64,000 nucleotides of DNA from an uncultured Acidobacteriota bacterium (GCA_963822445.1 CAWGHO010000003.1:1600001-1664000), one strand, 5' to 3'. Shown: positions 1 to 64,000, counted from the stretch's first letter. Numbers and translations: made by a program. Notes: generated from the sequence alone by a model not told the origin.

Positions 1-59
1 TGACGCGCGCGGAGCAGCTCGCCCGCCAGGATGGCCTCGACCAGATCACGAAGTTCCAT
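1..59 (-). CDS. 5' end of a gene translationally coupled to the nucleotidyltransferase (MELRDLVEAILAGELLRAR...), runs off the window
   Basis: ATG at 59-57 overlaps the TGA stop of 59..571 (TGATG); open to window edge. Confidence 0.55.
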   Translation of the reverse strand, partial: MELRDLVEAILAGELLRAR

Positions 60-571
60 CAAGTGGACTCCCATAAATCGTCAAAGGCATACGAAGCCTT
101 GTCCATTAGTTGGGGAGGAACAAATCGCGTCGCTTGCGTCCAGATCTCGGCCTTTGTGCCCTCGAGGTTAGACAACCGGAGGCGAGCATTGCTCCGATCG
201 ACAGCATCGCGCCACGCGCACAACTTCATGGCGAACAGCTGGATTGTCGTAACGGCGCGAACCGTCAAAGACGCTGAGTCGTATACGTGCGAGCCATTCG
301 TCAGGCCGACGAAATAACCCTTCGCGCCATCGTTGAGCCAGTCCTCAGGCAAGTCCAGTCGAGACGCAACTTGGGCGGCCGCCTGACGCAGCACCGACGC
401 TTCCGGGCGGACGAAGTACGCATCGACGTCCTTCGTTGTTTCGCGTGCTCCAAAAAGCAGCACGAGCGCCGCACCGCCAGCGATAACAATCTCAGCACGT
501 TCACCGCGCCTCGAGAGTTCTTCCTCGAGACTCTCGAAAGCTCGCATGATGTCGGTGGCGGAAAGCGACAT
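59..571 (-). CDS. DUF6036-like nucleotidyltransferase (Pol-beta superfamily), putative TA component
   Basis: IAGGAAL...TTKDVD motif (GG + DxD), WLND motif. Confidence 0.7.
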   Translation of the reverse strand: MSLSATDIMRAFESLEEELSRRGERAEIVIAGGAALVLLFGARETTKDVDAYFVRPEASVLRQAAAQVASRLDLPEDWLNDGAKGYFVGLTNGSHVYDSASLTVRAVTTIQLFAMKLCAWRDAVDRSNARLRLSNLEGTKAEIWTQATRFVPPQLMDKASYAFDDLWEST

Positions 572-787
572 CGTTACACCTTACCGGCAAAGCACGCAGC
601 CCGTCGACCGGCGGCCGAGCCGCCGACAGCTAGCCGAGACTTACGGCGTCATGCCGTTTGTAGATCGCGCCCGTGGTCGACATCTCGCCTAGGCGAACGC
701 GAGGTTCCCGGGAAGAGGTCGGGAACTTGCCGATTCAAGGCACTCCTATCAAAGGCGCCTTTATTGAAGAATTCGTGAGGAGCAGCG

Positions 788-1231
788 ATGGACCCATTGT
801 TTTGCATTCTCCTGGTCACGTCAGCCGGTGCTGTCGGAGGAGTCGTGAACGCGCTCATCAGCGGAAACGGATTTGCTCTGCCACGCTGGCAGAGTGGTGT
901 CTGGTGTCCGGGAGCGTTGGCCAATGTGTTCATCGGGGCGGTAGCCGCTTTGGCGTCCTGGGCGCTCTACGGCTCGGGCGCGAGCATCGATCTCGGGGAG
1001 TTGAATGCGCGGAATCGGATAAGCCTCGAGCTATCGGCAGTCGTTGGAGCTCTGCTCGTGGGAATGAGCGGCTCACGCTGGCTTACGAACGAGGTAGACA
1101 AGAAGCTGTTGAAAGAAAGTGTCAAGGTAGCGGGGATCAAGAATCTTTCGCCAAAGGAATGCGACGAGGCAGTCAGCGGCAACGCGCAGGAGGTTCTCGC
1201 GGCTGTAAAAGCGGCTCCAAGTCCCGCCTAG
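788..1231 (+). CDS. small membrane protein (about 3 TM, DUF4257-like), function unknown
   Basis: GAGGAG RBS upstream; three Gly-rich hydrophobic helices; TAG stop lies in the IS target site. Confidence 0.6.
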   Translation: MDPLFCILLVTSAGAVGGVVNALISGNGFALPRWQSGVWCPGALANVFIGAVAALASWALYGSGASIDLGELNARNRISLELSAVVGALLVGMSGSRWLTNEVDKKLLKESVKVAGIKNLSPKECDEAVSGNAQEVLAAVKAAPSPA

Positions 1232-2172
1232 GTGTCGCGTCTCAAGACGTTGTTCAGAGTTAGCCGAGAGATTGGCGGCTGATCAGCGAGAGCGGAGTGC
1301 ATGCGGTGATGATTGTAGAAGTGAAGGTAAGGTTCGAGTAGTTGTTTGCGTTCGAGCGAGCTGCGAAAGGGATAGCGATACGCCCATTCGCGCAGCAGGG
1401 TCTGAACGAGACGCTCGGCTTTGCCGTTGGTTCGTGGCGTATAAGGCTTGGTGCGAAGGTGCCGAACGGCAGGGTCACGACAGGCTGCTGCGAAGACATG
1501 GGAGCGATAGCAGGTGCCATTGTCGGTGAGCACGCGCTGGACCTTGACGCCGAGTTGCTCGTACCACTTCACAGCTCGGCGAAAGAACGCGGCTGCGGTC
1601 TCTCCACGCTCGTCCGGAAGGATCTCGACGTAGGCGACACGCGAATGATCATCGACGCAGAGATGGACGAAGTCGTAGCCAAGACCACGCTTCTGACCGC
1701 GTCGACTGCCCGTGATTCGGTGACCGATGCCATCGATACGAGCCAGTTTCTTCGTATCCAGATGCAGCAGACCGCCGGCTTGTCCGTACTCGTAACGAAC
1801 CACCGGAGGAGGTGGACCATCCAACGATCGAAGTCGAGCCAGTCCTGCCGCCTTGACGATCCGGGCGATGGTCGCCCGGCTCGGACGGACATGACCTGCG
1901 ATTTTTCGGCAAGTCAGTCTCGCTCGACGGAGCTTGATGATCTTCCGTCGCGTGCCCACGCCGGTCCCGCGGGACCGGCGTGGCCGTGACGAACGGTCAA
2001 CCAGCCCCTTGAGCCCTTCCTGTCGGAACCGCGCCAGCCACTTCCATCCGGTACGCTCGCTCACCCCGACGGCGTGACTTGCTTCAGCCACGGTCCATCC
2101 GTCGCTGAGAACCCGATCGACCAGCAGGGCTCGACTCTGCGGCGTCAGTCGCGCATTCTTATGAATGTCCAC
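1228..2172 (-). CDS. IS481 family DDE transposase
   Basis: HKNARLT N-terminus, LHLDTKK, VDDHSR, LTDNG, TNGKAER motifs; GTG at 2172 with GGAGG RBS. Confidence 0.95.
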   Translation of the reverse strand: MDIHKNARLTPQSRALLVDRVLSDGWTVAEASHAVGVSERTGWKWLARFRQEGLKGLVDRSSRPRRSRGTGVGTRRKIIKLRRARLTCRKIAGHVRPSRATIARIVKAAGLARLRSLDGPPPPVVRYEYGQAGGLLHLDTKKLARIDGIGHRITGSRRGQKRGLGYDFVHLCVDDHSRVAYVEILPDERGETAAAFFRRAVKWYEQLGVKVQRVLTDNGTCYRSHVFAAACRDPAVRHLRTKPYTPRTNGKAERLVQTLLREWAYRYPFRSSLERKQLLEPYLHFYNHHRMHSALADQPPISRLTLNNVLRRDT

Positions 2173-2272
2173 CTGGGCCTCCTTCGATGTTCTGTTTGTT
2201 CGCACTCACAGATTCACCGAAGTCGCCCGGGTGGGCAACTCCTACCACTGAACAACGTGTTGAGACATCACA
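1233..2272 (-). mobile_element. complete IS481-family insertion sequence, 1040 bp
   Basis: TGT...ACA ends; 25-bp imperfect TIRs (TGTCGCGTCTCAAGACGTTGTTCAG / TGTGATGTCTCAACACGTTGTTCAG); 6-bp direct repeat CCTAGG at 1227-1232 and 2273-2278. Confidence 0.95.
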
Positions 2273-2349
2273 CCTAGGCGAGGATTATCCGGCGGGCGAA
2301 GCCTCTGGTTTCAGGCGCATTCTGTAGTCACCCGTTCTAGAGTAGCGCG

Positions 2350-3201
2350 ATGAAGCCCTTGCCCGGCCTGCGCCATCGGATCCGTGACGGCGTCGCGGTG
2401 GTCCTGTCGGCGCTCCCGCATTTTCGAGGGAAGGGGCGGGTGACGATGGGCATCGATGCGCTGCTCACCGATTACGACGATCCCGACTCGTTCAACGCCG
2501 TGGGATGGCTCGGCAACGTGCGGCTGCACTCCGACCTGCGCGTGTTCGGCGACAAGTTCACCTTCTACTACCGCGAGTACGAGTCCGACTATCTCGCGAT
2601 CCTGCGAAAGCTCTACCAGCGCGGAAACTTTCTCGATGTGGGGAGCAACATCGGCATTTACATCGTCTGCATGGCCGATCTCGTGCGCGCCGCGGGCGGC
2701 CGGATTTACTCGATCGAGCCGCTCGCCGCGAATGTCGCCCGTCAGAAAACGAACATCGACTTGAACGGCGCCGCGGATGTCGTCGATCTGCTCGAGCTGG
2801 CCGTCGGCGAGACGAGCGGCACGGTGATGATGGGCGGCGACTTCACGACGAGCAGCATCAACGGCATCGTTTCGCCGGCCGGTACGGTGTCCGTTCCGCT
2901 GACGACACTGGATGAACTGATTGCGTCAGGGCGTCTGCGGGACATCACGCTCATCAAGATGGATATCGAAGGCTATGAGCCGGCCGTCCTGCGCGGAGCA
3001 CGTGCCTTTCTCGAACGCGATCGCCCCATCCTCTTTGCTGAATTCAATCGCTACCGGATGGCCCTGAACGGCTTCGACATGGCGGAGTCGTGGAACATGC
3101 TGAAGAACCTCGGTTACGCCGGCCACAGAGTCGTCGGCGGACAGCTCGTCGAGATCGACGATCCCGGCCAGCACGAGAATCTGTTCTTCCTGCCGCGTTA
3201 A
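2350..3201 (+). CDS. FkbM family SAM-dependent methyltransferase
   Basis: FLDVGSNIG, IEP, IKMDIEGYE motifs. Confidence 0.85.
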   Translation: MKPLPGLRHRIRDGVAVVLSALPHFRGKGRVTMGIDALLTDYDDPDSFNAVGWLGNVRLHSDLRVFGDKFTFYYREYESDYLAILRKLYQRGNFLDVGSNIGIYIVCMADLVRAAGGRIYSIEPLAANVARQKTNIDLNGAADVVDLLELAVGETSGTVMMGGDFTTSSINGIVSPAGTVSVPLTTLDELIASGRLRDITLIKMDIEGYEPAVLRGARAFLERDRPILFAEFNRYRMALNGFDMAESWNMLKNLGYAGHRVVGGQLVEIDDPGQHENLFFLPR

Positions 3202-3245
3202 CACTCCACGCGGGCCGCGCATCTTCACAACCAGGAGGCACACAG

Positions 3246-3797
3246 ATGAATCTCTTGGTGGTTCTGCTTGCGGCAACGCTGTATCAGGTCGAGCCGGTCA
3301 ACGGCACTGTCAGTTTCAGCCTGATGAAGTGGGGAGTGGTTCGCGAGGAAGGCTCGTTCCGCGATTTCAACGCCAGCATCCATTACGACTCGCGCGAGCC
3401 GGCGAAGTCGCGTGTCGAGTTCGAGGTGAAGGCGGACAGCGTCGATACGAAGAACGGCGCTCGCGACAGCACCCTGCGCTCCGCGGATTTCTTCCACGTC
3501 ACGAAGCATCCCAGGCTCACGTTCAAGAGCGTTCGCATCGTGCCGCGGACCAAAGACGTCGCCGATGTCACCGGCGACCTGACCATCAAGGGCGTCACCA
3601 AGCGCATCACCGTGCCCGTCCGCCTCCTCGGCGTGACCAGACATGGCGACGGCGGCGAAGTGGCCGGCTTCGAGACGGCCTTCAAGATCGATCGCCGCGC
3701 ATTCGGTGTCACCGGCGGCCGCTGGGTTGCCGCGTCACCGGGAGTGCTCGGAAATGAAGTCACGATTCGGGTGATCGCCGGCGGCGTGAAGCGCTGA
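3246..3797 (+). CDS. YceI family lipid/polyisoprenoid-binding secreted protein
   Basis: AGGAGG RBS; SVDTKNGARDSTLRSADFF, GDLTIKGVTK, IDRRAFG motifs. Confidence 0.85.
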   Translation: MNLLVVLLAATLYQVEPVNGTVSFSLMKWGVVREEGSFRDFNASIHYDSREPAKSRVEFEVKADSVDTKNGARDSTLRSADFFHVTKHPRLTFKSVRIVPRTKDVADVTGDLTIKGVTKRITVPVRLLGVTRHGDGGEVAGFETAFKIDRRAFGVTGGRWVAASPGVLGNEVTIRVIAGGVKR

Positions 3798-3826
3798 AAA
3801 CCGCGTGTGCTACTCTCCCGCGCCTG

Positions 3827-4339
3827 ATGATTCTGAGGGCGTTTGACGGGAAAAAGCCGCGCATCGGGCAGCGCGTATTCGTCGCGGAAAATGCGGCGCT
3901 GATCGGCGACGTCGAGATCGGAAACGACTGCTCGATCTGGTTCGGCACGACCGTCCGCGGCGACGTCAATCTGATCCGCATCGGCTCGCGCACGAACGTG
4001 CAGGACAACTGCACGATTCACGTGACCCATGAGAAGTGGCCGACGATCATCGCCGAGGAAGTGACCATCGGCCACGGCGCGATCGTGCATGGCTGCACCG
4101 TGCACCGCGGCGCGCTGATCGGCATGGGCTCGCGCGTGCTCGACGGCGCGGTCGTCGGCGAGTCCGCTCTCGTCGGAGCCGGTGCGCTCGTGCCCGAGGG
4201 GATGAAAGTGCCGCCGCGGACGCTCGTCGTCGGCGTGCCGGCCCGCGTCAAACGTTCGCTGACCGAAGACGAGCTGGCCAGGCTCGAGCAATCCTGGCGC
4301 AATTACGTTCAGTACAAGGAAAAGTATCTTTCGCAATGA
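3827..4339 (+). CDS. gamma carbonic anhydrase family protein (YrdA-like)
   Basis: RGDVN, NVQDNCTIH, GHGAIVHGC hexapeptide repeats. Confidence 0.9.
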   Translation: MILRAFDGKKPRIGQRVFVAENAALIGDVEIGNDCSIWFGTTVRGDVNLIRIGSRTNVQDNCTIHVTHEKWPTIIAEEVTIGHGAIVHGCTVHRGALIGMGSRVLDGAVVGESALVGAGALVPEGMKVPPRTLVVGVPARVKRSLTEDELARLEQSWRNYVQYKEKYLSQ

Positions 4340-6084
4340 ACCGCACTCACGCAGGAACACTCCGGAAAGACCACGTCGGACAGTCCATCACCCTCGCAGG
4401 CTGGGTGCAGAAGCAGCGCGATTTCGGAGAGCTGATCTTCATCGATCTCCGCGACCGCAGCGGCATCTGCCAGGTGGTGATCGACCGCGAGCGCGGCGCG
4501 TCCGCGGACGTCATCGCCATTGCGAAGGACGTGCGATCCGAGTTCGTGCTGCGCATCGAAGGAGAAGTCGTCGAGCGCAGCGAAGGGCAGAAGAACGCGA
4601 AGTTGCCGAGCGGCGACATCGAAGTGGTGGCGAAGTCGATCGAGATTCTCAATCGCGCGGAAACGCCGCCGTTTCAGATCGAGGAAGACTCCGACGCCGC
4701 CGATGAGCTTCGGCTGCAGTATCGCTATCTCGATCTGCGCCGCCCGCCGCTGACACGCAACCTCGTGCTGCGCCACAAGATGCTCAACGGCGTCCGCAAT
4801 TACTTCGACCGCAACGGCTTCATCGAAGTGGAGACGCCGATCCTCACCAAGTCCACGCCCGAAGGCGCGCGCGATTACCTCGTGCCCAGCCGCGTACACA
4901 AAGGGCAGTTCTACGCGCTGCCGCAGTCGCCGCAGATCTTCAAGCAGCTCTGCATGGTCGCTGGGCTGGAGCGCTACTTCCAGATCGCGCGCTGCTTCCG
5001 CGACGAAGACCTGCGGCGCGATCGCCAGCCTGAGTTCACCCAGATCGACGTCGAGGCCTCATTCATCGACGAGGAGTTCATCTACGCGACGATCGAAGGG
5101 TTGTTCGCGGAGATTTTTCCGCTGGCGAACATCCCCGTGAAGACGCCGTTCCCGCGCATGACCTGGCAGGACGCCATGGACCGCTACGGCATCGACAAGC
5201 CGGACACGCGCATCGGCATGGAGCTGAGCGACATCACCGCGATCGCGCACTCGTTGGCCTTCGAGCCGTTCAAAGCGGCGCAGACCGTTCGCGCGATCGT
5301 CGTTCCCGGCGGCGCGGCGTTTTCGCGCAAGCGCATCGATGATCTGACCGAGGAAGCGAAAAAGTTAAAGGCTACCGGTCTGGTGTGGATCAAGTTCAAC
5401 GCCGAGCGGGGCTCGTCGATCAAGAAGTTCCTCGATGACGCGACACACGACACCCTCCGCGAGGCGCTCGGTGCGCGTGAAGGGGACATGGCCCTGCTCG
5501 TGGCCGGCAAGAACGTGGTCGTCTGGGACGTGCTGGCGAATCTGCGGCTGAAAGTTGCCAAGGAAGAGAAGCTGATTCCGGACGAGACGTGGAACTTTCT
5601 CTGGGTCACCGACTTTCCGCTCTTCGAGTGGGACGACGAGACCCAGCGCTTCTACGCGCGGCATCATCCGTTCACGTCGCCAGCTCTCGGGCATCTCGAT
5701 GTCGTCGAAAGCGATCCCGGCTCGGCGCTGGCCCGCGCGTACGACCTCGTGCTCAACGGTATCGAGCTGGGCGGCGGATCGATCCGCATCAATCAGCCCG
5801 AGGTCCAGCAGCGCATGTTCCGGGCCCTGGGCATCAGCGACGAGGACGCGCAATCGCGCTTCGGCTTCCTCATCGACGCCTTCCGCTACGGCGCGCCGCC
5901 GCACGGCGGAATCGCGTTCGGCGTCGACCGCATCGCCATGATGATGTGCCGTGCCGAATCGCTGCGCGACGTGATCGCGTTCCCGAAAACCGCGCGCGCG
6001 CAGGATCTGATGTGCGCGGCCCCGAGTGAAGTCGATACGCAACAGCTCAATGAGCTCGGAATCGCCATTTCTCCTCGTTCTTGA
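4336..6084 (+). CDS. aspS: aspartate--tRNA ligase
   Basis: FIDLRD, TPEGARDYLVP, LPQSPQ, FRDEDLR, GAPPHGG; ATGA overlap with upstream gene. Confidence 0.97.
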   Translation: MNRTHAGTLRKDHVGQSITLAGWVQKQRDFGELIFIDLRDRSGICQVVIDRERGASADVIAIAKDVRSEFVLRIEGEVVERSEGQKNAKLPSGDIEVVAKSIEILNRAETPPFQIEEDSDAADELRLQYRYLDLRRPPLTRNLVLRHKMLNGVRNYFDRNGFIEVETPILTKSTPEGARDYLVPSRVHKGQFYALPQSPQIFKQLCMVAGLERYFQIARCFRDEDLRRDRQPEFTQIDVEASFIDEEFIYATIEGLFAEIFPLANIPVKTPFPRMTWQDAMDRYGIDKPDTRIGMELSDITAIAHSLAFEPFKAAQTVRAIVVPGGAAFSRKRIDDLTEEAKKLKATGLVWIKFNAERGSSIKKFLDDATHDTLREALGAREGDMALLVAGKNVVVWDVLANLRLKVAKEEKLIPDETWNFLWVTDFPLFEWDDETQRFYARHHPFTSPALGHLDVVESDPGSALARAYDLVLNGIELGGGSIRINQPEVQQRMFRALGISDEDAQSRFGFLIDAFRYGAPPHGGIAFGVDRIAMMMCRAESLRDVIAFPKTARAQDLMCAAPSEVDTQQLNELGIAISPRS

Positions 6085-7084
6085 CGCGCCGGTCTTCGTC
6101 GGCCGCGGCCTGATCGGCCGCGTCGGCGAGCTCGTTCGCGCGAAGGGGCGCGTCTTCGTCATCACCTCGCCTGCATTGCGGGAGCGCTTCGGCGATCGCG
6201 TTGCGGCGTCCTTTGCAAGTGCTGACGTGATCACTATCGAAGAAGGGGAGTCGCGCAAGACCCTCGAGACGGCGAACGAGGTCATCACTCAGCTGCTCGA
6301 GCGCGGCGCGAAGCGCGATTCGATGGTTGTCGTCGTCGGCGGCGGAATGATTGGAGACACCGCGGGATTCGCGGCGTCGATCTTCCTTCGCGGGATCGAT
6401 CTCGTGCACGTGCCGACGACGTTGCTCGCGCAGGTCGACAGCTCGATCGGCGGGAAGCTGGCCGTCAATCATCCCAAGGGGAAGAACCTCATCGGCAGTT
6501 TCTATCCGCCGCGGGCCATCGTCTCGGACACGTCGATTCTCGACACACTTCCGCCGCGCGAGCTGCTGAGCGGAATGTACGAGGCGCTCAAGGGCGGAGT
6601 CATCGGCGATCCGTCGCTCTTCGAGATGTTCGAGCGGCGCGAGAACGATCTCGACGAGATCGTGCGCAAGGCGATCCGGGTGAAGGCGGAGATCGTGTCC
6701 GCCGACGAGAAGGAAGCCGATCTGCGCCGCCTTCTCAACTACGGCCACACCATCGCTCACGGCATCGAGGCCGCGCTGCATTACGAGGGGATGACCCACG
6801 GCGAGGCCGTGGCCTGGGGGATGATCGGTGCGAATGCGATCGCCGTCCGGCGTGGCCTGCTGGCGAAGGATGAAGCGGCGCGAATCGACCAGGTGATCCT
6901 CGATTACAACCCTTCGCCGCTGCCGAAACTCGATCGCGCCGTGGTGCTTGCGGCGACGGAGCACGACAAGAAGAACACCGGCACGGCGCGCGCAATGGTT
7001 TTCCCCCGTCGCCTGGGCGAATGCGTGGTGGTCAACGACGTTACTGTCGATGAGATCGCCTACGGAATCGACTCGGTGCTCTAG
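6050..7084 (+). CDS. aroB: 3-dehydroquinate synthase
   Basis: GGGMIGD, PTTLLAQVDSSIGGK, LNYGHT, HGEAV. Confidence 0.95.
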   Translation: MSSESPFLLVLDAPVFVGRGLIGRVGELVRAKGRVFVITSPALRERFGDRVAASFASADVITIEEGESRKTLETANEVITQLLERGAKRDSMVVVVGGGMIGDTAGFAASIFLRGIDLVHVPTTLLAQVDSSIGGKLAVNHPKGKNLIGSFYPPRAIVSDTSILDTLPPRELLSGMYEALKGGVIGDPSLFEMFERRENDLDEIVRKAIRVKAEIVSADEKEADLRRLLNYGHTIAHGIEAALHYEGMTHGEAVAWGMIGANAIAVRRGLLAKDEAARIDQVILDYNPSPLPKLDRAVVLAATEHDKKNTGTARAMVFPRRLGECVVVNDVTVDEIAYGIDSVL

Positions 7085-7093
7085 GGAGGTTCC

Positions 7094-8698
7094 ATGAAAC
7101 TCGCCGCGGCCGTGCTCGTGCTCGCGCTTCAGCAGGCGCCGTTGTCCGAGGTCATCGAAGTCCGGCGGCACAACGTCGACGTCGTCGTCACCGATCGGGC
7201 TGGCAATCCCGTTCGCGGTCTGCACGGATCCGATTTCGAGTTGCTCGAAGACGGCGTCGCGCAGGAGATCACGAACTTTTCCGCGTACGACGATCGAATC
7301 GACGCATCGTCAGCGCCCTCGTCGAATGCGGCAATGCCCGCTCCGACGCGGCGGCTCGTTTTCTTCATCGACGACATGAGCATGCATCCCCGAAACCGGC
7401 AGAAACTCGTCGAAGAGGCCACAAAACTGCTGGAAAAGGCCATGCGGCCGGGGGATGAAGGCGCTGTCGTTCGACCGGGTGAGGCGGCCGAGAGCGTCGC
7501 GCTCACCTTCACGTCCGACCGCGAGGAGTTGCGCAGCGCACTGGGAAAAGCGGTGGCGGAGAACACCTGGCGCGTGAACGTCGCGTTTGCGGCGGAGCAC
7601 GAACGCTTCCAGGTCGACGCCGCCTTTTGCGGTGGTCCGCAGGAACGGCGGCAGGTCGCCCGCCGGCATGCCGATCGCGTCCTGCGCCGTGTGCGTCATC
7701 GCCTGGCCACGCTTCGCGCGATCGTTTCCACCATGGCGCCGCTGGATGGGCGGAAGGTGCTGATCGTCGCCACCGAGTCACTTCCGGCGGAACCGGGCCG
7801 TGAGTTTTTCGATGTGAGATTGAGCGAGTTGAAGATTGGCTCGGCATCTGTCGACGAGCCGCCGACGTCGATCGGCGACCATGGGACGACCGATTTCGTG
7901 GACATGACGTCCGCGATCGAGGACGTGGCCCGCACCGCGGCTTCGCATGGGATCACCATCTATGCGCTTCGTCCCGAGCTCGATCTGCGGATGACGGAAG
8001 AAATCCCGATGCGCGCCGTGCATCGGGCCATGGCGAACTCCGACAAGACCGTGAACCTGCTCACCAGGACCACCGGCGGCGCGTGGAGCATGGGCGCGGC
8101 GCAGATGGACGAGGTCCTCGACACGGTCGCTTCAGACGTCGACTCCTACTACTCGCTCGCGTATCGCGCGCAATCGGCATCGTTCGACAAATCGCATCGC
8201 GTCGAGGTCCGCGTTCGCAATCATCCCGAGTACGCAGTGCGTGCGCGGGCCGAGGTCATGCGCAAGTCGCCGAAACGGGAGATGAACGACCGCGTCGTAG
8301 AGGCGCTCTTCACCGAGAGCATGCCCAATGAGCTCGGGGTCACCATCGAGGCGTCCGATCCACAGCCGATCAAGGGCGAGCGCGGTCGATATAGAGTCAC
8401 CGTCGACGTCGGCGTGCCTCTGGGCGCACTGACGTATCTGCCGGCGGGCGATTCGCAGCACGGCACGTTCACCGTGCATTACGCAGTCGCCAGCAAGGAC
8501 CTCGACTTCGTCAACGGAACGGAGCCGGTGCAGGTCGTCGACATCCCGCTCGCCGACTTCGACGCGGCGCGCACGAAAGCGTGGACCCACACGGTCAACC
8601 TCGTCGTCGAGCGCGGCATGCATCGCATCGTGGTGGGCGTGCTCGATGGGACGTCGCAGGTCGCTGGCTTGAGCGGAATGACGATCGACGTACCCTAG
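7094..8698 (+). CDS. secreted VWA-domain protein (acidobacterial VWFA-related type), paralog 1
   Basis: GGAGG RBS; signal peptide; NVDVVVTD..G.PV.GL...DFEL.EDG..QEIT.F; GRKVLI; TGG; YYSLAY. Confidence 0.8.
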   Translation: MKLAAAVLVLALQQAPLSEVIEVRRHNVDVVVTDRAGNPVRGLHGSDFELLEDGVAQEITNFSAYDDRIDASSAPSSNAAMPAPTRRLVFFIDDMSMHPRNRQKLVEEATKLLEKAMRPGDEGAVVRPGEAAESVALTFTSDREELRSALGKAVAENTWRVNVAFAAEHERFQVDAAFCGGPQERRQVARRHADRVLRRVRHRLATLRAIVSTMAPLDGRKVLIVATESLPAEPGREFFDVRLSELKIGSASVDEPPTSIGDHGTTDFVDMTSAIEDVARTAASHGITIYALRPELDLRMTEEIPMRAVHRAMANSDKTVNLLTRTTGGAWSMGAAQMDEVLDTVASDVDSYYSLAYRAQSASFDKSHRVEVRVRNHPEYAVRARAEVMRKSPKREMNDRVVEALFTESMPNELGVTIEASDPQPIKGERGRYRVTVDVGVPLGALTYLPAGDSQHGTFTVHYAVASKDLDFVNGTEPVQVVDIPLADFDAARTKAWTHTVNLVVERGMHRIVVGVLDGTSQVAGLSGMTIDVP

Positions 8699-8712
8699 CT
8701 GGGGAATTTCGA

Positions 8713-10356
8713 ATGAGATTCGTGACCGTTGCTCTCGTGCTCGCGCTGCAGCAGGCGCCGCTGTCCGAAGTCATCGAAGTCCGCCGGCACAACGTCGAAG
8801 TCATCGTCACCGATCATGAAGGCAACCACGTGCGTGGCCTTCGCCTTTCGGATTTCGAGCTACTGGAGGACGGTGTCCGGCAGGAGATCACGAACTTCGC
8901 CGAGTACGACGATCGCGCCGCGGCGCCTTCGACGACGACCACGACAGCAACGACTTCCGCGCCGGTCTCACCGCCGCCGACGCGGCGCCTGGTCTTCTTC
9001 ATCGACGACATGAGCATGAATCCACGCAGCCGGGAGCTGCTCACCGAACAGGCCACGGAGATGCTCGAGCGCACGATGCGGGCGGGCGACGAAGGCGCGG
9101 TGGTTCGTCCACCCGACGGTGCGAAGCCGATCGATCTCACCTTCACGTCCGATCGCGAGGAACTGCGGAAAGCCCTCGGCAAAGCCATCGCTCAGAACAC
9201 GACGCGAACGAACGTTGCTTTCGCAGCCGAATACGATCGCTTCCAGGTCGATGCAAAGTCGTCCAGCAGCCGGAAGGAAACGCTGCTCATCGCCCGCCGG
9301 CATGCCGAGCGGGTGCGCCGTCGCGTGCAGCAACGCCTGGCGATCCTCCGCGCGGTCGTCGCCACCATGGCGCCGCTGGAGGGGCGGAAAGTGCTGATCG
9401 TGGCCACGGAATCGCTGCCCGTGCAGCCGGGGCGGGAGTTCTTCGACATCGACGTGAGCCAGCTCCAGATCACCTTCGCGCCGCTCGACGCGCCGGCGCT
9501 CACCATCGGCGAGCAAATCGAGACCGATCTGGTCGACGTGACTCCCGCGATCGAAGACATCGCCCGCACCGCGAGCTCGAACGGCATCACCATCTACGCG
9601 CTGCGGCCGGAGCTCGATCTCCGCATCTCCCCCGATCTGAAGATGTCGGCGGAGGGCGGGATTCCGACTCGCGTCGTGAACCGGGCCACGACGAACTCCG
9701 ACACGACCGTCGATCTCCTCACAAAGCTCACCGGCGGCACCTGGACCCTCGGTGCGGCGAGCATGAACGAAGTCCTGAAGACCGTCGCCGCGGATGTCCA
9801 GTCCTACTACTCGCTGGCTTACCGGGGCCGCTCGGCGACGTACGACAAAGCGCATCGCGTGACCGTTCGCGTTCGCAATCATCCCGAGTACACGGTGCGC
9901 GCGCGCACGCAAGTCGCGCGAAAATCTCCAAAGCGGGACATGAATGACCGCGTCGCGGCGGCACTGTTCACCGAGGACATGCCGAACGAGCTCGGGATCG
10001 CCATCGAAGCGTCCGAGCCGCAACCGGTAAAAGGGCAGCGCGGGCGGTACGCGGTCACGGTCGATGTCGCCGTGCCGCTCGGCAACCTGACGTATCTGCA
10101 AACCAGCAACGCGCAGCGAGGACGATTCAGCATTCATTACGCGATCAGCAACAAGGGCGCTGATTTCGTCAACGGCTCCGATCCCGAGCAGATCGTCGAC
10201 ATACCGCTCGCCGACTTTGCGCGAGCGCGCACAAAGGCCTGGACGCACACGATCCACCTGCTGCTGGAGCGGGGGGAGCATCGGATCACGGTGGGCGTAC
10301 TCGATGGAACGTCGCAGGCGGTGGGGATGAGCGGGACCGCTGTGAACGTGCCGTAG
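8713..10356 (+). CDS. secreted VWA-domain protein, paralog 2
   Basis: Colinear with 7094..8698, long identical peptide stretches. Confidence 0.8.
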   Translation: MRFVTVALVLALQQAPLSEVIEVRRHNVEVIVTDHEGNHVRGLRLSDFELLEDGVRQEITNFAEYDDRAAAPSTTTTTATTSAPVSPPPTRRLVFFIDDMSMNPRSRELLTEQATEMLERTMRAGDEGAVVRPPDGAKPIDLTFTSDREELRKALGKAIAQNTTRTNVAFAAEYDRFQVDAKSSSSRKETLLIARRHAERVRRRVQQRLAILRAVVATMAPLEGRKVLIVATESLPVQPGREFFDIDVSQLQITFAPLDAPALTIGEQIETDLVDVTPAIEDIARTASSNGITIYALRPELDLRISPDLKMSAEGGIPTRVVNRATTNSDTTVDLLTKLTGGTWTLGAASMNEVLKTVAADVQSYYSLAYRGRSATYDKAHRVTVRVRNHPEYTVRARTQVARKSPKRDMNDRVAAALFTEDMPNELGIAIEASEPQPVKGQRGRYAVTVDVAVPLGNLTYLQTSNAQRGRFSIHYAISNKGADFVNGSDPEQIVDIPLADFARARTKAWTHTIHLLLERGEHRITVGVLDGTSQAVGMSGTAVNVP

Positions 10357-10366
10357 GCGCTAGCGT

Positions 10367-10456
10367 TGGAGTGCGGTGGCTCTGCCACCGCTTTGGCATG
10401 CGCGCGAAGCGCGCCTCCGGCGCGTGCGAAAGCGGCGGCAGAGCCGCCGCACTCCA
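10367..10456. repeat. REP-like palindrome doublet (GGAGTGCG family) between convergent genes
   Basis: TGGAGTGCGGTGGC..GCCACCGCTTT ... AAAGCGGCGGC..GCCGCCGCACTCCA; second copy at 14777. Confidence 0.8.
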
Positions 10457-10459
10457 TTC

Positions 10460-10858
10460 CTAAATCCGCTCCCGGCACCGCGCGGCGCCGCACCGGCAGG
10501 GCAGCTGCCCCTCGTGATGCGTCTCGCCGTAATCGCACGTGAGCTCTTCACCCGCGCGGATCCGCCGGATGGCGTAGAACTCGACGCGATGGCCGACGCG
10601 GCGCATATAGGTGTTCGGCTCGCAGCAGTGGTTCACGTAGCGCAGGCAGGGGTCGGTCGAGACGTCGAGGGCTTTGTCGTCCTCGAACTCGACGATCGTC
10701 ACCACGTCCATGCCTTTCGCGCGACGCCGGGCCTCGGTCACGGAGATCAACTCGCCGGTGAGCTCGCCGATCTTTCGTTTTTGCGGCACCGCCCGTCGGG
10801 CGAAGACACCCTTCCCATGAATCCTGCTCGTGCGGACCTCGAAGTCCTCGAGCTTCAC
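10460..10858 (-). CDS. SET-domain protein-lysine methyltransferase with post-SET Cys motif
   Basis: IHGKGVFA, YVNHCCEPN, GEELTCDY, CRCGAARC. Confidence 0.9.
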   Translation of the reverse strand: MKLEDFEVRTSRIHGKGVFARRAVPQKRKIGELTGELISVTEARRRAKGMDVVTIVEFEDDKALDVSTDPCLRYVNHCCEPNTYMRRVGHRVEFYAIRRIRAGEELTCDYGETHHEGQLPCRCGAARCRERI

Positions 10859-11886
10859 GCGGCTCGCTTGACGGGCAGACGGAGAACCATGCTCGTGCCG
10901 ACGCCTTCGACCGAGGCTACGCTGACCTCGCCGCCATGGGCCTCGACGATCTGCTTGACGATGTAGAGACCGAGGCCCGTGCCGCCGCCGCCGCGGAGCG
11001 ACTTGTTGCCGCTCTGCTTGTACTTCTCGAAAATCTTGTCCACTTCCTCGGCCTTGATCCCCATGCCCGTGTCGGTCACGGTGACCACGATCGCCTCGGG
11101 CACGTCGCCATTGCGCACGATCTGCGCGCCGACGGAGATCAGCCCCTTCTTCTCCGTGAACTTGAGCGAGTTCGAGATCAGATTGATCACCGCCTGGGTG
11201 AGCTTCTCCACGCTGCCGATGATCTGGGGGATGTCGCGGCCATGCGCGGTGAGGAGGAAAATCTCGTCACGTGCCGCGACGGACTGCAGACTGCGAACGG
11301 CGCGCTTCAGCACACCGGCGACGCGGACCGGCTCCGATTCGACGGCGAAACTGCCCGACTGGATCTTCGAGAAATCGAGAATCTCGTTGATCAGGGACAT
11401 CATCCGCTCCGACTCCCGTTGCGCTTCCTGCAGCAGATCGGCGTAGAGCGAATCGATCTTGGTGCCTTCCTGCGAGAGCACGAACTCGAGCGTTCCCTGG
11501 ATGCCGGAGAGCGGTCCGCGGAGGTCGTGCACGATCTGGGCGGTGAAATCCGACTTGGCCTGCTCGGCTTCGCGCTGCTCGGTCACATCCTCGAATTGCA
11601 GCGCGGCCGTCGGCTCGGTGCCGTCGACGCGCATGATGCGGTCGACGCGGTAGATGCGCCCTTCATGCTCGACGTCGATCGTGCGGTGCTCGTCGGATTC
11701 GAGAAAGAATCCATGCAGCCAGCCGCGCTCGCCGGCCACAGCCCGCGCCGCGTCCTTGATCCATTGATCGGCTTCCGCGCGAAACGACTCGGTGAAGGCC
11801 GAGTTGCGATACTGGATCGCGCCGCTTTCCGTCACGACGGCGATCGGCATCGAAAGGTGGTTGAGAACTCCCGTGGTGAAGCTCAT
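10855..11886 (-). CDS. cytoplasmic sensor histidine kinase (PAS-like + HisKA + HATPase)
   Basis: HDLRGPL H-box, NLISNSLKFT, DTGMGI, GTGLGL. Confidence 0.92.
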   Translation of the reverse strand: MSFTTGVLNHLSMPIAVVTESGAIQYRNSAFTESFRAEADQWIKDAARAVAGERGWLHGFFLESDEHRTIDVEHEGRIYRVDRIMRVDGTEPTAALQFEDVTEQREAEQAKSDFTAQIVHDLRGPLSGIQGTLEFVLSQEGTKIDSLYADLLQEAQRESERMMSLINEILDFSKIQSGSFAVESEPVRVAGVLKRAVRSLQSVAARDEIFLLTAHGRDIPQIIGSVEKLTQAVINLISNSLKFTEKKGLISVGAQIVRNGDVPEAIVVTVTDTGMGIKAEEVDKIFEKYKQSGNKSLRGGGGTGLGLYIVKQIVEAHGGEVSVASVEGVGTSMVLRLPVKRAA

Positions 11887-12290
11887 TGAGGCACCGTGAT
11901 GGCCCGCTCTTGCTGCAGCTTGGCCAGGATGAACAGGGTATTGAACTGATCGAAGGGGCTGAGGATGACCAGCTTCTGGAGGTCGAATCGCCCGTCGATG
12001 AGCGAGACCAGGAAACCTTCCTGCGCGTTGAGGTTGAACCGGTCGAAATTCGTGAGAAAGTCGGCGCTCAGTTTCGGCACGGCCTGCATTCCCTTGGGGT
12101 GGGCAAGAAACTCGTGCACGATCCTGTTGCGCAGGATCTCGATGTAGCCGCGGATGGAGAGGTCGTCGGGGTAGGTTTCCCGGGCTTCCAGCAGTTTCGC
12201 GTAGGTGTGCCAGGCGCCGTTCTGTTTGAGTGACTCGCCGACCAGCCGCGCCCAGTTGGGGCGCGCCGGTGCGATGGGGTTAGCTGACAT
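11883..12290 (-). CDS. hypothetical protein with C-terminal winged-helix-like segment (EGFLVSLIDG) resembling DUF4388-associated tails
   Basis: ATGA overlap with kinase; TAAACT 8 nt upstream of ATG 12290; family resemblance from memory. Confidence 0.6.
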   Translation of the reverse strand: MSANPIAPARPNWARLVGESLKQNGAWHTYAKLLEARETYPDDLSIRGYIEILRNRIVHEFLAHPKGMQAVPKLSADFLTNFDRFNLNAQEGFLVSLIDGRFDLQKLVILSPFDQFNTLFILAKLQQERAITVPQ

Positions 12291-12325
12291 GCGGCGGTAG
12301 TTTATCCTTGATGGAGTTTTGACAA

Positions 12326-14779
12326 ATGACTGACCATCAATTGACGCCACAAAAGCCGCCTTCGCGGGCCCGTTCGCGCCTGCTGATGCTGCTCGTCGCG
12401 GGCGCCCTGGGCGTCCCCGCGGGCTTCCTTTCCGCCCACGCTGTCCGGATGCCCCGCGTGAAGTCGTTGGCGGACTACCAGCCGGCGATCATCACCCGCA
12501 TCTACGACCGCAATGGCGTCCCGTTCGCCGAGTATTCGATCCAGAAGCGGATCGTCGTGCCGAAGCGGGAGATCTCGCCGCTGCTGGTCAACGCGATCAT
12601 CGCCACCGAGGACTCGGAGTTTTACAAACATGGCGGGGTTGATCCCAAGGCCATCGTCCGCGCCGTCATCAAGGATGTGATCGAGCGGCGCAAGGCCCAA
12701 GGCGCGTCGACGCTCACGCAGCAACTCGCGAAGCAGGTCTTCCTCACACCCGACAAGACCTTCCGCCGCAAGATCAGCGAGATGTTCTTCGCGGTGCAGA
12801 TCGAGAAGGATTTCACCAAGGACCAGATCTTCGAGTTCTACGCGAACCAGGTCTACCTCGGCCACGGCGCATACGGCGTCGAAGCGGCGTCGCGGCTCTA
12901 CTTCGGCAAGCATGCGAAGGAGTTGTCGCTGCCCGAGGCGGCGGTGATCGCGGCGTTGATCCGGTCGCCGATGTACTACAGCCCGATCACCCACGCCGAT
13001 CGCGCCAAGATGCGCCGCGATTACGTCCTCGGCCGCATGCTCAAGGAAGGATTCATCGGCCGCGATCAGTATTCGCAGGCCGTGAACGCGCCGATCGTCC
13101 TCGGCACGTTCAAAGAAGAGGCCCCGCGCGTCGGCGCCTACTTCACCGAAGAGATCCGGCAGTACATCGAGAACCACGAAGCCTTCGGCGTCGAGAACCT
13201 CTATCAGCGCGGACTGAAAGTGCATTCGACGCTCGATCTGCGCATTCAGCAGATCGCAGAAGGCGCACTGCAGCGCGGTTTGCGCAAGTTCGACAAGCGC
13301 CGCGGCTTCCGCCGGCCGACGCGCAACCTCGTCGCGGAAGGGCTCGATCCGGAGACCTATCGCGATCCGAGCTGGAGCAACGAAGGCTACATGGTCGATC
13401 GCCTGTATCCGGGCATCGTGCTGGACGTGACGAAGACCGCGGTGACGGTGCGCGTTCATAAAGACCGCATCGAGCTCGATCCGGCGGCCTGGGCCTGGAC
13501 GAAGAAGAAGACCCTCGACGGTGTGCTAAAGCGCGGCGACGTGGTTTACGTGCTTCAGAAGGAAGACGAGAAGACCAAGGCGAAGAAGTGGACGCTCGAC
13601 CAGATGCCGAACGTCCAGGGCGCGGTGGTGGTCATCGACGTGAAGAGCGGCGAGGTCCGCGCGCTGGTCGGCGGGTACGATTTCCAGATCTCGAAATTCA
13701 ATCGCGCCGTGCAGTCGCGGCGGCAGACGGGGTCGTCGTTCAAGCCGTTCGTGTACGGTGCCGCGTTCGAGAAAGGGCTCACTCCCGCGGACACGCTGTT
13801 CGATGCGCCGGTGGCGATTCCGGTGGGCGATCAGATCTACGCACCGAAGAATTACTACGGCAAGTACGCCGGCATCGTGACCATCCAGCGCGCGCTCGAG
13901 CTGTCGATCAACGTGCCCGCGGTGAAGACGTACATGATGACCGGCGGCGATCGCGTCGTCGATTTCGCGCGGCGCTGCGGCATCACCGCCGATCTGCCGA
14001 AGTACCCGTCGCTGTCCCTCGGCGCCGCGGGCGTCTCTCCGCTGGAAATGACCGGTGCGTACAACGTCTTCGTCAACAACGGCGTGTACATCAAGCCGCG
14101 CTACATCCGGAAGATCGCCGATCAGCAGGATCGCGTGCTCGAAGAGAAGATGCCCGAGCTGTCCGAGGCGATGAATGCTGCGGTGGCGTTCGAGCTCGCG
14201 TACATGATGAAGGGGACGATCGATCGCGGTACGGCCTACGCCGCGCACACGCTCGCGGACCCGCTGGCGGGAAAGACCGGCACGACGAACGGTTACACCG
14301 ACGCCTGGTTCATCGGCTTCTCGCCGGAGTACACGGTGGGCGTCTGGAACGGTTACGACGATCCCGCGAAATCGCTGGGCGGCGGCGCCACGGGCGCGGA
14401 CATCTCGCTGCCGATCTGGATCGACATCTTCAAACAGTTCGAAGAGCAGAAGCTTCGCGTTGCCAAGCCGGACTTCGAAGCGCCGCCGGGAGTGGTGATC
14501 GTCCCGATGGATCTTCCGACCGGCCGCCGCGGTACGGGTCCATGCAGCCGCGTGGTGATGAACGCGTTCGTTGCCGGCCAGGAGCCGGACAAGGACTGCA
14601 GCGGCGCCGGCGTGAACGTGGCCAAGCTGCCGTTCTACCTCCAGCGGCCGATGTACCAGCCGAAGGAAGGGGAGCCGACGCAAGCCGCGGATGATGCGTC
14701 AGCGCAGGCAGGCGAGGGGGCGGAGTCGCCCGCGCCGGCCACGACGACGACCACGGACACGAGCGGGCCGCCTGTTTAG
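12326..14779 (+). CDS. mrcA: class A penicillin-binding protein (PBP1A family)
   Basis: EDSEF, GASTLTQQLAK transglycosylase motifs; SSFK, SIN, KTG transpeptidase motifs. Confidence 0.9.
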   Translation: MTDHQLTPQKPPSRARSRLLMLLVAGALGVPAGFLSAHAVRMPRVKSLADYQPAIITRIYDRNGVPFAEYSIQKRIVVPKREISPLLVNAIIATEDSEFYKHGGVDPKAIVRAVIKDVIERRKAQGASTLTQQLAKQVFLTPDKTFRRKISEMFFAVQIEKDFTKDQIFEFYANQVYLGHGAYGVEAASRLYFGKHAKELSLPEAAVIAALIRSPMYYSPITHADRAKMRRDYVLGRMLKEGFIGRDQYSQAVNAPIVLGTFKEEAPRVGAYFTEEIRQYIENHEAFGVENLYQRGLKVHSTLDLRIQQIAEGALQRGLRKFDKRRGFRRPTRNLVAEGLDPETYRDPSWSNEGYMVDRLYPGIVLDVTKTAVTVRVHKDRIELDPAAWAWTKKKTLDGVLKRGDVVYVLQKEDEKTKAKKWTLDQMPNVQGAVVVIDVKSGEVRALVGGYDFQISKFNRAVQSRRQTGSSFKPFVYGAAFEKGLTPADTLFDAPVAIPVGDQIYAPKNYYGKYAGIVTIQRALELSINVPAVKTYMMTGGDRVVDFARRCGITADLPKYPSLSLGAAGVSPLEMTGAYNVFVNNGVYIKPRYIRKIADQQDRVLEEKMPELSEAMNAAVAFELAYMMKGTIDRGTAYAAHTLADPLAGKTGTTNGYTDAWFIGFSPEYTVGVWNGYDDPAKSLGGGATGADISLPIWIDIFKQFEEQKLRVAKPDFEAPPGVVIVPMDLPTGRRGTGPCSRVVMNAFVAGQEPDKDCSGAGVNVAKLPFYLQRPMYQPKEGEPTQAADDASAQAGEGAESPAPATTTTTDTSGPPV

Positions 14780-14846
14780 GAGTGCGGCGGCGACAGCTGC
14801 CGCTTTGGTACGGTCGGAAAGCGGCGGCTCTGCCGCCGCACTCCTA
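14777..14846. repeat. REP-like palindrome doublet (GGAGTGCG family)
   Basis: TAGGAGTGCGGCGGC..GCCGCTTT..AAAGCGGCGGC..GCCGCCGCACTCCTA; its ends contain the TAG stops of both flanking genes. Confidence 0.8.
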
Positions 14847-15224
14847 GACGCTGACGTACCGCGTGATCATGTCGACCATCTTGTCGCGCGTCAGCGGCTT
14901 CCGCATCCAGGCGTTGGCGCCGGAGCTCGGGAACATCTCCTCGAGCGAGCGCTCCGGGAGGTCCGAGATCAGGACGATGGGGATGTCCTTCTTGTTCGAC
15001 TGCGATTTGAGCACTTCGCTCAGACGGTTGCCCTTGATGCTGGGCAGGTTCACGTCGAGGAAGATGATGTCCGGCGTGTTGCTCGCCAGCACGTGATTGA
15101 ATTCGATCCAGCTCGAGGCCGTGAGGACAGTGCAGCCCTCGCGCTCCAGAAGAGCGCGGCCGAGTTTCAGAACCAGTGGATTGTCATCGAGGATCAGAAC
15201 GGTAACGTTCGCCAGAGCAGCCAT
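14844..15224 (-). CDS. single-domain response regulator (receiver)
   Basis: ILDD, FLDVNLP, IS, RKP motifs. Confidence 0.9.
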   Translation of the reverse strand: MAALANVTVLILDDNPLVLKLGRALLEREGCTVLTASSWIEFNHVLASNTPDIIFLDVNLPSIKGNRLSEVLKSQSNKKDIPIVLISDLPERSLEEMFPSSGANAWMRKPLTRDKMVDMITRYVSV

Positions 15225-15294
15225 GCGTAGATTGTCACTTTCCTATTGCTGAAAACGAGCGGTTTCGGCGCACATGATACCCTTTCGAGCCCCG

Positions 15295-15825
15295 ATGCCT
15301 CCTTCGATTTCTGACCCCTTCAGCGATCCGGCGAGCGAGCCCGCGGCCCCACCGCAACGACGTTTCCGCTGGCCCGCCGACTACTACTCCACGGCGACGC
15401 CCAGTGCCGTCCTTCCGCCCTGGGCCACATTCGGCTGCGGCGCTGCCGCGGTCGTCGTGCTGATCATCGTTTTCGTTGGCGGCGCCTTCCTCGGCGGCGG
15501 CGGTCTCAACCAGTTCATGGACTTCGCCCTCGGCATGAGTCTCGGCGAGATGCGCGGCATGTACACGCCCGAAGTCACCAAGGCGCAGCAGGAAACTCTC
15601 GACCGCGAGATGGAAACCATGCGCGCCGGTCTCCGCGACAAGACCATCGCCGTGAAGAACATTCAGCCCGTTCTGCAGACCATGCAGAAAGGCATCAAGG
15701 ACGAGAAGATGACGCCGGCCGAAGTCGAGCAATTGACGGCGGCGGTGCGGAAAGCGAACGGAGCCGCCAAGTCTCAGAGTCGCAAAGTCTCAGAGTCTCA
15801 GAGACCTTCGCGCGTTCTCCTCTGA
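15295..15825 (+). CDS. hypothetical membrane-anchored protein
   Basis: Pro-rich N-terminus, GC-preceded TM helix, helical C-terminus; start 15274 or 15295. Confidence 0.6.
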   Translation: MPPSISDPFSDPASEPAAPPQRRFRWPADYYSTATPSAVLPPWATFGCGAAAVVVLIIVFVGGAFLGGGGLNQFMDFALGMSLGEMRGMYTPEVTKAQQETLDREMETMRAGLRDKTIAVKNIQPVLQTMQKGIKDEKMTPAEVEQLTAAVRKANGAAKSQSRKVSESQRPSRVLL

Positions 15826-15852
15826 GACTCTGCGACTTTGAGACTCTGAGAT
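15769..15852. repeat. inverted octamer tandem array (RAGTCKCA x4 / TGMGACTY x4)
   Basis: Arms at 15769-15803 and 15820-15852 are near reverse complements; ends just before uvrB ATG. Confidence 0.85.
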
Positions 15853-15855
15853 TCC

Positions 15856-17853
<1,998 letters not shown>

Positions 17854-17861
17854 GAGGATCG

Positions 17862-18305
17862 ATGACGGCGTCCGCGGCATTCAGACGGGTCACCCCCATC
17901 CTGCGTGTTTCCGACCTCGACCGGAGCCTCGAGTACTACGTCCGCGTACTTGGCTTCACCATGAATTGGCGCGATGACGACGGCAATTCGTTCGCTTCCG
18001 TGTCGCGCGGCGACTGCCATCTTTTCCTGTCGATTGGCGATCAGGGCCATCTAGGAAGCTGGGTGTGGATCGGCGTGAGCGACGCCGACGTCCTCCATGA
18101 CGAGCTGATTGCCAGCGGCGCGCGCGTGCGTCATCCACCGGCGAACTTCCCGTGGGGATCGCGGGAGATGCAGGTCGAAGATCCGGACGGAAACGTTCTT
18201 CGACTTGGCTCGGAGAACAAGCCCGGCGAGCCGTTCGGCGACTGGCTCGACATGCGAGGCGTTCGCTGGCGGAGGGAAGCCGAAGGAGTCTGGACCCGGG
18301 TCTAG
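17862..18305 (+). CDS. VOC/glyoxalase/bleomycin-resistance family protein
   Basis: AGGAGG RBS; PILRVSDL..SLEYY...LGF; PWGSREMQVEDPDGN. Confidence 0.85.
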   Translation: MTASAAFRRVTPILRVSDLDRSLEYYVRVLGFTMNWRDDDGNSFASVSRGDCHLFLSIGDQGHLGSWVWIGVSDADVLHDELIASGARVRHPPANFPWGSREMQVEDPDGNVLRLGSENKPGEPFGDWLDMRGVRWRREAEGVWTRV

Positions 18306-18315
18306 AATCCGTTTC

Positions 18316-18837
18316 ATGCGGATTCGCCCTTATGCCATCGGCGACGATCGCGGGTTTCATCGCGCGGCCGCCGAGTCGCTCACGGACTTGTTCCCCTGGA
18401 TGCCGTGCTTTCATCCCGGCTACTCGGCGGAGGAAGCGGCAGGCTGGGTTGACCGCCAGCTGGAAGCGTTCCCGAGCGGGGAGATGTATGAGTTCGTGAT
18501 CGTCGACGACGCGGAGGAGATCGCCGGCGGTTGTGGGCTGAATCAGATCGATCGCGCGAACCGGCGTGCAAACCTCGGCTACTGGATACGCAGCGCGTCG
18601 ACCGGCCGTGGCTATGCAACGGAGGCAGTCAAACTTCTCGTCGCGTGGGCGGCCGAGCACACCGATCTCCAACGGATCGAGGTAGTGGTCAGCGTCGGCA
18701 ACGTAGCCAGTCTGCGGGTGGCTGAGAAAGCGGGAGCGGTTCGAGAGTGCATCCTCGCAGCTCGTCTGCTGATCAACGACGTGTTTCACGACGCGGTGAT
18801 GCACTCATTCGTGCGCGGGCGGAACATGACCGCCTGA
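18316..18837 (+). CDS. GNAT N-acetyltransferase, RimJ/RimL type
   Basis: NLGYW, TGRGYATEA, NVASLRVAEKAG. Confidence 0.88.
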   Translation: MRIRPYAIGDDRGFHRAAAESLTDLFPWMPCFHPGYSAEEAAGWVDRQLEAFPSGEMYEFVIVDDAEEIAGGCGLNQIDRANRRANLGYWIRSASTGRGYATEAVKLLVAWAAEHTDLQRIEVVVSVGNVASLRVAEKAGAVRECILAARLLINDVFHDAVMHSFVRGRNMTA

Positions 18838-18879
18838 AGGAAGTCCGCATGTTCGCATAGCCATACGTAAAGCCTGCCG

Positions 18880-18925
18880 TATCAATCACTTACCTCTTGC
18901 GTGGTGAGCAGCGTCCGCCTACACT
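18880..18925 (+). promoter_or_regulatory. IHF-consensus site followed by a sigma70-type promoter
   Basis: TATCAATCACTTA (WATCAANNNNTTR) at 18880-18892; TTGCGT-17bp-TACACT at 18897-18925. Confidence 0.55.
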
Positions 18926-18969
18926 GACGCCCGTTCCCAAAAACACATGACGAGAGAGAGGTCTGGTCG

Positions 18970-19146
18970 ATGTCCTTCGATCTAGCAACGATCTCCTTCC
19001 CCGACGGCCGCGTGGCCAAGCTCCCGCCGAGCGATTTCTACGCATTGCCGCTGGGTGAGCGGATCGAGCTGCTGACGAGCAGTCGCATCAAGTTCGAGAG
19101 GGACAACCAGGTCATCTCGCCACTCGACGCCCTCAAGAAAAAATGA
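18970..19146 (+). CDS. 58-aa small protein (MSFDLATISFPDG...FYALPLGERIELL...), not in ORF track; possible RedA-like
   Basis: GAGG upstream; ATGA overlap with next gene; typical codon usage. Confidence 0.7.
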   Translation: MSFDLATISFPDGRVAKLPPSDFYALPLGERIELLTSSRIKFERDNQVISPLDALKKK

Positions 19147-19757
19147 ACCGCAGACGCCTTGTCACTTCGCTGGTCCTGGTGGTGGCCGCCTTCATCTGGG
19201 CCGGAACGGTGGCCGCGGCCTATCGCGCCATCCGCTTGTTCGAGACTACTCCCGGCGAGGCCGCGAACGCGCCGCGAGCGTGGCCGGCGAGCTCGCTCAT
19301 CGCGCGAACGCCTGATGAATGGTCGCTGGTGATGCTCGTCCATCCGCATTGCTCGTGCAGCCGCGCCAGCGTGCAGGAGCTGCAAGCGGTCCTCGACAAG
19401 GCTCCGCAACACGTCCGCACCTACGTCCTGGTCTTTCGGCCGGCGACCGCCGCGGCTGGCTGGGAGCGGACGCAGGTCGTCGAGAACGCGATGAAGCTGC
19501 GTCGCGCGAGCGTGATCATTGACGAGAACGGCGCCGAGGCCGATCGCTTCGGCGGCTTCACCTCGGGACAAACGTTTCTGTACGACGACCACGGCAAGCT
19601 GCGATTTGCCGGCGGGATCACCTCGCTGCGCGGACACTCCGGAATCAACAGCGGCCGCACAGGCATCATCGACATCGTTCGCACGCGCATCGGAGACGGG
19701 TCGCATCCCGTGTTCGGCTGCGCGATCGCAAAACGCGAAGAGAGGGCACAACCATGA
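19143..19757 (+). CDS. RedB-like membrane-anchored thioredoxin-fold protein
   Basis: N-terminal TM; HPHCSCSRAS motif; TSGQ, F.GGIT..RGH, PVFGC. Confidence 0.7.
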   Translation: MNRRRLVTSLVLVVAAFIWAGTVAAAYRAIRLFETTPGEAANAPRAWPASSLIARTPDEWSLVMLVHPHCSCSRASVQELQAVLDKAPQHVRTYVLVFRPATAAAGWERTQVVENAMKLRRASVIIDENGAEADRFGGFTSGQTFLYDDHGKLRFAGGITSLRGHSGINSGRTGIIDIVRTRIGDGSHPVFGCAIAKREERAQP

Positions 19758-20461
19758 GCAACCTTAGTGTCGCCGTCGCCGATCCAAGAATCGCCGCGCG
19801 CGCCGTCGAGCTTCGCGACGCGCAGATGTTCACCCGGCGCGCCCGGGTGGACCGCCTGTTCGCGATCCTCCTGGTCGTGCAATACGTAGCGGGGATCCTC
19901 GGCGCGTGGGCCGTCTCGCCGTACGCGTGGGAAGGGAAGGATCGCGTGATCCACCTCCACGTGTGGGTCGCGGTGATCGCCGGCGCGGGCATCACGCTGC
20001 TTCCGCTGCTCATGGCCTGGTTCCGCCCGGGGCAGCCGCTCACGAGGCACATCATCGCCGCGTCGCAGATGCTCTCGTCCGCGCTGCTGATCCACCTCAC
20101 CGGCGGCCGCATCGAGACGCATTTCCACGTCTTCGGCTCGCTGGCCTTCCTCGCGTTCTATCTCGACTGGAAGGTGATCATCACCGCCACGGTCGTCGTC
20201 GCCGCCGACCATTTCGCGCGCGGCATCTTCTGGCCCGAGTCGGTCTACGGCATCGCGAATCCGGAGTGGTGGCGCTTCCTCGAGCACGCCGGCTGGGTCG
20301 TCTTCGAGGACATCTTCCTGATCTGGGCCTGCCTGTTCAGTGTTCGAGAGCTCGACGCGTCGGCCGTTGCCCAGGCGTCGGTCGAGCATCTGTCCGAACA
20401 GGAGCAGCTGAAGACTGCGGCGTTGGAGATGGCGCTCGCGGAAATGCAGGCTACAGCGTAG
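19754..20461 (+). CDS. multi-TM sensor-like membrane protein (IETHFHVFGSLAFL family) with no output domain
   Basis: 5-6 TM helices with intramembrane His residues, short coiled coil, then stop; ATGA-coupled. Confidence 0.7.
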   Translation: MSNLSVAVADPRIAARAVELRDAQMFTRRARVDRLFAILLVVQYVAGILGAWAVSPYAWEGKDRVIHLHVWVAVIAGAGITLLPLLMAWFRPGQPLTRHIIAASQMLSSALLIHLTGGRIETHFHVFGSLAFLAFYLDWKVIITATVVVAADHFARGIFWPESVYGIANPEWWRFLEHAGWVVFEDIFLIWACLFSVRELDASAVAQASVEHLSEQEQLKTAALEMALAEMQATA

Positions 20462-20931
20462 CCGCGTTACTCGTCTGCCTTCGCGGGCGTGCCCGGGGAC
20501 ATTCCCGCGGCCGCGAGCATCGTCGCTGCGCGACGCGCAAGAGCCTCTTTCCGTCCCTGTTCGACTTCGCGAAGCATCGCAGAAGCCTCGCGACGGTTCA
20601 TGTCCGATTGCGGCGCACCCCACACTGTCTTGCTACTCTATCCGTGGTGACTGCTGCCGAGGAGGGCGAATGGGGAGACACGTCAAACTCGTCTGGACAG
20701 GCTGGGCTGGTCCCGCGGAGTATGCTCTCGCGACGGCACACCCGTTGCCGTCGTAGAAGCCAAGAAGTTCACGGCCTAAGATGAGAAGAAGAGCCCGAAT
20801 GAGCGACACGCGACGATTCACGGCGGTGACCTACAGCGAAAACGGTGGCTACGTCGCCCTGTGCGCACCGCTTGACGTCGCCAGTCAGAAAACGCGGTTC
20901 CACGCGAAGCCGGGCAACGAGAGGCCTCGAC

Positions 20932-21165
20932 ATGACGCCATTTGACCGGATCACCGTAGAACCTGGAAAGATGAGTGGCCAACCGTGCATTCGGGGCATG
21001 AGGATCACGGTGAAGCGTGTCCTGCTTGCACTGGCGGAGTATCCGAACCGCGATGATTTTCGCCGGGCATACCCGGACGTCGACGACGAAGACATCCGGC
21101 AGGCGCTTGCCTACGCCGCCGCGAATCTTGAAGATCACATCGAAGAGCTCGTTCCGCTTCGATGA
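20932..21165 (+). CDS. DUF433 family antitoxin-like protein
   Basis: RITVEPGKMSGQPCIRGMRITV...EDIRQALAYAA. Confidence 0.9.
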   Translation: MTPFDRITVEPGKMSGQPCIRGMRITVKRVLLALAEYPNRDDFRRAYPDVDDEDIRQALAYAAANLEDHIEELVPLR

Positions 21166-21548
21166 GGCTCCTCCTTGATCACAACATGGCTGCATCGATC
21201 GTGGGTCCCTTGCGCAATCAAGGGATCGACGCAATTCACACTGGGTCCGTCGATCTGGCAACCGCTCCCGATGAACAGATTCTTGAATGGTGTCGTCGTG
21301 AGGGGCGAGTCGCGTTCACGCGAGACGCCGATTTCCATGCGATTCTCGCCCGCACCGGGCAGTCCGCGCCGTCGGTGGTGAGAATCCGGATTGAGCCACT
21401 GCCTGAGGACGAGCTCATTCGCATCATCGATTGGATTGTCCGTGAGAGGAAGAGTGATCTCGAGGCGGGCGTTGCGATCTCGGTCAAGGCCGGCTCGATT
21501 CGCACACATCATTTGCCGATCATTGCACCCGTAGATCTCGATGTCTGA
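21162..21548 (+). CDS. DUF5615/PIN-like toxin (VapC45-like)
   Basis: MRLLLDHN, DEQIL, TRDADF, PSVVRIR; ATGA overlap with DUF433 gene. Confidence 0.85.
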   Translation: MRLLLDHNMAASIVGPLRNQGIDAIHTGSVDLATAPDEQILEWCRREGRVAFTRDADFHAILARTGQSAPSVVRIRIEPLPEDELIRIIDWIVRERKSDLEAGVAISVKAGSIRTHHLPIIAPVDLDV

Positions 21549-21600
21549 CATCGTTCGCCGGCCGCGCGTTGTCCCAAGTAACGCGCGCCAGCCAAGGAGA

Positions 21601-21623
21601 CAGGCCGGAGGCCTGCACTACAC
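21601..21623 (-). repeat. single REP-like element (GTAGTGCAGGCCTCCGGCCTG family)
   Basis: CAGGCCGGAGGCCTGCACTACAC matches the right half of the 55592-55658 doublet; contains the aminotransferase stop. Confidence 0.65.
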
Positions 21624-22886
21624 GCGCGCCAGCGCCTCCCGCACCCGCCGCAATCCATCCTCGCAGTCGCGTACGCTCACCGCGCCGGCGCTGAGGCGGA
21701 ACCAGCCGTCTTCGCGTTTGAGGCCGAAGGCCTGGAAGGGGACGACGGCGAAGCCGGCCTCGTCGAGGAGAAATTTGCGGATCGCTTCGTTCGTGCCGAA
21801 GCGGTCGAGCAGGTTGAATTGCGCGGAGAGGTAGATCGCGCCTTGCGGTGCGATGGCGGTGACGGGGAGGCCGTCGCGGCGCATGGACATGATTCCTTCG
21901 TAGAGCGCGCCGAGGCGGAGGCGGAGCTCGCGGACCATCCGCTCGTGAAAGTCCGCGATCTCGTCGGGGCGGCGGAGGAACTCCGCGATGGCCAGCTGCT
22001 CGGCTTTCGGGGACCAGGCGCCCATGTGGCCGATGATGTCGCGCATCCGCGCGGTGACCGCGGGCGGCGCGACGGTCCAGCCGACGCGGAGACCCGTCGC
22101 GGCCAGGGCCTTGGAGATGCCGTCGACGAAGATCGTGTAGGCCGCTGATTCCGGCACAACCTGCGGCGGCGCCCAGTGACGGTTCTCGCCGAAGGTCAGC
22201 ATCCAGTAGACCTGATCCCACAACAGAAACAGCGCGCGTTCGCCGCTGGCGGCGCGGCGCTCGTTTTCCTCGACGACCAGCGTCGCGATTGTCTCGACCT
22301 CGCTCTGGCCATCACCGTGCCGGTCGGATTGAGCGGCGTGCAGACCGCGATCAGCGCGCGTCGCGAACGTGCGGGCGGATCATCTCCGCGGTCGGCATGA
22401 AGTTCGTCTCCGCGCCGACCACCAGCTCGACCGGCACGCCGCCGCTCAGGTAGGTGTAATGGTTGTTGTTCCAGGACGGCGTCGGGTAGATGACCTTGTC
22501 GCCGCGATCGACCGTTGCGGCGTAGGCGGCGATAGATGATCGGTCGCGATCCGCCGGCGATGAGCGTCGACTCGAGGGGATACTCGAGCTGGAGCTCGCG
22601 CGCGGAAAAGCTCGAGCACTGACTCTGCGCAGCTCCAGCGTTCCGTCCGACGGCGGGTAGTTGGTCTGCGCCGCGGCGAGGTTTTCGGCGATCAGCGCTT
22701 CGAGACCCGCAGGGATGCGGAACTCGGCAGGCGAGAAGTCGCCGACGGTGAGATCGGCACCGAGCGGCCTTCCCGTTTCAGCGCGCGGACTTCGCCGGCG
22801 ATCTTGAGAACTTCGGATCCCGTCATCCCCTGGGCGAGGGTGGAAAGGGACTGGTCGTTGAGCTGTCGGAGGACGGCGTCGATCAT
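21618..22886 (-). CDS. PLP-dependent class I/II aminotransferase (several frameshifts, probably sequencing errors)
   Basis: TNYPPSDG, PSWNNNHY, DQVY, DGISKALAATGLRVGW, WFRLS pieces in different frames. Confidence 0.8.
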
Positions 22887-23631
22887 CGGCGGCGATTGTA
22901 AGCGCGATGGATCTTCCAGAGGTCCTTGAGCGCGCGGAGAAAATCGGTCGAGCTTGACCTTCGATCCCTTGACGTCGTGCCAGACCATGATCGGCAGCTC
23001 GTAGATCGCGCTTGCGGCGACGTCGCCGCGTTCGCTGCTGCGCGAAGCGGGCGATGATCTCGACGTCGAAGATCCAGCGGGACAGGAACGGCGTGGACGA
23101 AGACGTCTGCGCATCGAGTCGCTCGACGCGGAAGAGCTTGGCCCCGCACTGCGTGTCGTAAACGGCCAGGCCGAGGGATGAGGAGATGAGCGTGGCGCCG
23201 ACGCGGCCGACGTAGTGGCGTCGCGGATTGCGGCTGATGGAGCGTCCGAGGAGGCGGACGCGCGCGGCGAAGACCATCTCGATCTCCGGCCGCGCGCTCG
23301 AACACTTCATGAACTCGCTGATCTCGATCGAGCGGCGTGGCCAGGTCGGCGTCCCAGAATCCGACGAGGTCCGGTGTCTTCGCTCCACGCCGCCAGCATC
23401 CCGTGCCGCACGGCCTCGGCCTTCCCGCGATTCCGCTCCAGGTTCAGCACGGAGAACCGCGCTGGGATCCGCGGCCGCGATCGACTCCAGCAGGCGAAGT
23501 GTGCCGTCGCGGCTGCCGTCATTGACGAAGCAGAACTCGACGCGTGCCCCTTCCAGCCGGAAGCGCTCGAACTCCTCGACGGGGAGGCGATGCTCTTCGT
23601 TGAAGCAGGGGACGACGACGATGAGATGCAC
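22883..23631 (-). CDS. GT2 glycosyltransferase (Dol-P-glucose/mannose synthase-like), frameshifted
   Basis: VVPCFNE, VNDGSRDGT, NRGKAEAVR, DTQCGAKLF, WIFDVEI, WHDVKGSKV. Confidence 0.8.
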
Positions 23632-23691
23632 GGCGGCGGATTGTAGAATGACGGGCCTGCTGACCCGTCAACATCTTGACCAGTCAGCGCA

Positions 23692-24309
23692 ATGACCATG
23701 ACCATCAGACACATCGAGACCACGGTTCACGGCCGCGTGGCCTTCGTGGAGCGCGATCCGGAACACCTCGTCGTCGGCTTCCACGGCTACGGTGAGCTCG
23801 CCGAGGCGCACCTCGCGCAGCTCGAGCAGATCCCCGGCGATTGGTCGCTGGCCGCGGTGCAGGCGCTTCATCCGTTCTATTCGAAAGGGGGCACGGTCAT
23901 CGGCGCGAACTGGATGACCAGCCTCGATCGGGAGCTGGCCATCGAGGACAACCTCGAGTACGTGCGGCGCGTGGTCGCCGAGATGCCATCCGCGCGCACG
24001 CTGGTCTTCCTCGGATTTTCCCAGGGCGCGGCCATGGCCGCCCGCGCGGCCGCGCACATCCCCGCGGCAGCGCTGATCGTCCTCGGCGGCGACATCCCTC
24101 CCGACGTCCGCGGCAGAAACATACCTCCGCTGTTTCTCGCGAGAGGCATTCGCGACGAGTGGTACACCGAAGAAAAGTTCAACGAAGACTTGAAGTTCTT
24201 CGAGCCGGCGAAAACGCTCGTCTTCGACGGCGGGCATGAATGGACCGATGAGTTTCGCGCGGCCGCGGGGGAGTTCCTGACCTCTCTGCGACGTTCTTCC
24301 TCTCCCTGA
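23692..24309 (+). CDS. alpha/beta hydrolase (phospholipase/carboxylesterase)
   Basis: FHGYG, GFSQG nucleophile elbow, D and GGH. Confidence 0.85.
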   Translation: MTMTIRHIETTVHGRVAFVERDPEHLVVGFHGYGELAEAHLAQLEQIPGDWSLAAVQALHPFYSKGGTVIGANWMTSLDRELAIEDNLEYVRRVVAEMPSARTLVFLGFSQGAAMAARAAAHIPAAALIVLGGDIPPDVRGRNIPPLFLARGIRDEWYTEEKFNEDLKFFEPAKTLVFDGGHEWTDEFRAAAGEFLTSLRRSSSP

Positions 24310-26150
24310 TGTCCCGTCTGGAACGCCTCAAGGCGCGCCTCAAAGAAATCCCCGACCGTCCCGGCGTTTACCTTCACAAGAATGCCGAGGGAGAAGTCAT
24401 CTACGTCGGGAAAGCGCGCAATCTCCGCAACCGCGTGAACTCCTACGTGGTCGGCAAGGGTGCGCGAAGCCATCCGCTGACGAACGCGCTGATTCCGGAG
24501 ATCGAAGGCATCGACTTCGTCACCACGAACAACGAGCTCGAGGCGATCCTCCTCGAGAACAACCTGATCAAGGCCCACCAGCCGCGCTACAACATCCTTC
24601 TCCGCGACGACAAGTCGTATCCGTACCTCAAGGTCACTCTGTCCGAGGATTACCCGCGGGTGGTGTTCACCCGGCGGATGGATCGGAAGAAGGGGGATCT
24701 CTTCTTCGGGCCGTTCTTCGCCGGCACCGCGCGGCGGATCCTCAAGCTGGTCGCCGATCAGTTCCAGCTCCGGAGCTGCGATCTCGACATCAGGGAAGGG
24801 AAGAACGCCCTTCTGCGTCCCTGCCTCTACTACGACATGCACCAGTGCCTCGGTCCGTGCGTCGTCGGCCTCACCACGACCGAGGCCTACCGGGAGATGG
24901 TCGACGACGTCGTGCTGTTCCTCGGCGGCAAGAGCAGGGAACTGCAGGACCGGTTGAGGAATCGGATGTACGGCGCGGCCGAGGGGGAGAACTTCGAGCT
25001 TGCGCGGTACTACCGCGATCTGATCCGCACCGTCGAGCGCATCCAGGCCGAGCAGCAGGTGGCCGGGCCGCAGGACGAGGACATGGACGTCTGGGGCCTC
25101 TACGAAGAAGGAGGCGACGTCGCGGTGCAGCTCTTCGTCATCCGCGACGGCAACGTCGTCGATCGCCGCGAGCTGTTCTGGGAGAAGGTCGAGGAGTACC
25201 AGGCCGGCTACTTCCTCAGCGAGATCCTCCAGCGCTACTACCAGGACAACCTGTTCATTCCACAGGAGATCCTGATCCCACTGGATGTGGAGGACAAGGA
25301 GCTGATCGACGCATGGCTGACCTCTACAGCTGGTAGAAAAGTCAGCGTTCGCGTTCCCCAGCGGGGGAAAGGCGTGGATCGCGTGGAACTGGCCAACCGC
25401 AACGCGCGGCTCTCGCATGAGTCCCGTTTCCGGAAGTCGACGCAGGATCGCATTCAGATCGCGACCTCCCGCCTCGGCGCGATCGTCGGGTACGAGGGCC
25501 GCGACGTCGCCAAGATCGAGTCCTTCGACATCTCGAACATCCAGGGGAGCGATTCGGTGGCGGGGATGGTCGTGCTGGACCGGGGGAAGTTCGACAAGAA
25601 GCAGTACCGGGTCTTCAACATCAAGACCGTGGTCGGTGCCGATGATTTTCGATCGATGGCCGAGGCGGTGGACCGGCGGTACCGGCGCCTGCTGGCGGAC
25701 GCGAAGCCGTTGCCGGACATGATCCTCATCGACGGCGGCCGCGGGCAGCTCAATGCGGCGCTCGCGGCTCTGAAGAAACTGGGCATCGAGGAGATCCCCA
25801 TCGCCGGGCTGGCGAAGCGGGAGGAGGAGATCTACATCCCCGAGCGCGAGGAGCCGATCCGTCTGGAGCGCCACGATCCGGCGCTGCAGGTCCTGCAAAT
25901 GGTGCGCGACGAAACGCACCGCTTCGCCGTTTCCTCGCACCGCCGCCGGCGGTCGAATCGCACGCTGCACAGCGAGCTCGATGACCTCCCGAACATCGGC
26001 GCGAAACGCAAACGCCTGCTGATCGAGCGCTTCGGCAGCGTCAGCGCGATCAAACAGGCCAGTGCACAGGATCTGGTCAATGTGCTGGGGCGGAAGGTGG
26101 GGCAGGGGTTGTGGGAGGAGTTGCACCAGACAGTGGGCGGTAGGCAGTAG
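24309..26150 (+). CDS. uvrC: excinuclease ABC subunit C
   Basis: GIY-YIG (PGVY..YVGKA), DDKSYPY, FDISN, DGGRGQ, RDETHRFA, HhH. Confidence 0.97.
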   Translation: MSRLERLKARLKEIPDRPGVYLHKNAEGEVIYVGKARNLRNRVNSYVVGKGARSHPLTNALIPEIEGIDFVTTNNELEAILLENNLIKAHQPRYNILLRDDKSYPYLKVTLSEDYPRVVFTRRMDRKKGDLFFGPFFAGTARRILKLVADQFQLRSCDLDIREGKNALLRPCLYYDMHQCLGPCVVGLTTTEAYREMVDDVVLFLGGKSRELQDRLRNRMYGAAEGENFELARYYRDLIRTVERIQAEQQVAGPQDEDMDVWGLYEEGGDVAVQLFVIRDGNVVDRRELFWEKVEEYQAGYFLSEILQRYYQDNLFIPQEILIPLDVEDKELIDAWLTSTAGRKVSVRVPQRGKGVDRVELANRNARLSHESRFRKSTQDRIQIATSRLGAIVGYEGRDVAKIESFDISNIQGSDSVAGMVVLDRGKFDKKQYRVFNIKTVVGADDFRSMAEAVDRRYRRLLADAKPLPDMILIDGGRGQLNAALAALKKLGIEEIPIAGLAKREEEIYIPEREEPIRLERHDPALQVLQMVRDETHRFAVSSHRRRRSNRTLHSELDDLPNIGAKRKRLLIERFGSVSAIKQASAQDLVNVLGRKVGQGLWEELHQTVGGRQ

Positions 26151-26160
26151 GCGGTAGGCG
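26131..26160 (+). repeat. heptamer tandem array CRGTRGG x4 spanning the uvrC stop
   Basis: CAGTGGG CGGTAGG CAGTAGG CGGTAGG. Confidence 0.75.
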
Positions 26161-26215
26161 GGGGAACCAGTGCGATAATCGCCGCGGTCCACGACAACGC
26201 GCGAAAAGACGAGGG

Positions 26216-27991
26216 GTGGCGGTGCAAATGCTCGAAGGCGAAATCAACGAGATCCAACTGGTCGAACGGCTCGTGGAGCTGTGGCGCGAGCAGTTCACCG
26301 GGGCGATCCGGTTCGAGAGCGACGGCATCATCAAGATCGTTTACTTCAAGGGCGGGGACATCCTCTCGGCTTCGACGAACGATCGCGCGGACTCGATCGA
26401 CGAGATCCTGATGAAGGCCGGCAAGGTCACCCGCGAGCATGTGAAGCAGGCCCTAGCCAAGCGCAAGGAAAGTGAGACCCTCGGCGACGCCCTGCTCAAC
26501 CTCGGATTCATCACCCGCAAAGAGCTGACCTGGGCGCGGCGCGTTCAGGTGGTCGGCGTCATCCGCTCGATCGCCGCGTGGCAGACCGGCTCGTTCACCA
26601 TCGTCGCCGACTACCTTCCGAAGCGCGACGAGGGCACGCTGTTCCCGCTGCCGCAGGTGCTGGTCGAGCTGATCGTCACCGAGCAGGATCGCCAGCAGTT
26701 CGAGCGGGCGATGGAGGGCGGCAACGCGGTTTTCACCAAGTCGGCTGATTTCGACGACGTCTTCCGCCGCCTCGGCCTGAACGAGGATGCCGAAGCGATT
26801 GCCAGGGAGATCAACGGGACGGCTTCCGCGGCGGAGATTGCGACGGCTTCGGGACGGGACACCTTCAACGCGTACAAACTGCTGCAGGCGCTGGCGACGC
26901 TCGGCGTCATCCAGCGCGGCGCAAAACCTCAAGTAGATCCTCAGTTTTCGATGGATGACTTTGCGTCGGTTGGAGTTGCGGACGCGGCGGACATGTGGAG
27001 CGAGCCGCCGGTCCCCGGTCCTGCGCCGGCGCCGATGTTCGAGCTCGACGAAGCGGAGGCGATCCGCCAGCCGACGCTGGAAGTGCCCATCGAGCCGATG
27101 TCCTTCGAAGCAGTGACTCCCGAACCGGAGCCGGCGGCTTCCACATCGGCCTGGGACGACGACGCTGTCGAAGAGCCGGTCATCGCGGCGCCGCCTCCAC
27201 CCGCGGCCATGCCTTCCTGGGATGTCGACGCGCCCACCAAGCCGGAAGCGGAAGAGCAGTGGGGATTCGACGAGGCTCAGATCGAGACCGCCGCCCGAGC
27301 GAAAGTGCCCGTGACCGCGAGCGCGCCGGTGATCACACCCGCGCCGAAGGTCACCAAACCGGCCCGGGTGAAGGAAGGCAAGGGCGGACGCTTCGGATTC
27401 ATCCTGGCCCTGCTGGTCCTCGCGATTCTGGCCGGAGCCGGCTACTTCGGGTGGATGTGGTGGCAGAACCGGGAGGCGGAACCGGCCGTGACGGTTGTGA
27501 CCACTCCGCAGCCGAAATCTGCGCCTACGACGCCTCCAGAGACGGGAACGATGGTCGCGGTAACGGAAACGACCGCAACCGAAACGACCGCGACGGTTGC
27601 TCCGGCGACGACGACCACAGCCGTTGCTGAAGCGCCGCCCGCCCGGGCTCCGCTTCAGATCACGCCGGCCGAACCCGCTCCGACTCCCGCTGCACCGGCG
27701 AACGCCTCGCGCGAGCGCTACGACGCCCTGGCCCGCGAGTACGCGGCGAACGCGACCGGCAACTTCACGGTCCAGGTGCAGATCCTCTGCGACCCTTCGA
27801 ACCTCGGCAAAGCGATCACCGCAGGCGGGCAGAACATCTGGTTCGTGCCTCAGCCGATCGGTACGCGCTCCTGCTACCGCGTGTTCTGGGGTCGCTACGC
27901 TACTCGCGAGGAAGCGCAGCGCGCTCTCGCGAACGTGCCGTCCTCGCTGCGCGATCCGAGCGCGGCTGTGAAACCCGTCCCGAAAGGCTGA
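26216..27991 (+). CDS. DUF4388-like domain + Pro/acidic linker + TM + C-terminal SPOR-like domain
   Basis: FTGAIRF..IVYFKGGDI.SAS; TM near aa 395-415; FTVQV, YRVFWGRYATREEA. Confidence 0.75.
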   Translation: MAVQMLEGEINEIQLVERLVELWREQFTGAIRFESDGIIKIVYFKGGDILSASTNDRADSIDEILMKAGKVTREHVKQALAKRKESETLGDALLNLGFITRKELTWARRVQVVGVIRSIAAWQTGSFTIVADYLPKRDEGTLFPLPQVLVELIVTEQDRQQFERAMEGGNAVFTKSADFDDVFRRLGLNEDAEAIAREINGTASAAEIATASGRDTFNAYKLLQALATLGVIQRGAKPQVDPQFSMDDFASVGVADAADMWSEPPVPGPAPAPMFELDEAEAIRQPTLEVPIEPMSFEAVTPEPEPAASTSAWDDDAVEEPVIAAPPPPAAMPSWDVDAPTKPEAEEQWGFDEAQIETAARAKVPVTASAPVITPAPKVTKPARVKEGKGGRFGFILALLVLAILAGAGYFGWMWWQNREAEPAVTVVTTPQPKSAPTTPPETGTMVAVTETTATETTATVAPATTTTAVAEAPPARAPLQITPAEPAPTPAAPANASRERYDALAREYAANATGNFTVQVQILCDPSNLGKAITAGGQNIWFVPQPIGTRSCYRVFWGRYATREEAQRALANVPSSLRDPSAAVKPVPKG

Positions 27992-27995
27992 GCTC

Positions 27996-28424
27996 GTGCC
28001 TTGGCTCGTCGACGGCAGCAACGTCCTCGGAGCGATGCACGCGGACCGTCACAGCGACGAGGCCAAGCGCGGCCTGATGCGGCTACTGGCCGGATTCGCG
28101 CGGGCGAAGAAAACGAGGGTGACTTGCATCTTCGACGGTCCGGAGCCGGACAACTTCGGGCGGCACCTCGGCGCGGTCATTGCCGTGTTCAGCGGCCCCC
28201 GTTCGGCCGACGACCTGATCGCCGAGCGCGCCGCGCAGGGGCGCGGATGGAGCGTGGTCACGTCTGATCGCGGACTCGCTGCGCGGGTGCAGCGGCGGCA
28301 GGTAACCATCGTTGCGCCGGGAGCGTTCATCCGGGAGATGGAGCAATCGGCGACAGGGGAGGAACTGGCCGGGGATGACTGGTCGACCTGGTTCTCGGAC
28401 CCGAAAAACCGGATCGATTTTTGA
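27996..28424 (+). CDS. NYN-domain (YacP/Rae1-like) ribonuclease
   Basis: LVDGSN, IFDG, SADDLI, VVTSDRGL. Confidence 0.85.
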   Translation: MPWLVDGSNVLGAMHADRHSDEAKRGLMRLLAGFARAKKTRVTCIFDGPEPDNFGRHLGAVIAVFSGPRSADDLIAERAAQGRGWSVVTSDRGLAARVQRRQVTIVAPGAFIREMEQSATGEELAGDDWSTWFSDPKNRIDF

Positions 28425-28460
28425 TGTCGGCAGGCCGACATTCTTACTAAGTTGCTAAAT

Positions 28461-28519
28461 CATCAATCATTTAGCTGAGTCAATTTCCGGGAAGTTTCCC
28501 CCGCCGACGTTGTTATCGT
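28461..28519 (+). promoter_or_regulatory. rnpB promoter region: IHF-like site and extended -10
   Basis: CATCAATCATTTA at 28461-28473; TGtTATCGT about 6 nt upstream of the RNA 5' end. Confidence 0.45.
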
Positions 28520-28525
28520 CCGAGC

Positions 28526-28900
<375 letters not shown>

Positions 28901-28948
28901 GCTTTTTTCAATCGTCGAGCAACGAGGCCCGAGTACCATTCGCGGCTC

Positions 28949-29860
28949 ATGTTGATCCGACCGCGAGCCCTGCCCGATCGAGCGCACATCGCCGTTCTCG
29001 CGGCGTCGGGTCCGTCCGAGGTTTCGCGCATTGAAGAAGCTGCGCGGGTGATCGAGCGACGCGGGCACCGCGTCACCCTTGCGCCGAACATCGGGCTGCG
29101 CCATCGCGGGTATCTCGCGGGCTCCGATGACGAGCGGGTGGAAACGCTCAACCGATTCTTTAGGTCTGCGGAGTACGACGCATTTTTCTTTGCCCGCGGC
29201 GGATACGGTGCGATGCGCATTCTCGATCGCATCGATTACCCAGCCATTGCCGCGGATCCGCGTCCCGTCGTCGGCTTCAGCGACGTCACCGCTCTCCATC
29301 AGGCCATGGCCACGCAGGTCAATGTCGCCGGGCTGCATGGGCCGATGCTCAATCTCGACTTTCATGGCGGGCTGTCTGCCGACCGGGAGGAGTGGTTCTG
29401 GTCGATGCTCGCCGGGCAGGCGCCGATGACCTACGACTTCGGATCGGACGACGTCCTCATCGACGGCGAAGCGGAGGGCGTTCTGTTCGGCGGGTGCCTG
29501 GCGTTGACCGCGGCGTTGATGGGAACGCCGTACGACTTCTGGATCGACGGCGGGATCTGGTTCTGGGAAGACACGGACGAGCCGGTCTACCGCATTGATC
29601 GCATGTTGACCCACTTACGGCTGTCTGGCAGAATGCAGCGCATCCGAGGCGTGGTCATTGGTGCGCTGAAGAACTGCGGAAACGAAGCAGAAATGCTGGT
29701 GCTTCTGCGAGATACGTTCGGGTCCCTCGACATCCCAGTCGTCTATAACCTGCCGTTCGGGCACCAGGGAAACAACCTCCTGCTGCCCATCGGTGTACCC
29801 GTCCATCTCGACACTCGCACGCGGCGTCTGACGCTCACTGAGCCCGCGGTCGTCCGATAG
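28949..29860 (+). CDS. ldcA: LD-carboxypeptidase (peptidase S66)
   Basis: ARGGYG, GFSDVT, HGP, EDTDE, FGH. Confidence 0.9.
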   Translation: MLIRPRALPDRAHIAVLAASGPSEVSRIEEAARVIERRGHRVTLAPNIGLRHRGYLAGSDDERVETLNRFFRSAEYDAFFFARGGYGAMRILDRIDYPAIAADPRPVVGFSDVTALHQAMATQVNVAGLHGPMLNLDFHGGLSADREEWFWSMLAGQAPMTYDFGSDDVLIDGEAEGVLFGGCLALTAALMGTPYDFWIDGGIWFWEDTDEPVYRIDRMLTHLRLSGRMQRIRGVVIGALKNCGNEAEMLVLLRDTFGSLDIPVVYNLPFGHQGNNLLLPIGVPVHLDTRTRRLTLTEPAVVR

Positions 29861-29873
29861 GGGTCCAGCAGGC

Positions 29874-30655
29874 ATGAAGGCCGTGTTCAAGACAACCGGC
29901 GGGAAAGATCCCGTGAAAGATTCTTCGCTGTCGTTCTCACAGGGTGAGCGCATCTTCTCCCAGGGCGACCTGGGAACGGAGATGTTCATCATCCAGGAGG
30001 GCGAGGTCGAGATCATCAAGCACATCGGCGGGGAGTCGCACACCCTCTCCCGCCTGGAGAAGGGCGACTTCTTCGGCGAGATGGCGTTGCTCGAGGCCAT
30101 GCCGCGAACCGCCGACGCCCTCGCCGTCACCGACGTCAAGCTCGTGGCCATCAACGGTTCCCGCTTCGACGAGATGCTCCGCAAGAACCCGGAAGTCGCG
30201 GTGCGGATCATCCGCAAGTACTCCAAGCGCCTCCGCGAGGCGAACACGCTGCTCGAGAAACTGGCCGGCCGCGAGCTCGACGCGGATCACGTGGCGATGG
30301 ACGCGACCGTCGTCGCCCCGGCCGAGAAAGCCACCCGCCACCGCCTCGTCGACGTCGCCACCGGGACCGCGTTCTTCTTCAGCACCGGCGACGAGACCAC
30401 CATCGGCCGCGCCGACCCCGTCACCGGCATCCTCCCCGACATCGACCTGACCCCGGTCGACAACAACCGCTCCGTCTCCCGCCGCCACGCCAAGATCATC
30501 AAGACCGGCGACGACTACCACGTCCTCGAGGAAGTGGGGACCGTGAACGGCACCTACGTGAACGATCAGCGCATCCCCACCGGCGTGCCGGTGACCCTGC
30601 ACAACGGCGATCTGTGAAGATCGGCCTGATTTCGATGAAGACGGTGTTCGACTAG
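29874..30655 (+). CDS. cyclic-nucleotide-binding domain + FHA domain protein (likely 1-nt deletion near 30615)
   Basis: GDFFGEMALL..PRTA cNMP box; IGR, VSRRHA, NGTYVN FHA motifs; GDL|VKIG continues in another frame to TAG 30655. Confidence 0.85.
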
Positions 30656-30690
30656 TAAAGTCGCCGTCGCGCGTCCCGCACAATAGATAC

Positions 30691-32764
30691 GTGCCGCCGC
30701 CCACCCCTTCCACCGAGATCCAATACATCAAAGGTGTCAGGCCCGGTCGCGCGGCCGCCCTGAAGGCGGCGCGGGATCGACGACGATCCGCGATCTCCTT
30801 TACTTTTTTCCCTTCCGCTACGAGGACCGCCGCCACCCGACCCGCATCGCCGACCTCGGCCGCACATCGACGTCCCGGTGCTGCTGCGCGGCCGGGTCGT
30901 CTCCGCGCACGCCAGCGTCTCGCCCCGACGCAAGATGCGGCTGTTCGAGGTCGTCCTCGAGGACGGCACTGGCTCGGTGAAGCTGATCTGGTTCAACCAG
31001 CGCTACCTGGCCGATCAGATCAAGCGGGGCGATCAGCTCGCGGTTTACGGCCGCCGCGCGTCGGCACGTACGGCTCGCTGGCCATCGAATCGCCGGATTG
31101 GGAGAAGTTCGAGGGGGATGAGGCTGAGGAAGGAGCGATCGTCCCGATCTACTCGAAGGTCGCCAACATTCCTCCGAAGGCGTTGCGGCGGATTGTGGCC
31201 ACGGCGCTGGAGACGCTTCCGGCGCTACCCGATCCGCTGGCCGAGGACCTCCGCAAGCGTCTCGTTGTCGGCGACCTCGCCAGCGCGCTCCGCGAGATCC
31301 ATCAGCCGCGCGAGCTCACACCGCAGTTCCTCAGCCAGCGCTCGCCTCGCCCATCTCCGGGTGATCCTGCAGGAATTCTTCACCTTCCAGCTCGCGCTGC
31401 GCGTGCGGCGCGTTACCGAAGAGACGAAGAAGAAGACGCGCAAGGTCAACATCGACGAGCCTTGCGCGCCGAGGTCAAAAAGATCCTGCCGTTCAAACTG
31501 ACAGGTGCACAGAAACGTGTGCTACGCGAGATCGCCGCCGACCTGCGCAGCGAGCAGCCGATGTACCGCCTGCTGCAGGGCGACGTCGGCAGCGGCAAGA
31601 CCATCGTCGCCCTCATCGCGGCGATGATCCTGCATCCGCAACGGACACCAGGTCGCGTTGCTCGCACCGACCGAGATTCTGGTCGAGCAGCACTACCAGC
31701 GTATCCGTCAACTACTTGACCAGTCAGTGGTGGTGGCCCGCGCGACCGGTTCGATGAGCGCCGGCGAGCGGCGTACGCTGCAGGCCGGATTACGCGAGGG
31801 CTACATCCAGCTGGCCATCGGCACGCACGCCCTCCTCGAGGAAAAGATCGCTTTCAAGTCCCTCGGCCTGGCCATCGTCGACGAGCAGCACCGCTTCGGC
31901 GTCGAGCAGCGCCAGAAACTTTTTGCAAAGGGTGACCTGCCCGACATCCTGGTCATGACCGCGACGCCGATTCCGCGATCGCTCGCGCTGGCGATCTACG
32001 GCGACCTCGAGCTGTCCGTCATCGACGAGCTACCTCCCGGCCGGCAACGGATCAAGACGGCGGTGCGCGCCGCGCATGAAGTCGAGCGCGTTTACGACTT
32101 CATCGACGCCGAGATCGCCGACGGCGCGCAGATCTACATCGTCTACCCGATCATCGAGGAGTCGGAGAAGTCGAACCTCAAGCCGCTCACAATCGGTTTC
32201 GAGCAGACGCAGAAGCGCTTTCCCAATCGCCGCGTGGCCATGATGCATGGGCGGATGAAGTCAGACGAGAAGGAAGAGGTGATGCAGCGCTTCAAAGGCG
32301 GCGAGATCGACATCCTCGTGGCCACGACGGTCATCGAGGTCGGCATCGACGTTCCGAACGCCTCGATGATGTTGATCGTCGACGCCGACCGCTTCGGTCT
32401 CTCCCAGCTGCACCAGCTTCGCGGCCGCGTCGGTCGCGGCGAGCGCAAGTCGTACTGCGTGCTGCTGCACGACGTGAAGATCACCGGCGACACGAAGGAC
32501 CGCCTGCGCGCGTTCGAAAAGTCGCGCGATGGATTCGAGGTGGCCGAGGCGGATTTGCAGAGCCGGGGACCGGGAGAGTTCCTGGGAACGCGGCAGTCGG
32601 GGGCGATGAAGTTTCGGATGGGCCACATCCTTCGCGACTACGATTTGATGGAGAGGGCGCGGGACCTTTCCATCGCCCTGGTGGCCGAGGATTTCAGGCG
32701 TGCAGAAGCGACCGCGAAGGACCTTCTGGGCATGACCGTTCCCGCGGCCACGGCGCGGGATTGA
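30691..32764 (+). CDS. recG: ATP-dependent DNA helicase RecG (frameshifted, probably errors)
   Basis: WFNQ wedge, LLQGDVGSGKT, DEQHRFG, TATPIPR, QLRGRVGRG, RGPGE. Confidence 0.93.
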
Positions 32765-32797
32765 CCTGCTACACTGCGCCGCTCAATTCGAACCCCG

Positions 32798-33823
32798 GTG
32801 AGTCTTCATTTGAATCAACCTTCTCAACAACATGTGCTCAGCGGACTCCGTCCGACCGGACGCGTCCATCTGGGCAATTACTTCGGCGCGATCAAGAACT
32901 GGGTCGAGCTGCAGGACCGCTATCCGTCCTACTGCTTCATCGCCGACTGGCACGCGCTGACCTCCGACTACGCGGACACCTCGCGCGTCCGAAGCTCGAC
33001 GTTCGAGGCGACCGCGGATCTGCTCTCCGCGGGGCTCGATCCAGAGAAGTGCGTCATCTTCCTGCAGTCCGAAGTGAAGGAGCACGCCGAGTTGCATCTG
33101 CTGCTCTCCATGGTCACGCCGTTGCCATGGCTCGAGCGCGTGCCCACCTTCAAAGACCAGCAGGCCCAGCTCGAGGACAAGGACCTCAACACCTACGGGT
33201 TCCTCGGATACCCGCTGCTGCAGACCGCGGACATCATCGTCTACCGCGCCGGCTTCGTTCCGGTGGGTGAGGACCAGGCGTCGCATCTCGAGCTGTCGCG
33301 CGAGATCGTGCGCCGCTTCAACAACTTCTACGGTCCGGTTTTCCCCGAGCCGCAGGCGCTCTTCACCGCGTCCGCGAAAGTCCCCGGGCTCGACGGACGG
33401 AAAATGTCGAAGTCATACGGCAACACCATTCCGCTGACGGCATCCGCGGATGAAGTTCGCGCGCTGGTGATGACCATGTTCACCGACCCGAATCGCGTGC
33501 GGCGCACCGATCCCGGCAATCCCGACATCTGCAACCTCTTTCAGTTCCACAGGATCTTCTCGGACGACGCGACCATCGCCCGCGTCGATCACGAATGCCG
33601 CACCGCGCAGATCGGATGCGTGCAGGACAAGAAGCTTCTCGCCGACATCATGATCGAGAAGCTCCAGCCCATCCGCGCGCGCCGCGAGCAGATCGATCGT
33701 GATCCCTCGATCGTCTGGGACGTGCTGCGCGAAGGAAGCGCGAAAGCCCGTGCTCGCGCCGCGGAAACGCTGGCGCTGGTGCGCGACGCGATGAAAATCG
33801 ATTATCCCGAGCTGCGGCGATGA
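32798..33823 (+). CDS. trpS: tryptophan--tRNA ligase
   Basis: HLGN, ADWHALT, YPLLQTADI, PVGEDQ, KMSKS. Confidence 0.96.
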   Translation: MSLHLNQPSQQHVLSGLRPTGRVHLGNYFGAIKNWVELQDRYPSYCFIADWHALTSDYADTSRVRSSTFEATADLLSAGLDPEKCVIFLQSEVKEHAELHLLLSMVTPLPWLERVPTFKDQQAQLEDKDLNTYGFLGYPLLQTADIIVYRAGFVPVGEDQASHLELSREIVRRFNNFYGPVFPEPQALFTASAKVPGLDGRKMSKSYGNTIPLTASADEVRALVMTMFTDPNRVRRTDPGNPDICNLFQFHRIFSDDATIARVDHECRTAQIGCVQDKKLLADIMIEKLQPIRARREQIDRDPSIVWDVLREGSAKARARAAETLALVRDAMKIDYPELRR

Positions 33824-34629
33824 GCGACGAGACCCCCGTGCAGGGCGCACCAATGCCCGAGGAGCAGGAAGAGGCGGCGTACAAAGTCACCCTCCCGTCC
33901 TTTCACGGACCGCTCGACCTTCTCCTGCACCTGATCAAAAAGCACGAGGTCTCGATCTCGGACATCCCCATCGTGCTGATCACCGAGCAGTACAACGCTT
34001 ATCTCGATGCGATGACCGAGCTCGATCTCGACATCGCCGCGGACTACATCTACATGGCCTCGCTGCTGATCAACATCAAGTCGCGCATGCTCCTGCCGCG
34101 CGACGAGACGGAAGGCACCGATGCCGAGGATCCGCGGAAGGAGCTGGTCGACCGGCTGCTCGAGTACCAGCGCTTCAAGGCCGTGGCCGAGACCTTCGCG
34201 GAGCTCGACGTCGTGCGCATGGGCATGTGGGCCCGCCCGCGCGTGCCGGTTCCGGGAACGCAGGACGCGCAGGAGATGGACATGAGCGAGGTCGGCCTGT
34301 TCGACCTCATCGACGCGTTCCGCACCGCGCTGTCGCGTTATGCCGAGGCCCATCCGCAGGCGATCGAGTTGCGGCGGACGGTCCACAAGATCTCCGACAA
34401 GATGCGCGAGCTGTATGAGAAGGTGCGCGAGAAGTCCCCGCTCCGCCTGCAATGGTTCCTGGAGAACCGCGATCGCAACGAATTGATCGCCGTCTTCCTC
34501 GGCACCCTCGAGCTGGTCCGCCTCGGCGGCATCGCACTACAGCAGGGCGACAACTTCGGCGAGATTCTGATTTCAAAAACGGACAAGGAGATCGAGGAGG
34601 CGACCTTCGCCATCTTCGACAATTCGTAG
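33820..34629 (+). CDS. scpA: segregation and condensation protein A
   Basis: FHGPLDLLLHLI, IKSRMLLP, EDPR.ELV.RLLEY, FLGTLEL. Confidence 0.93.
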   Translation: MSDETPVQGAPMPEEQEEAAYKVTLPSFHGPLDLLLHLIKKHEVSISDIPIVLITEQYNAYLDAMTELDLDIAADYIYMASLLINIKSRMLLPRDETEGTDAEDPRKELVDRLLEYQRFKAVAETFAELDVVRMGMWARPRVPVPGTQDAQEMDMSEVGLFDLIDAFRTALSRYAEAHPQAIELRRTVHKISDKMRELYEKVREKSPLRLQWFLENRDRNELIAVFLGTLELVRLGGIALQQGDNFGEILISKTDKEIEEATFAIFDNS

Positions 34630-34631
34630 TC

Positions 34632-35378
34632 ATGCCCATGGAACCAAACGAACTGCGCGCGGCACTGGAAGCAATCCTCTTCGTCAGCAGCGATCCGGTG
34701 AAGGTCGACGATCTGGCCGAATCATTCGCGGACGAAGGAAAAGAAGCGGTGGCGGCGCAGCTCGAAGAGATCAAGCGCATCCTCGACGAGCACGTCGGCG
34801 GATTCCAGCTCGAGCAGACCGCCGGCGGATGGCGTCTGGCCACACGCGCCGAGCACGACGCCGTTCTTCGCAAGTACTTCGCGAAGAAAGGGGAGAACCG
34901 CATGTCCATCGCGGCGCTGGAGACGCTGGCCATCGTCGCCTATCGCCAGCCCATCACCGCGCCGGAAGTGTCGGAGATCCGTGGCGTCAACGCGACGGCG
35001 GTCATCCGCACGCTGCTCGAGCGCCGCATGGTTCGCGTGTCGGGACGCAAGAACGTGGTCGGCAGTCCGTTTCTGTATCGCACGACGAAAGAGTTTCTCG
35101 TGCACTTCGGACTCAACGACATTCGCGATCTGCCGCGCCTCGAAGAGTTCGGAGATCTGATCGGCGAGACCATCAACGACGATCTCGTGCACGCGATTCA
35201 ACACGCCGAGCCGACGCCGGAGTCGGCGGAGTTGCCGCTCAGCGAAGATGAGCCGAACGTCGATGCGACTGTCGATGCGAGCGTCGATGCGCTTGAAGGC
35301 ACGGATCTCGAAGAACAACCTTCCGTTGCCGCCGAAGAAAGTCAGTTAGAATCGAACGGCGGCCAACAAGAAGAGTGA
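34632..35378 (+). CDS. scpB: segregation and condensation protein B
   Basis: LEAILF, ALETLAIVAYRQPIT, IRGV, TTKEFL.HFGL. Confidence 0.94.
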   Translation: MPMEPNELRAALEAILFVSSDPVKVDDLAESFADEGKEAVAAQLEEIKRILDEHVGGFQLEQTAGGWRLATRAEHDAVLRKYFAKKGENRMSIAALETLAIVAYRQPITAPEVSEIRGVNATAVIRTLLERRMVRVSGRKNVVGSPFLYRTTKEFLVHFGLNDIRDLPRLEEFGDLIGETINDDLVHAIQHAEPTPESAELPLSEDEPNVDATVDASVDALEGTDLEEQPSVAAEESQLESNGGQQEE

Positions 35379-36322
35379 TGGAACTCGAGCGACTGCAAAA
35401 GATCATCGCCCACGCGGGCTTCGCATCGCGAAGAGAAGCGGAGACGATGATTCGGGAGGGACGGGTCACGGTGAACGGCAAGGTCGTCACCGAGCTCGGA
35501 ACGAAGGCTGCTCCCGGTCGCGATCACATCAAAGTCGACGGAAAGCTCATCACCCGCGCGGAGACGCACCGCTACATCCTTCTCTACAAGCCGCGCGAAG
35601 TGACGTCGACGGTCAACGATCCCGAAGGCCGCAAGACCGTCATCGATCTGGTGAAGGGCATCCGCGAGCGGATCTATCCCGTCGGCCGTCTCGACTATCA
35701 ATCCGAAGGTCTGCTGCTGCTCACCAACGACGGCGACCTCGCATTCAAGGTCTCCCATCCCGCGCATGGATCGGTGAAGACGTATCACGTGAAGGTGCGC
35801 GGCGTTCCCGACGAACGGATCATCGGGAAGCTCGAGCGCGGCATCACCATCGAAGGCAAGCGCACCGTTCCCTGCGAGATCTCGCGGATGAAGACGACGG
35901 GACGTTCGACTGGGAAAGGCGAGGATGAAGGCAACAGCTGGTTCGAGGTTCGTTTGCGCGAAGGACGCAATCAGCAGATCCGCAAGATGTTCAAAGCGGT
36001 CGGACATCCGGTGTCGAAACTTCGCCGCGTGGCGATCGGACCGATTGCCGATCCGCGATTGAATCCCGGCGACTGGCGCGAGCTCACCAAGCATGAAGTG
36101 AAGATGCTGTCGACGATGCAGGAGATGCCGAAGCCGAAGGCCCGCCGCTCGTCGACCCGTCCGACGAAGAAAAAGTCGACGTCGAAGAAGAAGACCCAGC
36201 CCTCCGCGACGAAGCGTCCAGCCGCCACGAAACGCGCGGCTTCGACGAAACGTGCGCCGGCAGCTTCCCCGCGGCGACGCAGCACCGGCCCGGTACGCGA
36301 GCCTCGACGGGGACGCGGCTGA
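35375..36322 (+). CDS. rluB: rRNA pseudouridine synthase (RluB/RsuA family) with basic C-terminal tail
   Basis: S4 domain ERLQK..SRR; GRLD; EGRNQQIR; synteny after scpAB. Confidence 0.88.
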   Translation: MMELERLQKIIAHAGFASRREAETMIREGRVTVNGKVVTELGTKAAPGRDHIKVDGKLITRAETHRYILLYKPREVTSTVNDPEGRKTVIDLVKGIRERIYPVGRLDYQSEGLLLLTNDGDLAFKVSHPAHGSVKTYHVKVRGVPDERIIGKLERGITIEGKRTVPCEISRMKTTGRSTGKGEDEGNSWFEVRLREGRNQQIRKMFKAVGHPVSKLRRVAIGPIADPRLNPGDWRELTKHEVKMLSTMQEMPKPKARRSSTRPTKKKSTSKKKTQPSATKRPAATKRAASTKRAPAASPRRRSTGPVREPRRGRG

Positions 36323-36325
36323 GCC

Positions 36326-36988
36326 GTGCCCCTCATCGTTGCCATTGACGGCCCCTCCGGCGTCGGCAAATCCACCACCAGCAAGCTCGTCGCGCGGGAG
36401 CTCGGCATTCCGCACATCGACACCGGGGCGATGTATCGCGCTATCGGTTTGGCCGCTACCCGCGCCGGCATCGATGTTCATGACGCCGAAGCCCTGGAAG
36501 CGCTGGCCGCTCGCTCGGTCATCGAATTCGTCCCCGGCGACAACCCGCGGATCATCCTCGACGGCGAAGACATCACCCACCTCATCCGCACCCCGGAGAT
36601 CAGCATGGCCGCCAGCCACGTCTCGGCGGTCCCGGCCGTCCGGCGCGTGCTCGTCCGCCTGCAGCAGGACCTCGGCCGCCGCAGCGGGGGAGTCCTGGAA
36701 GGCCGGGACATCGGGACGAAGGTTTTTCCCGGGACCCCGCACAAGTTCTTCCTGACCGCCCGCCCAGACGTTCGGGCCCACCGCCGCTTCGCCGAGCTCG
36801 TCGCCAAGGGGGAGTCTCCGGATTTCGAGTCAGTGCTTGCTGACTGCCTGCAGCGGGACGAGCAGGATTCGACCCGCGCCGACTCCCCACTGACGCACGA
36901 CGAGACCTATTCGGTGGTCGATACTTCCGACCTCACCATCGCGGAAGTGGTTGAAAAAATAGTGAGTTCCGTCCGCGCCGTTTCTTGA
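36326..36988 (+). CDS. cmk: cytidylate kinase
   Basis: AIDGPSGVGKST, DTGAMYR, EGRDIGT. Confidence 0.96.
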   Translation: MPLIVAIDGPSGVGKSTTSKLVARELGIPHIDTGAMYRAIGLAATRAGIDVHDAEALEALAARSVIEFVPGDNPRIILDGEDITHLIRTPEISMAASHVSAVPAVRRVLVRLQQDLGRRSGGVLEGRDIGTKVFPGTPHKFFLTARPDVRAHRRFAELVAKGESPDFESVLADCLQRDEQDSTRADSPLTHDETYSVVDTSDLTIAEVVEKIVSSVRAVS

Positions 36989-37041
36989 CTCCCCTAAATC
37001 CGGCGACTAAACTCCCGATTCCGACGTGTATCAACAACTTA
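36985..37041 (+). promoter_or_regulatory. sigma70 promoter of the rpsA operon plus downstream IHF site
   Basis: TTGACT(36985)-17bp-TAAACT(37008); TATCAACAACTTA at 37029-37041. Confidence 0.7.
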
Positions 37042-37110
37042 GCGTCGTTTTGGCCGGCGGCTGCACCGTGTGCGGACCGCCCAACAATTTCGGAGGGGGT
37101 TCCCCAGTAC

Positions 37111-38889
37111 ATGGCGTCCAATGACGAGTCGAAGAAGCCTCAGCCACCGCGTCAGGCGGACACCACGGATCTGGAGAGCCTCGGCATGGAGCAGCTTCTC
37201 GACCTCTACACCAAGCCGACTCTGGCGGAAGGTGAGATCGTCAAGGGCCGCGTCCTCAAAGTAACCCCCACCGATATCGTCGTCGACATCGGTTACAAAT
37301 CCGAAGGCCTCCTGCCCGCAACCGAAGTGACCGGCTATGACGGCCAGGTCCGGGTCAAGCGGGGCGACGAGATCGAAGTCTTCATCGAGCGCCTCGAAGA
37401 TTCTTCGGGTTACGTCGCCCTCTCCCGTGAGAAAGCGGCTCGCATGCGCGTCTGGGACGACATCGAGGCCGCGTTCAAAGCCGATCAGCCGATCAACGGC
37501 CGCGTCATCGATCGCGTCAAAGGCGGACTGTCCGTCGACGTCGGCGGCGTGAAAGCCTTTCTGCCGGGCTCGCTGATCGACACGAAGCCGGTCAAAAACC
37601 TCGACGCCCTTCGCGGCCACGAGATGAAGTTCAAGATCGTCTCGTTCGACAAGAAGCGCAGCAACATCGTGCTGTCTCGCCGGGCCATCGTCGAAGTCGA
37701 GCAGCAGCATGCGAAGGCCGACACGTTCGCGCGTCTGAAGGAAGGCGAGCTCACGCACGGCGCGGTGAAGAACATCACCGACTACGGCGTGTTCGTCGAC
37801 CTCGGCGGCGTCGACGGTCTGCTGCACATCACCGACATTTCCTGGGGCCGGGTCACGCATCCGTCCGAGTACTTCAACGTCGGCGATGAGATCGAAGTGA
37901 TCGTGCTCAAGTTCGATCCTGCTGCGGAGCGCGTGTCGCTCGGCTACAAACAGAAATCGCAGGATCCCTGGAGCGACGTCTCAGATCGGTATCCGCTCGG
38001 CAGCCGCGTCAAGGGTCGTGTGGTTTCGTTGACCGATTACGGCGCGTTCCTCGAGCTCGAGGAAGGTGTCGAAGGGCTGATCCACGTCAGCGAGATGTCG
38101 TGGACGAAGAAGATCCGCCATCCGGCCAAGGTCATGAACATCGGCGACGAAGTGGAAGCGGTCGTCTCCGACGTCAACGTGCCCAATCGCCGCATCTCGC
38201 TGTCGCTGAAAGCGCTCGAGCAGAATCCGTGGGACACCATCGCCGAGCGTTATCCGGTCGGCGCCGTCATCGAAGGCCGCGTTCGCAACCTCACCGACTT
38301 CGGCGCGTTCGTCGAGGTCGAGGAAGGCATCGACGGGCTGATTCACATCTCCGACATGTCCTGGCACCGCCGCCTGAAGCATCCGTCCGAGGTGCTGAAG
38401 AAGGGGGATACGGTGAAGGCTCGGGTGATCAATGTCGACGGCGAGAATCAGCGCCTGTCGCTTTCGATCCGCGAGTTCCTGCCGAACGAGTGGGACAACT
38501 TCGCCCGCGGCCACAACGTCGGCGACGAAGTGATCGGCAACGTCTCCAAGATCACCGACTTCGGCCTGTTCATCCGCCTCGCGGACGGAGTGGAAGGGCT
38601 CGCGCACGTTTCGGAAGTGGAGCGCGATCGCGGACAGAAGCTCGACAAGAGCTTTGCCGTCGGCGAGCCGGTGCGCACGCGGATCATCAAAATCGATCCC
38701 GCCGAGCGGAAGATCGGTCTGACCACGCGCGGCGTCGAGCCGCTGACCGAAGAAGAGCGCAACACGCACGGTGCCGCGCACGAAGAGCATGGCCACGAGG
38801 AACCGGTCGCCGCGGAAGCGTCCGCGGGATCGACGGACGAAACGGCGAACGCCGGCGAGCCGCCCGAAGACGACAACCCTCAGACCTGA
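37111..38889 (+). CDS. rpsA: 30S ribosomal protein S1
   Basis: six S1 repeats (DYGVFVDLGGVDGLLH etc.); GGAGG RBS. Confidence 0.97.
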   Translation: MASNDESKKPQPPRQADTTDLESLGMEQLLDLYTKPTLAEGEIVKGRVLKVTPTDIVVDIGYKSEGLLPATEVTGYDGQVRVKRGDEIEVFIERLEDSSGYVALSREKAARMRVWDDIEAAFKADQPINGRVIDRVKGGLSVDVGGVKAFLPGSLIDTKPVKNLDALRGHEMKFKIVSFDKKRSNIVLSRRAIVEVEQQHAKADTFARLKEGELTHGAVKNITDYGVFVDLGGVDGLLHITDISWGRVTHPSEYFNVGDEIEVIVLKFDPAAERVSLGYKQKSQDPWSDVSDRYPLGSRVKGRVVSLTDYGAFLELEEGVEGLIHVSEMSWTKKIRHPAKVMNIGDEVEAVVSDVNVPNRRISLSLKALEQNPWDTIAERYPVGAVIEGRVRNLTDFGAFVEVEEGIDGLIHISDMSWHRRLKHPSEVLKKGDTVKARVINVDGENQRLSLSIREFLPNEWDNFARGHNVGDEVIGNVSKITDFGLFIRLADGVEGLAHVSEVERDRGQKLDKSFAVGEPVRTRIIKIDPAERKIGLTTRGVEPLTEEERNTHGAAHEEHGHEEPVAAEASAGSTDETANAGEPPEDDNPQT

Positions 38890-38897
38890 GTTGACGA

Positions 38898-39902
38898 ATG
38901 TCCGAGCTCGAGTCGCCTGCCGTTACCCCTCCCGCACCGCCGGACATACCGGCGCTGCCGCAGGCTGAAGTTCCGCCGCCTCCACCGCCCGCGCCGAAGA
39001 AATCGCGCACGGGCGTCTTCTTCATCGGTGCGCTCAGCGGTTGCCTGCTCGTGCTCATCGGCGGCGCGCTGCTGGCGATGTTCGCCTTCGCGCTCGACAA
39101 GGACTCCGGCGAGCTCTCGCTGAGCACGCACAAGGTCGCGATCATCCCCGTGGAAGGGGAGATCTTCGACTCGCGTGAGACTCTCGACGCCCTCGATCGC
39201 TACGCCGACAACGCGACGGTGAAAGCGATCGTCATCCGCATCAACAGCCCCGGTGGCGCCATCGCGCCGTCGCAGGAAATCTACTCGGCCATCCGCCGCA
39301 CCCGTAAGGAAAGCGGCAAGCCGATCGTCGCCTCGATGGACAGCGTCGCGGCGTCGGGCGGTTACTACATCGCCGCCGGTTGCGACTCGATCGTCGCCAA
39401 TCCGGGGACGATCACCGGCTCGATCGGCGTGGTGCTGCAGTGGTTCGACATGGAAGACCTGGTGCGCTGGGCGAAGATGAAGCCCGAGACCATCACCAGC
39501 GGTCCGCTCAAGGCAGCCGGCTCGCCGTACAAGGAGCTGAGCGAAGAGGAGCGGGCGTACTTCCAGCGCATCGTCCTTCAATTGCACTCGCAGTTCGTCC
39601 GCGCGATTGCCGAAGGCCGTTCCGGCAAGATCACCCAGGCCGAGGTTGCGAAGATCGCGGATGGACGCGTGTTCACCGGCGAAGAAGCGATGTCCTTGAA
39701 GCTCGTCGATCAACTCGGCTCGATCGACGATGCCGTCCTCGCGGCCGCGAAGCTCGCCGGCATCAAAGGCGATCCGGCCACGATCTGGCCGAAGCGCCGT
39801 GAAGCAACGTTGTTCGACGTGTTGACCGATGGCGGCGATGCGAAGGCCACGCTCGAAAAGATCCTGAGCCGGCGGCTGCCGCAGTTCCTGTACAGGTGGT
39901 GA
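38898..39902 (+). CDS. sppA: signal peptide peptidase SppA (S49)
   Basis: INSPGG, AASGGYY, TGSIGV, DGRVFTG. Confidence 0.93.
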   Translation: MSELESPAVTPPAPPDIPALPQAEVPPPPPPAPKKSRTGVFFIGALSGCLLVLIGGALLAMFAFALDKDSGELSLSTHKVAIIPVEGEIFDSRETLDALDRYADNATVKAIVIRINSPGGAIAPSQEIYSAIRRTRKESGKPIVASMDSVAASGGYYIAAGCDSIVANPGTITGSIGVVLQWFDMEDLVRWAKMKPETITSGPLKAAGSPYKELSEEERAYFQRIVLQLHSQFVRAIAEGRSGKITQAEVAKIADGRVFTGEEAMSLKLVDQLGSIDDAVLAAAKLAGIKGDPATIWPKRREATLFDVLTDGGDAKATLEKILSRRLPQFLYRW

Positions 39903-39923
39903 AGGTTGAGTGAGGAGGCTACC

Positions 39924-40349
39924 TTGGATTCACACGACGAAGATCTCGAACTCGATCATGACGAGCATGATGAGCACGACGACGAGCACGATGAGCATCT
40001 TCTCGAGGATGCACGCCCGAATGCCGGTGTGATGACCAAGGCCGAATTGGTCGACGAGGTCGCACGAGTCGTTCAGTTGACCAAGAAACAGGCCGAGACC
40101 ATCGTCAACATCGTCTTCGACTCCATCGTCGACTCCCTGCGGGCCGGCCAGAAAATCGAGCTCCGCGGTTTCGGCAGCTTCCGCCTGCGCAGCCGCAAAT
40201 CGCGCACGGGCCGCAATCCGAAAACCGGCGAGAAGGTGGAAGTGCCGTCGAAGAAGATCCCGTACTTCAAACCGGGGAAAGAGCTGAAGGAGCTGATCAA
40301 CAAGGCACTCGCCGACGTGGAATCGGAGACGGCAGCCGCTTCCGAGTAG
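39924..40349 (+). CDS. ihfB: integration host factor beta / HU-family protein with His/Asp/Glu-rich N-terminal extension
   Basis: MTKAELV, IELRGFGSF, GRNPKTG, FKPGKELK; AGGAGG before TTG 39924; rpsA-sppA-ihfB synteny. Confidence 0.88.
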   Translation: MDSHDEDLELDHDEHDEHDDEHDEHLLEDARPNAGVMTKAELVDEVARVVQLTKKQAETIVNIVFDSIVDSLRAGQKIELRGFGSFRLRSRKSRTGRNPKTGEKVEVPSKKIPYFKPGKELKELINKALADVESETAAASE

Positions 40350-40364
40350 GCGGGCCGCCGCGCC

Positions 40365-40865
40365 GTGGACATCCTCTTCACTCCCTGGAGATACTCCTAC
40401 TTGACCGCCCCCAAGAACGACGCACCCGGCTGCATCTTCTGCAATGCCGCGGCGGTGTCCGATCAACGAGAAACGCTGACGCTGCTCCGCACCGGCGACG
40501 CCCTGGTGATGCTCAATCGCTATCCGTACACGAACGGCCATCTGATGGTCGCGCCGATCGCGCATGAGGCGCGGCTGTTCGACAGCGCGGATCGTTCGCT
40601 GACGGCCTTGATCCGGCTGACGGCCGAAGCGCAGCGGATTCTTTCGGATGTCTACCGGCCGGATGGATTCAATGTCGGGATGAATTTCGGCCAAGTCGCG
40701 GGCGCGGGCGTCGCCGATCACTACCACCTGCACATCGTGCCGCGCTGGAGCGGCGACTCGAACTTCATGACCGTCACCGCGCGCACGCGCCTGGTGCCGG
40801 AGGAGCTCGAGGTCACGTTCGACAAGCTCGCGCCGCGCTTCCAGGACGTGCGCGTGCCGCAATGA
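40365..40865 (+). CDS. HIT family hydrolase (Ap4A phosphorylase-like)
   Basis: CIFC, LNRYPYTNGHLMV, HYHLHIVPRW. Confidence 0.9.
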   Translation: MDILFTPWRYSYLTAPKNDAPGCIFCNAAAVSDQRETLTLLRTGDALVMLNRYPYTNGHLMVAPIAHEARLFDSADRSLTALIRLTAEAQRILSDVYRPDGFNVGMNFGQVAGAGVADHYHLHIVPRWSGDSNFMTVTARTRLVPEELEVTFDKLAPRFQDVRVPQ

Positions 40866-41233
40866 ACAAACGCTCCGTGGTGGCCATGATCCTGGCCTAC
40901 GTCGTCCCCGGCGCCGGCCACATCTACCTCGGCCGCCGGAGCCGCGGCCTGATCTTCTTCGGCATCGTGACGATGCTGTTCGTCACGGGCCTCTGGCTCG
41001 ACGGCGTGCTCTACACGATCGCGAACGCGCAACGGCAGCTCCTGGGCATCCTCGCCGCGATCGGCTCGATGGGGTCGGGCGTCGTCTATCTCTTCGGACG
41101 GATGTTCGGTCCGGCCGGCGACTTCCGCTCCTTCACCTTCGAATACGGCCGGATGTTCACACTTACCGCCGGCCTGATGAATCTCCTGCTCGTCCTCGAC
41201 TGCCACGACATCGCGCAGGGGCGGAAGCAGTGA
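40862..41233 (+). CDS. membrane protein (DUF6677-like)
   Basis: VPGAGHIYLG..RG, AGLMNLL; coupled on both sides. Confidence 0.7.
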   Translation: MNKRSVVAMILAYVVPGAGHIYLGRRSRGLIFFGIVTMLFVTGLWLDGVLYTIANAQRQLLGILAAIGSMGSGVVYLFGRMFGPAGDFRSFTFEYGRMFTLTAGLMNLLLVLDCHDIAQGRKQ

Positions 41234-41406
41234 AAAACCACATCGCCCTGATGTTCATCTACGCCGCCCTGACCGCGCTGTTCTTCACTTTGCTCTGGAA
41301 AGAGCCGCGCGACCGCAAACGCTTCTTCCTCATCGTCTTCTGCTCGCTGTTTTTCGGCGGGATCATCGCGGGGTGGGTGATGTACCCGTTTCCGCTGAAC
41401 CGATGA
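41230..41406 (+). CDS. 58-aa two-TM membrane protein, not in ORF track
   Basis: GTGA overlap upstream, ATGA overlap with lpxB; MKNHIALMFIYAALTALFF...WVMYPFPLNR. Confidence 0.75.
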   Translation: MKNHIALMFIYAALTALFFTLLWKEPRDRKRFFLIVFCSLFFGGIIAGWVMYPFPLNR

Positions 41407-42499
41407 AGCTCGCCGTCGTCGCCGGCGAGGCTTCCGGCGATCTTCACGCCTCGGAAGTCATCCGCGAGCTGAAGAAACTCGATCCCTCCTTGCAGCTCTA
41501 TGGGATCGGCGGGGATCTCCTCGCCAGCGAAGGCACGGAGCTCATTCATCACGCGAGTGAGATGGGGCTGGTCGGGCTGTTCAACGTCATCCGTCATCTG
41601 CCGATGCTCCGGCGCGTGTTCAACGACCTGATCAAGCGCATCGAGCGCGAGCGTCCCGACGTCGTCTTTCTCATCGACTATCCCGGCTTCAACCTGCGCG
41701 TCGCCAAGCGGTGCAAGGAGCTCGGGCTGCGCGTCGTCTACTACATCTCGCCGCAGATCTGGGCGTGGCGGCAGGGGAGAGTGCGGCACATCGCCCGCTA
41801 CGTCGATCGAATGATCGTCGTGTTTCCGTTCGAGGAAGACTTCTACAAAGCGCATGGCGTGCCGGTGAAGTACGTCGGCCATCCGCTGGTCGAGCAGCTC
41901 GGGCACGTGCAGAAACCGCCGCGCGGCGAGACGCTGCGTCTGGCGTTGTTGCCCGGATCACGCCGGCAGGAAGTGGACGAACTGCTGCCGGCAATGCTCG
42001 ACGCGGTCGCGGTCCTGCGCCGCGAGCGCAAGGTCGATGCGTACGTCATTCAGGCGCCGACCATCGATCGAGCGCACCTGGACATCCTCATCGCGGCGAA
42101 AGCCATCGACGTCCGCATCGTCGAGCGCGATCGCGGAGAAGGCGTTGCCGCCGCGGACGTCTCGTTATCCGCATCCGGCACGGCCACGCTCGAATCTGCG
42201 GTTCTCGGTACGCCCGTCGTGGTGATGTATCGCTTGAGCCGGCTCACATACTGGGCGGGCCGCAAGCTCGTGCGCGTTCCGCATTTCAGCCTGGTGAACA
42301 TCGTGGCCGGGAAGCAGGTCGTGCCCGAGTTGATTCAGAACCAGGTCAACGGTGAGCGCATCGCCGAGGAAGTGCGGAAGATGATTGCGCCTGGCGCTTA
42401 TGAGCGTCTCACCGAGGAGCTTTCCCGCGTCCGCGACCTCCTCGGCGGCCCCGGCGCCAGCGGTCGCGCCGCGTCTGAAATTCATGAGATGGTAAAGCG

Positions 42500-42503
<4 letters not shown>
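41403..42503 (+). CDS. lpxB: lipid-A-disaccharide synthase
   Basis: AGEASGD, IDYPGFN, SPQIWAWR, LLPGSR, SGTATLE. Confidence 0.96.
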
Positions 42504-44360
<1,857 letters not shown>

Positions 44361-44363
44361 CGC

Positions 44364-46607
44364 TTACCGGTTCGCGTGCTGCCGCGGCGGTTCGGTTCGA
44401 AGACGCAGCTCGCTGAAGGGCGCCAGGTATCCGCGCGTACACCGTGCCGGTTCGTAGGTTGGAACCGCCAGCCCGCGCGTGATCGCTCGCCATTCGTCCG
44501 TGCCCTTCCAACAAACAGAGTACTCGCCCGGCTCGGCAAGCGGCAGCGTGACGGTTTGAACGTCCGCGGTACTGTTGAACCCTTCTCCGGCCCGGAACGG
44601 AATGCTCAGGAGACTCGCGTAGGCCGCGCCATGAGCGAACACAGGCACGGCGCCCCACTTGTCGCTGTCACCTGTTGGAAGTTCCACGATGAGGCGTCCT
44701 CCGATCTGATCGACGTTGACGAGCAGTGGTTCGGCGCTCACGTCGGTCCTGAAGAATCGAAACGCATAGCCCGGCGCGGCGACGGAGAGCGTCACGCCAG
44801 GCGAACCCGCGTTCAAGGGCGCCTCGAATCTGCCCTCGGCGTCGGATGCCCGCGGAGCTGAAAAGCTCGTGGAGCGGTCATCGGGCATGGCCGTGATCCG
44901 CGCACCGGCCACAGGCCCGCTGCTGGAGCGGATGACGCCGTGAACCCGTTTCCTCGGTCGCAGACGAAGCTCGACGACGGGCGGCTTCTGTTCCGCTTCG
45001 ATCTTTACAGGGACCGAACTGCTTTCCGCATCCCTCGAGGCGGCGCGCAGATGAAACGTTCCTTCTTCGAGACCGTGAATCGAAAACCGGCCTGCTTCAT
45101 CCGCTTCGATTTGGAGGAGGCGATGAGGGTCTTCGCGCGTGAGATTGATCGTCGCTTCGCGGGCAGGGTTGCCATCGTTGTCCACGACGCGCCCCTGCAC
45201 ACCGCGATCGCTGACCTCCAGCAGCACGTGGGCGATCTCTCCGCCGCTCACGGGCTTCACGAGCACATCGTTGAATGTCGCCCGGACGATTGGGTCTTCG
45301 GCGTCGACTTCGACCTCGGGCCACAGGTCGTCCGGCTGCCTTGGCAGGTATGCGCGAAACGCTCCGGTTTTGGGCACGCGGATCGGAATTTCACCGTTTG
45401 CACCCCGGAACCGAACGACAGCTCCCGCCAGCGGTGTTCCGCCGATCTGCACCTTCCCAGCGACTTTCACCACGTCGATGGGGAGGACGATCCGCGTCTC
45501 GTCGTGCAACTGGATCTCCTTCTGCAACCAGACTCCGCCCCTCGCTCGTTCGACACTCACCAGATATTCACCGGCCGTAAGACCCGTGACTTGCCAAGCT
45601 CCTGCGGCATCGGCGGCATGGTGTGCGAAGTCTTCGGCCTCGTTCGGCGTGCCGTTCCGGCGCTTCAGATCGAGGACCCACGGCTCGTTCGCCGGATCGA
45701 CCGGCGGCGTTACGACCACATGAAAATCGAACGGCACTTGGAGCAGAAGGGGCTCCTTCAGTTGCGCCTCGAGGTTTGGGTGAATCGTGACTTTGGTCGC
45801 TGCGGAACGCTCGCGGCCGGAGACAGCAGTGAGGACATAGGCTCCTGGACGGAGGCCGCGGAACTGAAAAAAGCCGTTCTTCGTCGGCTGCACACGCTGC
45901 GTGGCAAGCGCGGCGCGGTTCTGCTCTTCGCCACTGAGTCCGATGGCCCGTTCCGCCGCGAGCTCGACGACGGTTCGCGCCAGTGAGTAACCCTTGTTCC
46001 TGCTGGTCGCGTATCCGCTCAGGGAGGCCCCTGCGACGAACGCGATCTCTCCTTCCGAACGGGTCTTGCCGGCGCCGACTGCAACGGACCACAGATAGTG
46101 CGGTACGAGTCCCTCCGCCGAGATGCGAACGTCGACAGGCAGCGCGATGACCGTACAGGCGACCGTCCGCTCACGTGTGACGCACTCGGTGGTTCCGCTG
46201 ATCTTCCTGTCTGCCGACTGGAACGTTGCACGAAAGGCGCGATCGGAGTTGTCCGCGGCGACCTTCCGACGAAATTCAAAGGTGGCTGTGGGGATGACGT
46301 CGAAAACCACGTTTTCGGCTCGATTGCCGGAAATCACCTGTGACGCGGCCCAACCACCCTTCGATTGTACCGACAGGGTCCATGCGGGTGCGTCGTCGGG
46401 CAACTTGATGGTGACCTCTGATGGGGCCTTCATCTCCACGCGGACCGGTGCGACGCCAGGGCCTGCCGGTTCCGCGAGGAGAACCCCACTCACCGGGGTT
46501 GTCGATCGCAGTTTCACGTTCACGACCGCTGCACCGGCACTTCCAGCTAAGAGCACAGCCACCAGCAGGAGCGAACCGCACAGAACTACTAGCCGACGTA
46601 CTTGCAT
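44364..46607 (-). CDS. secreted multi-Ig/carboxypeptidase-regulatory-like domain protein
   Basis: signal peptide; repeated G.V....G.P..GA.V / G.F.F.GL.PG.Y beta-sandwich motifs; start 46607 or 46625. Confidence 0.7.
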   Translation of the reverse strand: MQVRRLVVLCGSLLLVAVLLAGSAGAAVVNVKLRSTTPVSGVLLAEPAGPGVAPVRVEMKAPSEVTIKLPDDAPAWTLSVQSKGGWAASQVISGNRAENVVFDVIPTATFEFRRKVAADNSDRAFRATFQSADRKISGTTECVTRERTVACTVIALPVDVRISAEGLVPHYLWSVAVGAGKTRSEGEIAFVAGASLSGYATSRNKGYSLARTVVELAAERAIGLSGEEQNRAALATQRVQPTKNGFFQFRGLRPGAYVLTAVSGRERSAATKVTIHPNLEAQLKEPLLLQVPFDFHVVVTPPVDPANEPWVLDLKRRNGTPNEAEDFAHHAADAAGAWQVTGLTAGEYLVSVERARGGVWLQKEIQLHDETRIVLPIDVVKVAGKVQIGGTPLAGAVVRFRGANGEIPIRVPKTGAFRAYLPRQPDDLWPEVEVDAEDPIVRATFNDVLVKPVSGGEIAHVLLEVSDRGVQGRVVDNDGNPAREATINLTREDPHRLLQIEADEAGRFSIHGLEEGTFHLRAASRDAESSSVPVKIEAEQKPPVVELRLRPRKRVHGVIRSSSGPVAGARITAMPDDRSTSFSAPRASDAEGRFEAPLNAGSPGVTLSVAAPGYAFRFFRTDVSAEPLLVNVDQIGGRLIVELPTGDSDKWGAVPVFAHGAAYASLLSIPFRAGEGFNSTADVQTVTLPLAEPGEYSVCWKGTDEWRAITRGLAVPTYEPARCTRGYLAPFSELRLRTEPPRQHANR

Positions 46608-46951
46608 GCGCCGCTCGCAATGCATGAGCCCGTTTCCGTACTACATTTGCAATAGCCGTCCGCATATTCTTCCGTTGCGCACACCGACTTTCGGTCGATT
46701 GACCCGTCCGGGATGACGCACTTCTTACAGCCTCTCGTGCTGGTACAACTATTCATTCCCGGAGCGGAGCCGCCGCCACTCATCCCGTCCTCGCCCATGG
46801 AGTCGCACATGACCCAATTACCAGTCATGTCCTGACACATCGCACCATCTTCTTCGAACTCCTCGAACACGAGTTGGGCCTTCGCCGGCGAAGCGAGAAG
46901 CGCCGTCAGTAGCACCATGCAAGTCAGGACGATCCAGTTTGCGTTTCGCAT
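46589..46951 (-). CDS. secreted Cys-rich microprotein (10 Cys in mature region)
   Basis: AAGGA RBS; Sec signal ending AKA; Gly/Ser linker; C-terminal 8-Cys domain. Confidence 0.75.
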   Translation of the reverse strand: MRNANWIVLTCMVLLTALLASPAKAQLVFEEFEEDGAMCQDMTGNWVMCDSMGEDGMSGGGSAPGMNSCTSTRGCKKCVIPDGSIDRKSVCATEEYADGYCKCSTETGSCIASGACKYVG

Positions 46952-47109
46952 TTCATGTCCTTTTCTGCTTGAGACGGTTGAGCATTCTTGAATGCCTTCC
47001 AGATATATCCGACGTCTGTATGGACGTCAAGATGCACCGAAAGGTGTCTTCGAACTCGACGCGCGGCGCGTAAGGCGTCACCGCCCCCGGATCACGTAAG
47101 ATCCGCGCT

Positions 47110-47721
47110 TTGAAGCTCCTCTCCTTCCTTGGATACCTCTTCATCCGCGCCCTTCACACCACGTTGCGCGTGCGGCATGTTCGCGCGCACAACCTCGTCG
47201 ACACACCGCGGTACATCGTCGCGTTCTGGCACGAGTGCGTTCTGCTGTCGCTGCACTCGCGGTGGCGGAAGCCGACCACGGCGATGATCTCGCGATCGAA
47301 GGACGGCGAGATCGTGGCCCGTGTCCTCGAGCTTTACGGCGCGACAACGGCTCGCGGTTCGTCGACGCGTGGCGGGGACATTGCGTTGCGGGAGGTTCTG
47401 CGCGACGTGCGCGACGGAAAGAACATCGCCTTCACTCCCGACGGCCCGAAAGGTCCTCCTCGCGTCGTGAAGGAAGGCATCGTCTACGTGGCGAAGATGA
47501 CCGGGCTGCCGGTCGTTCCATTTCACTACGCGGCGAAGTCGAAAAAACGGTTGCGCTCCTGGGACCGGATGGTCGTCCCCTGGCCCTTCACGAAAGTCGC
47601 GTTTCTTTACGGCGATCCGATCCTCGTTCCGCGGGACGGCGACGTGGAGGAATGGCGCTTGAAAATCGAAAAGCAGATGAATGACCTCGCCGATGAGGCC
47701 GAGGTCGAGGTGAACCGATGA
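47110..47721 (+). CDS. DUF374 / lysophospholipid acyltransferase family protein
   Basis: AFWH, ISRSKDGE, RGSSTRGG, TPDGPKGP, SWDR..VPWPF. Confidence 0.88.
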   Translation: MKLLSFLGYLFIRALHTTLRVRHVRAHNLVDTPRYIVAFWHECVLLSLHSRWRKPTTAMISRSKDGEIVARVLELYGATTARGSSTRGGDIALREVLRDVRDGKNIAFTPDGPKGPPRVVKEGIVYVAKMTGLPVVPFHYAAKSKKRLRSWDRMVVPWPFTKVAFLYGDPILVPRDGDVEEWRLKIEKQMNDLADEAEVEVNR

Positions 47722-48605
47722 TTCAGAGCATGACCGGCTTCGGCCGCGCGTCCGGCGCGATCTCCGCGCGTTATTTCGTCACGATTACTGCCAAAAGCGT
47801 CAACCATCGCTTCCTCGAGCTGGGCGTGCGCCTGCCTGAGTACTTGTGGGATATGGAAGCGCCGCTCCGAGCGATCGCCTCGGAAGTCTTCTCCCGCGGC
47901 AAGATCGATCTTTCCGTCCGCGTCCAGCGCACGCAGCAGCCCGAGTACAGCGTCCGCATCAACACCCAGATCGCGAATCAGGTCATCCCGCAGTTGAAAT
48001 CGATCGCGGAAGAGCTCGGCCTGAGCTCCTTCACCGGCAGCGATCTCATGCGCGTTCCCGATCTCCTCCAGGTAGAACCTGTTGACGCGGAGGTCACCGA
48101 TGAGGAGCGTGAGGGGTTGATGAAGATCGTCCGCGAGACCTTCGAGCTGATGGCCGTCATGCGCAGGCGGGAAGGGGAGTCGCTCAAGACCGACATTACC
48201 TCGCGCGTGAAGACGATCCGCGAGCTGCGCGATCGCGTCGCATCGCATCGCGACGACATCCGCGCCGAAGTTCTGGCCAGCTATCAGCAACGCGTGCAGG
48301 AGATCGCCGCAGCGGCGGGCGTCGAAGTGGGGCAGGATCGCATCGCCCAGGAGATCGTGATCATGGTGGAGAAAGGGGACATCGCCGAGGAGCTGACCCG
48401 GCTCGACCATCATGTCGATCAGATCGAGAAGGCGATCGCCGGCAAGGAAGCGGCCGGCAAGAAGCTGGACTTCCTCTCCCAGGAGATGCTCCGCGAGATC
48501 AACACCATGGGCTCGAAGTCGCGCTCGGCGGCGATCCGGACCGTTGTCGTAGAATTGAAGACCGAGGTCGAGCGGATCCGCGAACAGGTACAGAATGTCG
48601 AGTAA
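47718..48605 (+). CDS. yicC: YicC/YloC family endoribonuclease
   Basis: SMTGFG, KSVNHRF, DIAEELTRL..H, GKKLDF..QE..REINT.GSK. Confidence 0.93.
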   Translation: MIQSMTGFGRASGAISARYFVTITAKSVNHRFLELGVRLPEYLWDMEAPLRAIASEVFSRGKIDLSVRVQRTQQPEYSVRINTQIANQVIPQLKSIAEELGLSSFTGSDLMRVPDLLQVEPVDAEVTDEEREGLMKIVRETFELMAVMRRREGESLKTDITSRVKTIRELRDRVASHRDDIRAEVLASYQQRVQEIAAAAGVEVGQDRIAQEIVIMVEKGDIAEELTRLDHHVDQIEKAIAGKEAAGKKLDFLSQEMLREINTMGSKSRSAAIRTVVVELKTEVERIREQVQNVE

Positions 48606-49281
48606 CTTTCACTCGGACGGGACTTTATTCATCGTGTCCGGCCCGTCCGGGGCGGGGAAGACGACCCTCATCAACGGCGTCCGCGCCGAGCTTTCCCCGC
48701 TGGGCATCCCGCTCTATTTCTCGGTCTCCCACACCACCCGTCGCCCGCGGACGGGGGAGATCCCCGGCCGGAGCTATCACTTCGTCGACGAGGCGGAGTT
48801 CATGCGCATGGTCGGTGCCGGGGAATTCCTCGAATGGGCTCACGTTCATGCTCACCGGTACGGCACCTCGCGCGCGGAAGTCGTTCAGCGCCTGAGGGAT
48901 GGCCAGGATGTGATCCTTGACATCGATTATCAGGGCGCCAAGCAGATCGCCGACGACCCTGAGCTCAGTCCCCGATCGTTGAGCATCTTCATCTTTCCGC
49001 CCGCGCTGGAAACGCTGGAGCAGCGGCTGCGCGACCGCGGCCTGAACAGCGAGGACGAGATCGACATCCGCATCCGCAAGGCGGTGGACGAGATCGACGC
49101 GCACAAGGATTTTTATCAGTACGTGATCATCAACGACGACCTGCGGGCCGCTACCGAGTGCCTCAAGGCCGCCATCATCGCCAAGAAACTACAGACCAAG
49201 ACTGCGCTCGAAGCCATCACCGTGATGGCCGAGCGATTCAAAGAGGAGGATCGCAATGGAAGGACTGCCCGAAGGAGTTGA
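48595..49281 (+). CDS. gmk: guanylate kinase
   Basis: SGPSGAGKT, SHTTR.PR.GE, YGTS, IDYQGA. Confidence 0.95.
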   Translation: MSSNFHSDGTLFIVSGPSGAGKTTLINGVRAELSPLGIPLYFSVSHTTRRPRTGEIPGRSYHFVDEAEFMRMVGAGEFLEWAHVHAHRYGTSRAEVVQRLRDGQDVILDIDYQGAKQIADDPELSPRSLSIFIFPPALETLEQRLRDRGLNSEDEIDIRIRKAVDEIDAHKDFYQYVIINDDLRAATECLKAAIIAKKLQTKTALEAITVMAERFKEEDRNGRTARRS

Positions 49282-49471
49282 CTCCAAGTTCCGCTACGTG
49301 CTGCTGGTCTCGAAGCGCGCGGAACAGTTGATTCAGGGAGCCCAGCCCCGAACCAAGAGCAAGCACGCCAAACCGACGCGTGTGGCCATGGAAGAGGTTG
49401 AGAAGAATCAGGTGAAGTGGCAGCTCACGGCCCCGGTCGAGGAATCGACGGCGCTGGAGAACGAAGAATAG
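49256..49471 (+). CDS. rpoZ: RNA polymerase omega subunit
   Basis: DSKFRYVLLVSKRAEQL, KP..VAMEE; gmk-rpoZ-coaBC synteny. Confidence 0.92.
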   Translation: MEGLPEGVDSKFRYVLLVSKRAEQLIQGAQPRTKSKHAKPTRVAMEEVEKNQVKWQLTAPVEESTALENEE

Positions 49472-49546
49472 TTGTCGGGTTGTCAGGTGATCAGGTTGTC
49501 AGGTCTCATCCACCGGACACCCGACAACCCGACAACCGGACAACCT
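49471..49546. repeat. inverted octamer tandem array (GTTGTCRG x4 / CCGACAAC x4)
   Basis: Fills the rpoZ-coaBC gap; arms at 49471-49504 and 49512-49546. Confidence 0.85.
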
Positions 49547-49549
49547 GCT

Positions 49550-50734
49550 ATGAAGATCGTTCTCGGCATCTCCGGCGGCATTGCCGCCTACAAGGCTCCG
49601 GAGCTGGTTCGCCGGCTTCGTGATGCTGGTGCCGAGGTGCGGGTGATCCTGACTCCGAATGCGGCGAGATTCGTCTCGCCGCTTTCGCTTGCGGCCGTTT
49701 CCGACCACGGCGTGATCATCGATCAGTGGGGCGATTCCGAGCGCGGCGGGGTCGATCACATCGATCTGGCTCGCTGGGCGGAACTGTTGCTGATTGCGCC
49801 GGCTACGGCGAACATCCTGGCCAAGCTCGCCGTCGGGATCGCCGATGACGCGTTGACGACGTACGCGCTCGCGCATCGCGCGGAGGTCCTCGTCGCGCCG
49901 GCCATGAACACGTTCATGCTCGGCCATCCCACCGTTCGCGAGAACATCGAGACCTTGCGCGCGCGTGGCGTAGGGATCATCGAACCGGTGAACGGACTGC
50001 TCGCGTGCGGCGACGAAGGCGCGGGGAAGATGCCCGACGTTCCTGTGCTCGTCGATCACGTGCGCGCGTATTTCGCGTCACGCGACCTCGAAGGGAAGAC
50101 CGTGCTGGTCACGGCCGGACCGACGATCGAGGCCATCGATCCCGTTCGTTACATCTCCAATCGATCCTCCGGAAAGATGGGTTACGCCATCGCCCAGGCC
50201 GCCCGACGGCGCGGCGCGCACGTGACGCTCGTTTCCGGCCCGACGTCCCTTCCCATGCCGGCCGGCGTCGAGATGACCCGCGTTCGGACCGCCACGGAGA
50301 TGCACGCCGCGGTCATGGCTGCCGCGCCGCTGAATCAGATCGTGATCAAAGCCGCGGCCGTGGCCGACTTTGCACCGACGGAAGTCGCTGATCGGAAGAT
50401 CAAGAAAGGCGCCGCGGAGGAGTTGACCATCATCCTTCGCAAGAACCCGGACATCCTCGCCGACGTCGCCCGCATCAACCCGCGGCCGTTCATCGTCGCC
50501 TTCGCCGCGGAGACGGACATGGTCGAGCAGAACGCGCGCGAGAAGCTCCAGCGCAAAGGCGCGGATCTCATCGTCGCCAACGACGTCGCCGACATGTCCA
50601 TCGGCTTCGACTCCGATCAGAACGAAGTGCTGGTGATCGGGCGGGAGGGGGCGGTGGTGAGAATCGAGAAGGCGGCCAAGGCCGTCATCGCCAACCGCCT
50701 TCTCGATGTGATCGTAGCGAAGCTCGGCGCGTAG
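49550..50734 (+). CDS. coaBC: bifunctional phosphopantothenoylcysteine decarboxylase/ligase
   Basis: GGIAAYK, HIDLA, PAMN, LACGDEG.G, DPVRYISNRSSGKMG. Confidence 0.96.
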   Translation: MKIVLGISGGIAAYKAPELVRRLRDAGAEVRVILTPNAARFVSPLSLAAVSDHGVIIDQWGDSERGGVDHIDLARWAELLLIAPATANILAKLAVGIADDALTTYALAHRAEVLVAPAMNTFMLGHPTVRENIETLRARGVGIIEPVNGLLACGDEGAGKMPDVPVLVDHVRAYFASRDLEGKTVLVTAGPTIEAIDPVRYISNRSSGKMGYAIAQAARRRGAHVTLVSGPTSLPMPAGVEMTRVRTATEMHAAVMAAAPLNQIVIKAAAVADFAPTEVADRKIKKGAAEELTIILRKNPDILADVARINPRPFIVAFAAETDMVEQNAREKLQRKGADLIVANDVADMSIGFDSDQNEVLVIGREGAVVRIEKAAKAVIANRLLDVIVAKLGA

Positions 50735-51085
50735 CTACTCGTACCCTTCGCACTCCAGAAGATCCTTGTCCGTGATCTTCCAGTACGACGCGTCGCCGCA
50801 GAGGTCGACCTCTTCGATGATGCACTCGTCGCCGTCTTCATCGACGACCTTCACATCGTAGAGATCGCAGGAGATGTTGGTGATGGTGAGCGTGTCGCCC
50901 TTGACCAGGATCTCGTCCTCGAGCAGATCCTCACCCCAGCTCTCATCCTCGGTCGACGAGAGGAAGACGTGGTGAATCTCCCATTTGCTCTGGTTGATGA
51001 TCTTGACCGTGGCCTTCTTCGGCGCGGCAAAGGAGGGGAGGGCGATGGCGAAAAGAATGAGGAGAGCGAGTGCGGTTTTCTTCAT
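50735..51085 (-). CDS. small secreted acidic beta-rich protein, unknown function
   Basis: signal peptide; N.S...I..VFLS....SWG.DLL; [12 protein letters not shown]. Confidence 0.7.
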
Positions 51086-51120
51086 GAGGTAGACCCGGGA
51101 GTATAGAAGATAATCGGACC

Positions 51121-51795
51121 ATGACGGACGACGTCCTCCACGAGCTCGCGGTGCTGCGCGATTTCGGCTTCACCCACCTCGATCTACAAAGCGTCGCAGT
51201 TCCCCCAGCAACCCAGCAACCCAGCAACCCAGCAACCGGCGTCAGCGACTGGGACGCCCTCGCCGCCGAAGCCCACGACTGCCGCAAATGCAGCCTCGCC
51301 AACGGACGCACCACCGTCGTCTTCGGCGTCGGCAATCCGAACGCGGACCTGATGTTCATCGGCGAAGCACCCGGCCGCGATGAGGACCTGAAGGGCGAGC
51401 CTTTCGTCGGCAAAGCGGGTCAGCTGCTCACCGACATCATCAAAGCGATGAAGCTGACCCGCGACGACGTCTACATCGCCAACGTCATCAAGTGCCGCCC
51501 GCCGGACAATCGCAATCCCGAGCCCGACGAGCTCGATGCCTGCCGCCCCTTCATCCGCCGCCAGGTCGAGCTGATCAATCCCAAAGTCATCGTCACCCTC
51601 GGCAAGTTCGGCCTGCAGAGCCTCACCGAGAAGAGCTACGGCATCACCGCCATCCGCGGACAGTGGCTCGACTACAACGGCATCAAGCTCATGCCCACGT
51701 ACCACCCCGCGTATCTGCTCCGCACGCCCGCGGCGAAGAAGGATGTGTGGGCGGACATGAAGAAGGTGATGGCGGAGCTGGGGATCTCGTTTTAG
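51121..51795 (+). CDS. uracil-DNA glycosylase family 4
   Basis: C..C.L Fe-S motif, GEAPG, PFVG, KCRPP.NR.P, YHPA. Confidence 0.93.
51204..51237 (+). repeat. CCCAGCAA x4 octamer array inside the UDG linker
   Basis: four perfect copies; same unit family as 61750-61788. Confidence 0.85.
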
Positions 51796-51798
51796 ATG

Positions 51799-51889
51799 GA
51801 GTTACGGGGTTTCGAGGTTTCGGGGTTTCGAGGTGGTTCTCTCGTCGCATTGACCCCGCAACCTCGTAACCCCGCGACCTCGTAACCCC
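51799..51889. repeat. inverted octamer tandem array (GTTWCGRG x4 / ACCYCGYR x4)
   Basis: arms at 51799-51834 and 51853-51889; ends directly at priA ATG. Confidence 0.85.
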
Positions 51890-54323
51890 ATGCCCGGCCT
51901 CTCCGAATACGCCCAGATCGCGATCCCCGTCGCCGTCCACGACACTTACACCTACCGCATCCCTGAGCCGCTCCGCGACGCGGTGCGTCTCGGCTCGCGC
52001 GTCGAAGTTCCGCTCGGCACCAAGACCACGACGGGATTCGTGATCGCGCTGCTCGACCAGACCACCGTCGACGCGAAGAAGATGAAGCCGATCCGGGCCG
52101 TGCTCGATGATGAAGAACCGGCGCTGATTCCGGAGATCATCGACCTCTGTCGCTGGGCGGCCGAGTACTACATCGCTCCGCCCGGCGAAATGCTGCGCGT
52201 GGCGTTGCCCGCGAACATGGCCGCGCGCGGACGGCGACAGGCGGTGCTGACCGGCGACGCGGCGATGATCGAAAGCGCGATCGAGCGCAAACAGATTCTT
52301 CCCGCGGACCTGGCCGTCGTCGACGAGCTTTCCAAACGGCCCGTCGCCCTCAATTCCCTGTTCGAAGACATGAAGGTGTCGCGATCGGCGATCGAGCGAT
52401 TGCGCGATGCCGGGATCATCGCCATTCACGATCGTCTGCGCGATGCCGAGGGCGTGCGTTACGACCGGTTCGTGATTCTCGAAAGCGCACCTGGACCGCT
52501 CACGCCCAAGCAGGAAGCCGCGGCGGACTTGTTGCGTGCGCGTGGCGGCGAGCTTTCCGTTCGTGCGCTCGAGCATGGCGGCGTGAGTGCGTCGGTTCTT
52601 TCGGCGTTGCTGAAGAAAGGGGTCGTGCGCATCGAGCGCCGCGCGCGCCGTCACACCCTCGACGCCTTCCTGGCCGGCCTCGGCGAAGTGCCGACGGGCG
52701 AGATCACCTACTCGGACGAACAACGCGCTGCAATCGCCGCGGTCCGTCCGGCCCTGGGCACATTCGCGCCGTTTCTTCTCGAAGGGGTCACCGGGAGCGG
52801 GAAGACCGAGGTTTACATCGAGTTGATGCGGGAAGTGGTGAAGCGGGGAGAGCAGGCCATCCTGCTCGTGCCGGAAATCTCGCTGACGCCCGTCTTCGCC
52901 TCGCGATTGAAAGAGCGCTTCGGCGAGCGCATCGCCATCCTGCACAGCAACCTCTCCGCGAGCGAGCGTTACGACCAATGGTGGCGCGCGCGGCGCGGCG
53001 AAGTCGACGTCGCGATCGGTCCGCGTTCCGCGCTCTTCACGCCGTTCCAGCGGCTCGGACTCATCGTCGTCGACGAAGAAGGCGACGGTGCCTACAAGCA
53101 GGAAGAAACGCCGCGCTACAACGCGCGCGATCTCGCTGTCGTGCGCGCGCAACTGCGCAAGATTCCGGTCGATTCTCGGTTCAGCTACGCCGTCGCTCGA
53201 ATCGCGCGAGAACGCCGCTCGCGGCAAGTACACGTTGCTTCGAATGACCGCGCGCGTTGAGGCACGGCCGCTACCGGACGTGGAGATCATTGACTTGCGC
53301 AAAGAGCGCGCGGAGAAGGAAGACAAAGGCTTCGTCATCTTCTCGACCGATCTGAAGAGAGCGCTGCACGAGACGTTCGAGGCCGGCGAGCAGGCGATCA
53401 TCCTCATCAATCGCCGCGGCTACGCGCCGTACCTGCTCTGCCGCGAATGCGGCCACGAGTTCCGCTGCCGCGACTGCAGCGTGACGATGACCGTCCATCG
53501 CCGCGAGGGTCTGCTGATCTGCCATTACTGCGGTCTCAGCGCGCAGATGCCGAAACGCTGTCCGCTCTGTCAGGGCGAAGTGCTGCAGCCGATCGGCTTC
53601 GGCACGGAAAAGGTCGAAGAACGGTTTCTGCGCGATTTTCCGGGCATTTCCTCGGCTGTTCTCGATCGCGACTCGACCCGTAAGAAAGGATCGCTGGTCG
53701 GGATCCTCGATCGCTTTCGTCGCGGCGAGACGCGGGCGTTGATCGGCACGCAGATGTTGAGCAAGGGCCACCACTTTCCCAGCGTCACCCTCACCGCCGT
53801 GCTCAACGCCGACTCGATCCTCGGCTATCCCGACTTCCGGTCCGCGGAGAAGACGTTCTACCTGCTCACCCAGGTCGCGGGACGCTCCGGCCGCGGCGAG
53901 TTGCGCGGGAAGGTGCTGATTCAAACCGCTTTTCCGACGCATTACGCGATTCAGCACGCGCTGCGGCATGACTACGAGTCGTTCTACGAAGCGGAGATCC
54001 AGTTCCGCAAGACGTTTCACTACCCGCCGGTGACGTCGATGATCGCCATCCTCTTTCGCGGCGAGAATCTGACCGACGTCGAGCGCGCCGCGACCGAATG
54101 CGGCCGCATGCTGGAGGAGGCACTCGAGCCACAGGCCGGATCACGCATTCAGGGACCGGCCGCGGCGCCCCTCGCTCGCATCAAAGGCGTCTGGCGGTTT
54201 CAGATCCTGTTGCGCTCGCCTCAGCGGATCGCACTGCGCCGCGCGGTCGAAGCGGTGATGCTTCCGCGAAAGTTCAAAGGAGTGGACATCGCCATCGACG
54301 TCGATCCGATTAACATTCTCTGA
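51890..54323 (+). CDS. priA: primosomal protein N' (1-nt insertion near 53171)
   Basis: [27 protein letters not shown], CxxC zinc pairs, QVAGRSGR, DVDP. Confidence 0.95.
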
Positions 54324-55589
54324 ATGCTCGCCGAGCTCGTTCTCGTGACCCGCCTCCTCGGACTCCTCAGAGGCGAATACCAGGTCGCGATTCAGGTCGA
54401 TCCGAAAGTCGCGCGGGTCGATCTTCTGCGCGACGGCCAGATCGCTGCGACCGTCAAAGGCGCGCCGTGGCAGGCCTTGCTCAATTTCGGCGAAGAGCTG
54501 GTTCCACAGGAGCTCACCGCGGTCGCCTACGACGCGAACGGCACCGAAGTCGGACGGGACACGCAGCTCGTGAATCTGCCGCGTCCTCCCGCGGAAGCCT
54601 CGATCGATCTGCGGCGCGAAGCGAACGGCTTACGCGCGACCGTGCTATGGCAGCACATCGCCTCCGCGAACATCCGCCACATCACCTGGAAGCTCGACGG
54701 AAAGGATCTCGGAGGGGACGGCCCGACGGTGCTGCTTCCGCCGTTCGAAGCGAAGAATCTGCATGTCGTCGAAGCCGCGGTGACGTTCCGCGACGGCGTC
54801 GTCGCGCGGCACGAGCGCGTTTTCGGCGGCGTGTTCACCGAGGAGGTGCCGACCGAGCTGACTGGGATCGTGGTTCGCCGTGAGGAGGGTTCTACCGATC
54901 TCGCGCGCTGCTTCAGTCTGCGCGGTGACCCTGTTCCGGCGGCGGCCGTCGAGCTGGGGGATTCACCGATCGTCATGTTTGTGCGCAATCCTGATGGTGC
55001 GCAGGCCCGGTACGCGTTGGGAAAGCTCAGCCCCGGCGGGAACGTCAATCGATTCGACCTCGCCTCCGACGTCCGGATCATCTGGCCGAATGCGACCGCG
55101 ATCGTCGCGAAAGAAACGCGGTTCGTAACGAACCTGTTCGAGCACACTCAGGTCATCCCCGGGAAACGCGGCACGTATGAATTGCTAACCGGCGGAGCAC
55201 GGCCGCGGAAGATCGAGCATCGTTATGCCGACGCGGTTGCGGTCGCGGGGCTTCACGCGGCCCTCGGAGCGCGGCGGCGCGCGGTCGTACTGGTGCTCGG
55301 AAGCGAGAAGGATCACAGCCGTTTGAATGCGCAGGTGGTTAAGCGTTACCTCGAGCGGATCGGCGTGCCGCTGCAGGTCTGGTCGCTGCTCCGTTCGAGC
55401 AAGAACATCGCCGCGGTCTGGGGAGATGTGGTCGATGTTTCCGATCAGAAGAAGCTGCAGCGCGCGACCGCGGATCTGCAGAGAGACCTCGATGAGCAGC
55501 GCGTGGCCTGGTTGCCGTTGAAGCCACTGGATGCGCTGAAGGTGGAGACCGAGGAAGACTGCGCGCTCGAGCCGGTCGCGCGGCCGTAA
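54324..55589 (+). CDS. hypothetical protein: Ig-like N-terminus + degenerate VWA-like C-terminus
   Basis: ELTAVAYDANG..VG.D Ig motif; ADAVAVAG...RRAVVLVL...D.S. Confidence 0.6.
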   Translation: MLAELVLVTRLLGLLRGEYQVAIQVDPKVARVDLLRDGQIAATVKGAPWQALLNFGEELVPQELTAVAYDANGTEVGRDTQLVNLPRPPAEASIDLRREANGLRATVLWQHIASANIRHITWKLDGKDLGGDGPTVLLPPFEAKNLHVVEAAVTFRDGVVARHERVFGGVFTEEVPTELTGIVVRREEGSTDLARCFSLRGDPVPAAAVELGDSPIVMFVRNPDGAQARYALGKLSPGGNVNRFDLASDVRIIWPNATAIVAKETRFVTNLFEHTQVIPGKRGTYELLTGGARPRKIEHRYADAVAVAGLHAALGARRRAVVLVLGSEKDHSRLNAQVVKRYLERIGVPLQVWSLLRSSKNIAAVWGDVVDVSDQKKLQRATADLQRDLDEQRVAWLPLKPLDALKVETEEDCALEPVARP

Positions 55590-55591
55590 GG

Positions 55592-55658
55592 GTGTGGTGT
55601 AGGCCTCTGGCCTGCCTTTCCCAGCGCTCCGAGGCAGGCCGGAGGCCTGCACCACACC
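55592..55658. repeat. REP-like palindrome doublet (GTGGTGYAGGCC family) between convergent genes
   Basis: GTGTGGTGTAGGCCTCTGGCCTGCCT ... AGGCAGGCCGGAGGCCTGCACCACAC. Confidence 0.8.
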
Positions 55659-56261
55659 TCAGGCCATCGGCTCGCGACGAAGCGGCTCGTTCAACACGAC
55701 CAGCCCTTCATACAACCGCTCATCGATGCCCGGATCGATCTCGCGGATGCGCGGCACGAGCCGCTGCACGTGATCGATGACGCTCAACATCGCCGCCCAG
55801 AGAGGCTCGGCATTCGAGCGCTCGAAGGTCTGGAAAGGGAAGCGGCGGCCGAACGTCTCCGCGTCGGCTTCCTTCAGATTCGTGACCGCGTGACTGATGC
55901 TCCAGCTGACCCGATTGGCGAGATCCGCCGGTGGATGATTGTTGCCGCGGGGGCGGCGCGCGACGTCGGCAACGCGATCGATGTCGCGGCATAGCGCGCG
56001 CAGCTCGTGCTCGAGCGGCGAGTGACGCGGATCGTTTCCCGGAAGCGCCGCATACACGGCATACAGCTTCTCGATGCGGTGGCGCAGGTCGCCGTCGAGC
56101 TTCTGGATCATCCAGCCGATGGCCGGGACATGGCGCATGCGCTCGTTGTCGCGCCAGTGCTCCTGCAACGAAAGTTGTGCAGTCGGTTCGGGCGTCACAG
56201 GCTCCGGTGCAGAGCCTTCTGGATCATCACTCGGAGTGACCGGTTCTTCAGTTGCCAGCAT
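55659..56261 (-). CDS. hypothetical helical protein
   Basis: 200-aa ORF filling the gap, typical codon bias; no recognised motif. Confidence 0.6.
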   Translation of the reverse strand: MLATEEPVTPSDDPEGSAPEPVTPEPTAQLSLQEHWRDNERMRHVPAIGWMIQKLDGDLRHRIEKLYAVYAALPGNDPRHSPLEHELRALCRDIDRVADVARRPRGNNHPPADLANRVSWSISHAVTNLKEADAETFGRRFPFQTFERSNAEPLWAAMLSVIDHVQRLVPRIREIDPGIDERLYEGLVVLNEPLRREPMA

Positions 56262-56289
56262 GTACTTTCTTTGTTAGGGTCCACCCGCG

Positions 56290-57244
56290 ATGAGCGCCGA
56301 CCCGACGCAGTTCGAAGAGCCAATCCTCCGTATTCGGCGTCGCATCGATGAGCTCACGGCACTGGAGTCGGAGCCGGCGCGGGAAGCTGAGATCGCTGAG
56401 CTGCGGACGAAGCTTACCAAAGTCTCCTCTGAAATCTACTCGAACCTCACCCCTTGGCAGAAGACGCTGGTCGCGCGCAACGCCCAGCGGCCCTACACCC
56501 TCGACTTCATCGCCATGATGTTCGAGGAGTGGACGGAGATCCACGGCGACCGCAAGTTCTGGGACGACATGGCCGTGGTGACTGGATTTGCCCGCTTCCG
56601 GGGCACGCCCTGCTGCGTGATCGGCCATCAGAAGGGGCGGAACACCAAGGAAAAGATCGCCCGCAACTTCGGCCAGCCCCGTCCGGAAGGCTTTCGCAAG
56701 GCGCTTGCGGGTGATGAAGCTGGCGGAGAAATTCAAGCTGCCGATCTTCACCTTCATCGACACGCCAGGGCGCGTATCCCGGCATCGGCGCCGAAGAGCG
56801 CGGACAGGCCGAGGCCATCGCCGTGAACCTGCGGGAGATGGCCGCGCTGAAGGTGCCGATCATCGTCACGGTGATCGGCGAAGGCGGCAGCGGCGGCGCA
56901 CTGGCGCTCGGCGTCGGCGATCGCGTCCTGATGCTCGAGCATGCTGTCTACTCGGTCATCTCGCCCGAGGGATGTGCCGCGATTCTCTGGAAGAACTCGG
57001 CCGCTGCACCGGATGCCGCGGCGGCGCATGAAGATCACCGCCGAGCGATCTCAACAAGCTCGGCGTCATCGACGAGATCGTCCCCGAGCCCAACGGCGGC
57101 GCGCACGCCGACCCTGCCGCGGCAGCCGAGCTGCTCGCGCCTTACCTCGAGCGCGCGCTCAAGGACGTGCAGAAGTTGAAAGGGCCGGCGCTGCTGGACG
57201 AGCGGTTCAAGAAGTTCAGGAAGATGGGGGTTTTCGAGAAGTAG
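56290..57244 (+). CDS. accA: acetyl-CoA carboxylase carboxyltransferase alpha (frameshifted, probably errors)
   Basis: [57 protein letters not shown]. Confidence 0.93.
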
Positions 57245-57294
57245 TCTACCGGGCAGTCGCATGAATTTCCCCATTTGCGCTACCCTCCCAAACG

Positions 57295-58963
57295 GTGATC
57301 CACGACCTCTGGACCCTCGCCACACCACCCCCTGACAACCCGCGGATTCCCATCGCCAACGCGACGTTGCGCTCGCTGCTCATCCGTCGCGGCGTCGAGG
57401 ACGAGGAGTCGTACCGGCGGTTCGTCGCGCCGGCGATCGGCGATCTGCACGACCCTCCACGATTCACGGAATCGACCATGCCTGCGAGCGCATCGCCCGC
57501 GCTGTTCGCGACAAAGAAGGGATCGTCATCTACGGCGACTACGACGTCGACGGCGTCACCTCGATCGTCCTGCTGCAAACCGTCCTCAAGTCCCTCGGCG
57601 CGGACGCCGGCTTCGTCGTCCCGCATCGCCTCGTCGACGGCTACGGACTCAAGACCGAAGTGCTGGAGCGCGTGCTGGCCGAGCGGAACGTAAAGCTCGT
57701 AATCACAGTGGATTGCGGCATCACCAGCATCGAGCCGGTGCGTCGCGCGCTCGGCCCAGGGCATCGACGTCATCATCACCGACCACCACCTGCCGCCGGG
57801 CGAGCTTCCCGATGCCGCGGCGGTGCTGAATCCGAAGCAGCCCGGATGCGAGTATCCGTTCAAGGAGCTGGCGGGAGTCGGCGTGGCCTTCAAGCTCTGT
57901 TGCGAGTTGATCCGCCGGGCGGGGAAGAAGATCTCCATCGACTCGCTGCTGAAGATCGCCGCCATCGGTACCATCGCCGACGTCGCACCGCTGATCGGCG
58001 AGAACCGCACCATCGCCAGCCTCGGACTCGCCGGTCTGGCCACCGTCCGGAACGCCGGTCTTCGGGCGCATGTTGCGGCGCCTGGGCCTCGAAGGGCGGC
58101 CTCTACGAGCGGTAGACGTCGGCTTCAAGATCGGACCACGAATCAACGCCGCGGGACGCCTCGCATCCGCGAATACGGCCATCGATCTTTTCGCGGCGGT
58201 TGATGAAGAAGCAGCGTGGGAGCTCTGCGCGGAGCTCGACCGGATGAATGTCGAGCGCCAGCAGATCGAGCTGCAGGTGCGCGAGGCGGCCGAAGCGCAG
58301 GTGCTTGGCGGCGAGCGCATCCTGATCCTCGCCGGCGAGGGCTGGCACCGCGGGGTCCTCGGCCTGACCGCCGGCCGCATCGCCCAGCGCTATCACCGTC
58401 CGACGCTGGTCATGACCATCGAAGGTGACCTGTGCGTCGGTTCGGGCCGCAGCATCACCACCATCAACCTGCACGAGCAGCTCGACGCGGTGCACGAGCT
58501 CTTCACCCATTTCGGCGGCCACGAGTTCGCCTGTGGTTTTTCGCTCGAGACGCGCAATCTGCCGGCTCTGCGCGAACTGCTGCACGCACGCTTCGCCGCG
58601 ATCGACGAAGAGCGTTTCTGCCGCGAAGCCCACATCGACGCGACGCTGACGCTCAGCGAGGTCGGCGAGGAGTTCCTCGCCGCACACGAGATGCTCCAGC
58701 CTTTCGGTGCCGGCAATCCGCAGCCGCTGTTTCTCATCGAGAACGTCGAGATCACCGGCACGCGCACGTTTGCGGAGGATTGCTGCGAGCTGTCGCTGAA
58801 GGACGCGACGGGGAGGGCGGTGGGGGTGTTGTGGCCGAGCGCGAAGCAGCTCGCCGGTGCGATCGCGAAAGGGCCTTTGGATCTGCTCGTGAAGCTCGAG
58901 CCGGATCGGTATCACGCAGCCCGGCTCGAGATCGTCGACGCGCGCGTCACCGCATCTGCGTAG
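57295..58963 (+). CDS. recJ: ssDNA exonuclease RecJ (frameshifted, probably errors)
   Basis: YGDYDVDG, TVDCG, TDHH, GTIADV, PRINAAGR, GSGRS, GGH, PFGAGN. Confidence 0.93.
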
Positions 58964-59375
58964 CCGGTTTCACGAACCCCCGGTGGCAGGTCGTGCAATT
59001 CACCGTGGCCTCGGTGTTGTCGATGTGGTCCATCGTCGCCAGCTTTTTGTTCAGCTCCTCGGTCATCAGGATCATTTCGCGAGCGGCGTTCTTGGGCCGC
59101 TTCTCGTCGGCCTCCCAGCGATCCTCGCTGTGGCAATGGTCGCAGCCGACGCCGAGGGAGCGGGAGTAGCCGATGTCCATGACGCGGAGGAAGCGGGCGG
59201 CCGGCATCGACTTGAGAATCGTGACGTTCCTGAAGACTTCGCCGGCGGGCCGGTTCTCCTTGCCTTTGATGGCCTGGAGCAGCTCGGTGACGTGGTGGTT
59301 TTCCTTCGGAGCCTCGCCGGCGCCGAGAAAGAGGAACATCGCGGCGAGCGCGACCGCAACACGGATCCGCATCAT
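58947..59375 (-). CDS. secreted diheme c-type cytochrome (reaction-centre cytochrome c-like family)
   Basis: AGGAGG RBS, signal peptide, CDHCH and CTTCH, FRNVTIL, AREMILM. Confidence 0.85.
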   Translation of the reverse strand: MMRIRVAVALAAMFLFLGAGEAPKENHHVTELLQAIKGKENRPAGEVFRNVTILKSMPAARFLRVMDIGYSRSLGVGCDHCHSEDRWEADEKRPKNAAREMILMTEELNKKLATMDHIDNTEATVNCTTCHRGFVKPATQMR

Positions 59376-59449
59376 GACCTCCTGATGTCGGCCGATCGTA
59401 CACGGCGGTCGGAACGAATCCCGTGGCGAAGGTGTTACGGCCCAACGAC

Positions 59450-61412
59450 ATGCAGCGCACAGTCCGAGTCCTGCGCATCGCGCTGCCCATCCTCTTCGTC
59501 GGTTTCGTGGCCGTGCTCGTCCTGAGTTGGAACCGAAGCACAGCCGGAACCCGCAAGACGAACACTGCTCCGGTCACCTCCACCCAGCGCCCGAACGACA
59601 AAGGTCTCGTAGAAGGCATGGCCTTCGAGGACGTGCAGACGATCGGCGGGCGGGTCGTCTCGCGGATTCGCGCGCGCCGGGTCACGTCGCATGAGTCGGG
59701 CTGGGCCACGCTCGAAGAGGCGTACCTGACCGTGTACCGCGCGAATGGTCTGACCTACGAGGTGGCCTGTCCGCAGGCGCAGTTCCACGCCGACACCAAG
59801 GAGGCCGAGGCCAAGGGCGGTGTGAGCGTGACGTCGAGCGACGGCATTTCGCTGAAGACCGCGGAGATCAAGTTCGACGGGAACCGGCTCACGAATGATG
59901 TGGCGGTGGAGTTCACCATCGATCGCTGGCAAGGCAAGGCCGGCGCGCTCGATCTGGATGTCGCCGGCGAGACATTGCGCCTGCACAAGAACGTTACTGC
60001 GGTGATGACACCGGCCAGCCCGACGGAGCTGCCGATGACCCTGAGCGGCGAGCAGAGCATCTTCCATCGCCGCGACAACACAGTCAGCCTTCGAAAAATC
60101 GGTGGAGATGGTGCGCGGCCCGGAGAACGTGAAGGCCGATTTCGTGATCGGACGCTTCACCCAGGACCGCAAGCAGATCATCGGCCTCGAGGGCAACGGC
60201 AACGCCAAGATCGTCATGGCCGGGTCCACTGCACCAGGCGAAGACCTCGGCGGCCGCAAAGAGATCACCTGCGACGGGTTCTTCACCGAGATCGGACCCG
60301 GTGGCGAGCTCACCGCGATCAACGCCCGCAGCGCGGAGAACCTGGCGAAAGCGATCCTCGACGGGCCGCCGCGCCGCGAGATCACCGCGCGTGGGTTCCG
60401 CGTGGCGCTCGCGAACAAAGCGGTCACCGAGATCAAAGCCGACTGGCAGGTGGTGATGAAGGAGCTCGGTCCGGCGCCGCGCGAGATTCTCTCGGAGCAT
60501 GTGACCGTTTACTTCGATCCGAACTCGCGGCGCGCCCGCTCGGCGTATCTCGAAGGCAACTTCCGCTACACCGATCCGAAGACCACCGCGTCGGCGTTCC
60601 GCGCGAACTACGACATCGCTGGCGATCGCATCGTGCTGACCACCGATCCGGGCTGGCAGGCGACAGTCGTCGCCGACGGCCACACGCTGAAAGCGAAGCA
60701 GATCGAGTTCTCGCCGCGGGGCCAGACCGCACGCGCATCCGGCGCGGTCATCGCCCAACTCGCGTCGAAGGGGAAGGGAACCGTATCGGCTGACGCGACG
60801 ACGCTCTTTCCATCGGGCAAACCGGTCTTCGTGAATGCCGACGAGCTGCTGATGCGGCAGGCCAATCGCACGGCGGTCTTCACCGGCAACGTGAAAGCCT
60901 GGCAGGACACGAACACGATCCTCACCGATGAGCTGCAGGTGCAGGGAGCAGGCGACGGCGTGACCGCGCGCGGCAACGTGCGCACGATGCTCTACAACAG
61001 TGCCGACCCGCAGCGCCGCACGCCGGTGCAATCGACGAGCGATCAGATGATCGCGCGCAAAAGCGACAAGCGCATCGACCTGGTCGGCAAAGTCACGATC
61101 ATCGACGACGCCCGCCGCCTCGAATCGGAGAAGGCCTCGTTCTTCTTCACCGACGCGCAGAAGATCCAGCGCATCGAGGCGGAGACGAACGTTCGGGTGA
61201 ACGAGATCCCGACGCAACGCAAAGGCGTCGGCGACAAGGCCACGTACAACGTCGACAAGAAGATGATCTACCTGTACGGCTCGCCGGCAACGGTCACCGA
61301 TCCTCGCGGAACGCTGCACGGAGGCCAGATCCTCTTCGATCTGAATCGCAACAAGGTTCAGGTCATCAGTCCGAGCGGTCAGACCACGGGAACGTACAAG
61401 CACGAGGGGTGA
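59450..61412 (+). CDS. lptC: fused LptC-LptA (OstA beta-jellyroll) LPS transport protein; 1-nt insertion near 60089
   Basis: N-terminal TM, jellyroll repeats, FTGNVKAWQ; removing one C joins ...NTVS|FEKSVEMV; upstream of lptB-rpoN. Confidence 0.75.
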
Positions 61413-61432
61413 CCAACCCGCCCGCCTGACCG

Positions 61433-61460
61433 GTTGCTGAGTTGCTGAGTTGCTGGGTAG
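61433..61460 (+). repeat. left arm octamer array GTTGCTGR x3
   Basis: GTTGCTGA GTTGCTGA GTTGCTGG GTAG. Confidence 0.85.
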
Positions 61461-61469
61461 GATCGGCGC

Positions 61470-61757
61470 GTGTTTGTGACTGTCTGGAAGTTCGTCGTGC
61501 GACCCGAGCGTGCTGCTGAATTTGAGCGGCACTACGGACCGGATGGCTCCTGGGCAGAGCTGTTCCGTCGTTCAGCCGGGTACGTTCGAACGGAGCTGTT
61601 TCGCGGTGACCAGCACGAGTACATCACCATCGACTACTGGGAGAACGCCGACGTCTACCGCGAGTTTCGAGACCGTCACGCTGCCGAGTACGAACGGTTG
61701 GATGCACGGATGGAGGAGCTGACCGAGCGTGAAGAGGCGATTGCCACAACAACCTAG
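61470..61757 (+). CDS. antibiotic-biosynthesis-monooxygenase-like (dimeric alpha/beta barrel) protein
   Basis: FERHYG..G.WA.LF....GYV.TEL, YITIDYW; TAGGAT 6 nt upstream of GTG. Confidence 0.8.
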   Translation: MFVTVWKFVVRPERAAEFERHYGPDGSWAELFRRSAGYVRTELFRGDQHEYITIDYWENADVYREFRDRHAAEYERLDARMEELTEREEAIATTT

Positions 61758-61788
61758 CAACTCAGCAACCCAGCAACTCAGCAACCCC
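61750..61788 (-). repeat. right arm octamer array YYAGCAAC x4, inverted relative to 61433-61460
   Basis: CTAGCAAC TCAGCAAC CCAGCAAC TCAGCAAC. Confidence 0.85.
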
Positions 61789-61805
61789 AATACAATGCCC
61801 TCCGC

Positions 61806-62597
61806 GTGACCGAACGCTACAAAGTTACCCCCGACGTAATCAACGACACCACCGCCGCCGCGCCGCAGGGTCTGCGGCTGGCGGCGTCGCATCTGGTGAA
61901 GGTCTTCAAGAGCCGCAAAGTCGTGCGGGACGTGTCGGTCGAGATTCAGCAGGGGGAGATCGTCGGGTCTTCTCGGGCCGAACGGGGCGGGGAAGACCAC
62001 CACCTTCTACATGATCGTCGGCCTGGTCCGCCCGGACGACGGCACGGTCACCCTCGGCGACGACGACATCACCGACCTGCCGATGTATCTCCGTGCGCAA
62101 CGCGGCCTCAGTTATCTGCCGCAGGAGCCGTCGGTGTTTCGCAAGCTCACCGTCGAAGAGAACCTGATGTCGGTCTTCGAGACCATGCGCCTGCCTCTCG
62201 CGGAGCGCGAGCGTCGCACGCAGCAGCTTCTCGAGGAGTTCGGAATCACGCACATCGCGCGGAGCAGGGCCTACGCGCTTTCAGGGGGTGAGAGGCGGCG
62301 TGTGGAGATCGCCCGCAGCCCTCGCCATCAACCCGGCATTCATCTTGCTAGATGAGCCGTTTGCAGGAATCGATCCAATCGCGGTGTTCGAAATCCAACG
62401 CATCGTTTCGCAGCTTCGGGCGCGTGGGATCGGCATTCTGATCACGGACCATAACGTGCGGGAAACTTTGAAGATCACGGATCGCGCCTATATCATCAAA
62501 GAAGGTGAGATCTTCCGGGCCGGGAGTGCCGGAAAGTCTCTCAGCCGACGCAGAGGTCCGCCGCATCTATCTCGGCGAACAATTCAATCTCAACTGA
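61806..62597 (+). CDS. lptB: LPS export ABC ATPase LptB (frameshifted, probably errors)
   Basis: [56 protein letters not shown]. Confidence 0.93.
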
Positions 62598-62629
62598 CCG
62601 GAGTCGGCACCACAGACGTACCTACCGTA

Positions 62630-64000
62630 ATGGCACTTGAACAAAAACTACATCTAAAACTCAGCCAGAAGCTGATCATGACGCCGTCGTTGCAGCAGGC
62701 GATCAAGCTGCTGCAACTCTCGAAGCTCGAGCTCCAGGAAGTCCTCAACCAGGAGCTGCTGGAGAACCCCCTTCTCGAGGAGACCGCCGAAGAAGCGAAG
62801 GCCGAGGAAACGCCCGCCGAAGAGACCGAGGCGAAGAGCGAGACCGACGAGCCGCCGAAAGTCGAGACCCAGGACAAAGACAAGGATTCGTTCGACGAGA
62901 TCGACTACGACGCCTACTTCCAGGACTACATCGAATACGGCTACAACCCCCGGGGGATGTCCGAGGAGCACGAAGAGTTCCCGATCGAGAACACCCTCAC
63001 CCGGCCGCCCAACCTCGCCGATCACCTGACCTGGCAGCTCTCCATGTCCGACGCCTCACCGCGGACCAAGGAGATCGCCCAGTTCATCATCGGCAACATC
63101 GACGAGGACGGATACCTCCGCGCCTCGAACGACGAGATCGTGGCCTCGGGCAACTTCGAGCCGGAAGAGGTGGAGAAGGCCGTCGCCGCGGTGCAATCCC
63201 TCGATCCGATCGGCGTCGGCGCGCGCGATCTTCGCGAGTGCCTGCTGCTCCAGCTCCGCTTCCTCGAGATCGACGAGCCGCTCGTCGAAGTCGTCATTCG
63301 CGATCACTGGGACGAGTTCATGCAGCGCAAATTCGTCCCCCTGGCGAAGTCCCTCGGTATCGACATGAAGTCTCTCGAGGGCATCGTTGAGATCATCAAG
63401 CACCTCGATCCCAAGCCCGGGAGGAAATACTCCAATGAGCGAGCGATCTACGTCGAGCCCGATGTTTACGTTCATAAGGTTGGGGACGAGTACGTAATCG
63501 TTCTGAACGAAGACGGGATGCCCAAGCTGCGCATCAACAGCGGCTACCGCTCGATGCTCAACTCGATGGATTCCAAATCGGATGGCGAGACCGTCAACTA
63601 CATCAAGGACAAGATCCGCTCCGCGGTGTGGCTGATCAAATCGCTCGACCAGCGCCAGCGCACGATCTACAAGGTTGCCGAGTCGATCGTGAAGCACCAG
63701 CGGGAGTTCCTCGAAAAAGGCATCGACTTCCTCCGCCCGCTGGTTCTGCGCGACGTGGCCGACGACATCCAGATGCACGAGTCGACCGTCTCCCGCGTCG
63801 TTTCCAACAAGTACATGCACACGCCGCGCGGCCTGTTCCTGATGAAGTACTTCTTCCACAGCGGCATCGACTCCGATACCGGCGAAGACATCTCCTCGCT
63901 GACCGTGAAGAAGAAGATCCAGAGCTACATCGAGAACGAGGATCCCCGCAAGCCCCTCAGCGATTCGAAGATCATGAAGATCCTCAACGACGAGGGCATC
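62630..64000 (+). CDS. rpoN: RNA polymerase sigma-54 factor (runs off window)
   Basis: [59 protein letters not shown]. Confidence 0.96.

Follow-up and report, generated by a model that had tools for sequence, protein, structure and literature searches.

The window, by which we mean the whole 64 kb stretch of DNA analyzed, comes from a Thermoanaerobaculia (Acidobacteriota) genome, and the locus described here has lptC, lptA, lptB and rpoN as its neighbors. Coordinates refer to the plus strand unless stated otherwise. Upstream of the locus, Pfam and NCBIfam models recognize LptC and LptA domains (59423..61412) in a coding region that a frame change near 60.1 kb splits into one ORF starting at 59423 and a second spanning 60102-61412. 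In relatives, lptC-lptA is a single fused gene of about 655 aa; among the 120 homologs listed, 115 are at least 643 aa long and nearly all carry both domains. The left arm begins 21 nt past the lptA stop codon (61410-61412) and consists of three tandem octamers of the form GTTGCTGR (61433..61456). It is followed by a TAGGAT hexamer (61458..61463) placed 6 nt before the GTG start (61470) of a 95-aa ABM-family gene that ends in a TAG stop (61470..61757). The right arm (61746..61785) comprises four inverted octamers (61754-61785) and, ahead of them, a degenerate fifth unit (61746-61753). The ABM stop codon (61755-61757) falls within the first full unit of this arm, and the degenerate unit overlaps the final three ABM codons, so that the C-terminal tail of the protein is array-derived sequence. 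Just past the right arm lies TACAAT (61791..61796), a -10-like box of lptB located 9 nt before the lptB GTG (61806). The lptB gene encodes an ABC ATPase (61806..62560) with frame changes near 61970 and 62320, and rpoN follows from about 62600. A sequence-only reading of the window had reported this layout, from the three octamers and the 95-aa gene through the four inverted units with the stop codon in the first of them, and each of these elements can be read at the locus.

Frame-split or truncated genes occur elsewhere in the window as well, the affected genes being lptC-lptA, lptB (twice), accA, recG, priA and recJ (59423-61412, 61806-62560, 56290-57179, 31658-32764, 51890-55589 and 58070-58963, respectively). 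These split housekeeping genes look like the product of an indel-rich long-read assembly, not real pseudogenes. The ABM ORF can be aligned with its homologs over the full length and is thus unaffected by the assembly's indels. Just upstream of lptC, a small multiheme cytochrome c with a domain of the photosynthetic reaction-center cytochrome type is encoded on the minus strand (58947-59375).

The ABM ORF scores 24.9 bits against the Pfam ABM model (cut-off 23.1) and has 48 homologs in our searches, with profile matches to SnoaB and TT1380 at about 1e-6. Its predicted structure has a pLDDT of 96.5, and the nearest solved folds to this model are again TT1380 and SnoaB (TM 0.82). The cargo is a genuine ABM-family gene, and family assignment together with the predicted fold indicates a ferredoxin-like, cofactor-independent oxygenase-type protein. 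Its composition is foreign to the window, with a GC3 of 0.684 versus 0.829 +/- 0.041 and a codon score of 0.085 versus 0.339 +/- 0.079 in 36 reference genes of the window, both more than 3 sd under the values of those genes.

The signal that starts ABM expression can be read in two ways. The sequence-only reading had the left arm running into a -10 hexamer 6 nt before the GTG; the position is as described, and the identity of the hexamer as a -10 box is matched by an equally good reading as a ribosome-binding AGGA. TAGGAT may be the -10 box of a leaderless message, which is weakly favored by the back-read codons of the homolog P0008, where TA..AT is kept and AGGA is lost at the corresponding position. 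Alternatively, the hexamer may hold a Shine-Dalgarno AGGA (61459-61462), eight bases upstream of the GTG. No complete sigma-70 site turned up in a simple scan for promoters.

Repeats of the ABM arm type are strongly enriched in the window. A two-unit pattern with at most two mismatches has 10 matches, against 0.16 expected and a largest shuffle value of 2; six of the ten lie within the ABM arms, and a solitary array at 51206-51236 accounts for three more. For the 7-mer core, 22 occurrences compare with 6.55 expected. Three further hairpins in the window are empty, and the sequence-only reading had already placed them at 15.8, 49.5 and 51.8 kb: a tandem-octamer hairpin upstream of uvrB (15761..15851), a second tandem-octamer hairpin that starts at a stop codon between rpoZ and coaBC (49471..49547), and, in the gap that separates priA from the uracil-DNA glycosylase gene, a hairpin built on a 16-nt compound unit (51801..51889). 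Each has its own unit, and all three end 0-5 nt before an ATG. One of the four pairs in the window is loaded. A refuting condition named with the sequence-only reading, the lack of any other gene-enclosing array pair in the genome, thus holds for these 64 kb.

The solitary array (51204..51237) holds 4.2 copies of the ABM right-arm unit, in frame in the N-terminal part of the uracil-DNA glycosylase ORF. Arrays or full hairpins inside the N-terminal part of this ORF are also found in relatives (L033 1309-1387, L014 1107-1179 and L017 306-403). They come after a conserved short N-terminal segment, and either form a variable linker or separate that segment off as a small ORF of about 27 codons. 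At the end of uvrC, the window contains a lone tandem heptamer array (26131-26161) without a nearby inverted partner.

The survey of such repeats covered 668 kb, made up of the window and the loci of 40 relatives, each genome being represented by about 20 kb. The names attached to these 40 loci and to the LptA homologs are the basis for assigning the window to Thermoanaerobaculia. Among tandem arrays with 2.8 copies or more, periods 7 (92 arrays) and 8 (49 arrays) dominate, with three arrays of period 10 and one of period 11. Inverted pairs of same-unit arrays separated by a loop of at most 400 nt number 46 under TRF criteria, a lower bound since these criteria missed the window's 51.8-kb hairpin; 32 pairs have period 7 and 12 have period 8. 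Their stems comprise 24-62 pairs (-35 to -102 kcal/mol), and their loops are mostly 4-40 nt and at times 60-96 nt long. The left arm contains more G than C in 40 of the 46 pairs. In 20 of the 46 its start is within 6 nt of a stop codon that closes a frame of 80 codons or more, as compared with 3.6% of random positions, and the stop codon is frequently formed by the first bases of the array's first unit. Only two of the 46 inverted pairs enclose a gene, namely the ABM locus of the window and a junction in the relative L031 described below.

The units themselves are many, with four different ones in the window alone and dozens across the loci, and most are without G-runs. One unit can recur at non-orthologous loci of different genomes: that of the window's 15.8-kb hairpin is shared with the lptA-lptB junction of L017 and with a site 3 kb upstream of lptA in L007 and L021. 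Within a single genome, two hairpins of L010 that lie 16 kb apart (88-171 and 16689-16758) have an identical octamer unit and an identical order of variant units around loops that differ, which points to some copy-and-paste or conversion process between loci. Non-tandem, REP-type long palindromes were also seen at the junction or beside a tandem array (L003 2610-2720 and L013 11350-11453).

Several familiar roles were considered for these hairpins. As canonical Rho-independent terminators they would have the very stable stems required, but at least five T residues in the 8 nt after the hairpin are present in only one of the 46, and none follow the ABM right arm, and this identity was rejected. 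A role in translational coupling, with the hairpin bridging a stop codon to the next start, was likewise set aside, as a start codon lies within -6 to +15 nt in 8 of the 46 versus 27% of random positions. Selection for the stem in the sense transcript was also rejected: the sense strand has 101 G-U pairs in the stems and the antisense strand 99, and of 45 hairpins, 22 fold more stably as the sense strand. No Rfam family was matched (E <=1) in 58000-64000.

The junction at which the ABM gene resides is complete in the loci of 34 relatives. A tandem-repeat hairpin is found there in 13 of the 34 by TRF criteria and in about 18 by eye, an ordinary hairpin in four, and half an arm or nothing in the remaining loci. 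The empty hairpins at this junction carry differing units among relatives. The proposal that the ABM locus is the loaded form of the empty hairpins is thereby borne out in structural terms, as the very same junction bears an empty hairpin in at least 13 of the 34 relatives and, in L031, a different unit with a different cargo. The L031 hairpin has a 251-nt loop with a gene for a 73-aa YgiT/MqsA-like zinc-finger protein, arranged as four 7-mer units, a ribosome-binding site, the zinc-finger gene and four inverted units; the stop codon of this cargo is 15 nt from the right arm. Longer homologs of the zinc-finger protein showed no array-like extensions. In the LptA tree, junction units are common only to very close relatives and differ between sister genomes, and L011, the sister of L031, carries a different left arm and unit.

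Additional genes are present at or near the junction in 9 of 36 loci, mostly as toxin-antitoxin pairs, and the lptCA-lptB boundary is an insertion hotspot for small accessory genes. These insertions take various forms: a reverse-oriented DUF5694 gene ahead of an empty hairpin (L004), a HicA/HicB pair after which a right arm stands alone (L008), an empty hairpin with nearly the window's unit followed by an uncharacterized 100-aa ORF (L009), kilobase inserts ending in a PIN-toxin pair (L015, L021 and L027), insertions after lptA (L018 and L029), and the loaded hairpin of L031. A kilobase insert with a sensor kinase was also seen among the junction-region insertions. In about 28 of 35 aligned junctions, by a count made by eye, a TGn+TAnnnT box is followed 7-12 nt later by the lptB start, and the box is without a conserved -35 element. 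TACAAT is the window's variant of this box, so that the sequence-only assignment of an lptB signal just past the right arm agrees with what is kept in most relatives. Judged from this alignment, lptB very probably has its own extended -10-type, -35-independent promoter with a very short leader. The junction would tolerate insertions because lptB is supplied with this promoter of its own.

The distribution of the ABM gene speaks to its history. A tblastn search detected it in none of the 40 loci, in which LptA is 51-73% identical to that of the window. Four pairs of ABM homologs (63-83% identity) and LptCA homologs (84-92%) derive from same-source contigs of equal size (3901, 6721, 9941 and 2696), and these matching contig sizes suggest that, in the closest metagenomic relatives, ABM adjoins lptCA. 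In public protein sets the arms have been translated as spurious N- or C-terminal extensions of ABM proteins (P0008, P0009, P0010 and P0015), which give a view of flanking DNA that is otherwise inaccessible. In P0009, 18 of 20 residues of the C-terminal read-through match the window's right arm and lptB box in the +1 frame; in P0010, 10 of 12 residues of the N-terminal read-through match the left arm and spacer, also in the +1 frame. The ABM proteins themselves are 78% and 77% identical to that of the window, respectively. Both arms, with the window's unit, thus exist in relatives at 77-78% ABM identity. As read from these translations, the arms are better conserved than the cargo and are most likely under constraint. 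At a greater distance, in P0015 (64% ABM identity), the lptB box seems to follow ABM nearly at once, leaving space for no more than one unit; based on 9 residues, this hints weakly at a shortened or missing array. No copy of the ABM locus was found in the plasmid or phage DNA searched.

These observations do not favor the mobile, self-contained cassette that had been proposed from the sequence of the window, given that ABM is absent in 40 of 40 distant relatives, that the arms are kept in relatives at 77-78% identity, and that plasmid and phage copies were not found. Two of its component observations do stand. No recombinase or transposase is present among the 53 predicted window proteins, and there is no sign of target duplication: a flank repeat of at least 4 nt accompanies 1 of 44 hairpins versus 5.4% of controls, with hairpin boundaries that are approximate.

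On balance, we lean toward an old, vertically inherited insertion of the ABM gene into a hairpin at this hotspot, and not an active cassette. The two arms would be halves of one tandem-repeat hairpin belonging to a class that is placed just past stop codons, and the ancestral lptCA boundary would already have borne such a hairpin, as it does in most relatives. A minimal foreign gene, consisting of a start signal and an ORF, would have come into the loop of this pre-existing hairpin in an ancestor of the window's clade, after which gene and arms would have been inherited vertically together and fixed at the locus. Units differ between sister genomes, and for this reason the arms could also have come with the cargo or have formed after it. 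Placement within the loop may be due to chance, since two in-loop cases among about nine insertions are not clearly above the loop's share of the junction.

Consequences of this arrangement for the transcript can be suggested from folding. The minimum-energy fold of 61415-61805 (-157.8 kcal/mol, z = -2.69) has the arms paired around the cistron. In a transcript reading through from lptCA, or in one started at TAGGAT, the arms would presumably pair in vivo as in the predicted fold, forming a stem of about 25 bp around the whole ABM cistron. This stem would close off the upstream lptCA message as a 3'-end, stability or processing structure, without a U-tract and upstream of the lptB promoter. 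It could thereby take part in termination, stability, processing or insulation of the lptCA message, roles to none of which the strand test lends support. Pairing of the arms may equally act at the level of DNA, or it may have no role.

A different origin of the arms, which we regard as unlikely, would have them grown in place: an armless ABM gene would first have been inserted by the lptB promoter, an array would then have arisen by slippage at its stop codon, and an inverted upstream copy would have followed by template switching or by conversion from a hairpin elsewhere in the genome. The habit of the lineage is compatible with such growth, in that arrays start at stop codons in 20 of 46 pairs, the right arm here likewise beginning at the ABM stop and reaching into the last codons, in that units turn over between sister genomes, and in that the right-arm unit also forms a solitary array at 51.2 kb. 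The homolog P0015, in which ABM and the lptB box seem to be separated by one unit or less, would fit an armless precursor, although its reading is based on 9 residues. Matching inverted arms around a 300-nt spacer would need two coordinated events, however, and neither the empty hairpin of nearly the window's unit at the L009 junction nor the 15 nt separating the L031 stop codon from its right arm is readily accommodated by slippage at the stop of the cargo.

That the ABM locus is instead a mobile single-gene element appears quite unlikely. Here the arms would be foldback- or MITE-like terminal inverted repeats served by a recombinase encoded elsewhere, and the empty hairpins would be non-autonomous copies. 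The occurrence at one site of two loaded hairpins that differ in unit and cargo, the other unit in the sister of L031, the L010 copies with the same unit and variant order at distant loci, and the recurrence of the 15.8-kb unit at non-orthologous loci (the L017 junction and L007/L021) would all be expected of mobility, as would the foreign codon usage of ABM and the extreme compactness of the cargo, which amounts to a start signal and an ORF only. Set against this are the missing target duplications, the 53 window proteins that include no transposase or integrase, and the many unrelated units inside one genome. The gene, moreover, appears to be confined to the lptCA-lptB site and was not found in 40 other loci, plasmids or phages, with both arms kept across relatives, and the two loaded pairs among 46 share a junction where genes are inserted outside the loop as well.

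A broader proposal is that these repeats form a prokaryotic counterpart of foldback elements, in which hairpins are spread or rebuilt at stop codons without target duplication, their loops capture, carry and perhaps exchange single minimal genes, and the lptCA-lptB boundary serves as the docking site of an integrase-less cassette system; we consider it improbable. Still more doubtful is allelic replacement, by which arms and cargo would be swapped together between strains through homologous recombination in the conserved lptCA and lptB-rpoN flanks: protein identities of 82-92% for the lptB fragment and 80-94% for RpoN in nearly all loci (a few RpoN matches being fragmentary), the diversity of the inserts and the differing junction content of sister genomes are in keeping with it, but it leaves the position of the gene inside the hairpin unexplained.

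If the old, vertically inherited insertion is the correct reading, the locus would represent a little-known class of structural repeat, in a phylum with many uncultured members, that holds its position just past stop codons even though its units turn over from one sister genome to the next. The lptCA-lptB boundary would then be a landing pad within a core operon for small accessory genes and toxin-antitoxin pairs, and the ABM locus a rare case of a whole protein gene in the loop of a long-range stem of about 25 bp. A long-range stem that encloses a gene is the geometry of ribosomal RNA processing stalks, and the ABM stem could insulate or process one cistron. Should the foldback proposal hold instead, it would amount to a new route of gene capture without a recognizable recombinase. 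For annotation, hairpins of this kind become spurious N- and C-terminal protein extensions in public sequence sets.

In the literature searched, we found no description of such hairpins in Acidobacteriota, no REP work on Thermoanaerobaculia, and no protein gene described in the loop of a tandem-repeat hairpin. Among known systems, a link to integrons had been raised on account of the unit cores. An integron cassette has one attC hairpin 3' of its ORF, and cassettes are stacked beside an integrase gene. The ABM locus shares with cassettes a single promoter-poor ORF delimited by short structured repeats, and with cassette arrays the diversity of cargo at one site. Unlike in a cassette, the two arms of one hairpin lie here on opposite sides of the ORF, and the window has no integrase. 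The attC core has the consensus GTTRRRY, and relative to this consensus the GTTGCTGR unit is mismatched by pyrimidines at positions 5 and 6, so that the integron link is not sustained.

RAYT genes are themselves flanked by inverted REPs, a layout close to that of the ABM gene; the cargo here is an ABM gene, however, and not a RAYT tyrosine (Y1) transposase, and no RAYT-like gene is present in the window. REPINs are inverted pairs of short palindromic repeats with a spacer between them that are vertically inherited and abundant in intergenic regions (PMC3337134, PMC3116915). A REPIN population consists of one conserved sequence family per RAYT, whereas the hairpins of Thermoanaerobaculia have many units and arms that are tandem arrays. 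In Beggiatoaceae and cyanobacteria, tandem heptamers of the sequence TAACTGA are common between genes, where their placement relates to the ends of genes (PMC4679880). They differ from the hairpins here in being direct repeats: a single unit is used, the arrays precede start codons, and just one of 170 sets is inverted (PMC4679880).

Foldback transposons of the Tetris/FB type, from eukaryotes, have a middle domain of variable size and content between terminal inverted repeats that themselves contain tandem repeats, and most copies are without a transposase (PMC4079207). The hairpins here likewise have terminal inverted repeats built of tandem sub-repeats on either side of a variable middle. 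The eukaryotic elements make 8-10-bp target duplications and are kilobases long (PMC4079207); here no duplications were detected, arms measure 24-40 nt, and the host is a prokaryote.

In Xanthomonas, GGGAATC heptamer arrays are intergenic and occur as 70-75 convergent, opposite-strand pairs per genome (Rehm et al. 2015, PMC4692102). Paired arrays can form stem-loops or cruciforms, and closely related species keep them at the same site with differing length and sequence (PMC4692102). Convergent tandem 7-nt arrays lying close together in intergenic regions are what we see here too (46 pairs, 32 of them with period 7). A Xanthomonas genome uses a single G-rich unit, which has the potential to form G-quadruplexes, in contrast to the dozens of unrelated 7- and 8-nt units of Thermoanaerobaculia, and the hairpins described here further differ in starting at stop codons and in holding, on two occasions, a whole gene in the loop. 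Of the systems described so far, the paired heptamer arrays of Xanthomonas come closest to the hairpins of Thermoanaerobaculia, with the same architecture and the same persistence of sites.
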